64,000 nt of DNA from Blastocladiella emersonii ATCC 22665 (Eukaryota; Fungi; Blastocladiomycota): NCBI GenBank assembly GCA_025594325.1, contig JANHCV010000005.1:1178001-1242000 (forward strand), written 5' to 3'. Shown here in pieces: positions 1 through 64,000 of the stretch. Within the stretch, counting starts at the first letter, position 1; each line of letters opens with the position of its first letter. The position numbers and the translations under genes are program-made. The notes under the pieces are model-generated. The model ran no database searches, was not told the DNA's origin, and saw nothing but the letters and a program-made list of their open reading frames with translations.

Positions 1-2
1 CG

Positions 3-1845
3 GCGGGCAAGAAGCCGACTTCGGCCTCCGCTGCCGCCGCGACGGGTGCCGCCATGAAGCCGGCTGCGGCCAACGGTGGCGGTGCTGACGGAGAGACGGC
101 CGAGGAGACGCCCGCGGCCGCGGGCGACGAGCACGACCGCGAGGGCCGCGCCAAGAACCGCGCGCGCACTGAGAAGAAGATCAAGGACCGCAACGACGTG
201 CAGCGCGTGGTGCTCGACAACCTGATCGAGGCGGTCGCGACGGTGCCGCTGGCCGACCCGTCGACGTGGCCCGACCTGTACCCGCTCGACACGCCGTTCC
301 GCAAGTACTATTTCGCGGACCAGCGCATCCCGATCCCCGACAACCGCGTGCTGCAGTTCAGCGCCGACGCCGCCCACGGGCTGTGGGACCGCGCGCTGCC
401 GTTCCCGACGGGCCCCGTGTCGCTGTACGAGCGGCTGACGGACGAGCTCACGTCGTTTTCCGAGTTTTTGGGCGGGACGCGCGGCGAGCGGTTCCTGCGC
501 AAGCTGACGTTCGACCGGCTCGAGGCCACGCTGCGCCCGCTGCTCGGCGAGGGCACGCTGATCATGCTGTTCGGGTCGTCGGCGTCGCCCGCCTACAACC
601 CGGCCAGTGACCTCGACGTCGGCATCCTGCCCGCCAACGCCTCCTTCGACAAGCTGTCGGACGGCAAGAACCGCAGCACCAAGATCCTGAGCAAGCTACT
701 CAAGCCCATTGGCGTGCTCGGCGACAAGTCGATCGAGTGGATCCCGCACGCCAAGGTGCCCCTCATCAAGTACACGGACGTGGTCACCAAGATGGAGGTG
801 GACCTGTCGGTGCAGTGGGAGGGGTTCACGTCCGTCCAGATCGTCGAGGACCTGGTCGCCCGGTACCCGAGCACCGTCCCGCTCGTCCGCACCGTCAAGG
901 CCATGCTCAACCTGCACGGCATCAACAAGGGCGCCGAGCACGGCATCAACGGGTTCTGCGCCCTGTGCATGGTCATCGCGATCCTGCAGCGCATGGAGGC
1001 CATGGGCATCGCTACCTCGGTCGACCCCGAGAACCCCGCCCCGCTCGACCACCACATCACCGGCATGGCCTTCCTCACCTTCGTCCACTTTTTCGGGTTC
1101 GTCTTTGACCCTGCCACCACGGGCATCGACAACACCAACAACGGCGTCCTGTTCCTCCGCGTACGTCCACTCTCTCTTTCGTGGGTCGGTGCCGACTCAA
1201 AAGCTCACCTTACACGACCGCGTATAGGACAACGTGGTCGACCGGCTGTACCAGAACAACTCGGGGACGCTGCTCGTGACGTCGGTGCGCGTGCAGACCC
1301 CCGCCGAGAACGTCGGCCGTTCCGTCGACCCGGGCCCGTGGCTCACGTTCCGGACGGCGTGCCAGCGCACGTTCCTGACGCTATACCAGCTGTCCGAGGG
1401 TCCCGAGACCTCGTCAGCGGCGGCCGCACTTGCGGGCGAGCACCCGGTCGAGCGCGCGCTCCTTGCGCACGTCGTGGCCCTGCCGGACGCGTACACGGCG
1501 GCCATGGCGGCGACCGCGAAATACCTCGGCGAGCTCGACAAGTACGCGGTGGGCGCCGCGTCCGAGCTCGAGTGGGAGACCCAGGTCCGCACCAACCTCC
1601 TCTCGTCGCTCGCCAACTTCCTCCGCAAGCACGAGGAGGCCGTCAAGAAGGCCAAGAAGGCCAAGCAGGACGCCCGCAAGCGCCAGCAGGCGCTCCAGCA
1701 GCAGCAGGCGCAGCGCATGGGGATCCCGCCGCACCAGCAGCAGCAGCAGCGCATGTACGCGGGTGCCGGTGCCGACTGGAGCGCCGATGGCGGCAGCGCG
1801 GCCGCGGCCGCGGGGCGCGCGCGGGCTCGTGGTGGGCGGGCGTAG
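3..1845 (+). CDS. Non-canonical poly(A)/poly(U) polymerase, Trf4/Cid1 family (5' partial, 2 exons, intron 1161-1227)
   Basis: Pol-beta NTase motif FGSSASPAYNPASDLDVG, HAKVPLIKYTD..EVDLS and a PAP-associated region after splicing GTACGT..TAG (GVLFLR|DNVVDRL). The frame is open back to the window edge, so the true start is probably upstream. Confidence 0.85.
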
Positions 1846-2721
1846 GTGGGTGATGATACAGGGCGAGTAGTGCCGGATACACGAATTTTTCTGTTGAGCT
1901 CTCTCTGGGATGCGAGTGGAGTCCCGCCCGACCATGGCGGGTGCGCACCACTCGAGCGATCCATCGCAGCAGGGCCGGATGACGTGCGCGTCGAGTCGAG
2001 TCGCTGATGGAAGAAGCCGAAGCATCTCCGGCGCGGCGTTCCGACATGTTCCGTTGCGCCACACGTTCCGACCTGTTCCGACAGTCAAGCGCCGCGCACG
2101 TTCCTGCCGCGCCGCGATGGATCGGGCCGAGCCCTGCTGATGGCAGGGACCTCGAGGTTGCAGCGACGTCGTGGTCGCCGCCATGGTGAGGAGCGGATCG
2201 ACGTCGTGGACGATGGCCAACGTGGTCGCGGCCGTCACGGTGACCGTGGCCGCGGAGTCCAGTCACCACACACACACCATCCATCGCGGTGCGGCGCGCC
2301 AGCCTCTTGGGCGCGGCGCGGCGGTCACGGCCGGCCGTCTATTTTCGCGTCCCCGCATATGTATAGCGCGGGGGCCACGCGGGGCGGCCTGAAACGCAAG
2401 AAACCGAGGTCACGTTTTCATCTCTGGTCCATCACTCGGGCTGAGCGCGGGCTTGCGCGACCGACAGACCGAGCAGCTGTCTGATCCGCACCCGCGCCGG
2501 CACCCCCATCCCCCAAACCCGAATCGTACTTAGGCAGGGCGCTCCCCCGGCCGCATCCCCTCTCTCTCCCGCCCCTCGTCGTCGTCGTACCCGGACTCTT
2601 GCAACGTAGCACTACTTCCTCGGTCGCTTGATACCACTCCACCTCGTCAACAAGAACTGTATGCATCTCTTGTCGCGACGGAGCAGCAGCAACGAGAGCT
2701 CACACGTCTCCCCAACACAGA

Positions 2722-3756
2722 ATGTCGAACGGAACCACCACCAACAACAACAACGGCAGCACCCCCGCGGCGGCGCCGGCGCCGTCGGCCAACGCCATGT
2801 CGGGCAGCTACGTGACGCACGCGTTCGTGCAGGTGCCCAAGACGGTGGCGATCCTGGGCGTGGCGTTCAGCGGCGGGCAGGCGCGCGGCGGCGTGGAGAA
2901 CGGGCCGCAGACGCTGGCCGAGTTCGGCCTGCACCAGCAGCTGCGCGACCTCGACTGGAACGTGACGGTCGACGCGCGGTGCCAGGACCTGACGCACCTG
3001 CAGCCCAAGGCCGACGCCAACATCGGCAAGCTCAAGAACCCGCGCTACGTGTCGCGCGTGTGCGAGTACGTGGCCAATGTCGTCGAGGAGCACGCGCGCC
3101 AGGGCGAGCTCGTGCTGACGGTCGGCGGCGACCACTCGCTCGGCATGGCGACCATCTCCGGCACGGCCCGCGTCCACAAGGACATGTGCGTGGTCTGGGT
3201 CGACGCGCACGCCGATATCAACACCCCGCTCACCACCGACTCGGGCAACCTGCACGGGTGCCCCGTGTCGTTCCTGCTCGGCCTGCCCGGCACCGAGATC
3301 CCCGAGTTTGCCTGGTGCAAGCCGTGCCTGACGCCCGACCGCATCGTGTACATTGGCCTGCGCGACGTGGACGCGGGCGAGAAGCGCATTCTGCGCGAGT
3401 ACGGCATCAAGGCCTTCTCGATGACCGAGGTGGACCGGTACGGCATCGGCCGCGTCGTCGAGATGGCGCTCGACCACGTCAACCCGAACCGCGACCGCCC
3501 GATCCACCTGTCGTACGACGTCGACGCGCTCGACCCCTCGGTTGCCCCCGCCACGGGCACGCCCGTCAGAGGCGGCCTGACGTTCCGCGAGGGCCACTAC
3601 ATCTGCGAGGCGCTCCACGAGACGGGCCTGCTCGCGGCCATGGACATCATGGAGGTCAACCCCGCCCTCGCGAACGGCGACGTGACCCAGCTCACCCAGA
3701 CGGTCGCTGTCGGGTGCTCGCTCGTCCGCTCGGCGCTCGGCGAGACGCTCCTGTAA
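2722..3756 (+). CDS. CAR1: Arginase
   Basis: Intronless 344 aa with GGDHSLG, WVDAHADINTP, SGNLHGCPVSFL and SYDVDALDPSVAPATGTPVRGGLTFREG Mn-binding motifs. Confidence 0.97.
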   Translation: MSNGTTTNNNNGSTPAAAPAPSANAMSGSYVTHAFVQVPKTVAILGVAFSGGQARGGVENGPQTLAEFGLHQQLRDLDWNVTVDARCQDLTHLQPKADANIGKLKNPRYVSRVCEYVANVVEEHARQGELVLTVGGDHSLGMATISGTARVHKDMCVVWVDAHADINTPLTTDSGNLHGCPVSFLLGLPGTEIPEFAWCKPCLTPDRIVYIGLRDVDAGEKRILREYGIKAFSMTEVDRYGIGRVVEMALDHVNPNRDRPIHLSYDVDALDPSVAPATGTPVRGGLTFREGHYICEALHETGLLAAMDIMEVNPALANGDVTQLTQTVAVGCSLVRSALGETLL

Positions 3757-3930
3757 ATCCCATCGTCTTGTGTCTACCCTTCCCTCCCTCTCTTGAACAT
3801 AGCAAACCTGTCTCTATACTCTCTTTCTTCTCGATCATCTTCCGTCTTGGACTCTGAGCGATCGTGAGCGCGAGTGACAAGTTCATACAGGCTAGGGGAT
3901 TGTATTGGACAAGATCGACCACACGAGCGA

Positions 3931-4371
3931 TTACGCGGACACGGGTGCTGGCTCCTCGATCTCGTTCGCCTCAGCGACTGTCTCCTCGGCCGTCGCATCG
4001 GCAACCACGTCGGCATCCGCGGCCGGCGCCGCGGGCTCGACCTCCTTGGGCGCGTCCTCGTCGTCGTCGCGCAGCTCGTCGGCGTACACGTCGGGGTGCT
4101 CGCGGAAGCAGTCCTGCATGGCCTGGAACTTGTCGACGCAGTCGATGCCCTTGGGGTCCGTCTCCGAGTACACAAAGCACGAGAAGGCGTCGCGGAACTG
4201 CTCGCCGCACGGGCCGTACGCCATGCCGCCCAGGCACGGGCAGTCCCAGTTGATCTCGCCCGTTGCGCTCACGGCGCCCTGCGGCTCGTCGGAGGAGGGG
4301 GAGGTGTGGTCATCGGCCGTCACAAAGTGGATCGTGTCCTTGCCGTTGTCGTCGGTGCGCGAGTAGCTCAT
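3931..4371 (-). CDS. MIA40: Mitochondrial IMS oxidoreductase Mia40/CHCHD4, short soluble form
   Basis: [44 protein letters not shown]: CPC plus twin CX9C. Confidence 0.95.
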
Positions 4372-4865
4372 GGTGGCGTGGGTGTTACGTTGCAGAGAGT
4401 GGGGGTGCTTTGTTGCTGTTGACGTTGTAAGGAGAGGGTGGAGCGATGCGTAAGCGACGACGGCGGCCGGGGAGCCGGGGAGACGCTGCCGATCATCAAC
4501 GAATCAGCAGCGCACCTGACTCTTCGCGCCCATCCTTATGGGGAATCCGGATACCGCTATGAGCCCGCATGCGCCACCGCCACACCTCCCCACCCTTCCT
4601 CTCCCCTCCTCCCCTCCCCTCTCCCTCTGATCCCCGCCATGATGACCAAATGAACACTTGGCCGTGGGCCTCACAGCTCGCCGTCGTTGGCAGCGAGTGG
4701 GTGCCGTGGCTCGCCGCGCTGCTCCGCGCCGCCGCCGTCGTGGCGCTTCTCGCGCGCCTCGCCGTCCTCCACCCGCGCATTTCGTCGTCACCGCATGGAG
4801 CTCATGTAACTTGCCGCAACGCAACGGGAAAGAAACCAAAGAGGAAGCGGATCTACATCACCGCC

Positions 4866-6062
4866 ATGGCCGTCGAGTCGCGCATCGTCGAGTCGCCGCA
4901 CAACCACGCGCCGTCCCCGACGCCGACGCCGCACGGGGAGCATGAGGCGAGGCAGGCGAGCGCGCAGAACGCGGTGCTTGAGAGTCTTGGCGTGTTGCGT
5001 AAGGCGTTTGATGCCGAGGGTGCGCTGAACCGGCTGGCGTCGCTAGAAGAGGGCGGTGGACTAACGTCGGGTCTAGGCACGCCCAAACACCCCGACGAAC
5101 TCGGCGTGGGCGTCGTCGCCGTCACCATCCAGAGCCTCGTCGTGTGGCCGCTCGACTCGCTGCGCCTGCACATGAGCGTGTGGCAGACGGTACGCCGCCG
5201 CTGTCGCCTCGCCTTCCTCGATCTCTGCTCACCCCACCCACCGCTGATGCAGCCGTCGTGGTTCGCGCTCGTCTTCCGCACGCACCACGGTAAACCGCAC
5301 GGCCCGCCTCTCCTCGTGCCCTCATCCGTCCGCCCCGCCGTGTACGCGGGCCTGCTCGAGTCGACGCTCTGGCCGACCATCTGCTTCGCGTCGCACTACC
5401 TCGAACCACGACCTAAACCGCGCGTCGTCGCGCCCGGCGGCTTCCAGCCCGTCGTCCCCACCTCCCCACCACCCCGCCTCACCGAGCACCCCGCCGCGCG
5501 GCTCCTCGGCCCACGCGTCGGCCGGTACCTCGCGTACCCGCTACGCCAGGTCGCGCTACTCCGCCAAATCGGCGCCCCCGGCCCGTCCCTGACGCTGCGG
5601 TCGTGGGCCGCCATGGTCTTCACCCCGTGGCGGTCGCGCCAACTCGGCGCCGCGCGCGGCCCCGATTTCGCGTGGCGGCTCGCCCACGAGGTCCTCGACT
5701 CGGCCGAGTGGCTCGCCGTCGAGGGCGTGCGCGGGGTCATGATGCGCGCGCGCCGCCCGCTCCCGCGCGGTGTCACGGGCCCGCCGGGGACCGCGACGTT
5801 GTTGCTCGAGACGTGGGTCCCGACGCTCGTCGGCAAGCTGGTCACGCATGTCCCGCGCGCGGCGTTGCTCAGGGCGCAGGTCGGCCTGCCGCGCGTCGCG
5901 GGGTGGGGGCTGTTGGCGGCGGGGACGGAGCCGTTTGTGCTGGCCGAGATTGTGCTTGACTGGTACCTCATCGAGGCCGCGGCGTGGGCGGTCGAGTGGG
6001 TCCGGCGAACGGTCACAGCGCCGACGCAGCCGCGGCCGCGGGCTGGGGAGGGATACAGGTAG
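4866..6062 (+). CDS. Degenerate mitochondrial-carrier-fold protein (Ugo1/SLC25A46/MTCH-like); possible in-frame intron 5190-5252
   Basis: Carrier signature-like segments WPLDSLRLHM, YPLRQVALLRQ and HVPRAALLRAQ with hydrophobic helices; GTACGC..CAG 63-nt in-frame intron candidate. Confidence 0.5.
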   Translation: MAVESRIVESPHNHAPSPTPTPHGEHEARQASAQNAVLESLGVLRKAFDAEGALNRLASLEEGGGLTSGLGTPKHPDELGVGVVAVTIQSLVVWPLDSLRLHMSVWQTVRRRCRLAFLDLCSPHPPLMQPSWFALVFRTHHGKPHGPPLLVPSSVRPAVYAGLLESTLWPTICFASHYLEPRPKPRVVAPGGFQPVVPTSPPPRLTEHPAARLLGPRVGRYLAYPLRQVALLRQIGAPGPSLTLRSWAAMVFTPWRSRQLGAARGPDFAWRLAHEVLDSAEWLAVEGVRGVMMRARRPLPRGVTGPPGTATLLLETWVPTLVGKLVTHVPRAALLRAQVGLPRVAGWGLLAAGTEPFVLAEIVLDWYLIEAAAWAVEWVRRTVTAPTQPRPRAGEGYR

Positions 6063-6210
6063 TGTATAGAAACGAACGATGAATAATAGACACGAGGTCG
6101 GTTCGGAGACGCGTTGCGCCACCTCCGCCACCCACTTTGCTACCCCTACCGCTGCTGCGACACGTAACGCGACGTGCGTCACGGCACCATCTGGGCGAGC
6201 CGGCCGCTCA

Positions 6211-7014
6211 TCACCGCGAAGGCCAGGTACAGCTAAACGCGTACGCGAGGCCGTGAGTGACACCTGCTAGACTTCCAGTGCAGCGATGGCGACGGACCCA
6301 CACAATGAAAGAGAGAAGGAGCAGAAGGACGGCGATCAGGAGCAGGCTCTCGTGGCGCAGCCGCCGCACGAGCTGGCCAACCGTCACCGACACGGCGCGT
6401 GATGGCCGCGGTGATGGACGCTCTCGACCGCGACCGTAGCCGAGTTGGGACGAGGTTGCGCGACCTGACGGCTCCGCTACGTACTCCTGCTGCACTGGCG
6501 GCCATTGCGGCCAAAAACGACTGCGTAGCCGACCACGGGTAGTGCGTCACTCGTACATAGGCCGCAATAAACAGCAGGAACACGAAGAACAGCAACGCGT
6601 TGATCGCTTGCGAAAGCGGGGTCGGCGGGCGAGGAGGGAGATCTTGCACAGGAAACTGGTGCGCTATCTCGGGCGCATGTGACCAGCGTGCGAAACCGCT
6701 CATGGACGACCAGCCCGTGGAGCCGTCATCCATAGGCGGCCAGCCCGCGTCATCAGGTGTATGCGGCCAGTCTGGGAAGCTGGACGCTGGGAAGCTAGTC
6801 GCTGGGAAGTAAGACGGGGGAAACCTGACGCAGTGAAGCCTGGTGGGAAGCCAGTCTCCGGGAAGTCGGATGGGAAGCCAAACTCCAGGAATTCAGACGG
6901 CGGAAAGCCAGATAGGAAGCCAGCAAACCCGTCCTCGTCCTCGCCGCAGTTCGGCTTCTTGGCCGCGGGTCGCGGTTGCGCTGCAGGCTTCGATTTTTTG
7001 CTTGTGCAATTCAT
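6211..7014 (-). pseudogene. Frameshifted membrane-protein gene with xFPxx pentapeptide repeat; probable divergent member of the adjacent array (3' end uncertain)
   Basis: ATG at 7014. The repeat register continues only after a shift at the 5-G run 6816-6820, joining ORF 6700-7056 to ORF 6233-6733. Hydrophobic segments ALLFFVFLLFIAAY and LLLIAVLLLLLSFIVW; shares the upstream motif of the array. Confidence 0.45.
6772..6930. repeat. Imperfect 15-nt-period tandem repeat (GGGAAG-cored), encoding [GS]FP repeats on the minus strand
   Basis: ctgggaagctggacg-ctgggaagctagtcg-ctgggaagtaagacg... about ten units. Confidence 0.85.
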
Positions 7015-7144
7015 CGAAGAGATCACTTTGCAGTTGACGCAGTTACATGGCAACAATCGCCCTCCCGAACTTGAGAGAGTGCAGACGACGCATCACCTCG
7101 GGAGCAAGCGGGAGTGGGCGGCGGCGCGGTTCGAGCCACCGAGT

Positions 7145-7158
7145 GTGGCTGAACGCGG
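7145..7158. promoter_or_regulatory. Conserved upstream motif GTGGCTGAACGCGG, copy 1
   Basis: Identical 14-mer 131 nt upstream of the minus-strand ATG at 7014; also at 9669 and 11216. Confidence 0.6.
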
Positions 7159-7355
7159 TCATGTGGCACTGCATCAGGACTTTGGCGCGCTTATGGGCAC
7201 CGCGACGTCACGGATCGTGCTCACGATCACAGTCAACCGAAAGCGCATTTGTGATGGTGCGGACGAGGAACGTTAGGATCTAGGGAGAATCCACAGTTGA
7301 ACAAATGAAAACGATGCTTGTATAAAATGCGAGCGGATCCCCAACGACACTCTCA

Positions 7356-7440
7356 TCAAGCCCACTGGTTCCGCTTTCCGACGATCGCCTCGTGCTGCAA
7401 CACGGGTGCGTGCCAGTACACCATGGCCACGGTGCAGAGA
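7356..7440 (-). pseudogene. 3'-end relic of a LAPTM-like array gene
   Basis: Reads LCTVAMVYWHAPVLQHEAIVGKRNQWA*, similar to the paralog C-termini IYTVVLVCWYAPVLQR* and YAIVVIHRYVPVMRHEIAAVSRW*. Confidence 0.6.
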
Positions 7441-7596
7441 CGCGCTCAACTGACACCGTACTAGTGATGATATGGACCATTTTGGTCGCCAAGAAACGGA
7501 TGCACGTGAGCGAAATCGCGCAAAACGCTGATTATATCGAATGCAAGCGAATCACCAACGATACTCATCAAGCCCACCGGTTCCGCGTTCCAATGC

Positions 7597-9547
7597 TTAG
7601 CGCTGAAGCACGGGCGCGTACCAGCACACGAGGACCACAGTGTAGATGCGCGTCGCGAGCCAGACCCTGGACGGCGGCACTGCAGTCTCGTCGCCGCACG
7701 ACAGCGCGATCCATGCGCCGACCTGGGCCGCGATGCGGAGCGCCGTGAAGCCCGCGTAGCACCAGGCCAGCGCGCAGTACGCCTTGTACTTGCGCGTGAG
7801 CGTAGCGTGCAGGAAGGCGGTGAAACCGGCGAGCACGACAATGGCGCCGATCAGGAAGACAGTGTCGATGGGCATCATGACCGCGGGATCCGACGCGGGT
7901 GGCGACGCGGGCCGGGTGTACGATAGCGTCGAGTCGACAATGGACTTGAACTCGGACTGCCACACGAGGCCGCAGAAGGCACCGAATGCGTAGTAGAACT
8001 ACGTCCGAGCGAGGCGAGGGTGAGCGATGATCGGCGCGTCAGCAACTACGGAGACTAGCGTACCCATTGGACCCAGAGAACCAGCAGGACGCCAAAGCGA
8101 AGGTCGAAACAGAAGCAAAATTTCGCTCCTTCGGGCCGCTGCGAGCCTTCGAAAACGACCGAGTAACGCGACTCGGGCCGCAAGAGTGACCGCAAAGGCG
8201 ACCGCCACCACATTGTCGACCACCACGCATCCGATACCAGCCGATTCTCGGCACGGATGGCATAAGGAGAAAGATTGAGGAGCAGGGCGCTCACGGCGGC
8301 CGCTGCCACTAGAAGCAAAGTCGGCGGCTTCACTGCTGCGCCAGAAGTCGCGATCCACGCACCACCTTGCATGGCGAGGACGAGCGCAGTCACACCAGTG
8401 TTCCACCGCGCCATGGTGCAGGTCAGCGGGAGGTCGAACGAGGCGGCCGCGAGGATGGAAATGGGGAAGCCCGCGACCGCCGCGAGCGAGAAGACCAGGA
8501 AAACGATGTCAAGCGGCGTCATGGGACTGTCGTCGGCAATCGGCGTGGAACGATGATGCAAGAGCGTCCAATCAACGACGGCCATAAACTTGGACCGCCA
8601 CGCGAAGGCGCAGTATGCGACAAACACGCAGTAAACCTAGTGGCGAGGGAATGTGTGGTGAGAACCGCAGCCATGGACGAATACGAGCCGTGATGACGCA
8701 CCCATTGGGCAGCAATGGCCGCAAAGACCACCACTTTGAACACGAGCCGCAGGTACGAGCGCCAGCCCCGCCGCGCGGGCTCACCTGCCGTTGACGAGAA
8801 CGGCTGAGCAAAGTCTGGCCGGTTAGAGCGCGCGGGGAAGCCGGATACAGGGACTAAATAGCCAATACGCTGGTCGTGCTGCTGAACTGGCGCCGGAGCA
8901 GGCCAGGAGCGCGACGGCGGGGCCAATCGACGGCCGCCGCGCGCGGTATGACTGGCCGGGACCAGCGCGTTTTCGCAGGTCACGAAAGCGCGCGCACGCT
9001 CCTGTCGTGCACGCTGAAGCCGAAACGACCGCGGCGGGGCCGACTCCGCGTCCGCAGGCGGCGACGCTGAATCGCCACGACTCGCGCTCCCGCTGCCAAT
9101 TAGCGGCGTGGTCTCGCGAGCTTCGGGGTGCTGCTGCGGGCGCTGTAGCCGGGAGGACAGCAAGACCCGCGTTGCGGGCGCCAGCGATGGCACGGGCGAC
9201 ACCGAGCGGGCGGCGCGGGGCGACGGAGGAGGCGACGACGTGTACGAGGGTAGCGAGGACGAAAACGTGTACTCTGGCGGCGAAGATGAGAGCACCGACG
9301 CGGGCGGCGAAGCGAAATCCGTGTACATGGGCGGTGGCGAGGGACAGTCGCAGTTCTCGTCAACGGGCAGCAGCGGCGGCCACGGGGGGAGATCAGACAG
9401 AGTCGATGACGAGGAAACCGAGGACGGGGAGAGCTCCGGCGGCACAGGTTGAGCGGTCGGCGGCGACGACACGGCCGGGCGCGAGCCGGTGTCGCCGTGC
9501 ACCTGCGCAGGCTGCGACGCCCTGTTCGAGTCGCGAGAAGTAACCAT
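7597..9547 (-). CDS. PY-motif, double-module LAPTM-like multipass membrane protein (exons 9547-8702, 8636-8064, 7998-7597; about 606 aa)
   Basis: Two 65-nt GT-AG introns, each directly after a QW codon pair, all phase 0. N-terminal PPMY/PPEY/LPSY; internal FCFCFDLRFGVLLVL starts a second TM module. Confidence 0.8.
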
Positions 9548-9668
9548 ATGGCGGCCGTTTGCACGCGGTTACATGGGCTGCGTTTGTGTGGGCCGTCAAG
9601 GGGGGGAGAGCAAGGCTGCATGAAGGCGAGGAGCGGGAACTGGACACGGTCACGCGCGCGCGGTGTGA

Positions 9669-9682
9669 GTGGCTGAACGCGG
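9669..9682. promoter_or_regulatory. Conserved upstream motif GTGGCTGAACGCGG, copy 2
   Basis: 122 nt upstream of the ATG at 9547. Confidence 0.6.
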
Positions 9683-9916
9683 TCGGTGCCGGCACGGGCG
9701 GGCGAGCCACTCTCGGGCACCGCGCCATCTACCGCGGATCACGGCCGTGATCACGACCACAAACGACACTGCACTCTCGCCGATGCATGTGTCAAGCGTC
9801 CGCGCCTCAAGAGGCAACACGCGTTACGCGGCTCCCCAACAGCCCCTGTCAAAGCTCGCCTAATGGGACGAAACGCGTATATCAAGGAGCTCGATGGCAA
9901 ACGAGCGGTACAGACA

Positions 9917-11091
9917 TCAACGATTAGTCCGGCGCCGCAACACGCCAGCGTACCGGTTCACGACCACAACAGCGTACACGCGGATGGCGATCCAGACCCA
10001 CGACGGTGCTGCGGCCGCCGTCGCCTCCTCGCCGCCTGCTTCGAACCCGGATAGCGCAATCCACGCGCCGATCTGCGCGGCGATCCGGAGCGCCGTGAAC
10101 CCCGCGTAGCACCACGCCAACGCGCGGTACGCGGCCGAGTCGCGCGTCCACGCGGCGTGCAGAAAGGCCGTGAACGCTGCGAGCACGACGATGGCCGCGG
10201 TCAGGAAGACGATGTCGATGGCCGTCAGCGGGACCGTGTAGTCGTCGTCGTCGGGGTTGGGCGAAGGCGCAGGTACAGGGCGGTGGTGCATGAGCGTGGA
10301 ATCGACAATCGACGTGAACGTGGACGGCCACATCATGGCGCTCACGACCGTGAAGGCGTAGTACATCTACACGGGGCAGCGATCGATGGTGAGCAAGGAT
10401 CGTTGTGATCGACTGCTGGCGCATGATGTACCCATTGGACTTTGAGGATCGAGAGCACTGCCAAGTACCCGCTTAGCGTCGACTTTTCCGTGTAGTTGGA
10501 TGCCGAAGACGAAGATGACGACCACCGCCACTCATCCGACGCCGGCCGCTCAACAACGCGGTTGACCTGTGTGTGGTGGTGGTGATGGTGGTGGTGAACC
10601 TCAACCGGCACCGGCACCGGCACCGTCACCTGCACCCGCGGCGGCCGAATCGACGGAGCCGGCTTTGGCTTGGGCTGACGCTGGACAGGCGGCGGTTGCG
10701 GAGACTTGGTGTACGCGGGCGGAGAGGACGGGACGCGGCCGCCAACGGTGCTCGCACCGCCGCCGCCGAGGAGCGACGACGTCTCGCTCACATTCTCGGC
10801 GTGAAGATGCCGCCATTTCTGCTTCTGTTTCCTCTTCTTCTTCTTCTGGCCAGCTGACGGAGGCGGCGGCGACACGGCGTACGCGGGCGGAGGCACCACG
10901 GTCGATCTGCCAAGGTTTGCGCCGCTGCTGCGCGCCGTGTGCGAGCAGCTGCTCTGCGAGTCGGCCGCGGGTGACCACGCCGGCATCTGTGGTGGTACCG
11001 GCACGATGCCGTTGGGATGCGCTCGCACGCCGGCCGTCCACGCGGCCGTGCGCGACCGCTTCGCCCGCTCGAGATCGCGTGAGGGGGACAT
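9917..11091 (-). CDS. PY-motif LAPTM-like membrane protein (exons 11091-10432, 10366-9917)
   Basis: 65-nt intron after QW; two PPAY motifs and poly-His; TM module similar to its neighbours (IVDSTL, AGFTAFLHA, ALAWCYAGFTALRIAAQ). Confidence 0.8.
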
Positions 11092-11215
11092 CTACCAGTA
11101 ACCACGCGATCGGTGCTTACATGAGCTACAAGCCTTCGTGTTGCCACGGGAGAGCGGACAGGCCGCCTCGAGGAGGAACACCAGTGGCTGGACACGGTCA
11201 GGTGGGCCGACGTGT

Positions 11216-11229
11216 GTGGCTGAACGCGG
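11216..11229. promoter_or_regulatory. Conserved upstream motif GTGGCTGAACGCGG, copy 3
   Basis: 125 nt upstream of the ATG at 11091. Confidence 0.6.
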
Positions 11230-11319
11230 GCGGCGGCCGCACAAGCGAGCGAGCCGCTCTCGGGCATCGCGACATCGCGGACCATGGTCACGATCACGCT
11301 CAAACGACACCGTACTAGT

Positions 11320-13285
11320 TCTCAGCTGTAGCTTTAGCGAAGCTGAGTTCCTGTTTGAGCAATTGAAACCTATCAGAGACATCAACCTGCACGTGAACCA
11401 AGCTTCGTCTGCAGTTCTGGCCCCCGACCCCAACTCTCTTGGTCTAGCTCTCATTCCAAGTCCCCGACTCCCCGCATTGGCCTCAGCCCGGTGTAATAAA
11501 AATTCTGACACTGCTTATTTGATGCGGCGACCTACTTGAACGTCTTTGAGTGCGCGGCAAGTCGCAGCGACAGTGGAGCGGTCGGTCGCTGGTGTCTCCC
11601 ACTGCTGCGCCACCCGCTGAGCCACCCGCTGAGCCACCGCTCTCCGACCCCGCCTGCAGCTCCGTCGCCAACCAGTACGACCGCTTTCGAACAACAACAT
11701 ACGCAGCGTCAAGGTCGCGCAAAAATCATTATGAAGCAGCCGGCGCAAAATATAGGTCCTCTATTCCCGCTGTTTCCCCAAACTGACTTCAATCTGGCCG
11801 CCCGAACTGTCGCGCTTTGATCCGTCTTTTTCTTTCTCTTGAAGCGCAATAAAATTGAAAGTTTGTGAATCGCCCGATTACCGAGGTAGTTCAAGATCAT
11901 GGATCTCGGTTGTCGTTCGCAAGGAAATGGTTTCATTCGCGGCGATGGGTAGCGTCTACAAAGTGATTACTGAGGGGTAGCGATGACGTGACGTACACAT
12001 TGACTGGAGAAAGCTCAACATGCACGCAGCAAGGCGAGAGCGGTGCGACGCGACCCCGAAACAGACGGTGAGTACAACACCGGGGTCCACGACCACGACT
12101 GGATCACGCCCGCTAACTGAGCCTAGCCCGGCGATAAGAAAGAAGGGTCAGCAGCGTCAGGCGTATACGCGCCCGCTGTATCGTACTGAAAGTAGTCAGC
12201 CGCATTGAAAGTAGTCAGCCGCAAATCGTACTCGACACCGCGTACTACGTCGTGCGGGTCGACCTGCGCGACACAATTCTTTCTCGCTCCAACGCGTCGT
12301 TGACGAGGTTACGGGCGAGGCGCACATGTACGTCGTTGACGCGATGGACATCAAGGACGGGCCCTGCGTCGAGATCATCTTGGGCTCGGTCCTGATCGCT
12401 GGTCAGACGTCGGCCGCGTGCGAAAGATACTCACGGCGACGCTCGTTGCGTTCCGCTCGATAGCCATCGCCCAGAACGCGAGTCAGGGTGACGCCCAGTT
12501 CATCATCCTCACGGGCTTTGCCGCGCTCAACAAGGAGTTCAGCTGCGATGTGTACACGACCAATATTGAGGTTGGCGGTGCCCAAATCATACACTGCGGC
12601 GCTTCACGGCGTTGTCCCAATTATCCAAGTTTATATTAACCTTCCCGCCCACTGCAACACACCGCGCTTGATCCTTCACGCGCCGATCAGAAACCCAGCG
12701 ACCGTCGCTGCCGCGGACCTGGCCTTGGCCTTCTCGTCAGTGGCTTCTTCACTCGCGAAGAGTGCCGCCGATGCAGCCTCGTACCAGTTCGGCGAGGTGG
12801 ATCGCAAGATTACGAATCGCAACACAGAAAGCACGCGGCGGTAACAGGTGCGTGAGGTCGACTGCTCCTTAGACTGCTTCTCATGGACCGGGACCATGAG
12901 CAGGTGCTCGGGCGAACGTTCTCTCCAGCAAGGCTGCGGACGATCCGCGCTCAGGAACAAGGCGGCGTGGGCGGCCGCGACCTTGGTCACGAGGGCTTCT
13001 CCCGCTCCTCAACTTTGTTAACTCGGTTTACTTAACTGGCACAGACTCTCAGGCAGCCAGCGCGACTTGTTTGAGTCCAGCTTCAGTTCCGACCATGAGC
13101 CACGGCTTCGAGTGCTTGCTCAACCGAATAACGTGATTTTCCGCGGCCACGATGCTCATGGCCGTGGGGGAGTTGGCCATGGACGCGTACCTACCGCGCG
13201 CGTTGTACCTGCGCTGCTGTTCTCATCATCGACACGGCAGACTAAAGCTACAGCTGAGACCCAAGTGTGTGCGCAGCACACACAC
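11320..13285 (+). mobile_element. Non-autonomous insertion with Helitron2/Helentron-like ends
   Basis: 18-bp perfect inverted repeat TCTCAGCTGTAGCTTTAG (11320-11337) / CTAAAGCTACAGCTGAGA (13242-13259); 3' hairpin GTGTGTGC-GCA-GCACACAC (13265-13283); CTAGT on both sides. The empty site is preserved in the paralogous locus at 7443-7480. Confidence 0.75.
12187..12223. repeat. Direct repeat TGAAAGTAGTCAGCCGCA x2
   Basis: Two identical 18-mers with a 19-nt period. Confidence 0.9.
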
Positions 13286-13503
13286 CTAGTGATGATATGG
13301 ACCATTTCGAGTTTGGGAGTGGTCGCCAAGAAACGGATGCACGTGAGCGAAATCGCGCAAAACGCTGATTATATCGAATGCAAGCGAATCACCAACGATA
13401 CTCATCAAGCCCACCGGTTCCGCGTTCCAATGCTTAGCGCTGAAGCACGGGCGCGTACCAGCACACGAGGACCACAGTGTAGACGCGCGTCGCGAGCCAG
13501 ACC
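13286..13503 (-). repeat. Near-identical duplicate of 7461-7666 (last ~23 codons and 3' flank of an array gene)
   Basis: Matches 7461-7666 apart from a 12-nt insertion and a T/C substitution; the rest of the gene is missing. Confidence 0.9.
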
Positions 13504-13845
13504 ATGGTCCGTCCGTGACCACGGTCCCTCTCGCTGCTGCTGGCCAGCGACGGTTTGGCCATGGCCATGGACTCGAACAACCGCCAAGCGTCCCGTCCGC
13601 GAGCTGCTCAAGCAAGACTCAGTAGCTGATCTGTCCAGGATGAACATCGGAGGGCGAATGCGGACGAGGACGGCGGCCTGGACCGCGGCCATCGTGGAAG
13701 TTGATGGTCAAGCTCACACGCCAAAGTAGAACTTGACGGGGACCGAACTGTGCGCGATCCTGAGGCACCACGCCATCATATTGGACGAAGAGGGCGAAAA
13801 ATGGTATATGAAAGGAATGAGAATCAGAACCCCGTGCGACGTCGC

Positions 13846-14984
13846 TCACCATCGCGACACCGCCGCGATCTCGTGCCGCATGACGGGCACGTACCGGTGG
13901 ATCACAACGATGGCGTACCCGCGCGCGGCCATCCACAGGACAGACGGCGCGCCCGCCTCGCCCATCACGATCCACGCGCCGACCTGCTCGGCGAGCAGCA
14001 GCGCCGTCAGCGCGGCGTAGGCCCAGGCGAGCGCGCGGTACGTTGCGAGGCTGCGCGATTTGGCGGCGTGGATCAGCGCCGTGAACCCGGCGAGGATGAA
14101 CAGGGACGCGGTCGCAAAGGCGACGTCGAGCGGGGATAGGCTGTCGTTCTCGTCGCGGCGGCGGCCGCCGTCCGACGGGGGATCGAGTACGGGCCGGTGA
14201 TACGACAGCGTCGAGTCGACGATGGCGGCGAAGGCGGAGCGCCATGCGATGGCGCAGTACACGACGAATGCATAGTACAGCTACACGTTGCGCGAACCAT
14301 CGTGAGCGAAGGACGTCTCCCGAAAGGCGAGCTGGCAGCGAAGCGTACCCATTGGGTCCCGAGGAGCAAGAGGACGCCGGCGCGCAGATCGAAGCAGCAG
14401 CAGCACGTCGCGCGATCCACGAGCGGGCGCGCTGCCGCGGCGTCGAGGATCGCGTACGCGCTTCCCGCGGCTGACTCGCTCGCTGACGAGGACGACGACG
14501 ACGAGGTGGCGATGTGGCGGTGGACGTGCGTGTGGTGGTGATGGACGACGACTTGCGGGACAGCGGCCGCCGCCGACTCGGTGTACGATGGCGGCAGCAG
14601 CAGCGATGACGATGGACCTGCACCCGCCGCCGCGTTCCCGGCCAGCAGCGGCGCCGTCTCCTTGAGCAGGTACTGCGCGGGCAACGGCGGGATCGGCGGC
14701 ACGTTCCCCGCGTCGCAGCCGAGCGGGTTTGGCATGGCGGACGCGGCGAGCGCGGGCGAGTAGTCTGGCGGCGGCGGGGCCGGCAGCGACTGGTACTCGA
14801 AGCGCGCGGCCGTCGTCGCGTTGGACGGCGACGCGAGCGGCGGCGGCTGTTGTGGTTGCCGGTCCGAGTCGACGGATGACGGCGGCGTGCGCGGCGCCGG
14901 GTACCGCGGGATGGGCGTGGCGGCGGCCGACGTCGACGACGAGGACGCCGTCATGGGCGGTTGCTGCTGCGAGGGGTGCGGCAT
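13846..14984 (-). CDS. PY-motif LAPTM-like membrane protein (exons 14984-14349, 14280-13846)
   Basis: PPPDY and LPPSY; CCCCFDLRAGVLLLLG; 68-nt intron after QW; TM module. Confidence 0.85.
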
Positions 14985-15820
14985 GGTGAAGCGCGGTTGT
15001 CGCAGTCGTTGTCGTGGTGGGTGCTCCGTGGCGTCGTCGTCGCGGGCGGTGCTGATGTTGCAGGGTGTGCGAGGATCGTCGTCGTCGTCGGTGCGGTGTG
15101 GGACGAGACGGATGAGCGGGCGAGTTGGCCACGGAGCAGACGCGACGACAACGAGATGGACGGTGCGATGGGGGAGGGAGAGAGCGCGAGCGAGCGACGA
15201 CGACGAGAAGCGGGGACCGTGACGAACGACGGACCCCTAAGCTCTAAAACGGACCCGGCCCGCCCGATATAAACTCTGCGCGGCGCACACGTTCCGTCTT
15301 CCTCTCTCCCCTCTGCACACACCACCGACGACGCCCGCCCGTTCTCACCGCCGTCGTCGCCGCCAAGACCGCCCAATCGAGCACCCTCGGCTGCGCGGAA
15401 GACAGCGGGCGCGGCGTCCCGTGCGTGCCGTGCGACGCGCGCGACGCGCCGCTTCGTCGCGTCCCATCGCGCAGCCGGGGAGGCAGGTCCTGCCGTGCAC
15501 GGCATGGAGGCTTTGGGGAGGCGTTCGCCCAGTGGTTCGCATGGGCCCACCTCGGCGTCAGCCTGAAAGCTTGCTCAGCGGCGGCGACGCCAAGGTTTAG
15601 GCGTCGCGCGGGCCCGGCCGGATCACGTCCACCATCAACCGACCAGCCGACCACCCGACGCGTCGCTTGCGATGCATCGAAATGGCGGGGATCAGCTCAG
15701 TCAAACTCGCTGCTGCCGCGCGGATGCGCCAGGGCGGAACAACGGACTCGGACTAGGACTAAGTGGGACTGTATATAACAACGTAGCGTAGTAGCAAAGG
15801 AGACACTCACCACCACCGGC

Positions 15821-17784
15821 TCAGAACTTCTTGCCGGCCTTCTTGCTCGCGGGCGCCTTCCGTGGTGCCGCCGCCTGCTGCGCCATCTTGGCCTTCTTGG
15901 TCTTGAGCTTGTCCATCTCGTCGCGCTGCCGGCCCTCCTTGCGCTGCAGGTTCTCGAACGTCTTCTTGTTGCGGTTCGACATGAGGATCTTGGCCATGGC
16001 CAGCTTGTCGGCCTCCTCCTGCGCCTGCTTCTGTTTGGCGATCTTGGCCGCCTGCGCCGCGGCCCGCTGCGCGTCGAGCGCCGACATCTCCTCGGCGTCG
16101 TCGTCCGAGTCGGCAACCACACCGTCGTCGTTGTCCTCCTCGTCCGAGTCAGCGAGCGCGAGCGCGTCCTCGTGCGCGGCCGCCGCCTCGGCCTCGGCGT
16201 CGTCGTCGTAGTTGGCCGTCGGGTCGTACACCAGGTCGCTCTTCTCCTCGAACGGCGACAGGTGCGGCGGGAGCGCCATGCCGGGCGCGTACCCCTCGCC
16301 GTGCGTCGTCGACCCGGACACGAGCAGGAGCTTGCCGGCGTTGACACAGTCGAACACCCACTGCGGCTGCACAAAGGTGCGGCGCGGGAGCGCCTGCATC
16401 GCCGACGTGACGGCGGGGCGGTCGACGAGGTGGTGCGTGATGCGCGGGTCCGACTCGGCGATCGGGGAGCCCGCACCGAGCACCGCGTCCCACCCGACCT
16501 GCCCGCCAAACGACCGGATCAGGAACTCGAGCGCCGTGCGCGGCACCTCGCGCGACACGTAGAAGACGAGCGAAGCGAACAGCGACTGCTGCGCCGTCAG
16601 CGACTGCGCCAGCTGCGTGTACGTGACCAGCGGCCGCGACAGGATGTCGGTCGCGTCGCCCGTCGTGCCGGCGGCCTCGGCCGCAGCGCGGAACTCGTCG
16701 CCCTCGGCGGGCTTCTCCTCGTCGACCTCCATGGGAGCCGACGACGCGTCCTCCTCCTCCTCGGCGGTGGCGGCCGCGGCACCCTCGTCGGCCTTGATCG
16801 AGGCGATCTTGGCCTTGAGCGTCTGAATGCGCTTCTTCTCCTCGGCCGTGAGCTTGGCGGGGGCGGCAGCAGCGGCAGCCTTGGACGTGGCCATGGCGGC
16901 GGCGGCCGCGTCCTTGGCCTCGAGCATGAGGGCGGCGAGCCCGGCGCCGTCCTTCTCGAGGGCCTCGTTGACGGTGGGCGGGTACTTGAGGTTGGCGTCC
17001 GTGTACAGCTTGAACAGGACGAACCCGAGCAGCGTGTCGTAGAGGTGCAGGAATGTGCCCATGACCTTGAAGTCCACGTCCGAGGGGGGCTCCTGCGAGA
17101 ACTGGTGTGGCGTGACCCAGGTGATGGCCTGGCCCTTGATCTCGGCCTGGTAGTAGATGCCCTTGATCGAGATGAACGTCTTGCGCAGGGCGCGCGTCTG
17201 CACCACGTACTGCATGAACTCGACGGCCTTGCGCTGGCACGCGGCGACCAGGTCGCCCTTGACGGCGCTGGTCGACGGCATCGACGCAAACAGGAACACC
17301 ATGGACAGGGCGTCGTCGAGGTCGCGCAGCGCGTCCGTGAAAGTCGGGTACCGCTCACGAATAATGTGGTCGATCGTGAACTGCGGCTTGTTCTCCTCGA
17401 GCGAGTCGGCCGCCGAGTAGTTGCCCTTGGCCATGACGCGCGCCATCTTGCGCGCAAAGATCTTCCAGTCACGGAACTTTTGCAGCAGCGGCTCGTGCAG
17501 CAGGTACATGACATCCTTGCGGTAGTACCACGTGTTGGGCGCCGAAGAGCCCTTGTTGATCTTCTTCTTGTTGGGCGGGTCGCGCGGGTAGATGCCCTTG
17601 AGGATGCACAGGCGGCTAGCGGGAGCGGGAACACGCTCGTTAGCACCAGGCTCGAATCATCCATCAAGCAGGGCCAGCCGTACCGGAAGTCCTTAAGCGA
17701 GATCTGGAGCTTCTTGAGCGCCTGCTTGCGGCTAATGTAGTTGGTGACGGCACCCGTGGTGCCCTTCTTCTTCATGAGTGCCAT
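15821..17784 (-). CDS. NOP7: Pescadillo homolog (ribosome biogenesis), intron 17616-17683
   Basis: NYISRKQALKKLQISLKDFR|RLCILKGIYPRDP, IIRERYPTFTDALRDLDDALS, BRCT (FVQPQWVFDCVN), PPHLSPF. Confidence 0.97.
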
Positions 17785-18302
17785 GGTTGCTGCGTGGTGA
17801 TGGGGTTCGTTTCTGGTGGTGCCCGCGGCAAAGTCGTCGATACGTTGCAGTGGGTGGTGTGTTCCCGGTGCGTCACGAAGGGGATCACCTTGCTCGCGGC
17901 TATGGATTCGGCGGCCAGTCCGTGGCGCGCGGCGGCAGGGCGCGGTGGGGCGGGAGGGCGACGAGGCGCGCCTGCTCGCGCCTCAGGTCACGCACAGTCA
18001 CGCGACCCGTCGCTGGGCGGTATTTTCACTCGCTCTTCGCGTCGGCACAAGCCGGAACGCGACCGGAAGCCTTGTTGGGGCCTTGCCTTGCGCCCGCGCC
18101 CCGCGCCAGGAGAGCGCGTTCGTCTTGTCGCCGACGTCGCCGCTCTCGCTCTCTCTCTCCAGCAGCTCGGCTCTGATTATCGTCGCGAACCCCTGCCAGG
18201 TAAGCCTCGGCCCTGCCTGCCCTATGTAACCGTCGCCATGCATGCATCCAACTCAACGAACGAACGATCCGTCCCGCGGTGGCGCCCGTCTAGCCCGCCA
18301 CC

Positions 18303-19645
18303 ATGTTCCGCCACGCCGTCCGCTCCTTCTCGACCACGTCGGCCTCGCTCAAGGTACGCTCGGTTGCACCGCACCGACACGGACGGGTGGATGCTGACGC
18401 CCGATCGCGTCGCGCGCCGCGTGTAGAACAAGGTCGTCATCGTGTCGGCTGCCCGCACGCCCGTCGGCTGCTTCCAGGGCTCGCTGGCCAAGCTGACCGC
18501 GCCTCAGCTCGGTACGCTCTGTCGACGGTCACGGCGTCGCGAGCACTCTCGCTGACCCCTCCCCGTATCTAGGCGCCGTCGCCATCAAGGGCGCCGTCGA
18601 GAAGGCCGGCCTCACGCCCGCCGACATCGAGGAGGTGTACATGGGCAACGTCGTGTCGGCCGCGTCGGGCCAGTCGCCCACGCGCCAGGCGCTGATCGCC
18701 GCCGGCTGCCCCGAGTCGACCGAGGCGACCACCATCAACAAGGTGTGCGCCAGTGGCATGAAGGCCATCATGCTGGCGTCGCAGAACATTGCGCTGGGCG
18801 ACCGCGCCGTGATGGTGGCCGGCGGCATGGAGTCCATGTCGAACGTGCCCTACTACGCGCCGCGCGGCGCCAAGTACGGCAACCAGGTGCTCCTCGACGG
18901 CATCGTCCACGACGGCCTCACGGACGCCTACAACAAGTTCCACATGGGCAACTGCGCCGAGAACACGGCCAAGGTCCACGGCATCACCCGCGAGGCCATG
19001 GACACCCACGCCATCGAGTCGTACAAGCGCTCGGCCGCCGCGTGGGCCGCCGGCGTCTTCGACGCCGAGGTCGTCCCCGTGACCGTCGGCTCGGGCCCCA
19101 AGGCCAAGGTCGTCACCGAGGACGAGGAGTTCAAGAACGTAAAGTTCGACAAGATCCCGGCCCTCCGCCCTGTCTTCGTCAAGGACGGCACCGTCACCGC
19201 CGCCAACGCGTCGACGCTCAACGACGGCGCGTCCGCCGTCATCCTCATGTCCGAGGCCGCCGCCAAGGAGCGCGGCGTCAAGCCCCTCGCCGAGATCGTC
19301 GCCTTTGCCGACGCGGCGTGCGCGCCCATCGACTTCCCCGTCGCGCCCGCCCTCGCGGTCCCGCTCGCCCTCAAGAAGGCCGGCCTCGCCGTCAAGGACA
19401 TTGCCCTGTGGGAGATCAACGAGGCCTTCTCGGTCGTCGTCAAGGCCAACGAGAAGATCCTCGGCCTCGACCCCGCCAAGGTCAACGTCGCCGGCGGCGC
19501 CGTCTCGCTCGGCCACCCGATCGGCTCGTCCGGCTCCCGCATCGTCGTCACCCTCACCCACCTCCTCAAGTCCGGGCAGTACGGTGTCGCCGCTATCTGC
19601 AACGGCGGCGGCGCGGCCTCGGCGATCGTTATCCGCAAGCTGTAA
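18303..19645 (+). CDS. ACAT1: Acetyl-CoA C-acetyltransferase (thiolase II) with mitochondrial presequence; introns 18354-18426 and 18512-18572
   Basis: [31 protein letters not shown] and ICNGGG motifs; N-terminus [17 protein letters not shown]. Confidence 0.95.
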
Positions 19646-20820
19646 GTAAGGAGGAGTGGGGAACGGCAACCTGTGACTTGGGTTGAATGTATTCGCTAGT
19701 TCCTTGCGTCTCGCGTCGACTTGGAGAGGGACTTTGCTGCTCGAGTGAGACCAGCCGAGTTGCCCCGCGGACTCGGCTAGCGGGACTACAGCCCCGGGTC
19801 TTGGATGACCTGTTCGCACACAATAGAATTGCGGCAGTTTCCTCTTTTGCGGAATTTAAACAGTGAGTGAGCGAGCAGTGATCAAGTGGCGGCGAGCAGC
19901 GGGTGAGGCAGCCGCGGTCCGGTTCGGCGGAACACGCGGTCGCGACCATCCGGACGCGTCGCGTCGCGCCAACTGATCTGATCAAATCACCGTCTCCCAT
20001 CACGACGCGTTTGACACCACCACCGTGACACCCCACGCGTTGGTTCCTTTCAAGTCCCACTCACTCACCTTTCGGGCACGACGCACGACGCATGCGCAGG
20101 CGGACGCAGCGGCGCCCGTCCCAGCCACTTCCATCAGCGTTGACGCCACACCACCGCTGAACGCCCAAACGCCCAGCCTTGCGCCCAGCGCACACACGTT
20201 CTAGTGATGCCAGTGGTTTATTGCGACCGCTCCGCTGCTGCTGTGTCGACGCCCTGGTCCCATCCCCAGCGTTTCTTGATCTCCTTGCTCACGGGCGCTC
20301 CTCAGGCGCGGGTCATTCGGAGCGGATGTCATTGAGGCTTTCCTCGGCCCGCGCTGCTTGTCATCGGGCCAACAATGCGCCGCGTGCTGATGCTTGCGCA
20401 CAAGAACGTTTTCTCGCCATCGAGCTCAAGCTAGCTGATGACGCCGCAGTGCGCTGAATGTAAACAGTGCCTTCCCTCAAGTAGGCCGCCGCCCCCACAG
20501 TCTCGGCCATCGTCGGCGCACCTCAATGAACGCTATCCTACGACGCCCAAGAGCCGCAGATTGCAACACCCTGTCGATGTCAATGTACAAAGCACTGACC
20601 CTTTCTAAGGGCCCGTTTGGTTCAGATCAGGTGGATCAGCTGAAAAAGTTGCCACGTTTCACCTCACCCCGTTCATCTCAGCGGCCGTGCGAACCAAACA
20701 CCCCGCTGGATGAACGCCCCCCCCCCCGCAATAAAATCTTTCCCACGTCTTTGCAGCCGCAATTATTGCAACGAATCAACACCTAACCTCACGCATCGTG
20801 TTCTCGAGCCCTCGAACAAC

Positions 20821-22138
20821 ATGGGAAAGGGATACAACCGCAAGCTGCGCGGCCTAATGCTCACGGCCGCCCTCGCTCTCCTGCGACAACTCGCTGCTCG
20901 CATCGAGCGCCGCTCGTGGGAGCCTATCCGCACGTCCACGCTTTTCGGCGAGTCGTGGGTTCAAGAGCTGCTGACGTGCAACAGCGAAACGCATTTTTCG
21001 GAAATCGCCCGTATGCCCCGCGAGACCTTCAAGGCCATCTGCCGCCTGTTCCGCGACCGTGGCCTTCTCGCCGACGGCCGCGAGCTGTCCGTCGAGGCGC
21101 GCTTCATATTTTTTCTTGTCATGGCCGGCGAGGGCAGCACCAACCGCAACCTCAGGGAGCGGTTCCAAATCTCTGGCGAGACCGCGTCCAGGGTTCTGAA
21201 GCAGGTGCTCGACGCTCTGTACCGCCTGATGCCCGAGTTCATTGCCCAGCCGTCCGATTCTACACCCGTGCATGAGCGCATCGCCCATGACCCGAAATAC
21301 GCTCCGTTACAGAACGCGGTCGGCGCGCTTGACGGAACGCACATCCCGTTTGTTGTGCCCGCCAAGCTTCACGACTCGTTCCGAAACCGCAAGGGGACCA
21401 TCTCCTCAAATGTCCTCGCTGCCTGCGACTTTGACTTGAACTTCACCTACGTTCTCGCAGGGTGGGAGGGCAAGGCGCATGACTCGCGCGTGCTCTCGGA
21501 CGCCTTCGCCCGTGGGTTCAAGATCCCCGCCGGCCGCTTCTACCTCGCCAACGGCGGCTACGCAAACCGCACGTCCATCATCGTGCCCTTCCGCGGTACC
21601 CGCTATCATCTTCGCGAGTTTGCCCGCGGCAAGGATGGGTACGTTCTCACTGCCATGACCATCACGTTGGCGCCATCTCATCCGCTTCATCAACGTACGT
21701 AGAGTTAAGAACCGCGAGGAGCTTTTCAATCTGCGTCACGCGTCGCTCCGCAACTCTGTTGAGCGTATCTTTGGCGTGCTCAAGAAGCGGTTCCGCGTCC
21801 TCTCGATTGGCGCGGCCTACCCAATCAAGACTCAAGTCAAGCTTGTGTACGCGCTCTGCACGCTGCACAACATGATCAACAAGTGGAACCAAGGCGGCGA
21901 CGCCTTCTTTCGCGACGCCGAGACGGAGCTCCGGCGCGCGCGGGACGCGGCGCGTGAGGCGCGTGTGCGTGGGCGCGAGCCCCTGAACGACGAGAACGAG
22001 GAGGACGACGAGGCCGCTGTCCTCGAGGCCTCGCTGGACGGAGCTCGTCAGCGCGGTATCTCGCTTCGGAACCGCATCGCAAATGTTCTTTGGACCGAGT
22101 ACAGGCGCGTCATGGCCGCTCGTGGGACCCGTCTTTGA
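20821..22138 (+). CDS. Harbinger DDE transposase (intron 21639-21702); second catalytic Asp is Asn
   Basis: GALDGTHI, FYLANGGY, ELFNLRHASLRNSVERIFGVLKKRF after splicing. Confidence 0.92.
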
Positions 22139-22451
22139 AGGCGCGAAATAATTGTTGTACCCGCATGCATGCTGTAATATACTGATTTGTCAAGTACTAT
22201 AATGTTATATAAGCGATTCTAGATGATTTGACGCGTCGCTGAGGTCAGAACGCATCGGTGGAGACGCGTCGATCAATCACGTGACGTGTGAGACACTTTG
22301 CGAACCACGCGTTTCTCAACGAGTCGCGTCATTTTCGAGCGAAGGGTAACGATTGAAGATACGATGGACACAAAGCCAGATGTATTGGACACAAATGGGC
22401 GAGAACAAGGCCAGGAAGCAACGCGAGGGGAGGGGGACATGTGCGAGTGAG

Positions 22452-22916
22452 CTACTGAATGAAAATCTCGAGGATGCGCTTGCGCTTCGATTCGGACACG
22501 GCCATGACGCGAAGCGCTTGATCCTCGGTCAGGCGGGTGGCGACGTCGATCTGGTACTCTTCATTGTCGTTGTACGCGTCCTGGACCCATTCAAGTGCGG
22601 CGGTCAGGACGGGCTTGGAGTCGGCGGTCGCGACGCTCTGGAACACCTCCTTGATGCCCATGAGGAATTCCGAGTCCGAGAGGCGACGCGAGCTGCTGTC
22701 CGAAGTGCGGCTGCGCTTGCTGGCGGGGGCCGCGTCGTCTTGACCATCGACACCTTCCACGTCACCAGACTCCTTGCCGTCCTGCTCGAGGTGCGAGTAC
22801 TCGCCGGTGGTGGTCGAGCCGCCCCACGAAGGAAAACAGCGTTTATATAGGCCGGGAAGCACAGCCTGAAGGTTTCGGGGGCGAGCAGACGGGCAATTCA
22901 GCGACGAGGGTTCCAT
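22452..22916 (-). pseudogene. Remnant of the Harbinger second ORF (Myb/SANT partner position), N-terminal domain not seen
   Basis: Convergent with the transposase inside the TIRs; acidic/basic linker plus helical C-terminus; only about 130 bp to the TIR and no Trp-repeat Myb domain visible. Confidence 0.5.
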
Positions 22917-23090
22917 TCAGCTCATCCGGGGGTCGACCCAAACGCCGCGATGAACGCGACGGGGTGAAAATGCCACGTTTCAGCTGGGTGAACACCGGAC
23001 CGTGTAAAATCGATTGATCCACCTGATTCACCCCGGAACCAAACGGGCCCTAACATTATACGGCGACCGCTGTTGAAGACTCTGGCTTAC

Positions 23091-24335
23091 ATGTCCGCAC
23101 GCGCTCCCGACGTGCAATTGTGCATTGTGTCGGACTGGTCTAGTCGATCGAAAATGACCGCAGCGACCTCGGGAAGCCTCCCGCCCATGGTCGCGGCCAC
23201 TGCTACAAGCATGGCCACGGCCATGGCCGCTTCGGCCACCGACCAACCTCCGAAGTTCCAGCGGCTTCCAACAGAAATCATGGAAGAAATCCTCGTTCTC
23301 GCTCTTCAAGCATCAATGGGCTCCCTGTTAACAGTTCATGACGCCTGCAGCTGCCTTGAGGACTTCGAGTACCACCGTTCAGTGGCCCGTGTGTGGGGAC
23401 TCACTTCGCGCATTACCGACTTCGCCATCGAGACGAAAAAGAGATGTGCAACCAACAGTCTCATTCCACCACCAAATCGTCCTTCCGTGGAAGTTGCACC
23501 ACTGCTTCGCCAATATCTCAACGTCGCTGGCGGTCTAAGCCGCTTACGCCGGCTGGCCTTCAACTACCTCCCTGGAATGTCTCTCTTTCACGTTTTGGCC
23601 GAGGAGCGCATGGATCGTTTGCGCGTCTACGAGCAATATGTCTCTCGCCAGCACATTGATTCGGTGCTCTGCGACGAGGACTTGATCCGCGCGCTGTGCG
23701 GAGACAAGAAACGCGTTTCGCTGGACTACCTTCTCCGCAGTTCGACCGTATCCTCATCCGCCGTCCGAATCGCTTGCGCCGAGGGCCACGTCGATGTTCT
23801 TGATCAGTGGCTCCGTATCAGCTTTCCCAACTGCGTTGTTCCTGGCAACGGCACCGTTGACTTGCTAGCGCTTCACGCCATCGTTGCTGCCGAGGAGCAC
23901 AACCTGTGCGAAGTGTGGGACTGCTGGCGATGTGCCCAGGCCACGAACATTGACGCTGCAAGCACACGCGGCCATTTAAACGTCCTCAAGTGGTGGCGAC
24001 TGTACTTTCCTGATCAGTTTCAGTACTCGGAGGAGGCCTTGGATGGTGCAAGCGAGTACGGCCATATCCACGTTGTCGCATGGTGGATCCGTGAGTCGAG
24101 AGTCCCAGTCAAGTACTCTGAGGCGGCACTCGAAGGAGCGAGTACCCGTGGGCACGTAGGCGTGCTGCAAGTATGGTTTAAATCGGGCTTAGAACTTAGG
24201 TATACGGCGGAAACGCTCGACAGCGCGCTTTATTACCAACGACAAGCAGTTCTTGAGACATGGCGCAGTTTGGGGCTCCCGCTCAAGTTCACGCAAGATC
24301 CCTTTGCCGCACAAATGCCGACCCGTGCGCCTTGA
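23091..24335 (+). CDS. F-box-like plus ankyrin-repeat protein
   Basis: FQRLPTEIMEEILVLA; repeats IDAASTRGHLNVLKWW, LDGASEYGHIHVVAWW, LEGASTRGHVGVLQVW. Confidence 0.8.
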   Translation: MSARAPDVQLCIVSDWSSRSKMTAATSGSLPPMVAATATSMATAMAASATDQPPKFQRLPTEIMEEILVLALQASMGSLLTVHDACSCLEDFEYHRSVARVWGLTSRITDFAIETKKRCATNSLIPPPNRPSVEVAPLLRQYLNVAGGLSRLRRLAFNYLPGMSLFHVLAEERMDRLRVYEQYVSRQHIDSVLCDEDLIRALCGDKKRVSLDYLLRSSTVSSSAVRIACAEGHVDVLDQWLRISFPNCVVPGNGTVDLLALHAIVAAEEHNLCEVWDCWRCAQATNIDAASTRGHLNVLKWWRLYFPDQFQYSEEALDGASEYGHIHVVAWWIRESRVPVKYSEAALEGASTRGHVGVLQVWFKSGLELRYTAETLDSALYYQRQAVLETWRSLGLPLKFTQDPFAAQMPTRAP

Positions 24336-24468
24336 CGATTCCAAAACTTTGTGTTAGTGATTAATCGCCGAGTATATAGTTCTTTTGATACGTCAGTTAG
24401 ACCAAGACTGGGCGATTTTTAGCGGGAAGTGGTGGTAAGATGAAGACTCGTTGAGGTGAGTTGAGGAA

Positions 24469-25524
24469 TTGATCCCGTCCCTCTCTAGCGCGCTTTTCCT
24501 TCGCCCCCCACCTCGCCCAGTGCCGCCGATCCCGGACGCTGCTAGCCCAACGACACCGAGCGCCATTTTGAACTTCTTCTTCTCGGAGCTGGAAGGCCTG
24601 CTTGCCAATGACACTCCCGGGGCTGTGGCGACCAACCCGACCGGCAAGATGTGGCTGCGCGGCGTGGTCGTCAAGGCCAACGGTGTGCTCAAAGCTGACG
24701 GAGACGTTCGAGTCCACGACAAGGTCACGTCGCTCAACCGCGACAATGGCTACGACCCCATCAGTGGCGACATGGACGCCGAGTACGTGCAGATGGATGG
24801 CGGGCGGCTTGTGCACTCTTGCGACACCTCCACCATCAACTGGATCGAGCTTATGTCGAAGCAGGACTTCCGCAGCATCATCGGAACTCGGTTCCAAGAG
24901 TACCTCCGTACCTACATCAAGTCGCTCGCCGCCGGCCAGGGCTGGTACCTGGTGCTCGAGCTCGCGACGCGCGGCCATGACCCCAACGAGCCCATACGCT
25001 TCTTCCGCCTCACGGTCGTCGGCCATTTCGGTGCTGACCATGTCGGGTACACAACGCTTTTCCGCTTCATTCGCGAGCAGGTTCTCGCGGCGCACGCCGT
25101 GCTCGACACGCCCACCAGCATCAACCATCAGTTCGTCTATGTGGTGGACAAGGTTGACCATCCCGAGCAGACCATGCGCATGACCGGCTTTGGCATCACG
25201 GAGGCCAAGCGCGCGGTCGCGGCGAAGCTTTCGGAGCAGCTTCGTGCATCGACGGCGGCGATTGACTACACCATCGACGCCATGGACGCCGAGCACCGCG
25301 CGGCTACCGTGACCACGGGCCCTGCCGGTCCAGTCGGCCGAGGTGGCAACGTGGTCAGCAGTGGCTCGCGTACGACGAGTCAGGCTGCAACCTCCAGTCG
25401 CACGCAAAATCCCCTACGCGCTCTCGGAGTCTCGCTCGAGTGCCCTGCTTTCCTCCGCAAGCTGCTCATGCTCGCGAACGCCTCCAAGGCCGCTCCCGAA
25501 CTTCCCAAGGTCGGGCGGGACTGA
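24469..25524 (+). CDS. Hypothetical protein (start uncertain)
   Basis: 351-codon ORF with coding-like codon usage and a globular-looking core; no recognised motif. Confidence 0.5.
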   Translation: MIPSLSSALFLRPPPRPVPPIPDAASPTTPSAILNFFFSELEGLLANDTPGAVATNPTGKMWLRGVVVKANGVLKADGDVRVHDKVTSLNRDNGYDPISGDMDAEYVQMDGGRLVHSCDTSTINWIELMSKQDFRSIIGTRFQEYLRTYIKSLAAGQGWYLVLELATRGHDPNEPIRFFRLTVVGHFGADHVGYTTLFRFIREQVLAAHAVLDTPTSINHQFVYVVDKVDHPEQTMRMTGFGITEAKRAVAAKLSEQLRASTAAIDYTIDAMDAEHRAATVTTGPAGPVGRGGNVVSSGSRTTSQAATSSRTQNPLRALGVSLECPAFLRKLLMLANASKAAPELPKVGRD

Positions 25525-25694
25525 TGATGTTTCCCGAATGATTTGTGAATGAAAATGTGATCGCCGTTGCTCATTTGCTCGCCTGAATTGTCTCACTTGT
25601 CCTCGATCATGCGAAGCGTCACCCGAGTCTTCATCCGTGTACAGAACGCTCGCACAAGTGTATGTATTAAATGATCTTCATCAGTCCACTCCTA

Positions 25695-27131
25695 CTACTG
25701 CGCGACCTGCCCGCCGCCGCCGAGTCCCACGACGGGCACGTCGACCGTGACGGTCGCCATGGCGAGCGCGACGACCATGCCGATGAAGGCGGCGATAGCC
25801 ATGCCGTGGGCGAGGACAAAGTCGGCGAGTGTCCGCGGCAGCGACCTCGGGGCGGGCGCGGGCTCGGGCAGCGGGTCGCCGCGCTTCATGCGCTCGAGGC
25901 GGTCGACGTACTCGAGCAGCTCCGACACGTCCTCGCTCGACGCGTGCGGGGCGACGAGCGGGTGGCGCAGGCGGCCCGTGACGGGGGATGGCGGGACCGA
26001 CGACGCCGCGGAGCCGAGCGATAGCACGTCGTCGATGTCGTTGCTCAGCGACTCGGCTTCGTCGTCGCTCAGCGGTAGCGCCGTGGACGCGGCGAGCGCC
26101 ATGGCGTCGAGGCAGCACGGGCACACGGCGTCGTCGGCGGTGTCGTCCATGGTGGTGTTGGCAAAGTGGACGTTGGCGGCGGGCGGCGCGACGGGTGTTG
26201 GGTGGGTCTCGGCCGCGATGCACCGCCGCGCTGCGCTCGCGTCCTCGTCGACTGCGGGATCGAGATCCTCGTCGGGGTGCGGGACGAGGTTGGTGATGGA
26301 CTCGGCGGCGGTCGGATGCAGAGCGGCGAGCTGGTCGTCGAGCATGGTCTCGGCGGCGTCGTACGAGCACTCGTCGAGGCCGCCGTTACCGAATACCCGT
26401 TCGTGATACTCGATGCGGTCCTCGAAGGCCGACGTCTCCTCGCCCGCCTACGTACGGGCCGATGGTCAGCGAATGCGAGCGGGACACGCAGGTGGTACGG
26501 GAAGCGTACCCAGGAATCGAACGGCACGGCCTGCAGCGTGTCGCGGAGCAGGGCCTCGACGGCGTCGAGCGTGACCTCGCCGTCGTTGCCGTGCACGGCC
26601 TGCAACGTGTGCTCGCCAACGCCGCCCTTGGCGAGGACCTTGAGCACGGCGACGGGCGCGGCGTCGAGTCCGCTCGGCTGGTGTGCCCAGTCGGCCACGT
26701 CCTACAGGCGAGCGAGTACGGGAGGGAGAACGGTGAGCGGCTGCGGGTGTCGAGGTCCATCGCGTATCGCAACGTACGGTCAGCTTGGACACGTTGGCGC
26801 GCAGGAACAGGCAGTCGCCGGGGTACTTGAGCGACAGCATGGCGAGGTCGTTGTCGAGATCGCCGCAGATCTTGCAGCTACGGTAACGCAGCGAGGGTCA
26901 GCCATCACCGCCCATCGATGGGCCAAGGAGGAACAGTACCTCGAGCACGAAAGCTGCACGACGATCTACACACACGCGCGCGGTCCGCGCAGCGTCAGCG
27001 GACCGGGTCGACCAGCACTCAGGGTCCGCGCAACGCACATGCTTGGCCTGCAGGTGCTCGGCGATCAGGGCCTCGAGCTGGGCGCGGCCGTGGACCGTGA
27101 GGACGCGCACAAAGTCGTTGTCGAAATACAT
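25695..27131 (-). CDS. Thioredoxin-fold protein with C-terminal membrane anchor (exons 27131-27039, 26965-26940, 26877-26778, 26701-26510, 26447-25695; 387 aa)
   Basis: Four GT-AG introns of 62-76 nt keep the frame. IVVQLSCSSCKICGDLDNDLAMLSLKYPGDCLFLRANVS resembles the Trx core; hydrophobic tail MAIAAFIGMVVALAMATVTV. Confidence 0.7.
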
Positions 27132-27441
27132 GGTCGGATGCATGCGATGCCTGGGCAAGGTTCTGTTGCGAGCGGAGGACGGAGAGAGAGAGAGAGAGCG
27201 GTCGCCGGGCGCAGCAGCAGCGGGAGGAAGGGAAAGGGAACGGCGAGGGCGCGCGAAAGCCTCTCCGTGGAAGCCGGCGCTCGCGTCACGTGCGCCCTGC
27301 AGCCGTCTCGCACCGGCAAGCCGCGCGCGTGTCTCCGCCTCCGCCGCGACGCGTCGCGCGACGCGCTTTCCGCTGCGCCTCTCTCTTGGGCTGTCGATCC
27401 CGCCTCACGCACCACCACATGCAACTAGACACCGCGGACGC

Positions 27442-30400
27442 ATGGCATCGACTGCACACCGGTTCGCGGGACCCCGCTCGCCCGCCAAGGGCTACGCCGC
27501 CGGAGGCGGGGGCGCGGGCGCGGGCGCTGCTGCCGCTCCCCTGCCGGCCCCACCACCGTTCCACTTCCGCAAGCGCCGCGACCGCGTCAACTGGCGCGTG
27601 CTCGCCTCAGTCGACGTCGTCCGCGTCCAGCGCGACGCCGACACGGCCACGCTGCAGGATGTCATTGACAACATTGCGTTTTGCGACCTCGACTCGGAGG
27701 GTGGGTGCTCCTCGCTTCGTGTTCTTCAGAACGAGAAGATGCTCACGCGATGGACCGCTAGACCTCCGCTACACGGACTCCAACTTCGTCAAGCTGTTCC
27801 AGCTCGCGCAGCTCATCATCGAGTACCTGCTGCACTGCCAGTCGATCCTCGAGCAGTCCGAGGCCGACCTCGCCCGCCAGCTCGACGAGCAGGCCCTCGA
27901 GATCACGGCCATGACCGAGCAGCAGGAGCGCGACCTCACCGAGATCTACGCCCTGAAAAAGGAGAACAAGACCCTCAAGAAGACCATCTTCGCCTACCAG
28001 GTCATGACCAAGGTCCCCGGATATCACCCCGGCGCTGGCACCGGCCAGGGCGCGCCCGCGGTTGTCCAGTACCTCGTACGTTCGCGCGCCCGCCGTCTCG
28101 AGAGCTGCTCCCCGCTCACCTGCCGCCCCGTAGCGCTGCCGGTACTGCCCGAAAATCTTCAACATGAAGTCCAACCTCGAGACCCACCTGCGCCGCCGCC
28201 ACGCCGACCTTCCCTTCTACACCATTGAGGAAGCCTCGCACGCCGTGCAGACCGAGCCGCCCGCCCCCACTCCCGCCCCCGCGCCTTCCGCCCTGCCACC
28301 ACCACCACCACCACCTGAAGAACCCGCGCCACCGAACCCGCAGCAAGAGCTCATCGAGCGGCTGACCCGCACCATCGACGACTTCGGCGTGCGCCTGCAG
28401 GAGACCGAGGCCGCGATCCGCACCGAATTGGAGTCGCGCCTCGCGCACGACCTCGCCGACCGCGAGCGCGCCCTCGCCCAGCAGCAGGCCGCCGAGCGCG
28501 CCGCCCACGAGCAGGAGATGCAGCAGCTGCGCACCCACCTCCACGACGAGCTCGACGAGGAGCGCCAGTTTCTCGCTGAAGAACGACAGGAACTCGAGGC
28601 ACTCAAGCGCGAGCTCATCGACCGCCAGCGCGAAATGGCCGCCATGCGGTCCGCGTCCAACCTCGCGCCGCGGTCCGGGCTCGGCCAGCAGCTCGAGGAT
28701 GTCGGGGATGATGAGGACGGCGAGTCGATGCACGAGGCCGCCGGCTCGCCGTCGCCCGAGGTCACGGTCGACGAGATCCACCACCCGCAGCCTTCGCCAC
28801 CACCGCACCAACCGGACCTGACGTCGCTCATGGCCAAGATGGAGGAGAAGCAGGAGCTCGCGCTCAAGTCGATCCAGTCCATGGTCACGTCCGAGATCAA
28901 CGCGTTCCGCGAGCTGCTCCAGCACGACCCCAACAAGCAGACCGCTGCCGAGCTCCAGACCACCGCCCAGCGCCTCGAGCAGCTCCAGCAGTCGCTCCTC
29001 GAGTCGTCGCGCAACGCACTCTCGCGCAAGCAGTCGTCGTCCATTCCGCAGCTCACCGTCATCACCCAGCCCAAGCCGGCAATCGTCGCGGCGCCGCCCG
29101 TCGAGGTCCAGCAGCAGCAGCAGGCGCCCGCGCCGCGGTCGGTCCCGACAATGGCGCCCGTGCCTGAGGTCAAGAAGCAGCGCAGCCTCGAGGCGCTCAA
29201 CACGCAGGGTACGCTTCTCGCGTCAACTCTGCGTACCGGCTCCGCTAACTTCGCGATGCGAACCAGTCATGACGCCGCAAACGCCCAAGAAGGCTGCGCG
29301 GCACCGGCCGCCCGTGTACGAGGAGCCCGAGGACCCCGAGCCCGCGACCAACGACGACCGGTACAACGACGACCCGAGCGTCAACGACGACGACTTCATC
29401 GAGTGCGACTGGCCCATCATCTCGCGGCACCTGCGCAGCCACAAGCAGATCTCGCTGCCGTACGCGCCGTGGATCAAGTCGGCCGTGCAGCACGCGCCCG
29501 CGCAGGTCATCAAGGAGCGCGAGTCAATCAAGGGCGAGCTGCGCCGCGCCATGGCCGCGCGCGGCGTGACCGCCGAAGCCGTGTCGACGCCCGAGGGCCT
29601 CGACGCCGTCATCACCGAGTTCGAGGCCGCCAAGGAACGCGCGCTCCGCGCCGACCCGTCGTACGGGTACATGTACGACCAGGTCTGGGACGATATCGAG
29701 CACCTCGTCGCCAACCAGTTCCGGTTCAAGCGCCGCCCCGCCCTCCCGCTTCGCACGCCGTCCCGCTTCGCTACTGGTACGAACGGGAACGGCGGCGGCC
29801 AGGGCGGCAGCGGTGGCCGGCTCGCGCCCAACAGCAACTGGCGCCGGCTCACCAACTCGGCGAGCCCTGCGCGCACCGTGCTCAAGTCGGTCCTCCGGTC
29901 CCCCAACAAGGCCAGCGCGCGCTCCCCCGCGTCGCCCGGAACCGGGTTCGCCAGCTCGCTCCGCCGCGTCGAGTGGCGCGACGACGCGAGCTCGGTCGGG
30001 TCAGACAGCGATAGCGACAGCGATGACGGTGACCGGTTCGGCGTTCGCGCCGTCGCGGGCAAGGTCGGGTCCATGTTCAACAACGGCAGCGGGCGCCGCG
30101 GCACCACGCACCGGAACGATCCCGCGTCGCCGTCCTCGTCGCTCAACGCGGGTGGTAGTAGCTGGCGCACCGTCCGCAACACGCACGCTGCGACGTCCGC
30201 GCTCCGCGCCACGGCGTACAGCAACGCGGCGAGCCCGCGGTCCCCGTCGTCCGCCTCGTCGTCGCGCCGCAACGTGAGCCCGACGTCGGCCTCGGCGCGC
30301 ACCCCGATCCGCTCGTCGCCGCTGAAAAAGTCGTTCACGGCCTCGTCGTCATCGTCGCGCCGGTACAACGACGAGGAGACGGAAGATGACGACGCGGACC

Positions 30401-31148
30401 GTAGCGCCGGCGACGACCCGAGCAGCAGCACCAGCGAGGTGCGCCCGTCTCCGACCACGGCCGCGTTCCGGTCCAACACGTACCGGCCCAGCATGTCCGC
30501 GCGCGGCGGCGGCGGGGGCGGGGGCGGGGGTAAGGCTGCCGGCGGCGGCAAGAATACGTTCGCGGACGCGGCGCAGGCCGCCGTCATGGCCAAGAAGGCC
30601 GCGGCCCAGCAACAGCCGCCCCCGCCGAAACAGCAGCAGTCGCAGTCGCAGTCGCTAGAGACGGACGAGGAGCCGTCGGACTGGGACGCGTCCGAGTCCT
30701 TGCCGCCCGCGCAGCAGCCGCCGGCGCCGCGCAAGGCCGGGTCCAGCGGCAACCTGATCCGCGACAAGCCGGGGCTCAACCACGTCGAGGTCAGCAGCGC
30801 CGAGGGCGAGTCGGACTCGTCGTACGTCGCCGCGCCGAGCTCCAACCCGCGCCCGGTCCCGCGCAACGCCAGCGGTGGTAATGGGAGCCGCGAGACGGTC
30901 CACGACGCGGCGGGCGACTCGTCCGGGATCGGCGACCTGCTCGACGAGCTCGCGTCGGACGGCGAGGGCGCGCAGGATCGTCGCGGCGGCGGGAACGGTA
31001 AGAGTACGTTATGGCGAAGAATTGCGAAGGGGGATCAGCTTGCTGACGGTGTTTCTCGCCTGTAGGCCGGCCGCCGCCCATCATCACGCGCGTCATCGAG
31101 TCCAAGCCGGCCAACAACTTTTCCGAGTGGGACGTCGAGTCCGTGTAG
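27442..31148 (+). CDS. DZIP1: DZIP1/Iguana-like ciliary basal-body zinc-finger protein (introns 27701-27761, 28076-28133, 29209-29266, 30998-31065)
   Basis: FHFRKRRDRVNWRVLASVDV..LQDVIDNIAFCDL..NFVKLFQLAQLIIEYLLHCQ (Dzip-like N), C2H2 CRYCPKIFNMKSNLETHLRRRH, coiled coils. Confidence 0.9.
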
Positions 31149-31302
31149 ACCACTCATGCTCATAATTTATACGCTTGCATTCGCGATATCATGGAAGACA
31201 GGCAGGGAGACAGGCAGGGAGACATGCGACTGACAGACAGGTCCAGGTCGACTGAAGCGGTGAACGCTGAAAGCTCACCACTCACGCTCTCGCAATTTTC
31301 CC

Positions 31303-33451
31303 ATGTATGAAAGGATGGATCGAATGAAAACGCGCCACTTAGTGCAACATGCTCCAGCATCTTTATGTGCTCCAGGCCCGCTGTTTGCGCTTCCCAACGA
31401 GATCCTCGGACACATCCTCAATCTCGCGTGTCCTCGGTCCATTGTCCCTGCCTCGTCCCGCACCTTGCTTGTGGCTGTCTTCGATGCAATGGATGTTCAT
31501 GTGACGTGGGTCCAGCGGGTTGCGCACGACATCGTCTCACCAGCGATGCCTCGCGCGCCAATGAAGCGTTTCTTTTGGCACGCGCGTTATGGTCCGGACG
31601 ACGACGCCGAGCCCTCGCTAGAGCCCCAAAACAACTGGCATTTCGCAAAAATTGCCGAAATCTTCCTCTCGAATCCGTGGCGCACTGTTCCTATTGGTTC
31701 GCCTAGAACGCCCGTTGCGCTTCTCAACGCGATGCGGAGCGAGTATACTCAACTCGAACGATCCTTCCACCGGTTCCCGATTGTTGCTTGCGTTTTCGTG
31801 CTCTCGTACCGCGTGGAAACCAACGACTGCGAACTCCTTTCCTTTCTCCTATCACGGATCCGGACACGTGTGCCAGAGTTGCTGCAGGTTCGCATGCCAA
31901 TACTGGAGTGGGGAGCGCTCGAGGCTCTACATTCTCGCTTTCGCGGATCGTCGACGATTGACCAGGACCTCCAAGTTACCCTAGTCAACTATCTTTGCGC
32001 ATTCGCGTTGTGCCAGTGGCGAATCGACCTGGTGACGCTGTTTATTAGCTCGGAGCTACGCCTCAACGAGCATGGCCTCGACCGAGCAGAAGTGCTTCAC
32101 ATCTACGACTCGTTTGGAGGTTGGGTGGAGCAAGTCCAGCTCCACCATTCTCGCTCAAGCTTTGTCCCCGACCAGATCTGGATCCTCGGGTTTCTTGTCC
32201 TTCAAAATTGGATGCCCAATCTAACCGTCGCGTCTCCCTTCCGCATTCCACTCAAATATTACTAATTGCACCCAGCTTCCCTCACGTTTCTGCTTGTACA
32301 TCATCCTAATTGGGTGACCCGCTTTGTGCTCGAGCCGGAGTGCGGGCATTTGACATTATACCTGTCAATATGGATGAGCATGACAGACCATCCGGTCGAT
32401 CAATTGGCCGCATTTGGACGACACGGACTTCTCACAGACAGTGAATGGGGCACGTTCGTTGCCAGTCGCTGTTCATCAACTCTTGAGGAGCTTCAGCCAC
32501 TGTTGCAGGAGTTTCTCTCGCCTGACCGCCAGGCGGAGGTCCTCACTATTGGTGCACTTCTCTTCAATGATTTCTCAGTTGCTACGACTGGGCTCACCAT
32601 CGACTCTCTTTCCGCTTTGTAGCACTTCGGGCCTCGTTTCGCTTGGGAACGTATCAGCTGCGTGATTTCTACGAAGTTGCACAAAACCTCGGTTTGAGTG
32701 TCGTCCCCCGTTTCGCAGCCGTCGTCGCAGCTTTACCACACAACGAAAGCTTCAAGCTTAACGACCTGGCGCATCTCAATTCCACGTTTCACCTATTCGA
32801 TCACTTCATCCTTGCGGCCTCCGTGACCAAGTTGGGCGCGAACTTTGCCAGGCACTTGGGGACTCGACCCGATTGAGACTTGTCGCTTGACGATTGTGCC
32901 CAACTGTTCTCGCTTTTGGCGTTTTATGCGCTCAGCAACCCGAACGCGGTCGATTCAGCGCTCGCTTGGATGCTGGAAACTAAATCCGCCGAGACCATTC
33001 TCAAATTCATGTTCCGCTGGACGTTCACAGCTTCCCGATGGTGGTTCCCACGCTGGCTGCCACGGGACTACCCAGATCTACGGCCTTGCAAACGTTGCCC
33101 GCTATCCCATCAGCGGGTGTGGATAGACACCATTGCCACAGTTGTATCCGCGTTTCCCACGGTACTTCGAGGACTGACGAGCGATGACTGCCTCAGTGAC
33201 CTTAACAGTTTCATCTTTGAGCAGCCGCCACTAACTCAAGCGGTCGGCTGCTGCGCGCCTCGTGGCCCAATCCCCGCCCACTTCCAACGTTTGCTCGAGG
33301 ATCCTGGGACTTGGTCTGCGGTTGTCGATACTTTCACGTGTTCCCAATGACGAGCTCGCCTAGCTTCTGGGCACTGGTGCCGCCAAGCACCCGCGACGCC
33401 GTGAAGGCGAGATATGAGCAGAAACTGGCACGCGATCCTAGATTCCAGTAG
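31303..33451 (+). pseudogene. F-box-like orphan gene broken into several ORFs (stops/frameshifts or unresolved introns)
   Basis: LFALPNEILGHILNLACPRSIVPASSR resembles the N-termini of the 44-57 kb family; consecutive ORFs 31303, 32266, 32643 and 32880. Confidence 0.45.
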
Positions 33452-33495
33452 TAAGGTCAAGCACGAATGCAGTACATGGTTCAATTCAATCGTTT

Positions 33496-34320
33496 CGTTA
33501 CTCGCTCGTCCTCCAGGCCGTCGTATGCCACCTCGGCGATACGCCCACGTCCGGCCACTTCATCACCTACGTCAACGCCAGCGCGCCGCCCGCGACGCGC
33601 GATGCCGCGGTCTCGGCTGCTGCCGCGAGGGAACCGGTCCCGCCGCTCCCGCCGCGGCCACCAAGCTCTGCTGCTGCGCCGGAAAAGGATCCCGAGGCCT
33701 TCGCCGCGGCACAAGTCGCCGAATCCGCAGCGCCACCGCTCCCGCCGCGCCCGCAACCCCTCGCCGAGTCGGAGCCCGCGAGCCTGCCGCCGCCGTACTC
33801 GCCCGGCGCGCTGCCCGCGAAATCTTCGTCGCCCGCACCGCCATCCCCCGCCACCCCAAGCAGCCCACCCGTGTCGCCTACCGTCACCGCCGCCGCCAAG
33901 GACGCGCTCCCAACATGGCTCCGGTTCGACGGCCTGCCGGCGAGCAACAAGGTGCAGACGTTCACGTCGACGGCGGCGACTACGCGGCAGTTCATGGACG
34001 AGGTCGCACGCAACGCGTACCTGGTGTTCTACGAGCTGCGGCGTACCAAGGACGCGGCCACGGTTACGGCGGTTTCTGCGACGACGACGCTGCCGCGGTA
34101 CTCGCCGCCCGCGCCCGCGCCCGCGCCTGCGCACGGACTGCTCGCGCCGCCACCATTGCCGAGCGAGGGCGGCGGCGGCGGCGGGGAGAACAGGCCACTG
34201 CACGGGCGGCGGCTCTCGGCGCCGCACCTCGACCAGGCCGATATGGCGCTCGCGCTCAAGATGCAGGCCAAGGAGGCGGGCAAGGGGCGCCGGCGCGACC
34301 AGGATTGTACTATCATGTAA
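33496..34320 (+). pseudogene. 5'-truncated ubiquitin-specific protease (C19) C-terminal half
   Basis: His box RYSLVLQAVVCHLGDTPTSGHFITYV, WLRFD, AYLVFY; in-frame TAG at 33439 and no ATG before the His box; ends CTIM*. Confidence 0.75.
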
Positions 34321-34438
34321 ATTGTGAGCGGTTTTGCGAATCTTCGGCGTGACGCGCGGTCGCGCGAGGGGAGCGGCGGACGCGTTGCGCCACATCGCCG
34401 CAGGTTGCGCCTGAGGTCAGCGCAACGAACAAACTGCC

Positions 34439-35526
34439 ATGGAAACTGTCGGAGCAACTACCCGCAATGGAGCCGGGTCGGGCAAGAGCCTTGCCTATGT
34501 CCCGCTCGAGGAGGGCAAGGAGGTGACGGCGATCCCGCCCAAGGTCCTCAGCGAGCCCGTGGTCGTTGTGCGGCATCTCACCAAGAGTATGCTCTTCGGC
34601 TACGGTTACCTTATGGATGACCACTCATGAATGATGCATCACGTAGCCTTCAAGGCCAGCGGCGCCGACGGCGAGACGGTGCACGCTTTACGCGACGTGC
34701 ACCTGGCGCCCGACTGCGAGTTCCTTCCCATCCGCCGCGGCGAGTTTGTCTGCCTGCGAGGCGTGAGCGGCGGCGGCAAGACGACCCTGCTCAACATCAT
34801 CGGGACCATCGACACGGCGACCTCGGGCACCGTCGAGATCCTGGGCGACGTGGTCAACGAGCGGTCGCCCGACGCGTACCTGTCGGACCTGCGGCTGCAC
34901 CGGATCGGGTTCGTCTTCCAGTCGTTCAACCTGCTCGCCACCATGTCCGCGTTCGAGAACGTCGAGCTGCCCATGGCGATCGCGGGCAAGCTGAGCGTCA
35001 AGGAGCGGCGCGACCGCGCGCTCGAGTTGTTGGCGATGGTCGGGCTCCAGGACCGCGTCGCGCACTTACCGTCCGAGTTGTCAGGCGGAGAGCAGCAGCG
35101 CGTGTACGTCTCACGACACTTTGGCAGTGGATCGCGACCAAGACTAACTTCCCTCGCACCCCCGTCTGTCCAGAGCCGTCGCGCGCGCTCTCGCCAACTC
35201 GCCCGAGGTCCCTACTCCTAGACGAGCCAACGGGGGACCTCGACAGCAAGGCAACGGTGCAGGTCATGGACATCCTGCTGCGCATCAACCTCGAGCAGAA
35301 GACGACGTGCATCATGGTCACGCACAACCCGGACGTGGAGTGCTACGCCGACCGGCTCCTGTTCCTCGCCGACGGCCGGTTCACGCGCCAGGTGTTCAAC
35401 CAGGTCCAGCTTCCGCTCGTCCTCGAGGACTACCAGCGGTACCTCAAGGCGCGCGACCAGGGCGGGATCGACGAGGAACGGCCCGCGCGCGCGAAAGCGG
35501 TCGGGAACGACGACGATGACGAGTGA
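34439..35526 (+). CDS. Stand-alone ABC ATPase, LolD/MacB/FtsE-like (introns 34587-34646, 35104-35173)
   Basis: Walker A GVSGGGKTT, IGFVFQSFNLL, LSGGEQQRV|AVARALAN, LLLDEPTGDLD, MVTHN; no TM domain. Confidence 0.92.
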
Positions 35527-35838
35527 TTGATGGTGGGTTGATGTGGGAAACATGGAAGAATTTGACCTGTCTTCTTCGAAGAATATCAGTGCATGACATT
35601 CTCAGGCCACGGCATCGGATGGAGCAGCGCGCGCGACGCGCGACGCGAGTGAGTGTGATCCAACTGCTGATCCGCATGACCGCGAGCGAGCGCGCGAAAC
35701 GTGCGCCCACGCCCACGCGGTGGCGGCCCACCATGGCGCCGCCATCGCTCGGCGCAAGTCTATGCACGCGCGTGCATGAAACTCGCAGGCGAGAGCGGGC
35801 GCTTGCGCGGCGTTGCCACAGTCCGGCTCGGAGACGAG

Positions 35839-35845
35839 TATAAAG
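35839..35845 (+). promoter_or_regulatory. TATA box
   Basis: TATAAAG(TGC) 61 nt upstream of ATG 35900; conserved in the paralog at 36841. Confidence 0.65.
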
Positions 35846-35899
35846 TGCGCGCCCGCCCCTGCAGATCGCGCAGGCTCTCCGTCCGACCAACACGCAACG

Positions 35900-36613
35900 A
35901 TGACGAACGAAACGACTACGACTACTGCTGCTGCCCCGACCGCCGCCGCCGCGACCATCGAGGTCACCTCGACGACCGCCACGGCCGAGTCGGGCGCCGC
36001 TACGACGACGACCACCACCACTACGACCAGGACGACCACGACGTCGAGCGCCACGGTCGTCGACATCCCCGCCGACACGGCTGCGGCTGCTCCCGCTGCC
36101 GAGGCGACGGCCGCCACGACCTCGACTGCGATCACCGAGACGCGCGAGGTGACATCGACCGAGACCACGACCGCGGCCAAGAAGGCGGTCGACGACGAGG
36201 AGGAGCACATCAAGTCGAGCTGCTGCTGCTGCGTCGAGATCCGCGCGGGCGTGCTGTTCCTCCTGGGCCTCGGCTTCGTTATGAATTTCATCACGCTCGT
36301 CATGAGCATCGGCAAGTACGACACGTCGGTCCTCAGCATGACCTTCAACGGCCTCAACATCCTCTTCTCGGCGTGGGGTCTCTGGGCCGCCGCCAACCGC
36401 CACGCGGGCTCGTTCTCCGCGTTCGCCTTGGTCAACGTCGCGCTCGTGTTCCTCGGGATCATCGTCGTCTTCTTCATGACGGGTCCGCTGCTGCTGCTGA
36501 TCGGGGTCTTCTTCATCCTGCCCGGCTACTTCGCCTACGTGTACCTCCAGTACGCCAAAGTCCTCAAATTTGAGAAGGACAAGGAGGTCGCTGAGAAGGC
36601 GGTCGCTGCTTGA
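35900..36613 (+). CDS. LAPTM-like four-TM protein with Thr/Ala-rich N-terminus, paralog 1
   Basis: SCCCCVEIRAGVLFLLG followed by four hydrophobic segments; intronless. Confidence 0.8.
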   Translation: MTNETTTTTAAAPTAAAATIEVTSTTATAESGAATTTTTTTTTRTTTTSSATVVDIPADTAAAAPAAEATAATTSTAITETREVTSTETTTAAKKAVDDEEEHIKSSCCCCVEIRAGVLFLLGLGFVMNFITLVMSIGKYDTSVLSMTFNGLNILFSAWGLWAAANRHAGSFSAFALVNVALVFLGIIVVFFMTGPLLLLIGVFFILPGYFAYVYLQYAKVLKFEKDKEVAEKAVAA

Positions 36614-36840
36614 AGCTCGTGGCGCTGCGCCGCTGTAATACACGTGGTTTGTTGTGTGACACTCCACAATCGTTTGAAGATCTGCGAGAGAACTCGCGTG
36701 ATTGATGCGATGATGGCGCGTGAGACAACGGGCGCCAGTTCGGCGCGACTCCCTGCGCGCGCGTGCCGTGTTTCAGGTCGCCGCCGCCGCCGTTGCCACA
36801 GTTGCAGGCACGCACGGGGCCATGGGAGCCGGCGCCCGGG

Positions 36841-36847
36841 TATAAAG
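36841..36847 (+). promoter_or_regulatory. TATA box
   Basis: TATAAAG(TGC) 80 nt upstream of ATG 36921. Confidence 0.65.
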
Positions 36848-36920
36848 TGCAGCCGCTCCCCCCGGATCTCTCCTCTCTCGACCAAAACAACGAGGCATCT
36901 TTACACGGATCAACGAATCA

Positions 36921-37625
36921 ATGAGCGCCGAGACGACCGCTACCACCACCACTACGACGGCGTCGGAGCCTGCGGCGGCGGCTCCCGCGACGGTCGAGTC
37001 GACGGCGACTGCAGCGCCCGCGGCTACGGCGACGACGGCCGAGTCGGCTGTCGCTACGTCGGCACCTGCTCCTGCTGCTGTGGTCGAGATCCCGACCGAG
37101 ACGGCAGAGGCGGCCACGGCCTCGTCGGCCGACGCCACGGCCGCCGCAGCTACCACCGAGGCGACGCGCGAGATGGCGACCGAGACCACGGCCAAGAAGA
37201 TCGTCGAGGAGGACGAGCACGTCAAGTCCAAGTGCTGCTGCTGCATCGAGATCCGCGCGGGCGTCGTGTTCCTGCTGGGCATCTCGCTGCTCCTGAACAT
37301 CATCTCCCTCTTCACGTCGATTGGCGGTCGCAACTCTTCGGCCGTGGTGACGACTATCTACGTTTTTGACGTGGTCGTCGGCGCGTGGGGGCTCTGGGCC
37401 GCCATGACGCGCAACGCGGACCAGTTCAGCATGTTCGCCATCTTCAACCTGCTGCTGCTCGGGCTCGGTGTGCTGCTGCTGTTCTTTGTTACGGGCCCGT
37501 TCATCGTCTTCTTCTTTGTGTTCATCGCGTGGCCCGCATACGTCGCGTGGGTGTACCTGCAGTACGCCAAGCGCCTCAAGGTCAAGGAGGCCAAGCATGT
37601 GGCCGAGAAGGCGGTCGGGGCTTGA
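36921..37625 (+). CDS. LAPTM-like four-TM protein, paralog 2
   Basis: KCCCCIEIRAGVVFLLG; C-terminus YLQYAKRLKVKEAKHVAEKAVGA matches paralog 1. Confidence 0.8.
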   Translation: MSAETTATTTTTTASEPAAAAPATVESTATAAPAATATTAESAVATSAPAPAAVVEIPTETAEAATASSADATAAAATTEATREMATETTAKKIVEEDEHVKSKCCCCIEIRAGVVFLLGISLLLNIISLFTSIGGRNSSAVVTTIYVFDVVVGAWGLWAAMTRNADQFSMFAIFNLLLLGLGVLLLFFVTGPFIVFFFVFIAWPAYVAWVYLQYAKRLKVKEAKHVAEKAVGA

Positions 37626-37720
37626 AGCTGGGCCTTGTGATGATACTGTAGATATAGACGAGATCATGTATTTCGACCAGCGGCGCACGCCACGCGCCGC
37701 AGCGGGACCCGACGGGTCCC

Positions 37721-38330
37721 CTACACAATCACCTCGAGCAGGTCGCGCTCCCACAGGAACGCCACAAGCGCGGCCGACCCAGCGCAGTCGAACAGGTTGA
37801 GCAGGCACCGGTACTCGCCGTCGAGCTTGAATTTGGCTGCGCCTGCGGTCGTCGGCGCTGCGGGCCGATCGTAGTTGGGCACGACGTGAACGAACGTCTG
37901 GAAGGCCGCCACGCTCACGGCGTGGTACCGACCGAGGCCCATACCCGGTTCCGCGGGATGCAGGGCAAGGACCTGTAACGGGATGTTCTTGCACTTTTTG
38001 CCGCCGCCCGGCGTGTCGTCCTGGACGCGGAACTGCTCGACGATGGCCACGTCGTGCTCGGTGCCGTTGTGCGTGAAGTGCAGCGCGGCGGCCAGCTTCC
38101 CAACGCGGTACTTCTTGTCCGACGTGAGATACTACCGTACGCGAGATAATAGCAGATGTTAGCGACCGAACGATTCGGGTATGAGCACAGCCAGCAGCGT
38201 ACCATGACCCAGTCCGCGTGCGTCTTGCCGCGGGTCGGGAACTCGCACGTTCCCGTGATCTGCTCGTTGCGGAACCCGCCGAGCGAGAAGGCCTCGAACG
38301 AGATTGCCTTGGACATGAGGAACTACACGC
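37721..38330 (-). mobile_element. Relic of a Plavaka-like transposase C-terminus
   Basis: GKTHADWVMV..KYRVGKLAAALHFTHNGTEHDVAIVEQF parallels GRQVHDGILF..EYRIGKLVQLLEF..HEAAVVDML of the transposase at 47874-51249. Confidence 0.5.
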
Positions 38331-39948
38331 ATCGCGAGCCGGGAAGCGTCAGTTTCTCTTCAATTTGATGCAGATCGCGCCCACGCGGATACCTTGCCGT
38401 CGTCAGGGCCCAGCAACGGATCGTCGGCCGCGCGCTGCGCCAAGAGTCCAGCGTCCTCTGCCAAGTAACCATGGAGGATCTGGGCGAGGCACTCTGACGT
38501 GCTGTTCCTCGGACTCGCTAAGGCGTTCGAGGTCAAATACAGCGAGATCCGATCCAGGGCATGCTCGATCACGGTGCGTTCTTGACCTGGTCCGCGGCCT
38601 AGGATGCGCGCTTCGAGCCCCTCGCAAACACGCACGTACGCGTCTCACTGCAGATCAAGCGGCAGTGTGCTGGCGCCAACATCGACAAGACCAAGGTCCT
38701 CGACTCACTGCAGTGCAAGGATCAGTCGCCCTCGGCTACGAGGTCCACGCGGTACGTCTCGCGCGCACTGCCCCTCTCTCTCTCCGCGTCGCTGACCTTG
38801 CGCCCCTCCGCGCCAGGGCAACGACACTCGGCGGCGCAGAAGTCCAAGCCCGACTCGCTGCGACGGTCGGTGACCGTGGCCATCGCCGACGCCAAGTGCG
38901 AGATCACGTCGCTCAAGGAGATCAAGGGCGCCAGCCTCCGCGCGGCCATCAAGCGCACCCACTCAGCCCGATCAAGATCGACTGCCACGTCGAAGGTGGG
39001 CGGGCGGCCACGGGTCGGCGGCATCGAGACCGAGCTCAAGCACTCGTTCCCGCGCATCAAGGAGTGGCGGCGACGGCGGCCGCGGAAGAGCTCGGGCCGC
39101 GAGCGCCGGATGGGCGCGGTTGCGGCCGCGAGCAGCGGCGTATCATGATTAAAACAGACCTATTATTCGAATCGGTCTATCGGAATGCCTATCAGGGTGA
39201 GCACGTGATTCTATATTGAGGCGCAGCGCGTCCGGCGGCGCGAACCAGGCGCGACCTCTTGCGCCAGCGTTTGCGCGAACCGAGGCCCGGGTTTGCGCAT
39301 ACATGGGGTCTCGATGGTGCCCAACATCGGCCCCTTTGCGCAAACCCTCGCGCAACGGGTCGCGCAAGCGGGGTTCGCGCAAGGGTTTGTGCCAACCGAT
39401 GCGCAAAGGACCAATGGCTGGGAGCCGTTTCGGCGATGGAGGCGGCAGCGTTGACTGAAGCGACCGTCCCGTGTGACTGGCAGCCGGTGCTAATAAGAGC
39501 TTGCGTGTTTGTTTGTGTGTGCGAGAACGCCAAGCTTCGTATATGTTTCGAAGCGCAACATTGGGATGCGACCGAGATCGACGCGCCGCGCCACACGCGT
39601 GCGACACGTGTGTGGCTCAGCGCGAGAGCTCCGAGTTCGCCACTACGCTCGCCGACGGCTCCAACCTGAGCTCCAACAACTCGTTCAGGCAAAGATCAAG
39701 TTTCTGGCTATGGGCCAGCCCGACCTTGCTTCTCTCAAACGCGACCACGTCAAGCCAGCTGCCAGCCCGCACGCCAAGTCGTTCCCCGCTCGCTCACCCT
39801 GATCGCAGATCCTCGCTTTCGTTCCGTCAGCGATGTTCATAGACTTGATTGTATGCACGTATATAGAAGACAGATCACGATGTGGGGAACAGCAGGAAGT
39901 CACGCAAAGCACACAGCGCGGCGCTCGTCGCGCCGTACCAAGAGATTT

Positions 39949-42894
39949 TTACTGCAGCTTGACGGCAGCAAACTTCTCCGCGAGCTCGACGGCCTTGTCG
40001 ACAGCGTCGGCGTTGGTGCCGGCGCCCTGGGCCGACTCGTCGCGGCCGCCCTTCTTGCCGCCGACGGCGTTAGCGACGACGTCGACCCAGTCGATGGCCT
40101 TGAGCTTGCCGTGGAGCGACTTGTCGACGTAGGCGTGGTATGAGACCTTGTCGCCGTCGACGGCGAGGACGAGCGCGGCCTTGCCCTCCTGGCCCTTGAC
40201 GGCGTTGATGGCCGACACGAGCGCCTTGGTGTTGCCGCCGACGTTGAGGACGCGGACCAGGTACGGCTTGGCGTCGTCGCGGGCAAAGTACGCCTTGACC
40301 TCCTCGGTGGCAGCCGACGCGAGCGCGGCCTTCTGGGCCTTGTCCCAGTCGTCGAACGTCTTCTTGAGCGCCGCGAGCAGGTCGCGGGCCTGCGCCTTGA
40401 CGAGCGCCGACAGCGGGCGGGCGTCCACCTCCTTGGCGGCCTCCTTGACGGCCTCGCCGAGCACGTGGCCCTTGAGCTCCTTGAGCGTGGCGAGGTGCGC
40501 GAGGAAGGCCTTGCCCTCGGCGTGCGCGGCGAGCGCCTCGTGGCCGGTCACGGCGACGATGCGGCGGACGCCCTTGGCGATGGCCGTCTCCTCCATGACG
40601 GCGAAGGCGGCGAGCTCGCGCGTCGTGGGCGCGTGGGTGCCGCCGCACAGCTCGATCGAGTAGTTGTTCCACTCGGCGTTGTCGGGCGTGCGCAGCAGGT
40701 CCTCGACCGAGACACCGACCGACACGACGCGCACGGGGTCCGGGTACACCTCGCCGAACACGGCGCGCAGGCCGTTGATGGACTTGGCGGCGGCGAGCGG
40801 CACCTCCTTGGCGTACACGGGGTACGCCTTGGTGATGACGCGCGTGGCCTCGGCCTCGACCTCGGCGAGCTGCTTGGCGGTGAGCGCGGCCTTGGCCGAG
40901 AAGTCGAAGCGGAGCTTGGCGGGGGCGACGAGGGAACCCTTCTGGTCGACGCCGTCGCCAATGGCCTTGCGCAGGGCGTGGTTGAGGACGTGGGTGGCAG
41001 TGTGGTTGTTGCGGAGGGGCCAGCGGCGCAGCTCGTCGTAGGTGGAGACGACCGTCTGGCCGACCTCGAGGGTGCCGTACTTGAGGGTGCCCGTGTGCAG
41101 CACGTAGCCGCCGTACACCTGCACGTTCTCGACGGCGAACTCGAGCGACCCGTCGATGGCGAGCGAGCCCGTGTCGAACTCCTGGCCGCCCGACTCGGCG
41201 TAGAAGTTGGTGCGGTCGAGCAGCACGCCGACGACGTTGCCCTCGGCGACCGACTTGACCCAGGCGTGCTCGGGGTTGGCGAGGCCGCCCTCGGGGTGCG
41301 GGTGGTAGATGGCGACGACCGTGGCGTCGAGCGTGGGCTGCGAGTACTTGGGCAGGTCGTCGGTCTTGGGGAACCCGCGGACCTCGGCCTCCTTGATGGC
41401 GTGCACGTCGAGCTTGACCTGCTTCTCGCCCTGCGCGTCCTTGCGGCGGCGCGACAGCTCCTTGGCGCGGGCCTGCTCGGCCTCGAACTCGGCCTCGTTG
41501 ACGGACATGCCCTTCTCCTCGGCCATGAGGCGGGTGAGGTCGATCGGGAAGCCGAACGTGTCGTAGAGGCGCCACGCGTCGGCGCCGGCAATGAACTTCT
41601 GGTCCTTGCCGGCCTTGGCGACGATGCCCTCGAACAGCTTGAGGCCGCGGTCGAGCGTCTTGGCGAAGGCGGCCTCCTCCTCGTCGAGGATCTGCTTGAC
41701 CGTGTCGACGTGCTCGCGGACCTCGGGGAAGAAGCCGCCGAGGTGCTCGGCGACGACGTCGACGAGCGACGAGAAGAAGGTGCCGATGGGCACGTTGAAG
41801 CCGTTGCGGGCGTAGCGGACACCGCGGCGCAGGATGCGGCGCAGGACGTAGCCGCGGCCGTCGTTGGAGGGCACGCCGCCGTCCGAGATGGAGATGGTGA
41901 GGGTGCGGATGTGGTCGGCGACGACGCGGTACGCCATGTCGACGCCGTCGGCGTCCTCGGCGCCGAGCTTGCCGGCGTAGGGGCGGGCGCCCGTCACCTC
42001 CTGGATGCGGGCGAAGATCGGGGTGAAGACGTCCGTGTCGTAGTTGGACATCTTGCCCTGCAGGGCGCACACGAGGCGCTCGAAGCCCATGCCCGTGTCG
42101 ACGTGCTTGGCGGGCAGCTTGCGCAGCGACGCGTCGGCCTCGCGGTTGAACTGGATGAAGACGAGGTTCCAGATCTCGATGAGGGTCGGGTCGTCGGCGT
42201 TGACGAGCTCGGGCACGAAGCGGCTGCCGATCAGGTCGTAGTGGATCTCGGAGCAGGGGCCGCAGGGTCCCTGGTCGCCCATCTCTGTTGTTTTCGGGGA
42301 GAGTTAGTGGATCGGTCGAGCAGCGAGTGAGAGAAGAGTCAGAAACGTGCCCCAGAAGTTCTCCTTGGTGCCGCAGGGGATCACGCGGTCGGCGGGGACG
42401 CCGAGCTTGAGCCACAGGTCGCGGGCCTCGGTGTCGGGCAGCAGGCCCTGCTTGTCGTCGCCGCCAAAGTAGGTGACGTACAGCCTCTCCTTGTCGAGGC
42501 CAAAGACCTTGGTGAGCAGGTCCCAGGCCCAGGCGATGGCCTCGGCCTTGAAGTAGTTGCCGAAGGACCAGTTGCCGAGCATCTCGAAGAAGGTGTGGTG
42601 GTACGTGTCCTTGCCGACGTCGTCGAGGTCGTTGTGCTTGCCGCCGGCGCGGATGCACTTCTGCGAGTTGGCGGCGCGCGTCAGCTTGGCCATGGGCGCG
42701 GCCGGGTCGACGGTGCCGAGGAACACGGGCTTGAACTGGTTCATGCCGGCGTTGGCGAACAGCAGCGTCGGGTCGTCGTGCGGGATCGTCTTGGACGACG
42801 GCACGAAGGCGTGGCCCTGCTTCTCGACAAAGTACTTGATGAACTCGGCGCGCACGCGCTGCGCGGTCCACTGCTCGGGCGTGGTGGCCGACAT
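39949..42894 (-). CDS. ALA1: Alanyl-tRNA synthetase (GC-AG intron 42285-42350)
   Basis: [33 protein letters not shown]|[33 protein letters not shown]. Confidence 0.98.
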
Positions 42895-43231
42895 GGTGGT
42901 TGGGTGATACGTTTCGTCCGTGCGGGGATCCGTTCGGGGAGAGCGAGAGCCGACTCGTCCCTTTCGAGTGGGATCGGACGCCGCCCTCGCTCGCCGAGCA
43001 GCGGAGAAGCGCGGGAGGTGACTTTACCCCCACGTGGGCCTCACGTTTCGGCCAGCCGATCGGCGCGCCTGCCACTCCTCTCACCGGCAGCACGCCATCA
43101 TTCCGCCCCGCTCAACCTTGAACCGCCTGCTGTTTCCCTTGCTCACCGCCGTGTATCACTCGCCGTGAACCCCACGCTCGTCGCTCGGGCACCCCACTAC
43201 CTGCAACGCATCACCCACACGCATCGACACC

Positions 43232-44322
43232 ATGCTCTCGTCCGCGGCCTCGATCGGCTCGCGCATGGCCGCCGGCCTCAACCTGACCGCCAAGCGTGTA
43301 TGCCCGCCCGCCGTCAGCGTACCCCACACGCCCGCTCACCCGGACGCACGCTGCGCCTAGTTCCGCCACACGAGCAACCTGTACCCGACGTACATGCTCG
43401 AGGACGTCAAGAACGTCGGCAAGGCCGGTGAGATTGTCATGCTGCGCGGTATGCTGCCTCTCTACGCCGACCGCGCATCGCCCGAGACCTCACCCGCGCC
43501 CGCATCCCCTCACCGTGTCGTCTAGCCGGTTACGCCCGAAACTTCATCCAGGGCACCAACAAGGGTCTCATGGTCCCGCGCGACGAGCGCGGCTTCCGCC
43601 TGCACCAGTCCGTCTACGCGCAGCTCGGCTTCCCGATCAAGACCATCCTCGGCTACTACGAGGGCACCGTCGAGCCCAAGTCCAAGGGCGAGTCGTTCCG
43701 CACCTCGTCGCTCGACGGCCTCACGGGCTCCTCCTCCGCCTCGGCCCAGCCCACCGTCGCCAACCTGCTCGCCGCCCGCTCCGAGATCGCCCGCGTCCTG
43801 CGCGCCTCGCTGCAGGCCAACCCCGTCCGCATCTCCGCCGCCGCCGACGAGAAGGGCGCCCTGTACGGCTCCGTGTCGCCCTCCACGGTCCTCGACGAGT
43901 GGCACCGCCGCGGTATCAACGGCCTGTCCGTCGCCATCAAGCACGCCGACCAGATCTACTTCTGGAGCCCCGACGAGGGCGGCAAGGTCCGCAAGGTCAA
44001 GTCCGCCGGCGTCTACAAGGCCGGCGTCTCTGTCCCCATGGTCGGCAACATCGAGTTCGAGGTCGAGATCGTCGGCACCCTCCCGCAGGCCCTCGACCGC
44101 GCCCAGCCTACCGCGGCCGCCGTTCGCCGCGCCGCTGCCGTGGCCGAGTCCCGTGAGGCCGAGGCCGCTGCCGCCGCTGCCGCCGCGGCGGCTGGCGAGT
44201 CTACCGAGACCGCTGCTGCTGCTCCCCCATCTGCTGCTGATTCCGAGACCGCTTCTGCCGCTGCCCCCGCGCCAGCAGCACCAGAGGCTGCCGCTCCTGC
44301 CGCGCCCAAGACGGCCGCTTAG
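43232..44322 (+). CDS. MRPL9: Mitochondrial ribosomal protein bL9m (introns 43298-43360, 43449-43525)
   Basis: Presequence-like start; YMLEDVKNVGKAGEIVMLR|AGYARNF (L9 N-terminal); GALYGSVS (L9 C-terminal). Confidence 0.8.
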
Positions 44323-44541
44323 ACTCGCTCCCCCGTCCGTGTATTTTGCTCTCTCCAGTTCCCTCCACCATCACTATAGTCAACCCTTTTTCAAACTGCC
44401 CCGCACAGCAGGCTCGTGGAGGGAACGAGAAGTGACGGACGCTCCGCGAGCGCCGACCCGAGCGGCGATGACCTCTGGGCCGCGGCTCGCACTCCGCCCG
44501 ATCCCTCACGGACTACCATGGAACTCTACCCGCGCGGTAAC

Positions 44542-44859
44542 ATGCAGCAAAGCCTTACAGACTACTTGCCCATCAGCATCCTCGAATCGGTCTTTCGCCT
44601 CGCGACGCCGCGGCGGATCGTCCTGGCGTCGTTGCGCGAACTCTTCCACTTGACTCGCTCAGCCCAAGTTCGCCCAGTCTGGCTCAAGCGCTGCATAGTT
44701 GCGGCTGTGGGCAGCGACGATCGCCCGCATCTCAATGCAAACCCCAACCTTGCAATGTCCCAAAGCGAGCCTGACATTGGCAAGCTAATCTTCAAACGCG
44801 GGCTTTACTACGACGCGGCCTGCCATCCTTCACTAACGCCGAGTCGCCTCACACCACTT
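44542..44859 (+). pseudogene. F-box-like family copy 1, 5' half (disrupted by the Plavaka insertion)
   Basis: MQQSLTDYLPISILESVFRLATPRR..RLTPL aligns with 55982 copy residues up to TPL. Confidence 0.9.
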
Positions 44860-45269
44860 CATCGTGAGTTTTTTTTTGGGGGTCGATTCGGTGCGTTTGG
44901 TGCGGTCGCGGCGGGGGACTGAATCCAAGTACTTATCGCGAATTCACGGAAATCCACCGAATTCTGCGACCGCAATCAAATTCCCAACCTCTCCTCGAAT
45001 TCGCGGCCCCTGGCCGGATCCCCAGCTAGTACCTGAACCCGCCACGACCACACAAAATTGCAGAAGCAGCTTGGATACGGCCTCCCTGAATGAATTGGTC
45101 ACCTCACTGAAATGCGACAGCATTCCTCAAAACCTGGTCAGCGCGCAGAACCTCACCAGCGACGGATTATCCCGCGCCGCTCTCAATATTAGATAGCTCG
45201 CGCTGTGGAGAATGAACAATACAATCGATGATAGATGAGGGGGGCAAGGTGTATATTGCAGGGAATCAA

Positions 45270-46627
45270 TCAGGTCAATGGTCGTGGCGCGCAGACGTGA
45301 CGCTTCTTGCAACGGCGGCCTGCGTCGATGAGCTCGTTGCCAAACGCAAACCACTTGTCGCTCGAGATGTTGCTGGGCGTTGGGGGGATGTACGTGTTGA
45401 GGACGCAAGCAAAGACGACGCGACCGTGGGCCTGGAAGAGAACGCTGAGCTGGTCGTCGAGCTGGGCCTTTGTCCAAGTTGTGCCAGACGGCTTCATGGC
45501 GAAGAACTTCTTGTCCCGCTCGTCCTGGAACTTGTCCTGCAGGTCACTCTGCTGGTCTGAGGCGCCGTGGAGCGGGGCGCGTAGCAGCTCGCTGGGCGAA
45601 CTGTCCGGGTAGAACTCGCGCAGGAAGGACTCGTACAGCGCCGACTGGTCCTCGTTGAAGGCGACCGTCTTGCAATCAGATCTGCAGAGCACGTCGAAGA
45701 CCACAACGATGAAGCACACAAGGCGGACGATGACCTCGAGGTCAGCGGGGGCCAGGCGGAGCGACAGGGTCCCGTCCTTGCCAACGACTACGCTGCCCTT
45801 GAAACCGAGGCCAGGGAGGCTATTCCACAAGTACAGGGTGTCGGCTGTGGGACGGTCAGTTGGCGCCGCAACAAGGTGGTGAGCGCAAGACACGAGGGCG
45901 TACCGTGCGACAACTTGGCAAACATGATCTCAATGACCTTGTGGATGAACGGGTGGGTGCCAAGGTAGCGCCACTTGGCTGGCGCGGCGGGGTGTGACAC
46001 CTTGGCCTCGGCCTCCTCCTCCTCGTCGTCCTCCTCCTCGAGCTCGGCCTCGTTGTCGCTGTCAAAGTCGCCGTTGTCAAAGTCCTTGGGGTTGTTGCTG
46101 GCCGGGTCGAAGACAAAGGTCGACAGCCAGTGCTTGAAGTGGAGGCGGCCAGGAAGACTGCTTGATGGAGGGAGGACGTGGTGGATGAGCGTCAGGGCGT
46201 GGATGTCAACGTTATCGAGGCGGGCGATCGCCTGCTCGTTGCCCTTCTTGTGGAAGTAGGCGGCGGCGCGCTTGATGGTGGTGCGGGCGGGGCGGGAGCG
46301 GCCCTTGATGAGGTTCTCGGAGTCCTTGATGGCCTTCTTGGCGGCTGACGCGAGGTTGGAGAGGAGGTTGGAGGCCACACGTGTGGGGCCCTACACAACG
46401 GGACAAGGCGGTTAGTCTGCATTGATAAGTAAACGAGGTGAGCGGTGCGCGCATACGTTTGCCTCGCGTTCAGCCGCGGTGCAGAGGAGCTGCTGCTGCT
46501 GAGGGACATGGTCGACAGGGACGGCGAGCTCGTATCGCGCGGCAGCCTCGAGCAGCGACTGATACATGCACTCGAGCAGGATACCCGAGCGCAGCCTGAG
46601 ACTGATCTGCTTGTCGATCTTCGCCAT
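45270..46627 (-). CDS. Transposon accessory protein of unknown function (exons 46627-46457, 46390-45904, 45844-45270; 410 aa)
   Basis: Two GT-AG introns (66 and 59 nt; ACTAAC branch point in the first) give one open frame of 1233 nt; acidic tract EEEDDEEEEAE. Confidence 0.75.
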
Positions 46628-46716
46628 GAGCGGAGAGACTGGCAAGGGCGACGGCGAGGGCGGGGCGTGGGTCAGCCCGGCTCGCGGGAGGCGAACAGCG
46701 CGGGTCACGGAGGAGC

Positions 46717-47448
46717 GTATGGTGCACGACACGAAAAACCTCCAAGGGCCCTGCACGTGACCAGCCGAAAGTGAGCAAAAATGCACGGGAACCTTTGAAA
46801 CCTTTCAGCCCTTCCATTTCAAGTCTTCTCGCCGTTTAACTTGCTGCAATTAAACATTTATAGAATTCTCTACAGGTTTAGTGGAGCACGGTGAGCATCA
46901 CAGCCACGGGGAGCTGACGTCGCTGGGGGGCTGCGATCACCGTGGGGATCAGCGTGGCTTCCGGTGCCCCGCTGCGGTGCCAGTCGCTGCCCGGCTGCAA
47001 ACAACTCGCGACGGCAGCGTCACAGGAGATCTCCTGTGATGCTGCCGTCGCGACCGAGTTCGTCAACTCGAAGAAGAAGTCGCACCGCCCCCAGGCGATA
47101 GCGAGCTCAAGGTGCTCCTCAACAAGCACATCGCCAAGAAGCGTGCAGGCGGAGAGCTCAGCCCAGTCGATCTTCGAGTCGTCGAGGTTCTCGTCCAGTA
47201 CCTCGAGGTCGAGCGCATGGACGTGGACGGCGTGGCCGTCGCCCTGACCTCGACTCCGCTGGCGCCAATGCTCCCGATCCATCGGACTGCCCAGTAACTT
47301 TGTATTGCATAAAATTGCGATCATTTTGCAGGTAGTTGCATGGGAATTCGTTAAGTATTGAAGGTGCTGAAAGAGTTCAAAGTTTTACGTGTATTTGGTC
47401 ACCGCGGTGGGGTGACGGCCTGAAGGTTTCTCGTGTCGTGCACCATAC
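46717..47448. repeat. Internal inverted repeats (28 bp, 26/28 identical, with weaker inward extension)
   Basis: GTATGGTGCACGACACGAAAAACCTCCA (46717-46744) versus the reverse complement of 47421-47448. Confidence 0.85.
47006..47053. repeat. 48-nt near-perfect palindrome
   Basis: TCGCGACGGCAGCGTCACAGGAG-AT-CTCCTGTGATGCTGCCGTCGCGA, one mismatch. Confidence 0.95.
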
Positions 47449-47873
47449 CACGAGGACGATCGATCGGAGCGCCAGATTCGCCGTCGGACGACCCGTCGGA
47501 CATGGTGGCGATGGTGATGGGGGAAGGTGATGGGGTAGGAGGGGTGGGTCGGGTGTTGCGTGGTGGGTAGATGTGTGCGTGGTTGATGTGTGCGTGCAAG
47601 ACTTGGCGGGTGCGTGCGGACAAGAGCGTTGGAGGCGGGCGGGGCCGCACTGATGCTTTGCTCGGTGCGGTTGCTAGGGGCCGGAAGGCGTGTTGACCCG
47701 GGTAACGTGAGCCCTCATGACGCGTTGCCCAGCCCAAGGCTGCGCCACCGCGGCCTGCACGCGGCCGTCGCGACCGCGACCGCGACCGCGACCGCGGCCG
47801 GACCTTCCCACCTCCCACGGAAAGCACTGGAAACGGAAATTCAAGCGCAACTAGAAGCAATGCTATCGACGAC

Positions 47874-50800
47874 ATGACCAAAACATCCTTCGCCTGTCCC
47901 AACTGCTCCAAGCCGTCCAAGTCGCAACGCGGCGTGACCAACCACCTCAGGACCTGCAACGCCCCCGTGCCTCCCGCCGCGCCCCGACCCAGACGGACGC
48001 AACGCGTGCGGGCGGATGTCGAGTCCGCCTCGCCGTACTCTAAGGACGCGTACTATGACGCGGACAACGGCGTCGAGATCAGCGAGCAGCGCGCCGCCGC
48101 CGCGCACGCGGCCGCGCTCGCCGCCAGCGACCCCGCCTTTGCCGACCTGTCCGAGGTAGCGCCTGTGCTCGCCAACCAGCTAGAGCACGGCACTCCCGAC
48201 GACGACAACACGGATGGGGCGGGCGAGTCGGGTCGGTTCACGGACGAGGAGCTCGCGCGCCTTGCTTCCCTGCGCGAGCGCGCCGAGACCATCATCCTCG
48301 GCGAACGCGACGGTATTCTCAAGATCCGTACGTGTTCATGGCTTCGCCCGTTGTCCCACGTCCGCTTACCTCCACCACACGCTTCGCATACAGCTGACAA
48401 CGAGGTCTTTGGACCGCTCAAGGCCGCCTACGACTTCGAGTACGCGCGCATGCTCCTGAGCAAGCTTGATCTCAACGAGCGCGAGTTCGACGAGCTCATG
48501 GCCTTCGACCGCGAGTTCGACCGCCGTCTTCCCTCCTCCTTCTCCTCTTTTGCCACCCTCCGCGCTCGTCTCGAGGAGTCCAAACTGCACCGTCCCTTCA
48601 CCTTCCCGACCGTGACGCCGCTCCATCTCTCCACCCCACTCAATTTCCCCAAGCGGTGCCTCCTGCAGACCATCCTCGATCTGTTTGGAAACCCAAAGTT
48701 CCGCCACTACACCTCGTTCCGTCCTGTCCCTCTTGCTCCAGCGGACGCCACCGACGTTGATGGCGCGCCACCGCCGCCGCCGCCCGTCATTGGCGACCTC
48801 GCGACCGCGTCGGCGTGGCGTGCTGCTGAAGCTTCGCTCGCTGAGCGGTTTGGTAGCCTCAAGGCCGAGCATCCCTCAAAGCCCGGCACCTTCATCGACC
48901 GGATTCTCATCCCGTTCATCTTCTACTCGGACAAGGCCGACGTCTCCGCCAACACGTGTGCGTGTTCTTGCGGTTCCGCAAGGTAAGGATGCATGTGCTG
49001 ATCGATACTCGTTGCGTGTAGCCGCGCACCCAGCGTACGTTCGCCTCGGCAACCACGACCCGTCGGTCGAGTCCATGGCGAGCTACCGCGGGATGCCGCT
49101 CGTTGGGGTCTTCCCGTACGTGACGGAGGCGATCTCGCGGGCCCTCACGGACACGAAACGGGCGGCCGCTCGCCGCGACGTGCTGCACCAGTGCCTCGCG
49201 CTGCTCCTGGGCGACCCGAAGTTCGCCGCTGCCGTGCGCGACGGCGTCCTCGCGGTTGGCCCCGACGGCAAGGAGTACATCGTGCACCCGTGGTTCTGCC
49301 ACTACTCGACCGACCTGCAGGAGATCTACACGCTCTCACACCTGCGCGGCGCGAACTCGGCGTTCCCGTGCCCCGAGTGCATGGTCCCCGCCAACATGAT
49401 CAACGCCAACACGCTCGCCGGCCACGATCACTGCCGCCGCTCGCAGGAGGAGACGGAGCGTCTCGTGGACGAGTACTCGTCCAAGACCGACAAGGAGCGC
49501 GAGGAGATGGGCCGCCTGCTGAGCATCTTCCTCGTGAAGAGCGGCCTGTGGTCGTCATGTCGCGACGTGTACCTCCAGTTTGGCGGCGACCCGCTGCACA
49601 CGATCGACATCGGCATCACCAAGTACGTGATTGACATCATCCTCGACGCCATCAACCTGCTGCCCAAGACCGGGTCCGCGGCGACCCGCACAACGGCCAA
49701 GGCGCGCAAGCTCGTCGACACGTTCATGAGCAGCGCGCTCCCGTTCTCGTCGTTCTACCGCTCGCGCAAGACGAGCGTGCTCGAGGGCACCAAGACCATG
49801 GCCTACGAGTACTCGAACGCCGTCAAGGTGCTCGCGCTTGGGCTGTTCGCGCTCGGCCCGCTTCCTCATGTGCCGTCGCTGTTCCCACTCGTGCGCGCGT
49901 ACGTCGACTTCGTGCACCTCATCCGCCTCCCCAAGCACACGGCCGCGACGCTCCAGGACTCGGACGACGCGCTCGCCCTCGTGTACCGCTACATGGACGC
50001 CTCGTACAAGGAGATCATCGCCAAGATCGACCCAAGCGACGCCAACGTCGCCGCCGCGGCCGCGGCCGCTGCAGGCCTCGCGTCGCCCGCGCCGTCCGGC
50101 GCCAGTTCCAGCTCGTCGAGTGCACCCGCCGCCCCCGCCAGCGTCCTCCCTGAACAGGGCGAGGAGCGCGCGCCGCTCGGTTCTGCGGCAGCCGCGGCGG
50201 CAGCCCCCGCCGCCAAGGGCAAGAAGGACGAGTACAAGCGCCCCACGCCCATCAAGCTGCACCTCCTGCGCCACTACCGCGCCCTCATCGAGCGGTTCGG
50301 CCCGATCGACATGCAGGGCAGCCAGCGCGGCGAGAAGGAGCACTCGGTTACGACCAAGGGTGCGGCTCGCCACACCAACTTCAACTACAACACGTTTACC
50401 AAGCAGCTCGCCATCTGGGTGAGCTTGCGCGACACGTGCGACGCGATTGGCGACTACGCCGCCTTCCACCGACCAGATCTGCTCTCGCCGATGCTCCGCC
50501 GCGAGTTCAAGCACACGATCATGGCGCGCGGGCCCCCTCCGCCCACGTACGCCGTCGGCGAGCCGGCGGTCGCGCTGGTCGCTCCAGTGGCGGGCAAGCC
50601 GCTGCTGCTGCACGCGTCGCAGGACGGCATCGGTGTGGAAGCGGGCCAGCTTCACCCCGCCGCCATCCCGCTTCTCGCGGCGCAGCCGAACATGACGTAC
50701 GCGCCGCTACCCGACGACGTCCGCCACTCGCCGCCGCTGCGCGTCTTCGCCCGCACGGCGTCCGTCAAGGTGTTCCGCTCGTTCCTCCTCTCGGTTCGCT

Positions 50801-51249
50801 CAACCTTTCTGCACGGCCACGAGGTCAACCAGTCGGCGCGCGCGCATGCCGGCCTTCACCATGGGCGCCAGGTGCACGACGGCATCCTGTTCGAGACGGG
50901 TGGCGAGTATCGGATTGGCAAGCTCGTTCAGCTACTCGAGTTCAAGGACTCGGCGGGCGGGATGCACGAGGCCGCCGTCGTGGACATGCTTCGCGTCAGC
51001 CGCCAGTGCACGCAGACGGGCCTCGTGATCTGTGGACCTGCTGGGACGCCGACGGCGGGCAGCCCGGCGCACGGCAGGGCGCTGGTCATGCTCAACAAGG
51101 TGGTCTCGGTCCTCAACATCGTCCCGAGCCCTCACCTTGCGCGCGAGCACCTGGTGAACGGCGACGCGGATCGCCACAGCTTCATGGCGCTGCGCGACAA
51201 GCGGATCCGCGCCTCTCTCGGGCTCACCAGTCTCCGGCCACCTGGCTAG
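47874..51249 (+). CDS. Plavaka transposase (exons 47874-48327, 48394-48957, 49022-51249; 1081 aa)
   Basis: N-terminal C2HC finger CPNC..HLRTC; FYSDK..S|AHPAYVRLGN; GPDGK..HPWFCHYSTDLQE; CPEC; DPLHTIDIG; KLHLLRHY..FG..GEKEH. Confidence 0.9.
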
Positions 51250-51507
51250 AGCCTCACGGGCCTCGTGGCAATACATATGTTTCGTTGCATGGACTGTTCA
51301 TCGATTTTCTGAGGGGTGTTGAATTTAGTGCATTAAGGCTTAGTGCTCTAAATTGGAGAGGTGGATTTTTTTCGAGGCTCGGACGCGACCCGGTCACCGC
51401 GAAAGTGAAAATATTCAGGCGGCGGTGGCGAGGGCACCGAAAGCCGTGTAGGGGTGACGGAAAGCTGGCGGGAGCGGCGAAAGGCGGTGAGGCCGTTTCA
51501 CGATGTT

Positions 51508-52302
51508 GTTCGTGGCCTTGGCGACTGGCTTGTCGAGCAGGCTGCTTCTCTGTTCGAGCACGCGTCCCGCGACGAGGCTTGGCTCGCTGGCCGCATCGCG
51601 ACGGAAATCAGCCAGAATCGTGCTGGGGACTCGCGTAGCGGTCAGTTTTTCAACGTTCCAATCTACGCTCTTGTGCAGCTACTCGTCGGCATCGTCACCT
51701 TCCGCGACCCAGCGACGCTTGAGCATCTGCTCACCCGTATCCGCGAGGAGATTCCCGCGCTTCTCCGCACCAAAATCGAACAGAATGCTCTCATCGGTTC
51801 GGTTTGGGCCATGGCTCAAGTGGAGCACCTCGAGACCCCCGAGCCAGAGACAACGTGGGAAGATTTGCTTTGGAGTTGGTTCGAGACCATCTGGCCGACT
51901 GAATCAGCGGAACTCGATCAGTCCACGGCCATCGACGACGCGTCCATCTTTGACGCGTACAACGAGCATTGGTGCCCGGTCCCGCTAAACGTCTTCTTGA
52001 CGTACACCTCCGTTTTTCACTGGAGCAAGGACGTGTTTGTGGTGCTCGTTGATCCCAAGTTTGGTCTCGATGTCAAGCTGTTCATCCGTTACGCGCGCAT
52101 GGAAGACTTTTGCCAAGCTGTGCTGCAGAACCTCGAGCAGCTGTGGTGCCCCGCCAAGGAAGTTATCATGATCATGGACTGGCTCTTCGACCACGGCTGG
52201 AACATCAAAAAGGCGGCCCCGACGGGCATGGGTGACACCTTTTACGTTTATCTGGCCAAGTTCCACCAGGGCAAGCTACGCTATCACTACCGCGGTTACT
52301 GA
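51508..52302 (+). pseudogene. F-box-like family copy 1, 3' half
   Basis: VRGLGDWLVEQAASLFE.. continues the frame of 44542-44859; the reconstituted ORF is 370 aa. Confidence 0.9.
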
Positions 52303-52395
52303 CCACATACCGGTTGATTTGGTCGCGTCTGCTGTGAATATATAATCCGCGTTCTCGTGTGCGGTCCTTGACGCGTTGTTCATGTCGGCTCGCAC

Positions 52396-52902
52396 GTGGA
52401 GACGCTCAAGCATCTGCTTTCCCGCATCGCCAAGGAAGTCCCAGCGTTCCTCCGCACCAAGATGGCGCAGTACGCTCTCATCGATTTCGTCTGGTCGAGG
52501 ACGCAACCAAATGAAATCGACACGCCCGAGGCGGACATGCCTAGCGACGCAGCCTTGCCGTCGTCCGACCCGCTTCCAATCCCGCTTCACGTCTTCCTGG
52601 CGTACACCGCTGTGTTCCACTGGAACAACGACGTGTTTCTGCTGCTCGTCGACCCGCAGTCTGGGCTGGACATCTCGCAGTTCATGCGCTACGCGTCCAC
52701 GGAGGCCTTTTGCGAGGCCGTCTTTGAGAACCTCCAGCAGCAGTGGGGTCCCGCCAAGAAGATCATCGCGATCATGGACTGGCTATTCAGTCGCAGTTGG
52801 AACTTCAACAAGGCGGACCCGACGGGCATGGGCGGAAGCTTTTACGAGTATCTCGGCAGATTCCACAAGCCGGATTTGCTCCGCCACTACCGCAGATATT
52901 GA
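52396..52902 (+). pseudogene. F-box-like family copy 2, 5'-truncated
   Basis: Only the C-terminal half (HLLSRI..VFHWN..DPQSGLD..WGPAK..DPTGMG). Confidence 0.75.
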
Positions 52903-53130
52903 TCGCAGGCCTTGGCCGCGCATGTTTTTTTTTTTTGTTTGAATATAACTCGTGAGATATTTTACGGCCCGCGGGAGCTCCTCCATCGCCTCCGACCGTA
53001 GCTCGACTCGCGTGGTCGCGCGTCGTTCAATCGCACGTGACGTGTTTCCCGCGGGAACGAGATCGGCGCGCGCCAACTTCGGTGTCTCCACTCCAAAGCA
53101 GTCCCCATGCAACTGTAACCGCACTGTAAC

Positions 53131-54117
53131 ATGCAGCAACAACTCATGGTATCCTATCCGACCGTCATCCTCGAGTCGGTGCTCTTGCTCTCGAGGCCGC
53201 GGTGCTTTGTCGTCGCGTCGACACGCGAGTTTGCGAACCTGGCGTGCTCCCACCCGGTGCACCCCGTCTGGCTCAAACCTTACATTATCGAGGCAGTCCG
53301 AAACAAGGATAAGAAGCTTGTCGGAAAGTTGATTCACCCGCCTGATGTCTTCGAACTCGTCCTGAAGTCCGGATACGACTACGTCACGCCTCGCCGTGCT
53401 CCATCGGCTCGCTTCATCTCGCTTGTCCACGTCCTGGCCGACTGGCTCGTCAAGCAGACCCGCGCCGCGTTCGAGCGAGCGGGTCGCGACGAGGCGTGGC
53501 TCTCGAGCCGAATCGCGGCCGAAATCGAGGGTTCGTGCGTCCGCCGGCCGTACCGTGCCGAATTCATCAAGTCTCCGATCTATGCCCTCGTTCAGCTTCT
53601 CCTCGGCCTTGTTGGATTTCGATACGCAAGGTTGGTGGAGTATTTACTCCTCCAAATTCGACAGCACGTGCCTGAGCTGCTTCGCACCCGAATCGCTCAG
53701 GAGGCCCTCATCCAGTCAGTTCCGCAACCGCTCCAAATGCCCCCGCTCGACACGTCCGGGCTGGACGCAAAGTCGGAGAACCACGCTTCCGTCCCGCTCG
53801 ACGTGTTTCTCGTGTACTCGACCGTTGTCCACTGGAACTTCGAAGCGTTCATGGCCCTCGTCTACCCGCGATCCGTCTTTGACGTTCGGCTGTTTATGCG
53901 CGACTTCGCATCAACAGTGGGCTTCGTCAGGACCGTTCTTGGCAGTCTCGAGGACCACAAGGAGCCGAGCAAGCACGTCATTGCGATCATGGATTGGCTT
54001 TTCGACAACGACTGGTCCATTGATATGCGAAACCCGACAGGCGATCACGCAAGCTTCTCCGACTACCTGAATCGTTTTCACAACTCTGACCTCGTTCATC
54101 ACTTCGGGCAGGGCTGA
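53131..54117 (+). CDS. F-box-like family copy 3 (intact, 328 aa)
   Basis: Full-length paralog with PIYALVQLL and IMDWLF motifs. Confidence 0.8.
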   Translation: MQQQLMVSYPTVILESVLLLSRPRCFVVASTREFANLACSHPVHPVWLKPYIIEAVRNKDKKLVGKLIHPPDVFELVLKSGYDYVTPRRAPSARFISLVHVLADWLVKQTRAAFERAGRDEAWLSSRIAAEIEGSCVRRPYRAEFIKSPIYALVQLLLGLVGFRYARLVEYLLLQIRQHVPELLRTRIAQEALIQSVPQPLQMPPLDTSGLDAKSENHASVPLDVFLVYSTVVHWNFEAFMALVYPRSVFDVRLFMRDFASTVGFVRTVLGSLEDHKEPSKHVIAIMDWLFDNDWSIDMRNPTGDHASFSDYLNRFHNSDLVHHFGQG

Positions 54118-54486
54118 TCTCACTTTCTAAGCCGCGCGGTTGTTCATCTTGTCTATGATTGCGGATACAACGATTCTTGCTGAACATTTTGGACAACTTG
54201 AAAGGTCCGGGGTGGTTGAGGCCGTTCAGCTTGAGAGCGCCCGACTCCTCCTCGCGCAGAGGCGAAACATGATGGTTGAATGCGACGCGTCGAGATGTCA
54301 CGCGGAATCGACGACGCGCCGAAAGATCACGCGTAATTAACGAGGCGCGTTCGTGCACGTACTGTTCATCCGTACGTGATCTGCTGCCAACAGTAAAAGC
54401 CGACGCGCTACAAAACGCGCCCTTGTCCTTCCGCGGTGCTTGCTCACCTTGCCAAAGTGTCCATGTAAATCAACTCGCGCAACAAA

Positions 54487-55338
54487 ATGGAGCAGCATCC
54501 AACGCTTGTCTCGTCCCTACCCCTCGACATTCTCGAGTCGGTGGTCCAGCTCGCGAGCCCGCGCCGCATTGTATTCAGGGCGTCTCGAAAGCTCGCAGGC
54601 ATCGCTAGTTCCAGCAAAGTCCGCCCGATCTGGCTCAAACGCGGCATCCTTAGGGCAACCGGCGACGAGAGCTCTAAGCTAGACGTCTGCGAGCTCATCT
54701 TCGAGCGCTGCCTAGTGAGCAACACGACCCGCCGTCAACCGAAAGTCCCGAGGCGCTTGATTCCCCTCATCCGTGCTCTCGGTGATTAGCTCGTTGAGCA
54801 GGCTGCCGCCGAGTTTGAGCGTGCAAGTCGCGACGAGGCGCGGTTTTCTGGCCAAATCGCAGCTGAAATCGAACGGTCCTTTGACCACCGCGTGTCCCGG
54901 GCCATGTTTATAAAGTGTCCAATCTACGCCCTCGTTCAGCTCCTGGTCGGACTCATCACTTTTCGATACTCGGAGTCGGCCGCCTACCTCCTTGCCCACA
55001 TTCGCCAACATGTGCCCGTGCTGCTCCGCACCCGGATCGCCCAGGACGCGCTGATCCAGTTGGTTCCTCAAACGTTCCAAGTGGACTACCTTGACACGTC
55101 CGAGCTGAACCCCAAATCGAGCGAATGCCTCCCTGTTCCGCTCGACATGTTTCTCGCGTACTCGGCCGTCTTTCAATGGAACGCTGATGCTGAGGATGTG
55201 ATTGCAATCATCGAGTGGCTGTTCAAGAATGGCTGGGACTACAAGCCGTTTGACCCAGCGGGCGAGGGCCGGTCGTTTTACGACTACCTCGAGGACTTTC
55301 ACTCGCGAGATCTCTATGACTATTTCCAAAACTGCTGA
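54487..55338 (+). pseudogene. F-box-like family copy 4 (nonsense mutation and internal deletion)
   Basis: GDW becomes GD* (TAG 54787-54789); about 40 aa missing after FQWN relative to the paralogs. Confidence 0.85.
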
Positions 55339-55981
55339 GTGGCTCCGGTCTCTGTGCCCAGATCATGTTAACCGTTCAAGTTTCGAAATTTATACATGTG
55401 TGCGATGCTTATTGAGTGGGTTAGCGGTTAAGGCGGGCAACTTGAAATGCTGCACGGTTGGCAGTGTCTCCCACGTCGCCCGCCCACGCGTTGGGCGCCA
55501 AACGTTTGTTTCTTGTGAGCTTTGGGTACACGTCGTGTCCGTACTAATCGCATTATATTAGAAACACAGCTCAGCCGAAGATGTTAATCGCAGCCAAAAA
55601 GACGGGCGTGTCCGTGGTCCACTCGGCCACGGGCGACGCAGTTTCAGTGCGCACCAGGTCCATCTGGGATCTGAACGCGTTTCAATATGGTCGTGGTTGA
55701 ACAAGTAGGCGGGACAACCTGAGAGACTGACGTCCTGTTGGCGACTTGCCATTTTCTTTCCTTTCGATAAATTTTGCTTTAGATCTAGTTTTTATTATGT
55801 ACACCAACACGAAAGAGTTTGATGTTGTCATTGGGTGTCGAGCGCGAGCCTTCCGCCGTCGCGTTGTTCAGGCGCACGTGATGCGTTGTCGGGGCGCTGC
55901 GTGCGCCTTTTCGTCGCCTCGCGCGTCCGCTCCACAGCTTTCACTAGAACCCCTCCCATGTAACTTGACCCGACCAATAAC

Positions 55982-57055
55982 ATGCAGCAACTATCAATGG
56001 ATGCCTTGCCCACCGACATACTCGAGTCGGTTTTCCGTCTCGCGACCCCGCGGTGCACGCTCCTCGCGTCGTCGCGCAGCTTCTTCGACCTTGCGCGCTC
56101 GGGCAAGGTACGCCCGATCTGGCTCAAGCAATGCATTGTTCGGGCCGTGGGCATCAAGGAGCCGAGCTTCTCGTTCGAAACCGTGACCGTGCCAGACGTT
56201 TACGAGCTCATCTTCAAGCGCGGCTGCGACTATGATCCAGCTCGCTACCCTTCACGGACGCCGAGCCGCTTCACGCCCCTTGTCCGCGGCCTCGGTGACT
56301 GGTTCGTTGAGTGGGCTGTGGCGGCGTTCGAGCGCGCGTGTCGCAGCGAGGACTGGCTCGCCGACCGCATCGCGGCCGAAGTCAAGACGGCGCGCCGGTT
56401 CCGCTTCCGCTCCAAGTTCGTCAAGACCCCGATCTACGCACTGGTGCAGTTGCTGGTCGGCATCGTTACTTTCCGCGACCCCGTCGAGCTTCGGCATCTG
56501 CTCGCTCGCATCCGCCAGCAGCTTCCCGCGCTCCTCCGCGTCAAGGTTGACCAAGATGCCCTCGTCGAGACGATCTGGACCATGGGGCAAGTCCACTACC
56601 TCGAGACGCCGGATATCGGCCCCATGACCGGCGAACTGTACCCCGCCCCGCTCCACGTCTTCCTTGCATACTCTGCCGTCTTCCACTGGAACGACGACGT
56701 GTTTGCCGTTCTCGTTGACCCGCAGTTTGGCCTCGACGTCGAGCTGTTCATGCGCTACGCGGCGACCGAGGGCTTCTGCGCTGCCGTGCTGGGGAACCTC
56801 CTGCAGCAGTGGGGACCCGCCAAGGAGGTCACCGCGATCATGGACTGGCTCTTTGACCAGGGCTGGAAGGTCAACTTGCGAGACCCGGCGGGCGAGGGAC
56901 GCAGCTTCGTCAGCTTCCTTCACGATTTCCAGCAGGACGGGCTGTTGGACTGGTTCACAGTCGCATGTAGTGTCGACTTGTTGCTCATTTTGCTCCGTTG
57001 CTCATTCCTCGAATATAGTGTCGACGCTCGATCACCCATAGTTGACAAGAAATGA
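55982..57055 (+). CDS. F-box-like family copy 5 (intact, 357 aa)
   Basis: MDALPTDILESVFRLATPR..TPLVRGLGDW..PIYALVQLLVG..WGPAKEV..DPAGEG. Confidence 0.8.
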   Translation: MQQLSMDALPTDILESVFRLATPRCTLLASSRSFFDLARSGKVRPIWLKQCIVRAVGIKEPSFSFETVTVPDVYELIFKRGCDYDPARYPSRTPSRFTPLVRGLGDWFVEWAVAAFERACRSEDWLADRIAAEVKTARRFRFRSKFVKTPIYALVQLLVGIVTFRDPVELRHLLARIRQQLPALLRVKVDQDALVETIWTMGQVHYLETPDIGPMTGELYPAPLHVFLAYSAVFHWNDDVFAVLVDPQFGLDVELFMRYAATEGFCAAVLGNLLQQWGPAKEVTAIMDWLFDQGWKVNLRDPAGEGRSFVSFLHDFQQDGLLDWFTVACSVDLLLILLRCSFLEYSVDARSPIVDKK

Positions 57056-57272
57056 GGCTATATTCTCGCGTTCCGCCTCTGGCCGGCTCAGGCACGGGCC
57101 CGCGTGCTCCCGCTCCCGCTCGCCGTACGGCCCGCGACGCGTCCCATCCAGCCTCGGGCTCGCACGCGGCCTCTTAGTGCAGCTGCGGCTGCCAATCCGC
57201 GGCGCGCGATGTCGTAGCGCGGCGCAGGACGAGCTCCTGGATCGGTCGTCGTCACAATCACCCGCCCCCGCC

Positions 57273-60200
57273 CTAACCACGCCGCTTCGAGTTATTCGCA
57301 CGCCACAGCGTCGGCTTGGGCGCGTCATCGCCGCGACTGTTCGCTTCCGCCATCATCCGGCGGAGCTCGAAATCGGCCTCGCGCTCGCGGCGCTCGTACG
57401 ACAGCACGAGGTTTTTGAGGTGCACGCGCTCGGCCTCCTCGCGGGCACGCACCGCGGCCGCGTGTTTCGCGAGCGGCGAGTCGTCGGGCACGTCGATGGC
57501 GCGCGCGACCATCTTGTTGGCCTTTTTCGTGACGAGCGCGAGCGCGGGGCCGCGCGAGGCGTCCTGTCGCGCGCCGGGGATGTACGCGCCCGCGACGGAT
57601 GCGGAGGAGGAGGACGAGGCGCCGGCGCGCAGCGCGACGAGGTCCTCGGCGGTTGGGATCCGGGGCGTCGTGGTGCTGCCGGGGAGAGCGCCGGGCCCGC
57701 TGCTGCCGGCGGTGCGGCGGCGGCGGATCTCGTCGGCCGAGAGCATGGGCGAGGCGGCGGCGGGGAGGTCGCTCATCAGCGACGCGAGCTCGCGGTCGAG
57801 CTCCGCCAGGGCCTCGGCCTCCTCGTCACGCGGCGGGCCGGGCGGGTCGGCGGCAGCAGCCTCGTCGGCGGCGACGTCCATGTCGGCGACCGATGCGGGC
57901 TCCTCCTCCCTCTCGTACTCGTACTCGTCCTCGGGCGCGCCGTTCGAAGCGGCGGCGGGCGGCGGGTTGACGAGGGCGTCGAGCTCGTTGAGAAACTCCT
58001 CCTCCTCCTCGCGCGCGGCAGCCGCGGCGGCGGCGGCCTGCTGCTTCTGCATCTGCATCTCGCGAAGACGCTCCTGCTCGGCGCGGATCGCGGCCATGGC
58101 GACTGATTCCTGCACCACCACCTCCTCGGCGGCCTGCAGCGCCTCCTCGTACGTCAGCCGCTTGAGTTTTGGGCGGAGCGACTACAATCCACTCAAAGAG
58201 TCAGCGCGAGAGTCCAGATCCGCGAATGCGCGGGCGAAGCGTACCTCGAACAGGTCCTGCACAACAAACTCGACGTCCATGGGGAGCGCGGCCTTGCTGG
58301 TCATGTACAGCTGGAACATGACGAGGAAGGTGTCGAGGCGGGCGGCGGGGAGCTTGGTGCCGCACACGTCGAGGAGCTGGGCGACGAGCCGGATGCGGAA
58401 GAACTCGGTGGGCCCGTCGCGGTTCGGGAACGAGATGAGCAGCTGCAGCACGTTGAAGATGGTCGTCGGGTCGACGAGCCGCGCACGGTACAGGTGACCG
58501 AGGTACGCCACGGCGAGCAGCCGGTCACGGTTGCCCTGGTAGTGGTTGGTCTAAAGTTGGTGCAGAGTGAGCGTGCGGGTTGCAAGAAGCAAGCGGAAGA
58601 GTTAGCGTACCTCCATGCCGACCTTGACGTCCTCCATGACGGCGTCGACGACGAGGATCGCGAGCTGCGGGTGGTACTTGTTGACGAGGGCGAGCGTGTT
58701 GGCGAGATGCTCGATCTGCTCAAACTTGACGCGCTTGACCTTGGCGAGCCGTTTCGCGACGAGCGGGAGCACCGTCGGGTCGGTGCGCCACGGGAACTTG
58801 CGGATCTGCTGCGCGATCGTCTGGCAGTTGGCGCGGTCGAGTTTCGCGAGGAGGTGGAGGAGGTACGCGTCGAGGTCGGTGCGCTCCTTGGCGTACAGGC
58901 CGCCGGCGGTCGCCATCTTGGCGTCGTCGCTGAGCGGCTGCGACGCGAGGACCGCCGAGTTGAGCATGAGCACGAGCCGGGTATCCGTGAGCCGCTTCTT
59001 GGTGCGCGCGACGCGCTCGAGGACGTCAGCCATGCGCGGCGCCGACGGCGGGTCGGCCGCGAGGAACCGGCCGCACGACTCGAGCAGGTGGCACACGGCC
59101 TCGACGTTGCCCGGCGACGGGTTCTCGAGCAGGACTTTCGCGCAGAACACGGCCGAGGCGTCGCGTGCGACGCGGAACTTGGTCAGCTCGCCGAGGTACC
59201 GCACCCACAGCACGCGCGCGCCGAACATGCCGCCGCCAAACGTGCGCTTCGAGCGGGCGAACCGGCGCACCGCGCGCTCGACCTCGTGCACGACCACGTC
59301 CCCCACACCCAGCGGCCGCAGCACCGCGAGGATCCGCGCGTACAGGGGCAAAATGTCGGGCCGCCCGCGCACGTCCAGCAGCGCCTGCGCGAGCCGCCGC
59401 TGCGACGTCTTGGTGTTGTAGTGGCAGAACTCGACGGCGAGCGCGTCCGCGTCGTCGCGCGTGTCGATGCGCGGGAGGCGGGCGAGCAGCGCATTCAGCA
59501 AGACCGACGCGTCCGGGTCCGCCGACTCGTCGTCGGCATCGCCCGAACCGGCGGGCGCGAGCTCGATGCGCGCGTCCGGGTCGCGGTCGTCGTCGCCGTC
59601 GTCCTCGTCGGCTTTCGCAGCGGTCGCGTTGGCGAGCGCCTGCTTGAGCGACTTGGCGGCGAGGAGGAGCGGCGGCGGGAGCAGCTGCTCGAGCTCGGGC
59701 ACGTTCTCGTAAAAGTCGCGCTCCGTCTCGTCCTCCCACATGCCCGCGCCGTCGGTGCGGCGGTCCGTCTTGTGCAGGGTGATGCCCGCGCCCGACGCCG
59801 CGGTCGACTCGGCGAAATCCTCGAGCACGGGCATCGGCAGGGTGAGGTGCGTCGCGAGCGCCTGCACGTGCGCGGCGAGGGCCTCGACGGATTTCTGCGC
59901 CTTCTCGAGCCGCGCGCGCAGGTCCTCGGGGGCCTCGGTGCCGCGCTCGTAGTACCACTCGCGCGACTTGTGCGCGAGCTTGCTGGCGTCGAGGTGCTCG
60001 GCGGCGAGCGCGGCGGAGAGGCGCGCAAAGTACTTTTCGATGCCCTCGCGCAGGCGCAGCTGGAAGGCCGGCTGGACCATGGCCGTCGGGTCGACGAGCA
60101 GGCCGGCGGCAGCCGCAGCTTCGGCGGGCGTCGGGCCCGCGGTCAGGTCGCCCGGCGAGGCGGGCGCCGGGAACAGGACGGGCGCGTAGAAGCGGACGAG

Positions 60201-60953
60201 GGTGACGAGCAGCGGCAGGTTGGCGCGGTCCGCGAGCAGCTTCTTGAGGATACCGAGGAACGCGTCGTCGGCGCCGGCCTGCGGGTCGCTGCCCTTCCGG
60301 CCACCCCCGGAACCGCCCGACTTGGCGGGCGAGGTGGTGGTGATGAAGGCGGCCATCTCGGGGTCGATCAGGTCGCTCATGCCCGCGGGCGCGTCCATGG
60401 GGTGCATGAGGCCGACCAGGTAGCAGTCGGTGGCGAAGCGCAGCAGCGGCTTGCACCGGGCGAGCCGGTCGCGCTCCTCGCGCGGGTTCTCGAGCGGGGC
60501 GAGGGCGAGCGCGGCGAGGACCGCCTGGATGAACGCCGGGGTGAACGCGCCCGCGAACCGCTGGTGCAGGGCGCACGCGAGCGCGAGCACGGCGTCGAGG
60601 TCGGCGGGTGCGAGCTTGTGGTGGGTCGGCGAGAAGGACTCGAGCAGCGAAGCCGTCGCCTCGGCCAGGTACTTGTCGACGCGCAGCTTGGCCAGCTCGG
60701 CCAGCAGCACCGGCGCGTTGTCGGCGGTCACGGCGCGCAGCTTCTTGACAAATACCATGTTCTTCTTCATGCTCGCGTCGAGCGCGGGGGTGCCCGCGCC
60801 GGGTTTCGGCTTGGTGCGCGGCCCGTCGCCGTTGGCCGCGGCGAGGTTGGCCTGGCGGTGCGCGAGCAGCAGGTCGGCGCGGTCGGCGAACCCGCGTGTG
60901 GGCGGCGTCGGGGTCGCGGCGCTGGCGCCCGGATCGGCGGCGGCGTCGCTCAT
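57273..60953 (-). CDS. UPF2: Nonsense-mediated decay factor Upf2/Nmd2 (introns 58551-58610, 58182-58243)
   Basis: LDASMKKNMVFVKKLR, WEDETERDFYE, RYLGELTKF, LLESCGRFL, IRKFPW (three MIF4G domains) and C-terminal ERVHLKNLVLSYE. Confidence 0.95.
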
Positions 60954-61239
60954 GGTGGATCGGCGGGGCGTTGCAGCAAGTGCGTGGGCCAGAGTTACAT
61001 GTGCGGCGCGGGGCTGCGCAGAGTGGAGGGGAGGGAGAGCGGAACCGACGCTGGAAGCGACGCGCACGCGAGATCAAGGCGAAACGGGAATCACGTTGCC
61101 GCCTGCAGCACCGCGCGCGGGCCTTCGCACAGCCGGCGCCCGTCGTCGTCCTGTTCCTCCCTCTCTCCCCCCAAACCGCTCGCTCAGCGTGCATGTATCT
61201 TACCCGGAATTAATGACTAGACCTCGCACTCTTGCAAAC

Positions 61240-63326
61240 ATGCATCACACCTACGGCGACGATCACCCATCCGCTGCCGCCGCCTCGCGGCCCGTCTACG
61301 TCGTCTCGAGCGACGACGACATCGCCGAGGACCTGCTCGGCGACGACGAGTACACGGGGCCCATGACCCGCTCGCGCGCCTCGAAGCGCACTGGTACGGC
61401 ACCCGCTCTCTACTGCCTTCGAGCGTCCATTGACGCCTCGCATCGCTGCTGTAGTCGTCGCATCCACGTTCCGCGCGCCGTCGACGCCCATCAACACCGC
61501 TTCCTCTGCGGCCCTCGCATCGCGCGTCCCCGCCACGGCCCCCGTCGCCCGCTACCACGGCGGCAAGGGCAAGGGCAAGGCGCCCGCCGCCGCCAACGCG
61601 TCCATGGGCCCGCCGTCGGCGTCCGCGACCCGCGCGACCAAACCCGTCGTCATTGTCGAGATCGAGTCGCTGCGCCACGACATGCGGTCCATGCAGATGC
61701 GCCAGCCGCCGCGGCCCACCACCGCTGACGCGGGCACCGGGACCGTCGCGCGCACGCCGCAGCAGCAGCAGCCCGGCAGCACGCAGCGCGTCAACAGCGT
61801 GTTCCGCAGCCCGTCGTCGCCGTGGGCCTCGCCCATTGCCCCGCTCACGCCCGCGCAGTCGTCGGCCACCGCGTTCCGCCCGCAGGTCCAGAACGCGCAG
61901 CAGCAGACCACGCCGTCGGCGTTTGGTGGGGTCGGTGTTGGCCACACGCCGCGCGGGATGGCGGGTGCTGCGGCTGATACCGTCGCGACCGAGTGCGACG
62001 TCGAGCTGCTCAAGCTCGTCGCGACTGGCGGCCAGGCGTCGGTCTTCCTCGCGCGGCTGCCGCTCGACCACAACTCGCTCGTCATCGTCAAGGTCTTCTT
62101 CAAGAAGCCGAGCGCGCACGAGCTCGCCGGCATGCGCGCCATGTCCATGACCAACTACGCCATCCGCCTCATCGGCGAGACCCGCGTGTCGCGCAACCAG
62201 CTCCTCCCCTTCGAGCGCGACCTGAAGGGGCACCCGCACAACATCTCGATGGCCGCCTTCGAGTTCGACCCGCGCTCCGGCTACCTCACCGGGTGGTGCT
62301 ACGAGCGGCTCCAGGGCGACCTCGAGCATTGTCTCCTCGAGAAGAAGACGCCCGTGGGCAACGCGATGAAGATGCTCGTCGCCCTTCAGATCGCCTACTT
62401 TCTCCGCGGCGTGCACCACGTCGGGTACATTTTCCGCGTACGTTGTTTCATTCGGACCTTCGCTTGCGTGGTGCGATGCTGACTCGCTCGTGTGCATTCG
62501 TGTAGGATCTCAAACCATCCAACATCCTGCTCAACACGCGCCTCGACAACGTGCCGCCCGAGGACGTCGTCAAGTACTTTGTACGTGCCTCCGCTCACTC
62601 CCATCGGACCGTGATGATGCTCACCCCACCTCGCCTCGTAGTTGCAACACTACCCTGTCATCAAGGTCACCGATTTCGGCCTCGTCACCATGGAGAAGAA
62701 GAGCAACCACTCGCGGTGCGCCGGCACCATGGGCTACATGTCTGCCAGTACGTTGTCCCTCCCTCCCTCACTCGCTCTCCGCTCAAGCGGCACCGGCTAA
62801 CCCGCGACCACGCGCATCCCTAGAACAAATGCTGACCAGCGACTACGACCGGTCCGTGGACGTGACCGCGTACGCCATCACCCTCGCCGAGATCCTGATC
62901 GAGGACCTGATCTTCGACACCAACGACAAGGACGAGGACATCGAGGCCGAGTTCCGCTCGCTGCGCGTCATCGACCGCATCGCCGCCCGCTTCGCCCGGT
63001 GCCGCCAGTACATCCCCTCGGCCCTCGCCGAGCTCATCTACGACACCCTGCGCGGCAACAACCGCAGCGTCGAGACCTTCATTGCCGTCCTCGAGGCCTC
63101 GCTTAAGGGGCTCGCGTTCGCGTTCGACGTCACCAAGTCCGACATGCAGCTCCTCAACCAGGGGATGGCGACGCCTGCCCGCCCGATCCTCGTCGGCGAG
63201 GACGGCGAGCCCGTCGCCGCTGCCGCGACTTCGACGCCTGGTGTTGGGCGGACCAGGTCCCGCCCCGCATCGACCGGCGCGCTGTACGCCACGGTCGCGG
63301 CGTCGACGCCCGCGCGAGGGTGGTGA
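61240..63326 (+). CDS. Divergent Ser/Thr protein kinase (5 exons)
   Basis: VATGGQASV, VIVKVF, YIFR|DLKPSNILL, IKVTDFG, GTMGYM, DVTAYA assembled across GT-AG introns. Confidence 0.8.
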
Positions 63327-64000
63327 GGGAGTTTGGAGTAGTGTAACATATATATGAGAAAATCGTTTTTGGTCACCGGCGCGACGCGACGCGTTTCAAA
63401 AAGGTATGACCCGCACGTCTCAGAAACGCATGACCAGCGTCGGCACGGACGAGCGCTCCCTCCCCTAACGTTGGCGCCCGCCACCCATGCATCTCATGAA
63501 TTCGGAACTTGCCGCAACATGATGCAACGTCCTGCATGACGTCAAGTTCCGTTGATGACGTGCGATTGGGAGACCGCGTGATCCGAGTTGCGACGGAGCA
63601 CTTTGCGTTTAAGATGTCCTCGGGCGACAGATTCAAGCGCTGCGCTGAAGGATCGGGCGCGCGAGACTCCTCGTTTGGGCTACTTGCTCGACTCGCGCTT
63701 CGCGGCCGGACCGACTTGCCGCGTTCGACCTCGCCGTTGCGTTCTGGCGTTTGTGAGCTCGATCCCGAGAGAACTTGCTGGCGGGCGTCGGTCGCGTTTG
63801 GCCTGTGGCCGGCTTGCACCTGCAACGATAAATAGCGCCCGCGCCCGCGCTCGCACTCGGTCGAGCTCTCTCTCTCCAACGAGTCCTTGCTCCTGACCTT
63901 CTGCCGCTGATCACGATGCCGCCAACTCCTCGCACCACCTCCTGTCCGGCCGCCGCGCTGTCCGCGCCGTACCCACGTCCTGCTCCGGCTGCCGCACTCG

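Follow-up and report, generated by a model that had tools for sequence, protein, structure and literature searches.

A Plavaka-group transposon with CATCG ends and two divergent genes interrupts a host gene of Blastocladiella emersonii

The window analyzed here, which is the whole 64,000-nucleotide stretch of DNA from the water mould B. emersonii ATCC 22665, contains a host gene interrupted by a 6,646-bp transposon of the Plavaka group at positions 44860 to 51505. The 5' part of the host gene (codons 1 to 106; 44542 to 44859, forward strand) lies to the left of the element, and its 3' part (codons 107 to 370 plus the stop codon; 51508 to 52302, forward strand), which is annotated by NCBI as a 163-aa fragment only, lies to the right. 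The gene belongs to a local family of paralogs, and an intact paralog at 55982 to 57055 (forward strand) took the place of the empty site in our comparisons. A target site duplication (TSD) of TT flanks the element, with the left copy at 44858 to 44859, as bases 2 and 3 of host codon 106 (CTT), and the right copy at 51506 to 51507. The terminal inverted repeats (TIRs), read on the forward strand, are CATCGTGA at 44860 to 44867, which gives the element its 5'-CA end, and TCACGATG at 51498 to 51505, which gives it the TG-3' end; they are perfect over 8 bp only, and complementarity ends beyond. These are the base-exact ends that had been proposed in an earlier, sequence-only reading of this DNA.

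Deleting the element and one TT in silico produced a 425-codon open frame, and the restored host open reading frame (ORF), counted from MQQSL (44542 to 44859 joined to 51508 to 52302), is 370 aa long and stop-free, so the restoration of the host gene that had been claimed in the same reading held. The restored protein shares 53% identity with the paralog, its stretch TPSRLTPLVRGLGDW pairs with TPSRFTPLVRGLGDW of the paralog without gaps, and at the DNA level the restored junction CTT^GTTCGTGG aligns to CTTGTCCGCGG. The element thus inserted exactly between host codons 106 and 107, duplicating 2 bp. Since the paralog leaves only 3 possible placements for the boundary, we estimate the chance of an 8-bp inverted match at the boundary to be ~3 x 4^-8, or ~5e-5 (our own arithmetic).

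In three runs of one sample, contigs span the left junction (44859/44860) with no branch and at equal depth on either side, so the mis-join that had been raised as a concern with the earlier reading is not what we see. No empty-site allele was found in the single sample examined. We also found that no protein in a 5.8-billion-protein database other than the transposase itself shares words with it, and the element appears to be single copy. Relatives of the transposase were reached by a full HMMER scan, the word-based protein searches having returned only the transposase itself. A search for related loci in a contig collection gave none, but this result is irrelevant because the collection holds bacteria and archaea only.

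The regions just inside the two ends differ in their motifs. The left subterminal region (44868 to 45269) has a T9 tract, which is one base shorter in contigs of run X3, together with CGATTC at 44884 and CGAATTC at 44939, 44958, and 44996; CGAATTC is absent from the rest of the element. In the right subterminal region (51250 to 51497), CGAAAG occurs at 51400, 51438, and 51478 and GGAAAG at 51459.

The element carries two divergent, spliced, intact genes, encoding a 1,062-aa transposase and an orphan 410-aa protein. The transposase gene, H9P43_005074 (47874 to 51249, forward strand), was recognized by its Pfam match, its invariant columns, and its predicted fold. In the NCBI model it has exons at about 47874 to 47966, 48024 to 48328, 48394 to 48957, and 49022 to 51249, and these three introns give a protein of 1,062 aa, not the 1,081 aa of the sequence-only reading. 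An alternative one-intron model predicts 1,103 aa, and the intron at 48958 to 49021 (GTGCGT..TAG) is common to both models. The N terminus has a CxxC..HxxxC zinc finger, and the rest of the protein contains the triad D312/D418/E758 along with C437-x2-C440, H734-x3-H738, and D510/H513. Residues D312, D418, C437, C440, D510, H513, H734, E758, and H761 do not vary across a set of 16 diverse homologs, while H738 fills out the H(3)H motif. In a 51-homolog set, both D columns, one C column, and two H columns are invariant, as are, with few exceptions, the E and second C columns. The positions that had been picked out by eye, namely, the D of YSDK, the D of STDLQE, the H of DPLH, and the E of GEKEH, correspond to D312, D418, H513, and E758 of this protein (P0001) and are kept in 16/16 homologs. 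Judged from its sequence, the transposase looks intact.

The full transposase matches the Pfam Plavaka family (PF18759) at 70.6 bits, compared to a cut-off of 26.3, and exon 4 alone scores 50 bits, which bears out the predicted family match. An AF2 model of the transposase core has a pLDDT of 83 and a pTM of 0.83. The top Foldseek match of this predicted core in the PDB was the RAG1 core (E 2e-6, probability 1.0, TM ~0.5), followed by matches to BbRAGL (E 2e-3) and HzTransib (E 2e-2); a sequence profile search of PDB chains with the transposase gave no matches. The transposase has a predicted RAG1/Transib-like RNase H-fold core with a C(2)C...H(3)H zinc-binding insertion, and the resemblance to RAG1 and Transib agrees with the kinship to the CACTA/Mirage (CMC) group that had been suggested from the sequence.

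The second gene (45270 to 46627, reverse strand) is divergent to the transposase gene and matches the NCBI gene call. Its exons, at 46627 to 46457, 46390 to 45904, and 45844 to 45270, are separated by introns of the form GTATGC..TAG and GTACGC..CAG, and the 410-aa reading is the unique 2-intron solution. We found no Pfam domain (E up to 10) and no lead in a protein atlas for this gene, although the spliced 410-aa protein was not queried whole, and tblastn against all related elements retrieved gave no homolog. By these sequence searches, the putative product is an orphan without a recognizable domain. Between the two genes lies an imperfect inverted duplication, with its left arm at 46717 to 46816 (90 to 190 bp upstream of the second-gene start codon) and its right arm at 47359 to 47448 (426 to 515 bp upstream of the transposase start codon), and a near-perfect palindrome of 48 nt (46/48 bases) at 47006 to 47053.

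Plavaka elements have long been known by their transposase domain alone. Their ends, from Agaricomycetes, were not published until December 2025 (Kojima 2025, PMC12730594). In that work, full Plavaka families were reconstructed: PlavakaA has TGT..ACA ends and 2-bp TSDs, and PlavakaB (families PlavakaB-1/2_SLL, PlavakaB-1_SCH, and PlavakaB-1_AuSu) has CATCA..TGATG ends, 2- to 3-bp TSDs, and a length of ~6 to 9 kb; Blastocladiomycota were outside its sampling. We used PF18759 and the features given by Iyer 2014 and Kojima 2025 as the basis for classification. The window element has the DDE triad, the C(2)C and H(3)H motifs, CA..TG termini, and a short TSD (of the 2 to 3 bp expected), and with its Pfam match, exact ends, and 2-bp TSD, it is the complete Plavaka-family transposon that the sequence-only reading had called. 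Its CATCG..CGATG termini agree with those of PlavakaB at 4/5 bases and are unlike the TGT..ACA termini of PlavakaA. The same reading had also taken this element to define the terminal architecture of the group, a claim to novelty that fails because the ends and TSDs of PlavakaA and PlavakaB had already been defined (Kojima 2025, PMC12730594).

Several related elements could be delimited as well. Two copies in Catenaria anguillulae PL171 (L003:4821-11766 and L004), which encode ORZ29348.1/ORZ31050.1, are 6,946 bp long, are 99.9% identical, and have an 11-bp TIR, CATCGTAAACC, with TSDs of CC and AA. A 2.9-kb derivative in B. emersonii (L002:9146-12022) has the ends CATCGTAGG..CCACGATG and a TSD of GC, and its left end and left subterminal sequence resemble those of the window element. 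Copies from Fennellomyces (L010:7997-14034 and L009) have CATCGGA..TCCGATG ends and TSDs of AT and TCG, so that 2-bp TSDs are found in the window element, Catenaria, and L002 and both of the lengths known for PlavakaB occur in Fennellomyces. An element of Dendrothele bispora (L007:6750-13173) has CATCAG ends, a TSD of TA, and a divergent two-gene layout. L011 and L012 represent a third family in B. emersonii, whose ends, CATCGTAGA..TCTACGATG, were confirmed by a two-copy alignment; the left flanks proved non-homologous, and the 2-bp flanks mismatch (GT/AC and TT/CC), so TSDs are not verifiable in every copy. A metagenomic relative with candidate CATCGT..ACGATG ends (L005 and L006, which are one locus from two samples) was excluded as confirmation because its flanks, AA and TG, differ. 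Within the window, an "older Plavaka-like relic" considered at 37721 to 38400 was rejected, with no Pfam match among its local ORFs, and tblastn with 163 family proteins matched nothing outside the element.

The G at terminal position 5 is also found in Catenaria, Fennellomyces, and the two other B. emersonii families. In a quick unrooted IQ-TREE analysis of 61 proteins, a Blastocladiomycota clade (SH-aLRT 99) groups with one of Mucoromycota (95), and the two lie apart from the clades of P0011 (CATCA-ended) and P0020 (TGT-ended); typing by ends covers a single A-type and a single B-type representative in this tree, which does not include Kojima's sequences. The CATCG-ended lineage is common to Blastocladiomycota and Mucoromycota and has the architecture of the Agaricomycete PlavakaB elements. 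The advance is modest: a lineage of these two phyla with CATCG ends, apparently outside the sampled Agaricomycete A- and B-type clades, with an orphan second gene.

[quoted passage not shown] Because both genes are intact, the TIR and TSD are perfect, and the halves of the host gene are still open, the insertion is probably recent in evolutionary terms, as the sequence-only reading had supposed, and the element could still move. In such a case, the transposase would bind the CATCG termini, probably aided by the short subterminal repeats that differ between the two ends, cut both ends, and reinsert the element with a 2-bp stagger. The cleavage route may be a nick followed by a hairpin, by analogy to RAG1 and Transib, to which the predicted fold is similar (TM ~0.5).

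It is also conceivable, though in our view unlikely, that the element only looks intact and is an immobile, fixed single-copy resident, silenced or heading to domestication, in which the transposase and second gene were retained for another reason or have yet to decay. One copy of the family is detectable, and the other B. emersonii relatives retrieved (L002, L011, and L012) are deleted or decayed, as this would predict, but the perfect TIR and TSD, the open host halves, and the complete set of catalytic residues are signs of a young insertion. Domesticated transposases normally lack their TIRs, which are present here. Mirage elements are reputed to make 2-bp TSDs. Even so, an ordinary EnSpm/CACTA or Mirage element bearing the Plavaka label through a weak domain match is highly improbable, since, although CA..TG ends, the DDE triad, and the C(2)C and H(3-4)H motifs are common to Plavaka, EnSpm, and Mirage (PMC12730594), PF18759 is the sole Pfam family matched, well over its cut-off, with no match to Transposase_21, _23, or _24, all HMMER relatives scanned for families carry PF18759, and the element has CATCG rather than CACTA ends and a TSD of 2 bp rather than 3 bp.

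Because its ends follow the pattern published in 2025, the transposon is best seen as a known kind of element now extended to another fungal phylum. Together with the copies from Catenaria and Fennellomyces, it carries CATC(A/G) ends, 2- to 3-bp TSDs, and a length of ~6 to 7 kb into early-diverging fungi; the divergent gene pair is seen in the B. emersonii, Catenaria, and Dendrothele elements, and a G at terminal position 5 is diagnostic of the CATCG lineage. Its value is practical and overturns nothing: it is a clean seed for Plavaka annotation in Blastocladiomycota and Mucoromycota genomes and a well-defined, intact candidate for studying excision by this RAG1-like transposase group. A bolder proposition, which we hold as tentative and rather doubtful, is that the CATCG-ended elements are a third, early-branching, undescribed Plavaka lineage and, at the same time, that the intact B. 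emersonii copy can still move. If both were true, this would be the first experimentally tractable Plavaka element, combining a RAG1-like core with a 2-bp stagger and an orphan helper gene in a culturable laboratory fungus.

Compared to PlavakaB, the window element has similar CATC...GATG termini with CA..TG extremities, a TSD and length in the same ranges (2 to 3 bp and 6 to 9 kb), a transposase that matches PF18759 and has a DDE triad as well as the C(2)C and H(3-4)H motifs, and the divergent two-gene layout of the one B-type element delimited, that of Dendrothele bispora. In contrast, its fifth terminal base is G and not A, its TIR is 8 bp versus 21 bp in the Dendrothele element, its transposase is only ~21% identical and clusters with Mucoromycota proteins in the quick unrooted tree, its partner gene is an orphan that is neither DUF6532 nor TET/JBP, and its host phylum is Blastocladiomycota. 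The closest full-length relative with delimitable ends is the Catenaria element, from the same phylum, which has CATCGT..ACGATG termini, 2-bp TSDs, a length of ~6.9 kb, and a second gene that is likewise upstream and divergent. However, the transposases are only ~28 to 33% identical, the TIR there is 11 bp, the second gene there encodes 630 to 670 aa without detectable similarity to the 410-aa gene, and at least 2 near-identical copies are found there, compared to one here. EnSpm/CACTA elements belong to the same CMC/CMCT clade and also have CA..TG ends, a pair of genes, and short repeats in their subterminal regions, but the window element lacks CACTA termini, a 3-bp TSD, and a Pfam EnSpm transposase match. 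It differs from RAG1 and Transib in sequence (~12% identity), in its TSD of 2 bp and not 5 bp, in its CATCGTG ends in place of CACAGTG-type heptamers (CACxxTG), and in the absence of a RAG2-like partner, so the likeness is at the fold level only. At that level, the predicted catalytic core superposes on those of RAG1, ProtoRAG (BbRAGL), and Transib, and the distances from D418 to C437 (19 residues) and from H738 to E758 (20 residues) parallel those of D708-C727 and H942-E962 in mouse RAG1.

The Plavaka transposon in the window occupies 44860-51505 (6646 bp), with ends CATCGTGA..TCACGATG and a TT TSD, as determined from the reading of both junctions and from restoration of the host gene. The sequence is ...CACACCACTT|CATCGTGAGTTTTTTTTTGG... 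at the left junction (44850-44879) and ...GGCCGTTTCACGATG|TTGTTCGTGG... at the right junction (51491-51515), with TT flanking the element on both sides. The terminal inverted repeat (TIR) is perfect over 8 bp, and end-to-end complementarity is lost beyond base 8. Deleting the element and one TT yields a 425-codon open frame and, from MQQSL, a stop-free 370-aa ORF (44542-44859 plus 51508-52302), with codon 106 ending directly before the insertion point and codon 107 starting directly after it. The empty-site sequence expected from this restoration is ...CCACTTGTTCG..., with the element site at JANHCV010000005.1:1,222,858-1,229,507. We used the paralog at 55982-57055 as a stand-in for the empty site and found that the restored host protein is 53% identical to it and aligns without gaps over the restored junction (TPSRLTPLVRGLGDW versus TPSRFTPLVRGLGDW in the paralog); the corresponding DNA alignment is CTT^GTTCGTGG versus CTTGTCCGCGG. 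This comparison independently restricts the junction to three possible placements, and by our own arithmetic the probability of a chance 8-bp inverted match at a junction fixed in this way is p ~5e-5. Thus, the junction sequence and the paralog alignment bear out the base-exact ends, 8-bp TIR, and 2-bp TSD proposed in the sequence-only reading, as well as its prediction that excision would restore the host ORF. In the NCBI annotation near 51811-52302 and 52462-52902 (13938-14429 and 14589-15029 of L001, the contig stretch covering the locus), a 163-aa "gene" is just the 3' fragment of the split host gene, and the 5' fragment (44542-44859) has no annotation.

The window encodes a transposase identical to H9P43_005074 of Blastocladiella emersonii ATCC 22665 (GCA_025594325.1, contig JANHCV010000005.1). 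Only three public runs contain the stretch; all derive from a single sample, probably the one from which the assembly was made. Logan contigs of each run span the left junction (44859/44860, the only junction covered) without branching, and word depth there does not differ between flank and element. These observations argue against a second copy with the same terminal region and also against a mis-join, the artifact about which the sequence-only reading had cautioned. Neither an empty-site allele nor an excision footprint was seen in the three runs from this sample. The contigs of one run (X3) are one T shorter in the T9 tract directly after the left TIR (44869), and those of X3 and a second run (X2) lack 3 bases at 47070; since all runs share one sample, both discrepancies may stem from homopolymers or assembly and not from alleles. 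Both genes, the TIR, the TSD, and the split host ORF are intact, which suggests that the insertion is recent, and the element is well suited as a candidate for functional testing.

The transposase gene (47874-51249, plus strand) has three introns and encodes 1062 aa in the NCBI model, which makes the previously proposed length of 1081 aa inexact; its intron at 48958-49021 (GTGCGT...CTGAT...TAG) was found independently of this model. A second gene (45270-46627, minus strand) is divergent from the transposase gene, and its unique two-intron GT-AG solution agrees with the NCBI call at 410 aa. Searches of Pfam and the protein atlas, and tblastn against every fetched related element, gave no match or lead for this protein. 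The 1.2-kb gap between the divergent genes contains an imperfect inverted duplication with arms of ~100 bp, one facing each gene (46717-46816 and 47359-47448), whose core 25-28 nt are 93-96% complementary, and a near-perfect 48-nt palindrome (47006-47053) that lies off the symmetry axis of these arms. A high-copy MITE is unlikely here, since the region has single-copy depth in the read contigs; the inverted duplication and palindrome could be a putative mirrored promoter or binding module. We also found that the subterminal repeats differ between the left (44939-45002) and right (51400-51483) ends, with three copies of CGAATTC at the left end and none elsewhere in the element, and, at the right end, three copies of CGAAAG and one of GGAAAG. 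This asymmetry may reflect two putative DNA-binding specificities, perhaps those of a transposase zinc finger and of the orphan protein.

PF18759 (Plavaka) was the sole Pfam family match of the transposase, scoring 70.6 bits (cut-off, 26.3), so the HMM match suggested as a check agrees with the proposed family. When 1.84 billion representative proteins were scanned in full with HMMER, 201 matches reached E <=1e-3, just four of them below 1e-30. The nearest relatives belong to the Blastocladiomycota B. emersonii, B. britannica, and Catenaria anguillulae or come from metagenomes; proteins of Mucoromycota and Agaricomycetes rank next. Residues D312, D418, C437, C440, D510, H513, K732, H734, E758, and H761 are invariant in 16 diverse homologs, and this set includes the four catalytic positions (D, D, H, and E) said to be retained. 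The invariant columns supply the DDE triad and the C(2)C and H(3)H motifs, which Kojima lists for the CMCT clade (PMC12730594). For an AlphaFold2 model of residues 285-800 (51-sequence alignment; pLDDT 83, pTM 0.83), the best PDB match was the RAG1 core (E 2e-6, probability 1.0, TM ~0.5), with amphioxus BbRAGL and HzTransib as further top matches. These matches support, at the fold level, the earlier description of an RNase H-fold, CMC-related transposase; by analogy, RAG/Transib-like nick-hairpin chemistry would be a reasonable inference. We conclude that the observation in the window is real and precisely described and that the Plavaka identification is correct.

Protein-database word searches and read contigs yielded no second full copy of the window element's family, so we used relatives for the boundary comparison. 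Two Catenaria anguillulae copies (loci L003 and L004; 6946 bp, 99.9% identical) have ends CATCGTAAACC..GGTTTACGATG, TSDs of CC and AA, and an upstream second gene in divergent orientation. A 2877-bp deleted derivative in B. emersonii (L002:9146-12022) has ends CATCGTAGG..CCACGATG, a GC TSD, and a left subterminal sequence visibly similar to that of the window element. Fennellomyces sp. copies at L010:7997-14034 (6038 bp) and L009 have ends CATCGGA..TCCGATG and TSDs of AT (2 bp) and TCG (3 bp). Compared to the L010 copy, the L009 copy (Fennellomyces sp. T-0311) has ~5.7 kb extra in its left part (L009:2932-8687), probably a nested insertion. The element of the Agaricomycete Dendrothele bispora (L007:6750-13173, 6424 bp; CATCAGGAAAAACCCAAATC, 21-bp TIR, TSD TA) resembles the window element in having a divergent gene pair, and its partner gene encodes a DUF6532 protein. 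In both the Agaricomycete (L007:7120-9625) and Mucoromycota (L009:8654-9322) elements, DUF6532 is found in the gene that runs divergently from the transposase. A DUF6532 protein may be the standard partner in Plavaka elements; the domain was undetected in the partners from B. emersonii and Catenaria.

Two further sets of loci lacked matching flanks. Copies of a third B. emersonii family, 2.9-kb deleted Plavaka-like elements (L011:4637-14435 and L012:4801-11800, contigs JANHCV010000001.1 and ...10.1), are 91-97% identical and have ends CATCGTAGA..TCTACGATG, with mismatched 2-bp flanks (GT/AC and TT/CC) which suggest that the copies were rearranged or nested in a region rich in repeats. At both loci the family adjoins one common unrelated 3.1-kb repeat, in differing orientation and at differing distance, and the L011 copy has a 3.8-kb insertion containing a 385-aa gene. 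In a metagenomic relative, the flanks of the candidate ends did not form a matching TSD. The proposed comparison with other copies is supported by relatives with CATCG ends and 2-3-bp TSDs, with these two sets as caveats, and the CATCG-ended, 2-bp-TSD architecture is verified at the listed loci only. Within the window, 163 Plavaka-family proteins used as tblastn queries had no match beyond 44860-51505, and ORFs at 37721-38400 had no Pfam match, so an older Plavaka-like relic at 37721-38400 is unsupported at this sensitivity.

Kojima (Biology 2025, 14:1741, PMC12730594) rebuilt Agaricomycotina Plavaka families in complete form and split them into two lineages: PlavakaA, with TGT..ACA ends and 2-bp TSDs, and PlavakaB, whose ends are CATCA..TGATG and whose TSDs measure 2 or 3 bp. 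The elements in Figure S2 of that paper are 6-9 kb, and the paper describes CA..TG termini and TSDs of 2-5 bp as common to most CMCT lineages. The suggestion that the window element newly defines Plavaka terminal architecture therefore does not hold, as such ends were already published (PMC12730594). No Blastocladiomycota or Mucoromycota Plavaka appears in the tree or supplements of that paper, and a literature search on B. emersonii transposons found nothing relevant. To our knowledge, the elements described here are the first delimited Plavaka elements in these two phyla; the CATCG form of the PlavakaB terminal motif and the orphan partner gene are also new. A quickly built, unrooted tree of 61 proteins, with the known lineages typed by one element each, groups a Blastocladiomycota clade (SH-aLRT 99) with a Mucoromycota clade (95), separate from the clades of the CATCA-ended, B-type representative (P0011) and the TGT-ended, A-type representative (P0020). 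Together with the common CATCG ends, this grouping suggests that CATCG-ended elements may form a distinct Plavaka lineage in early-diverging fungi. Compared to PlavakaB, the window element is PlavakaB-like, with one base altered in the terminal pentamer.
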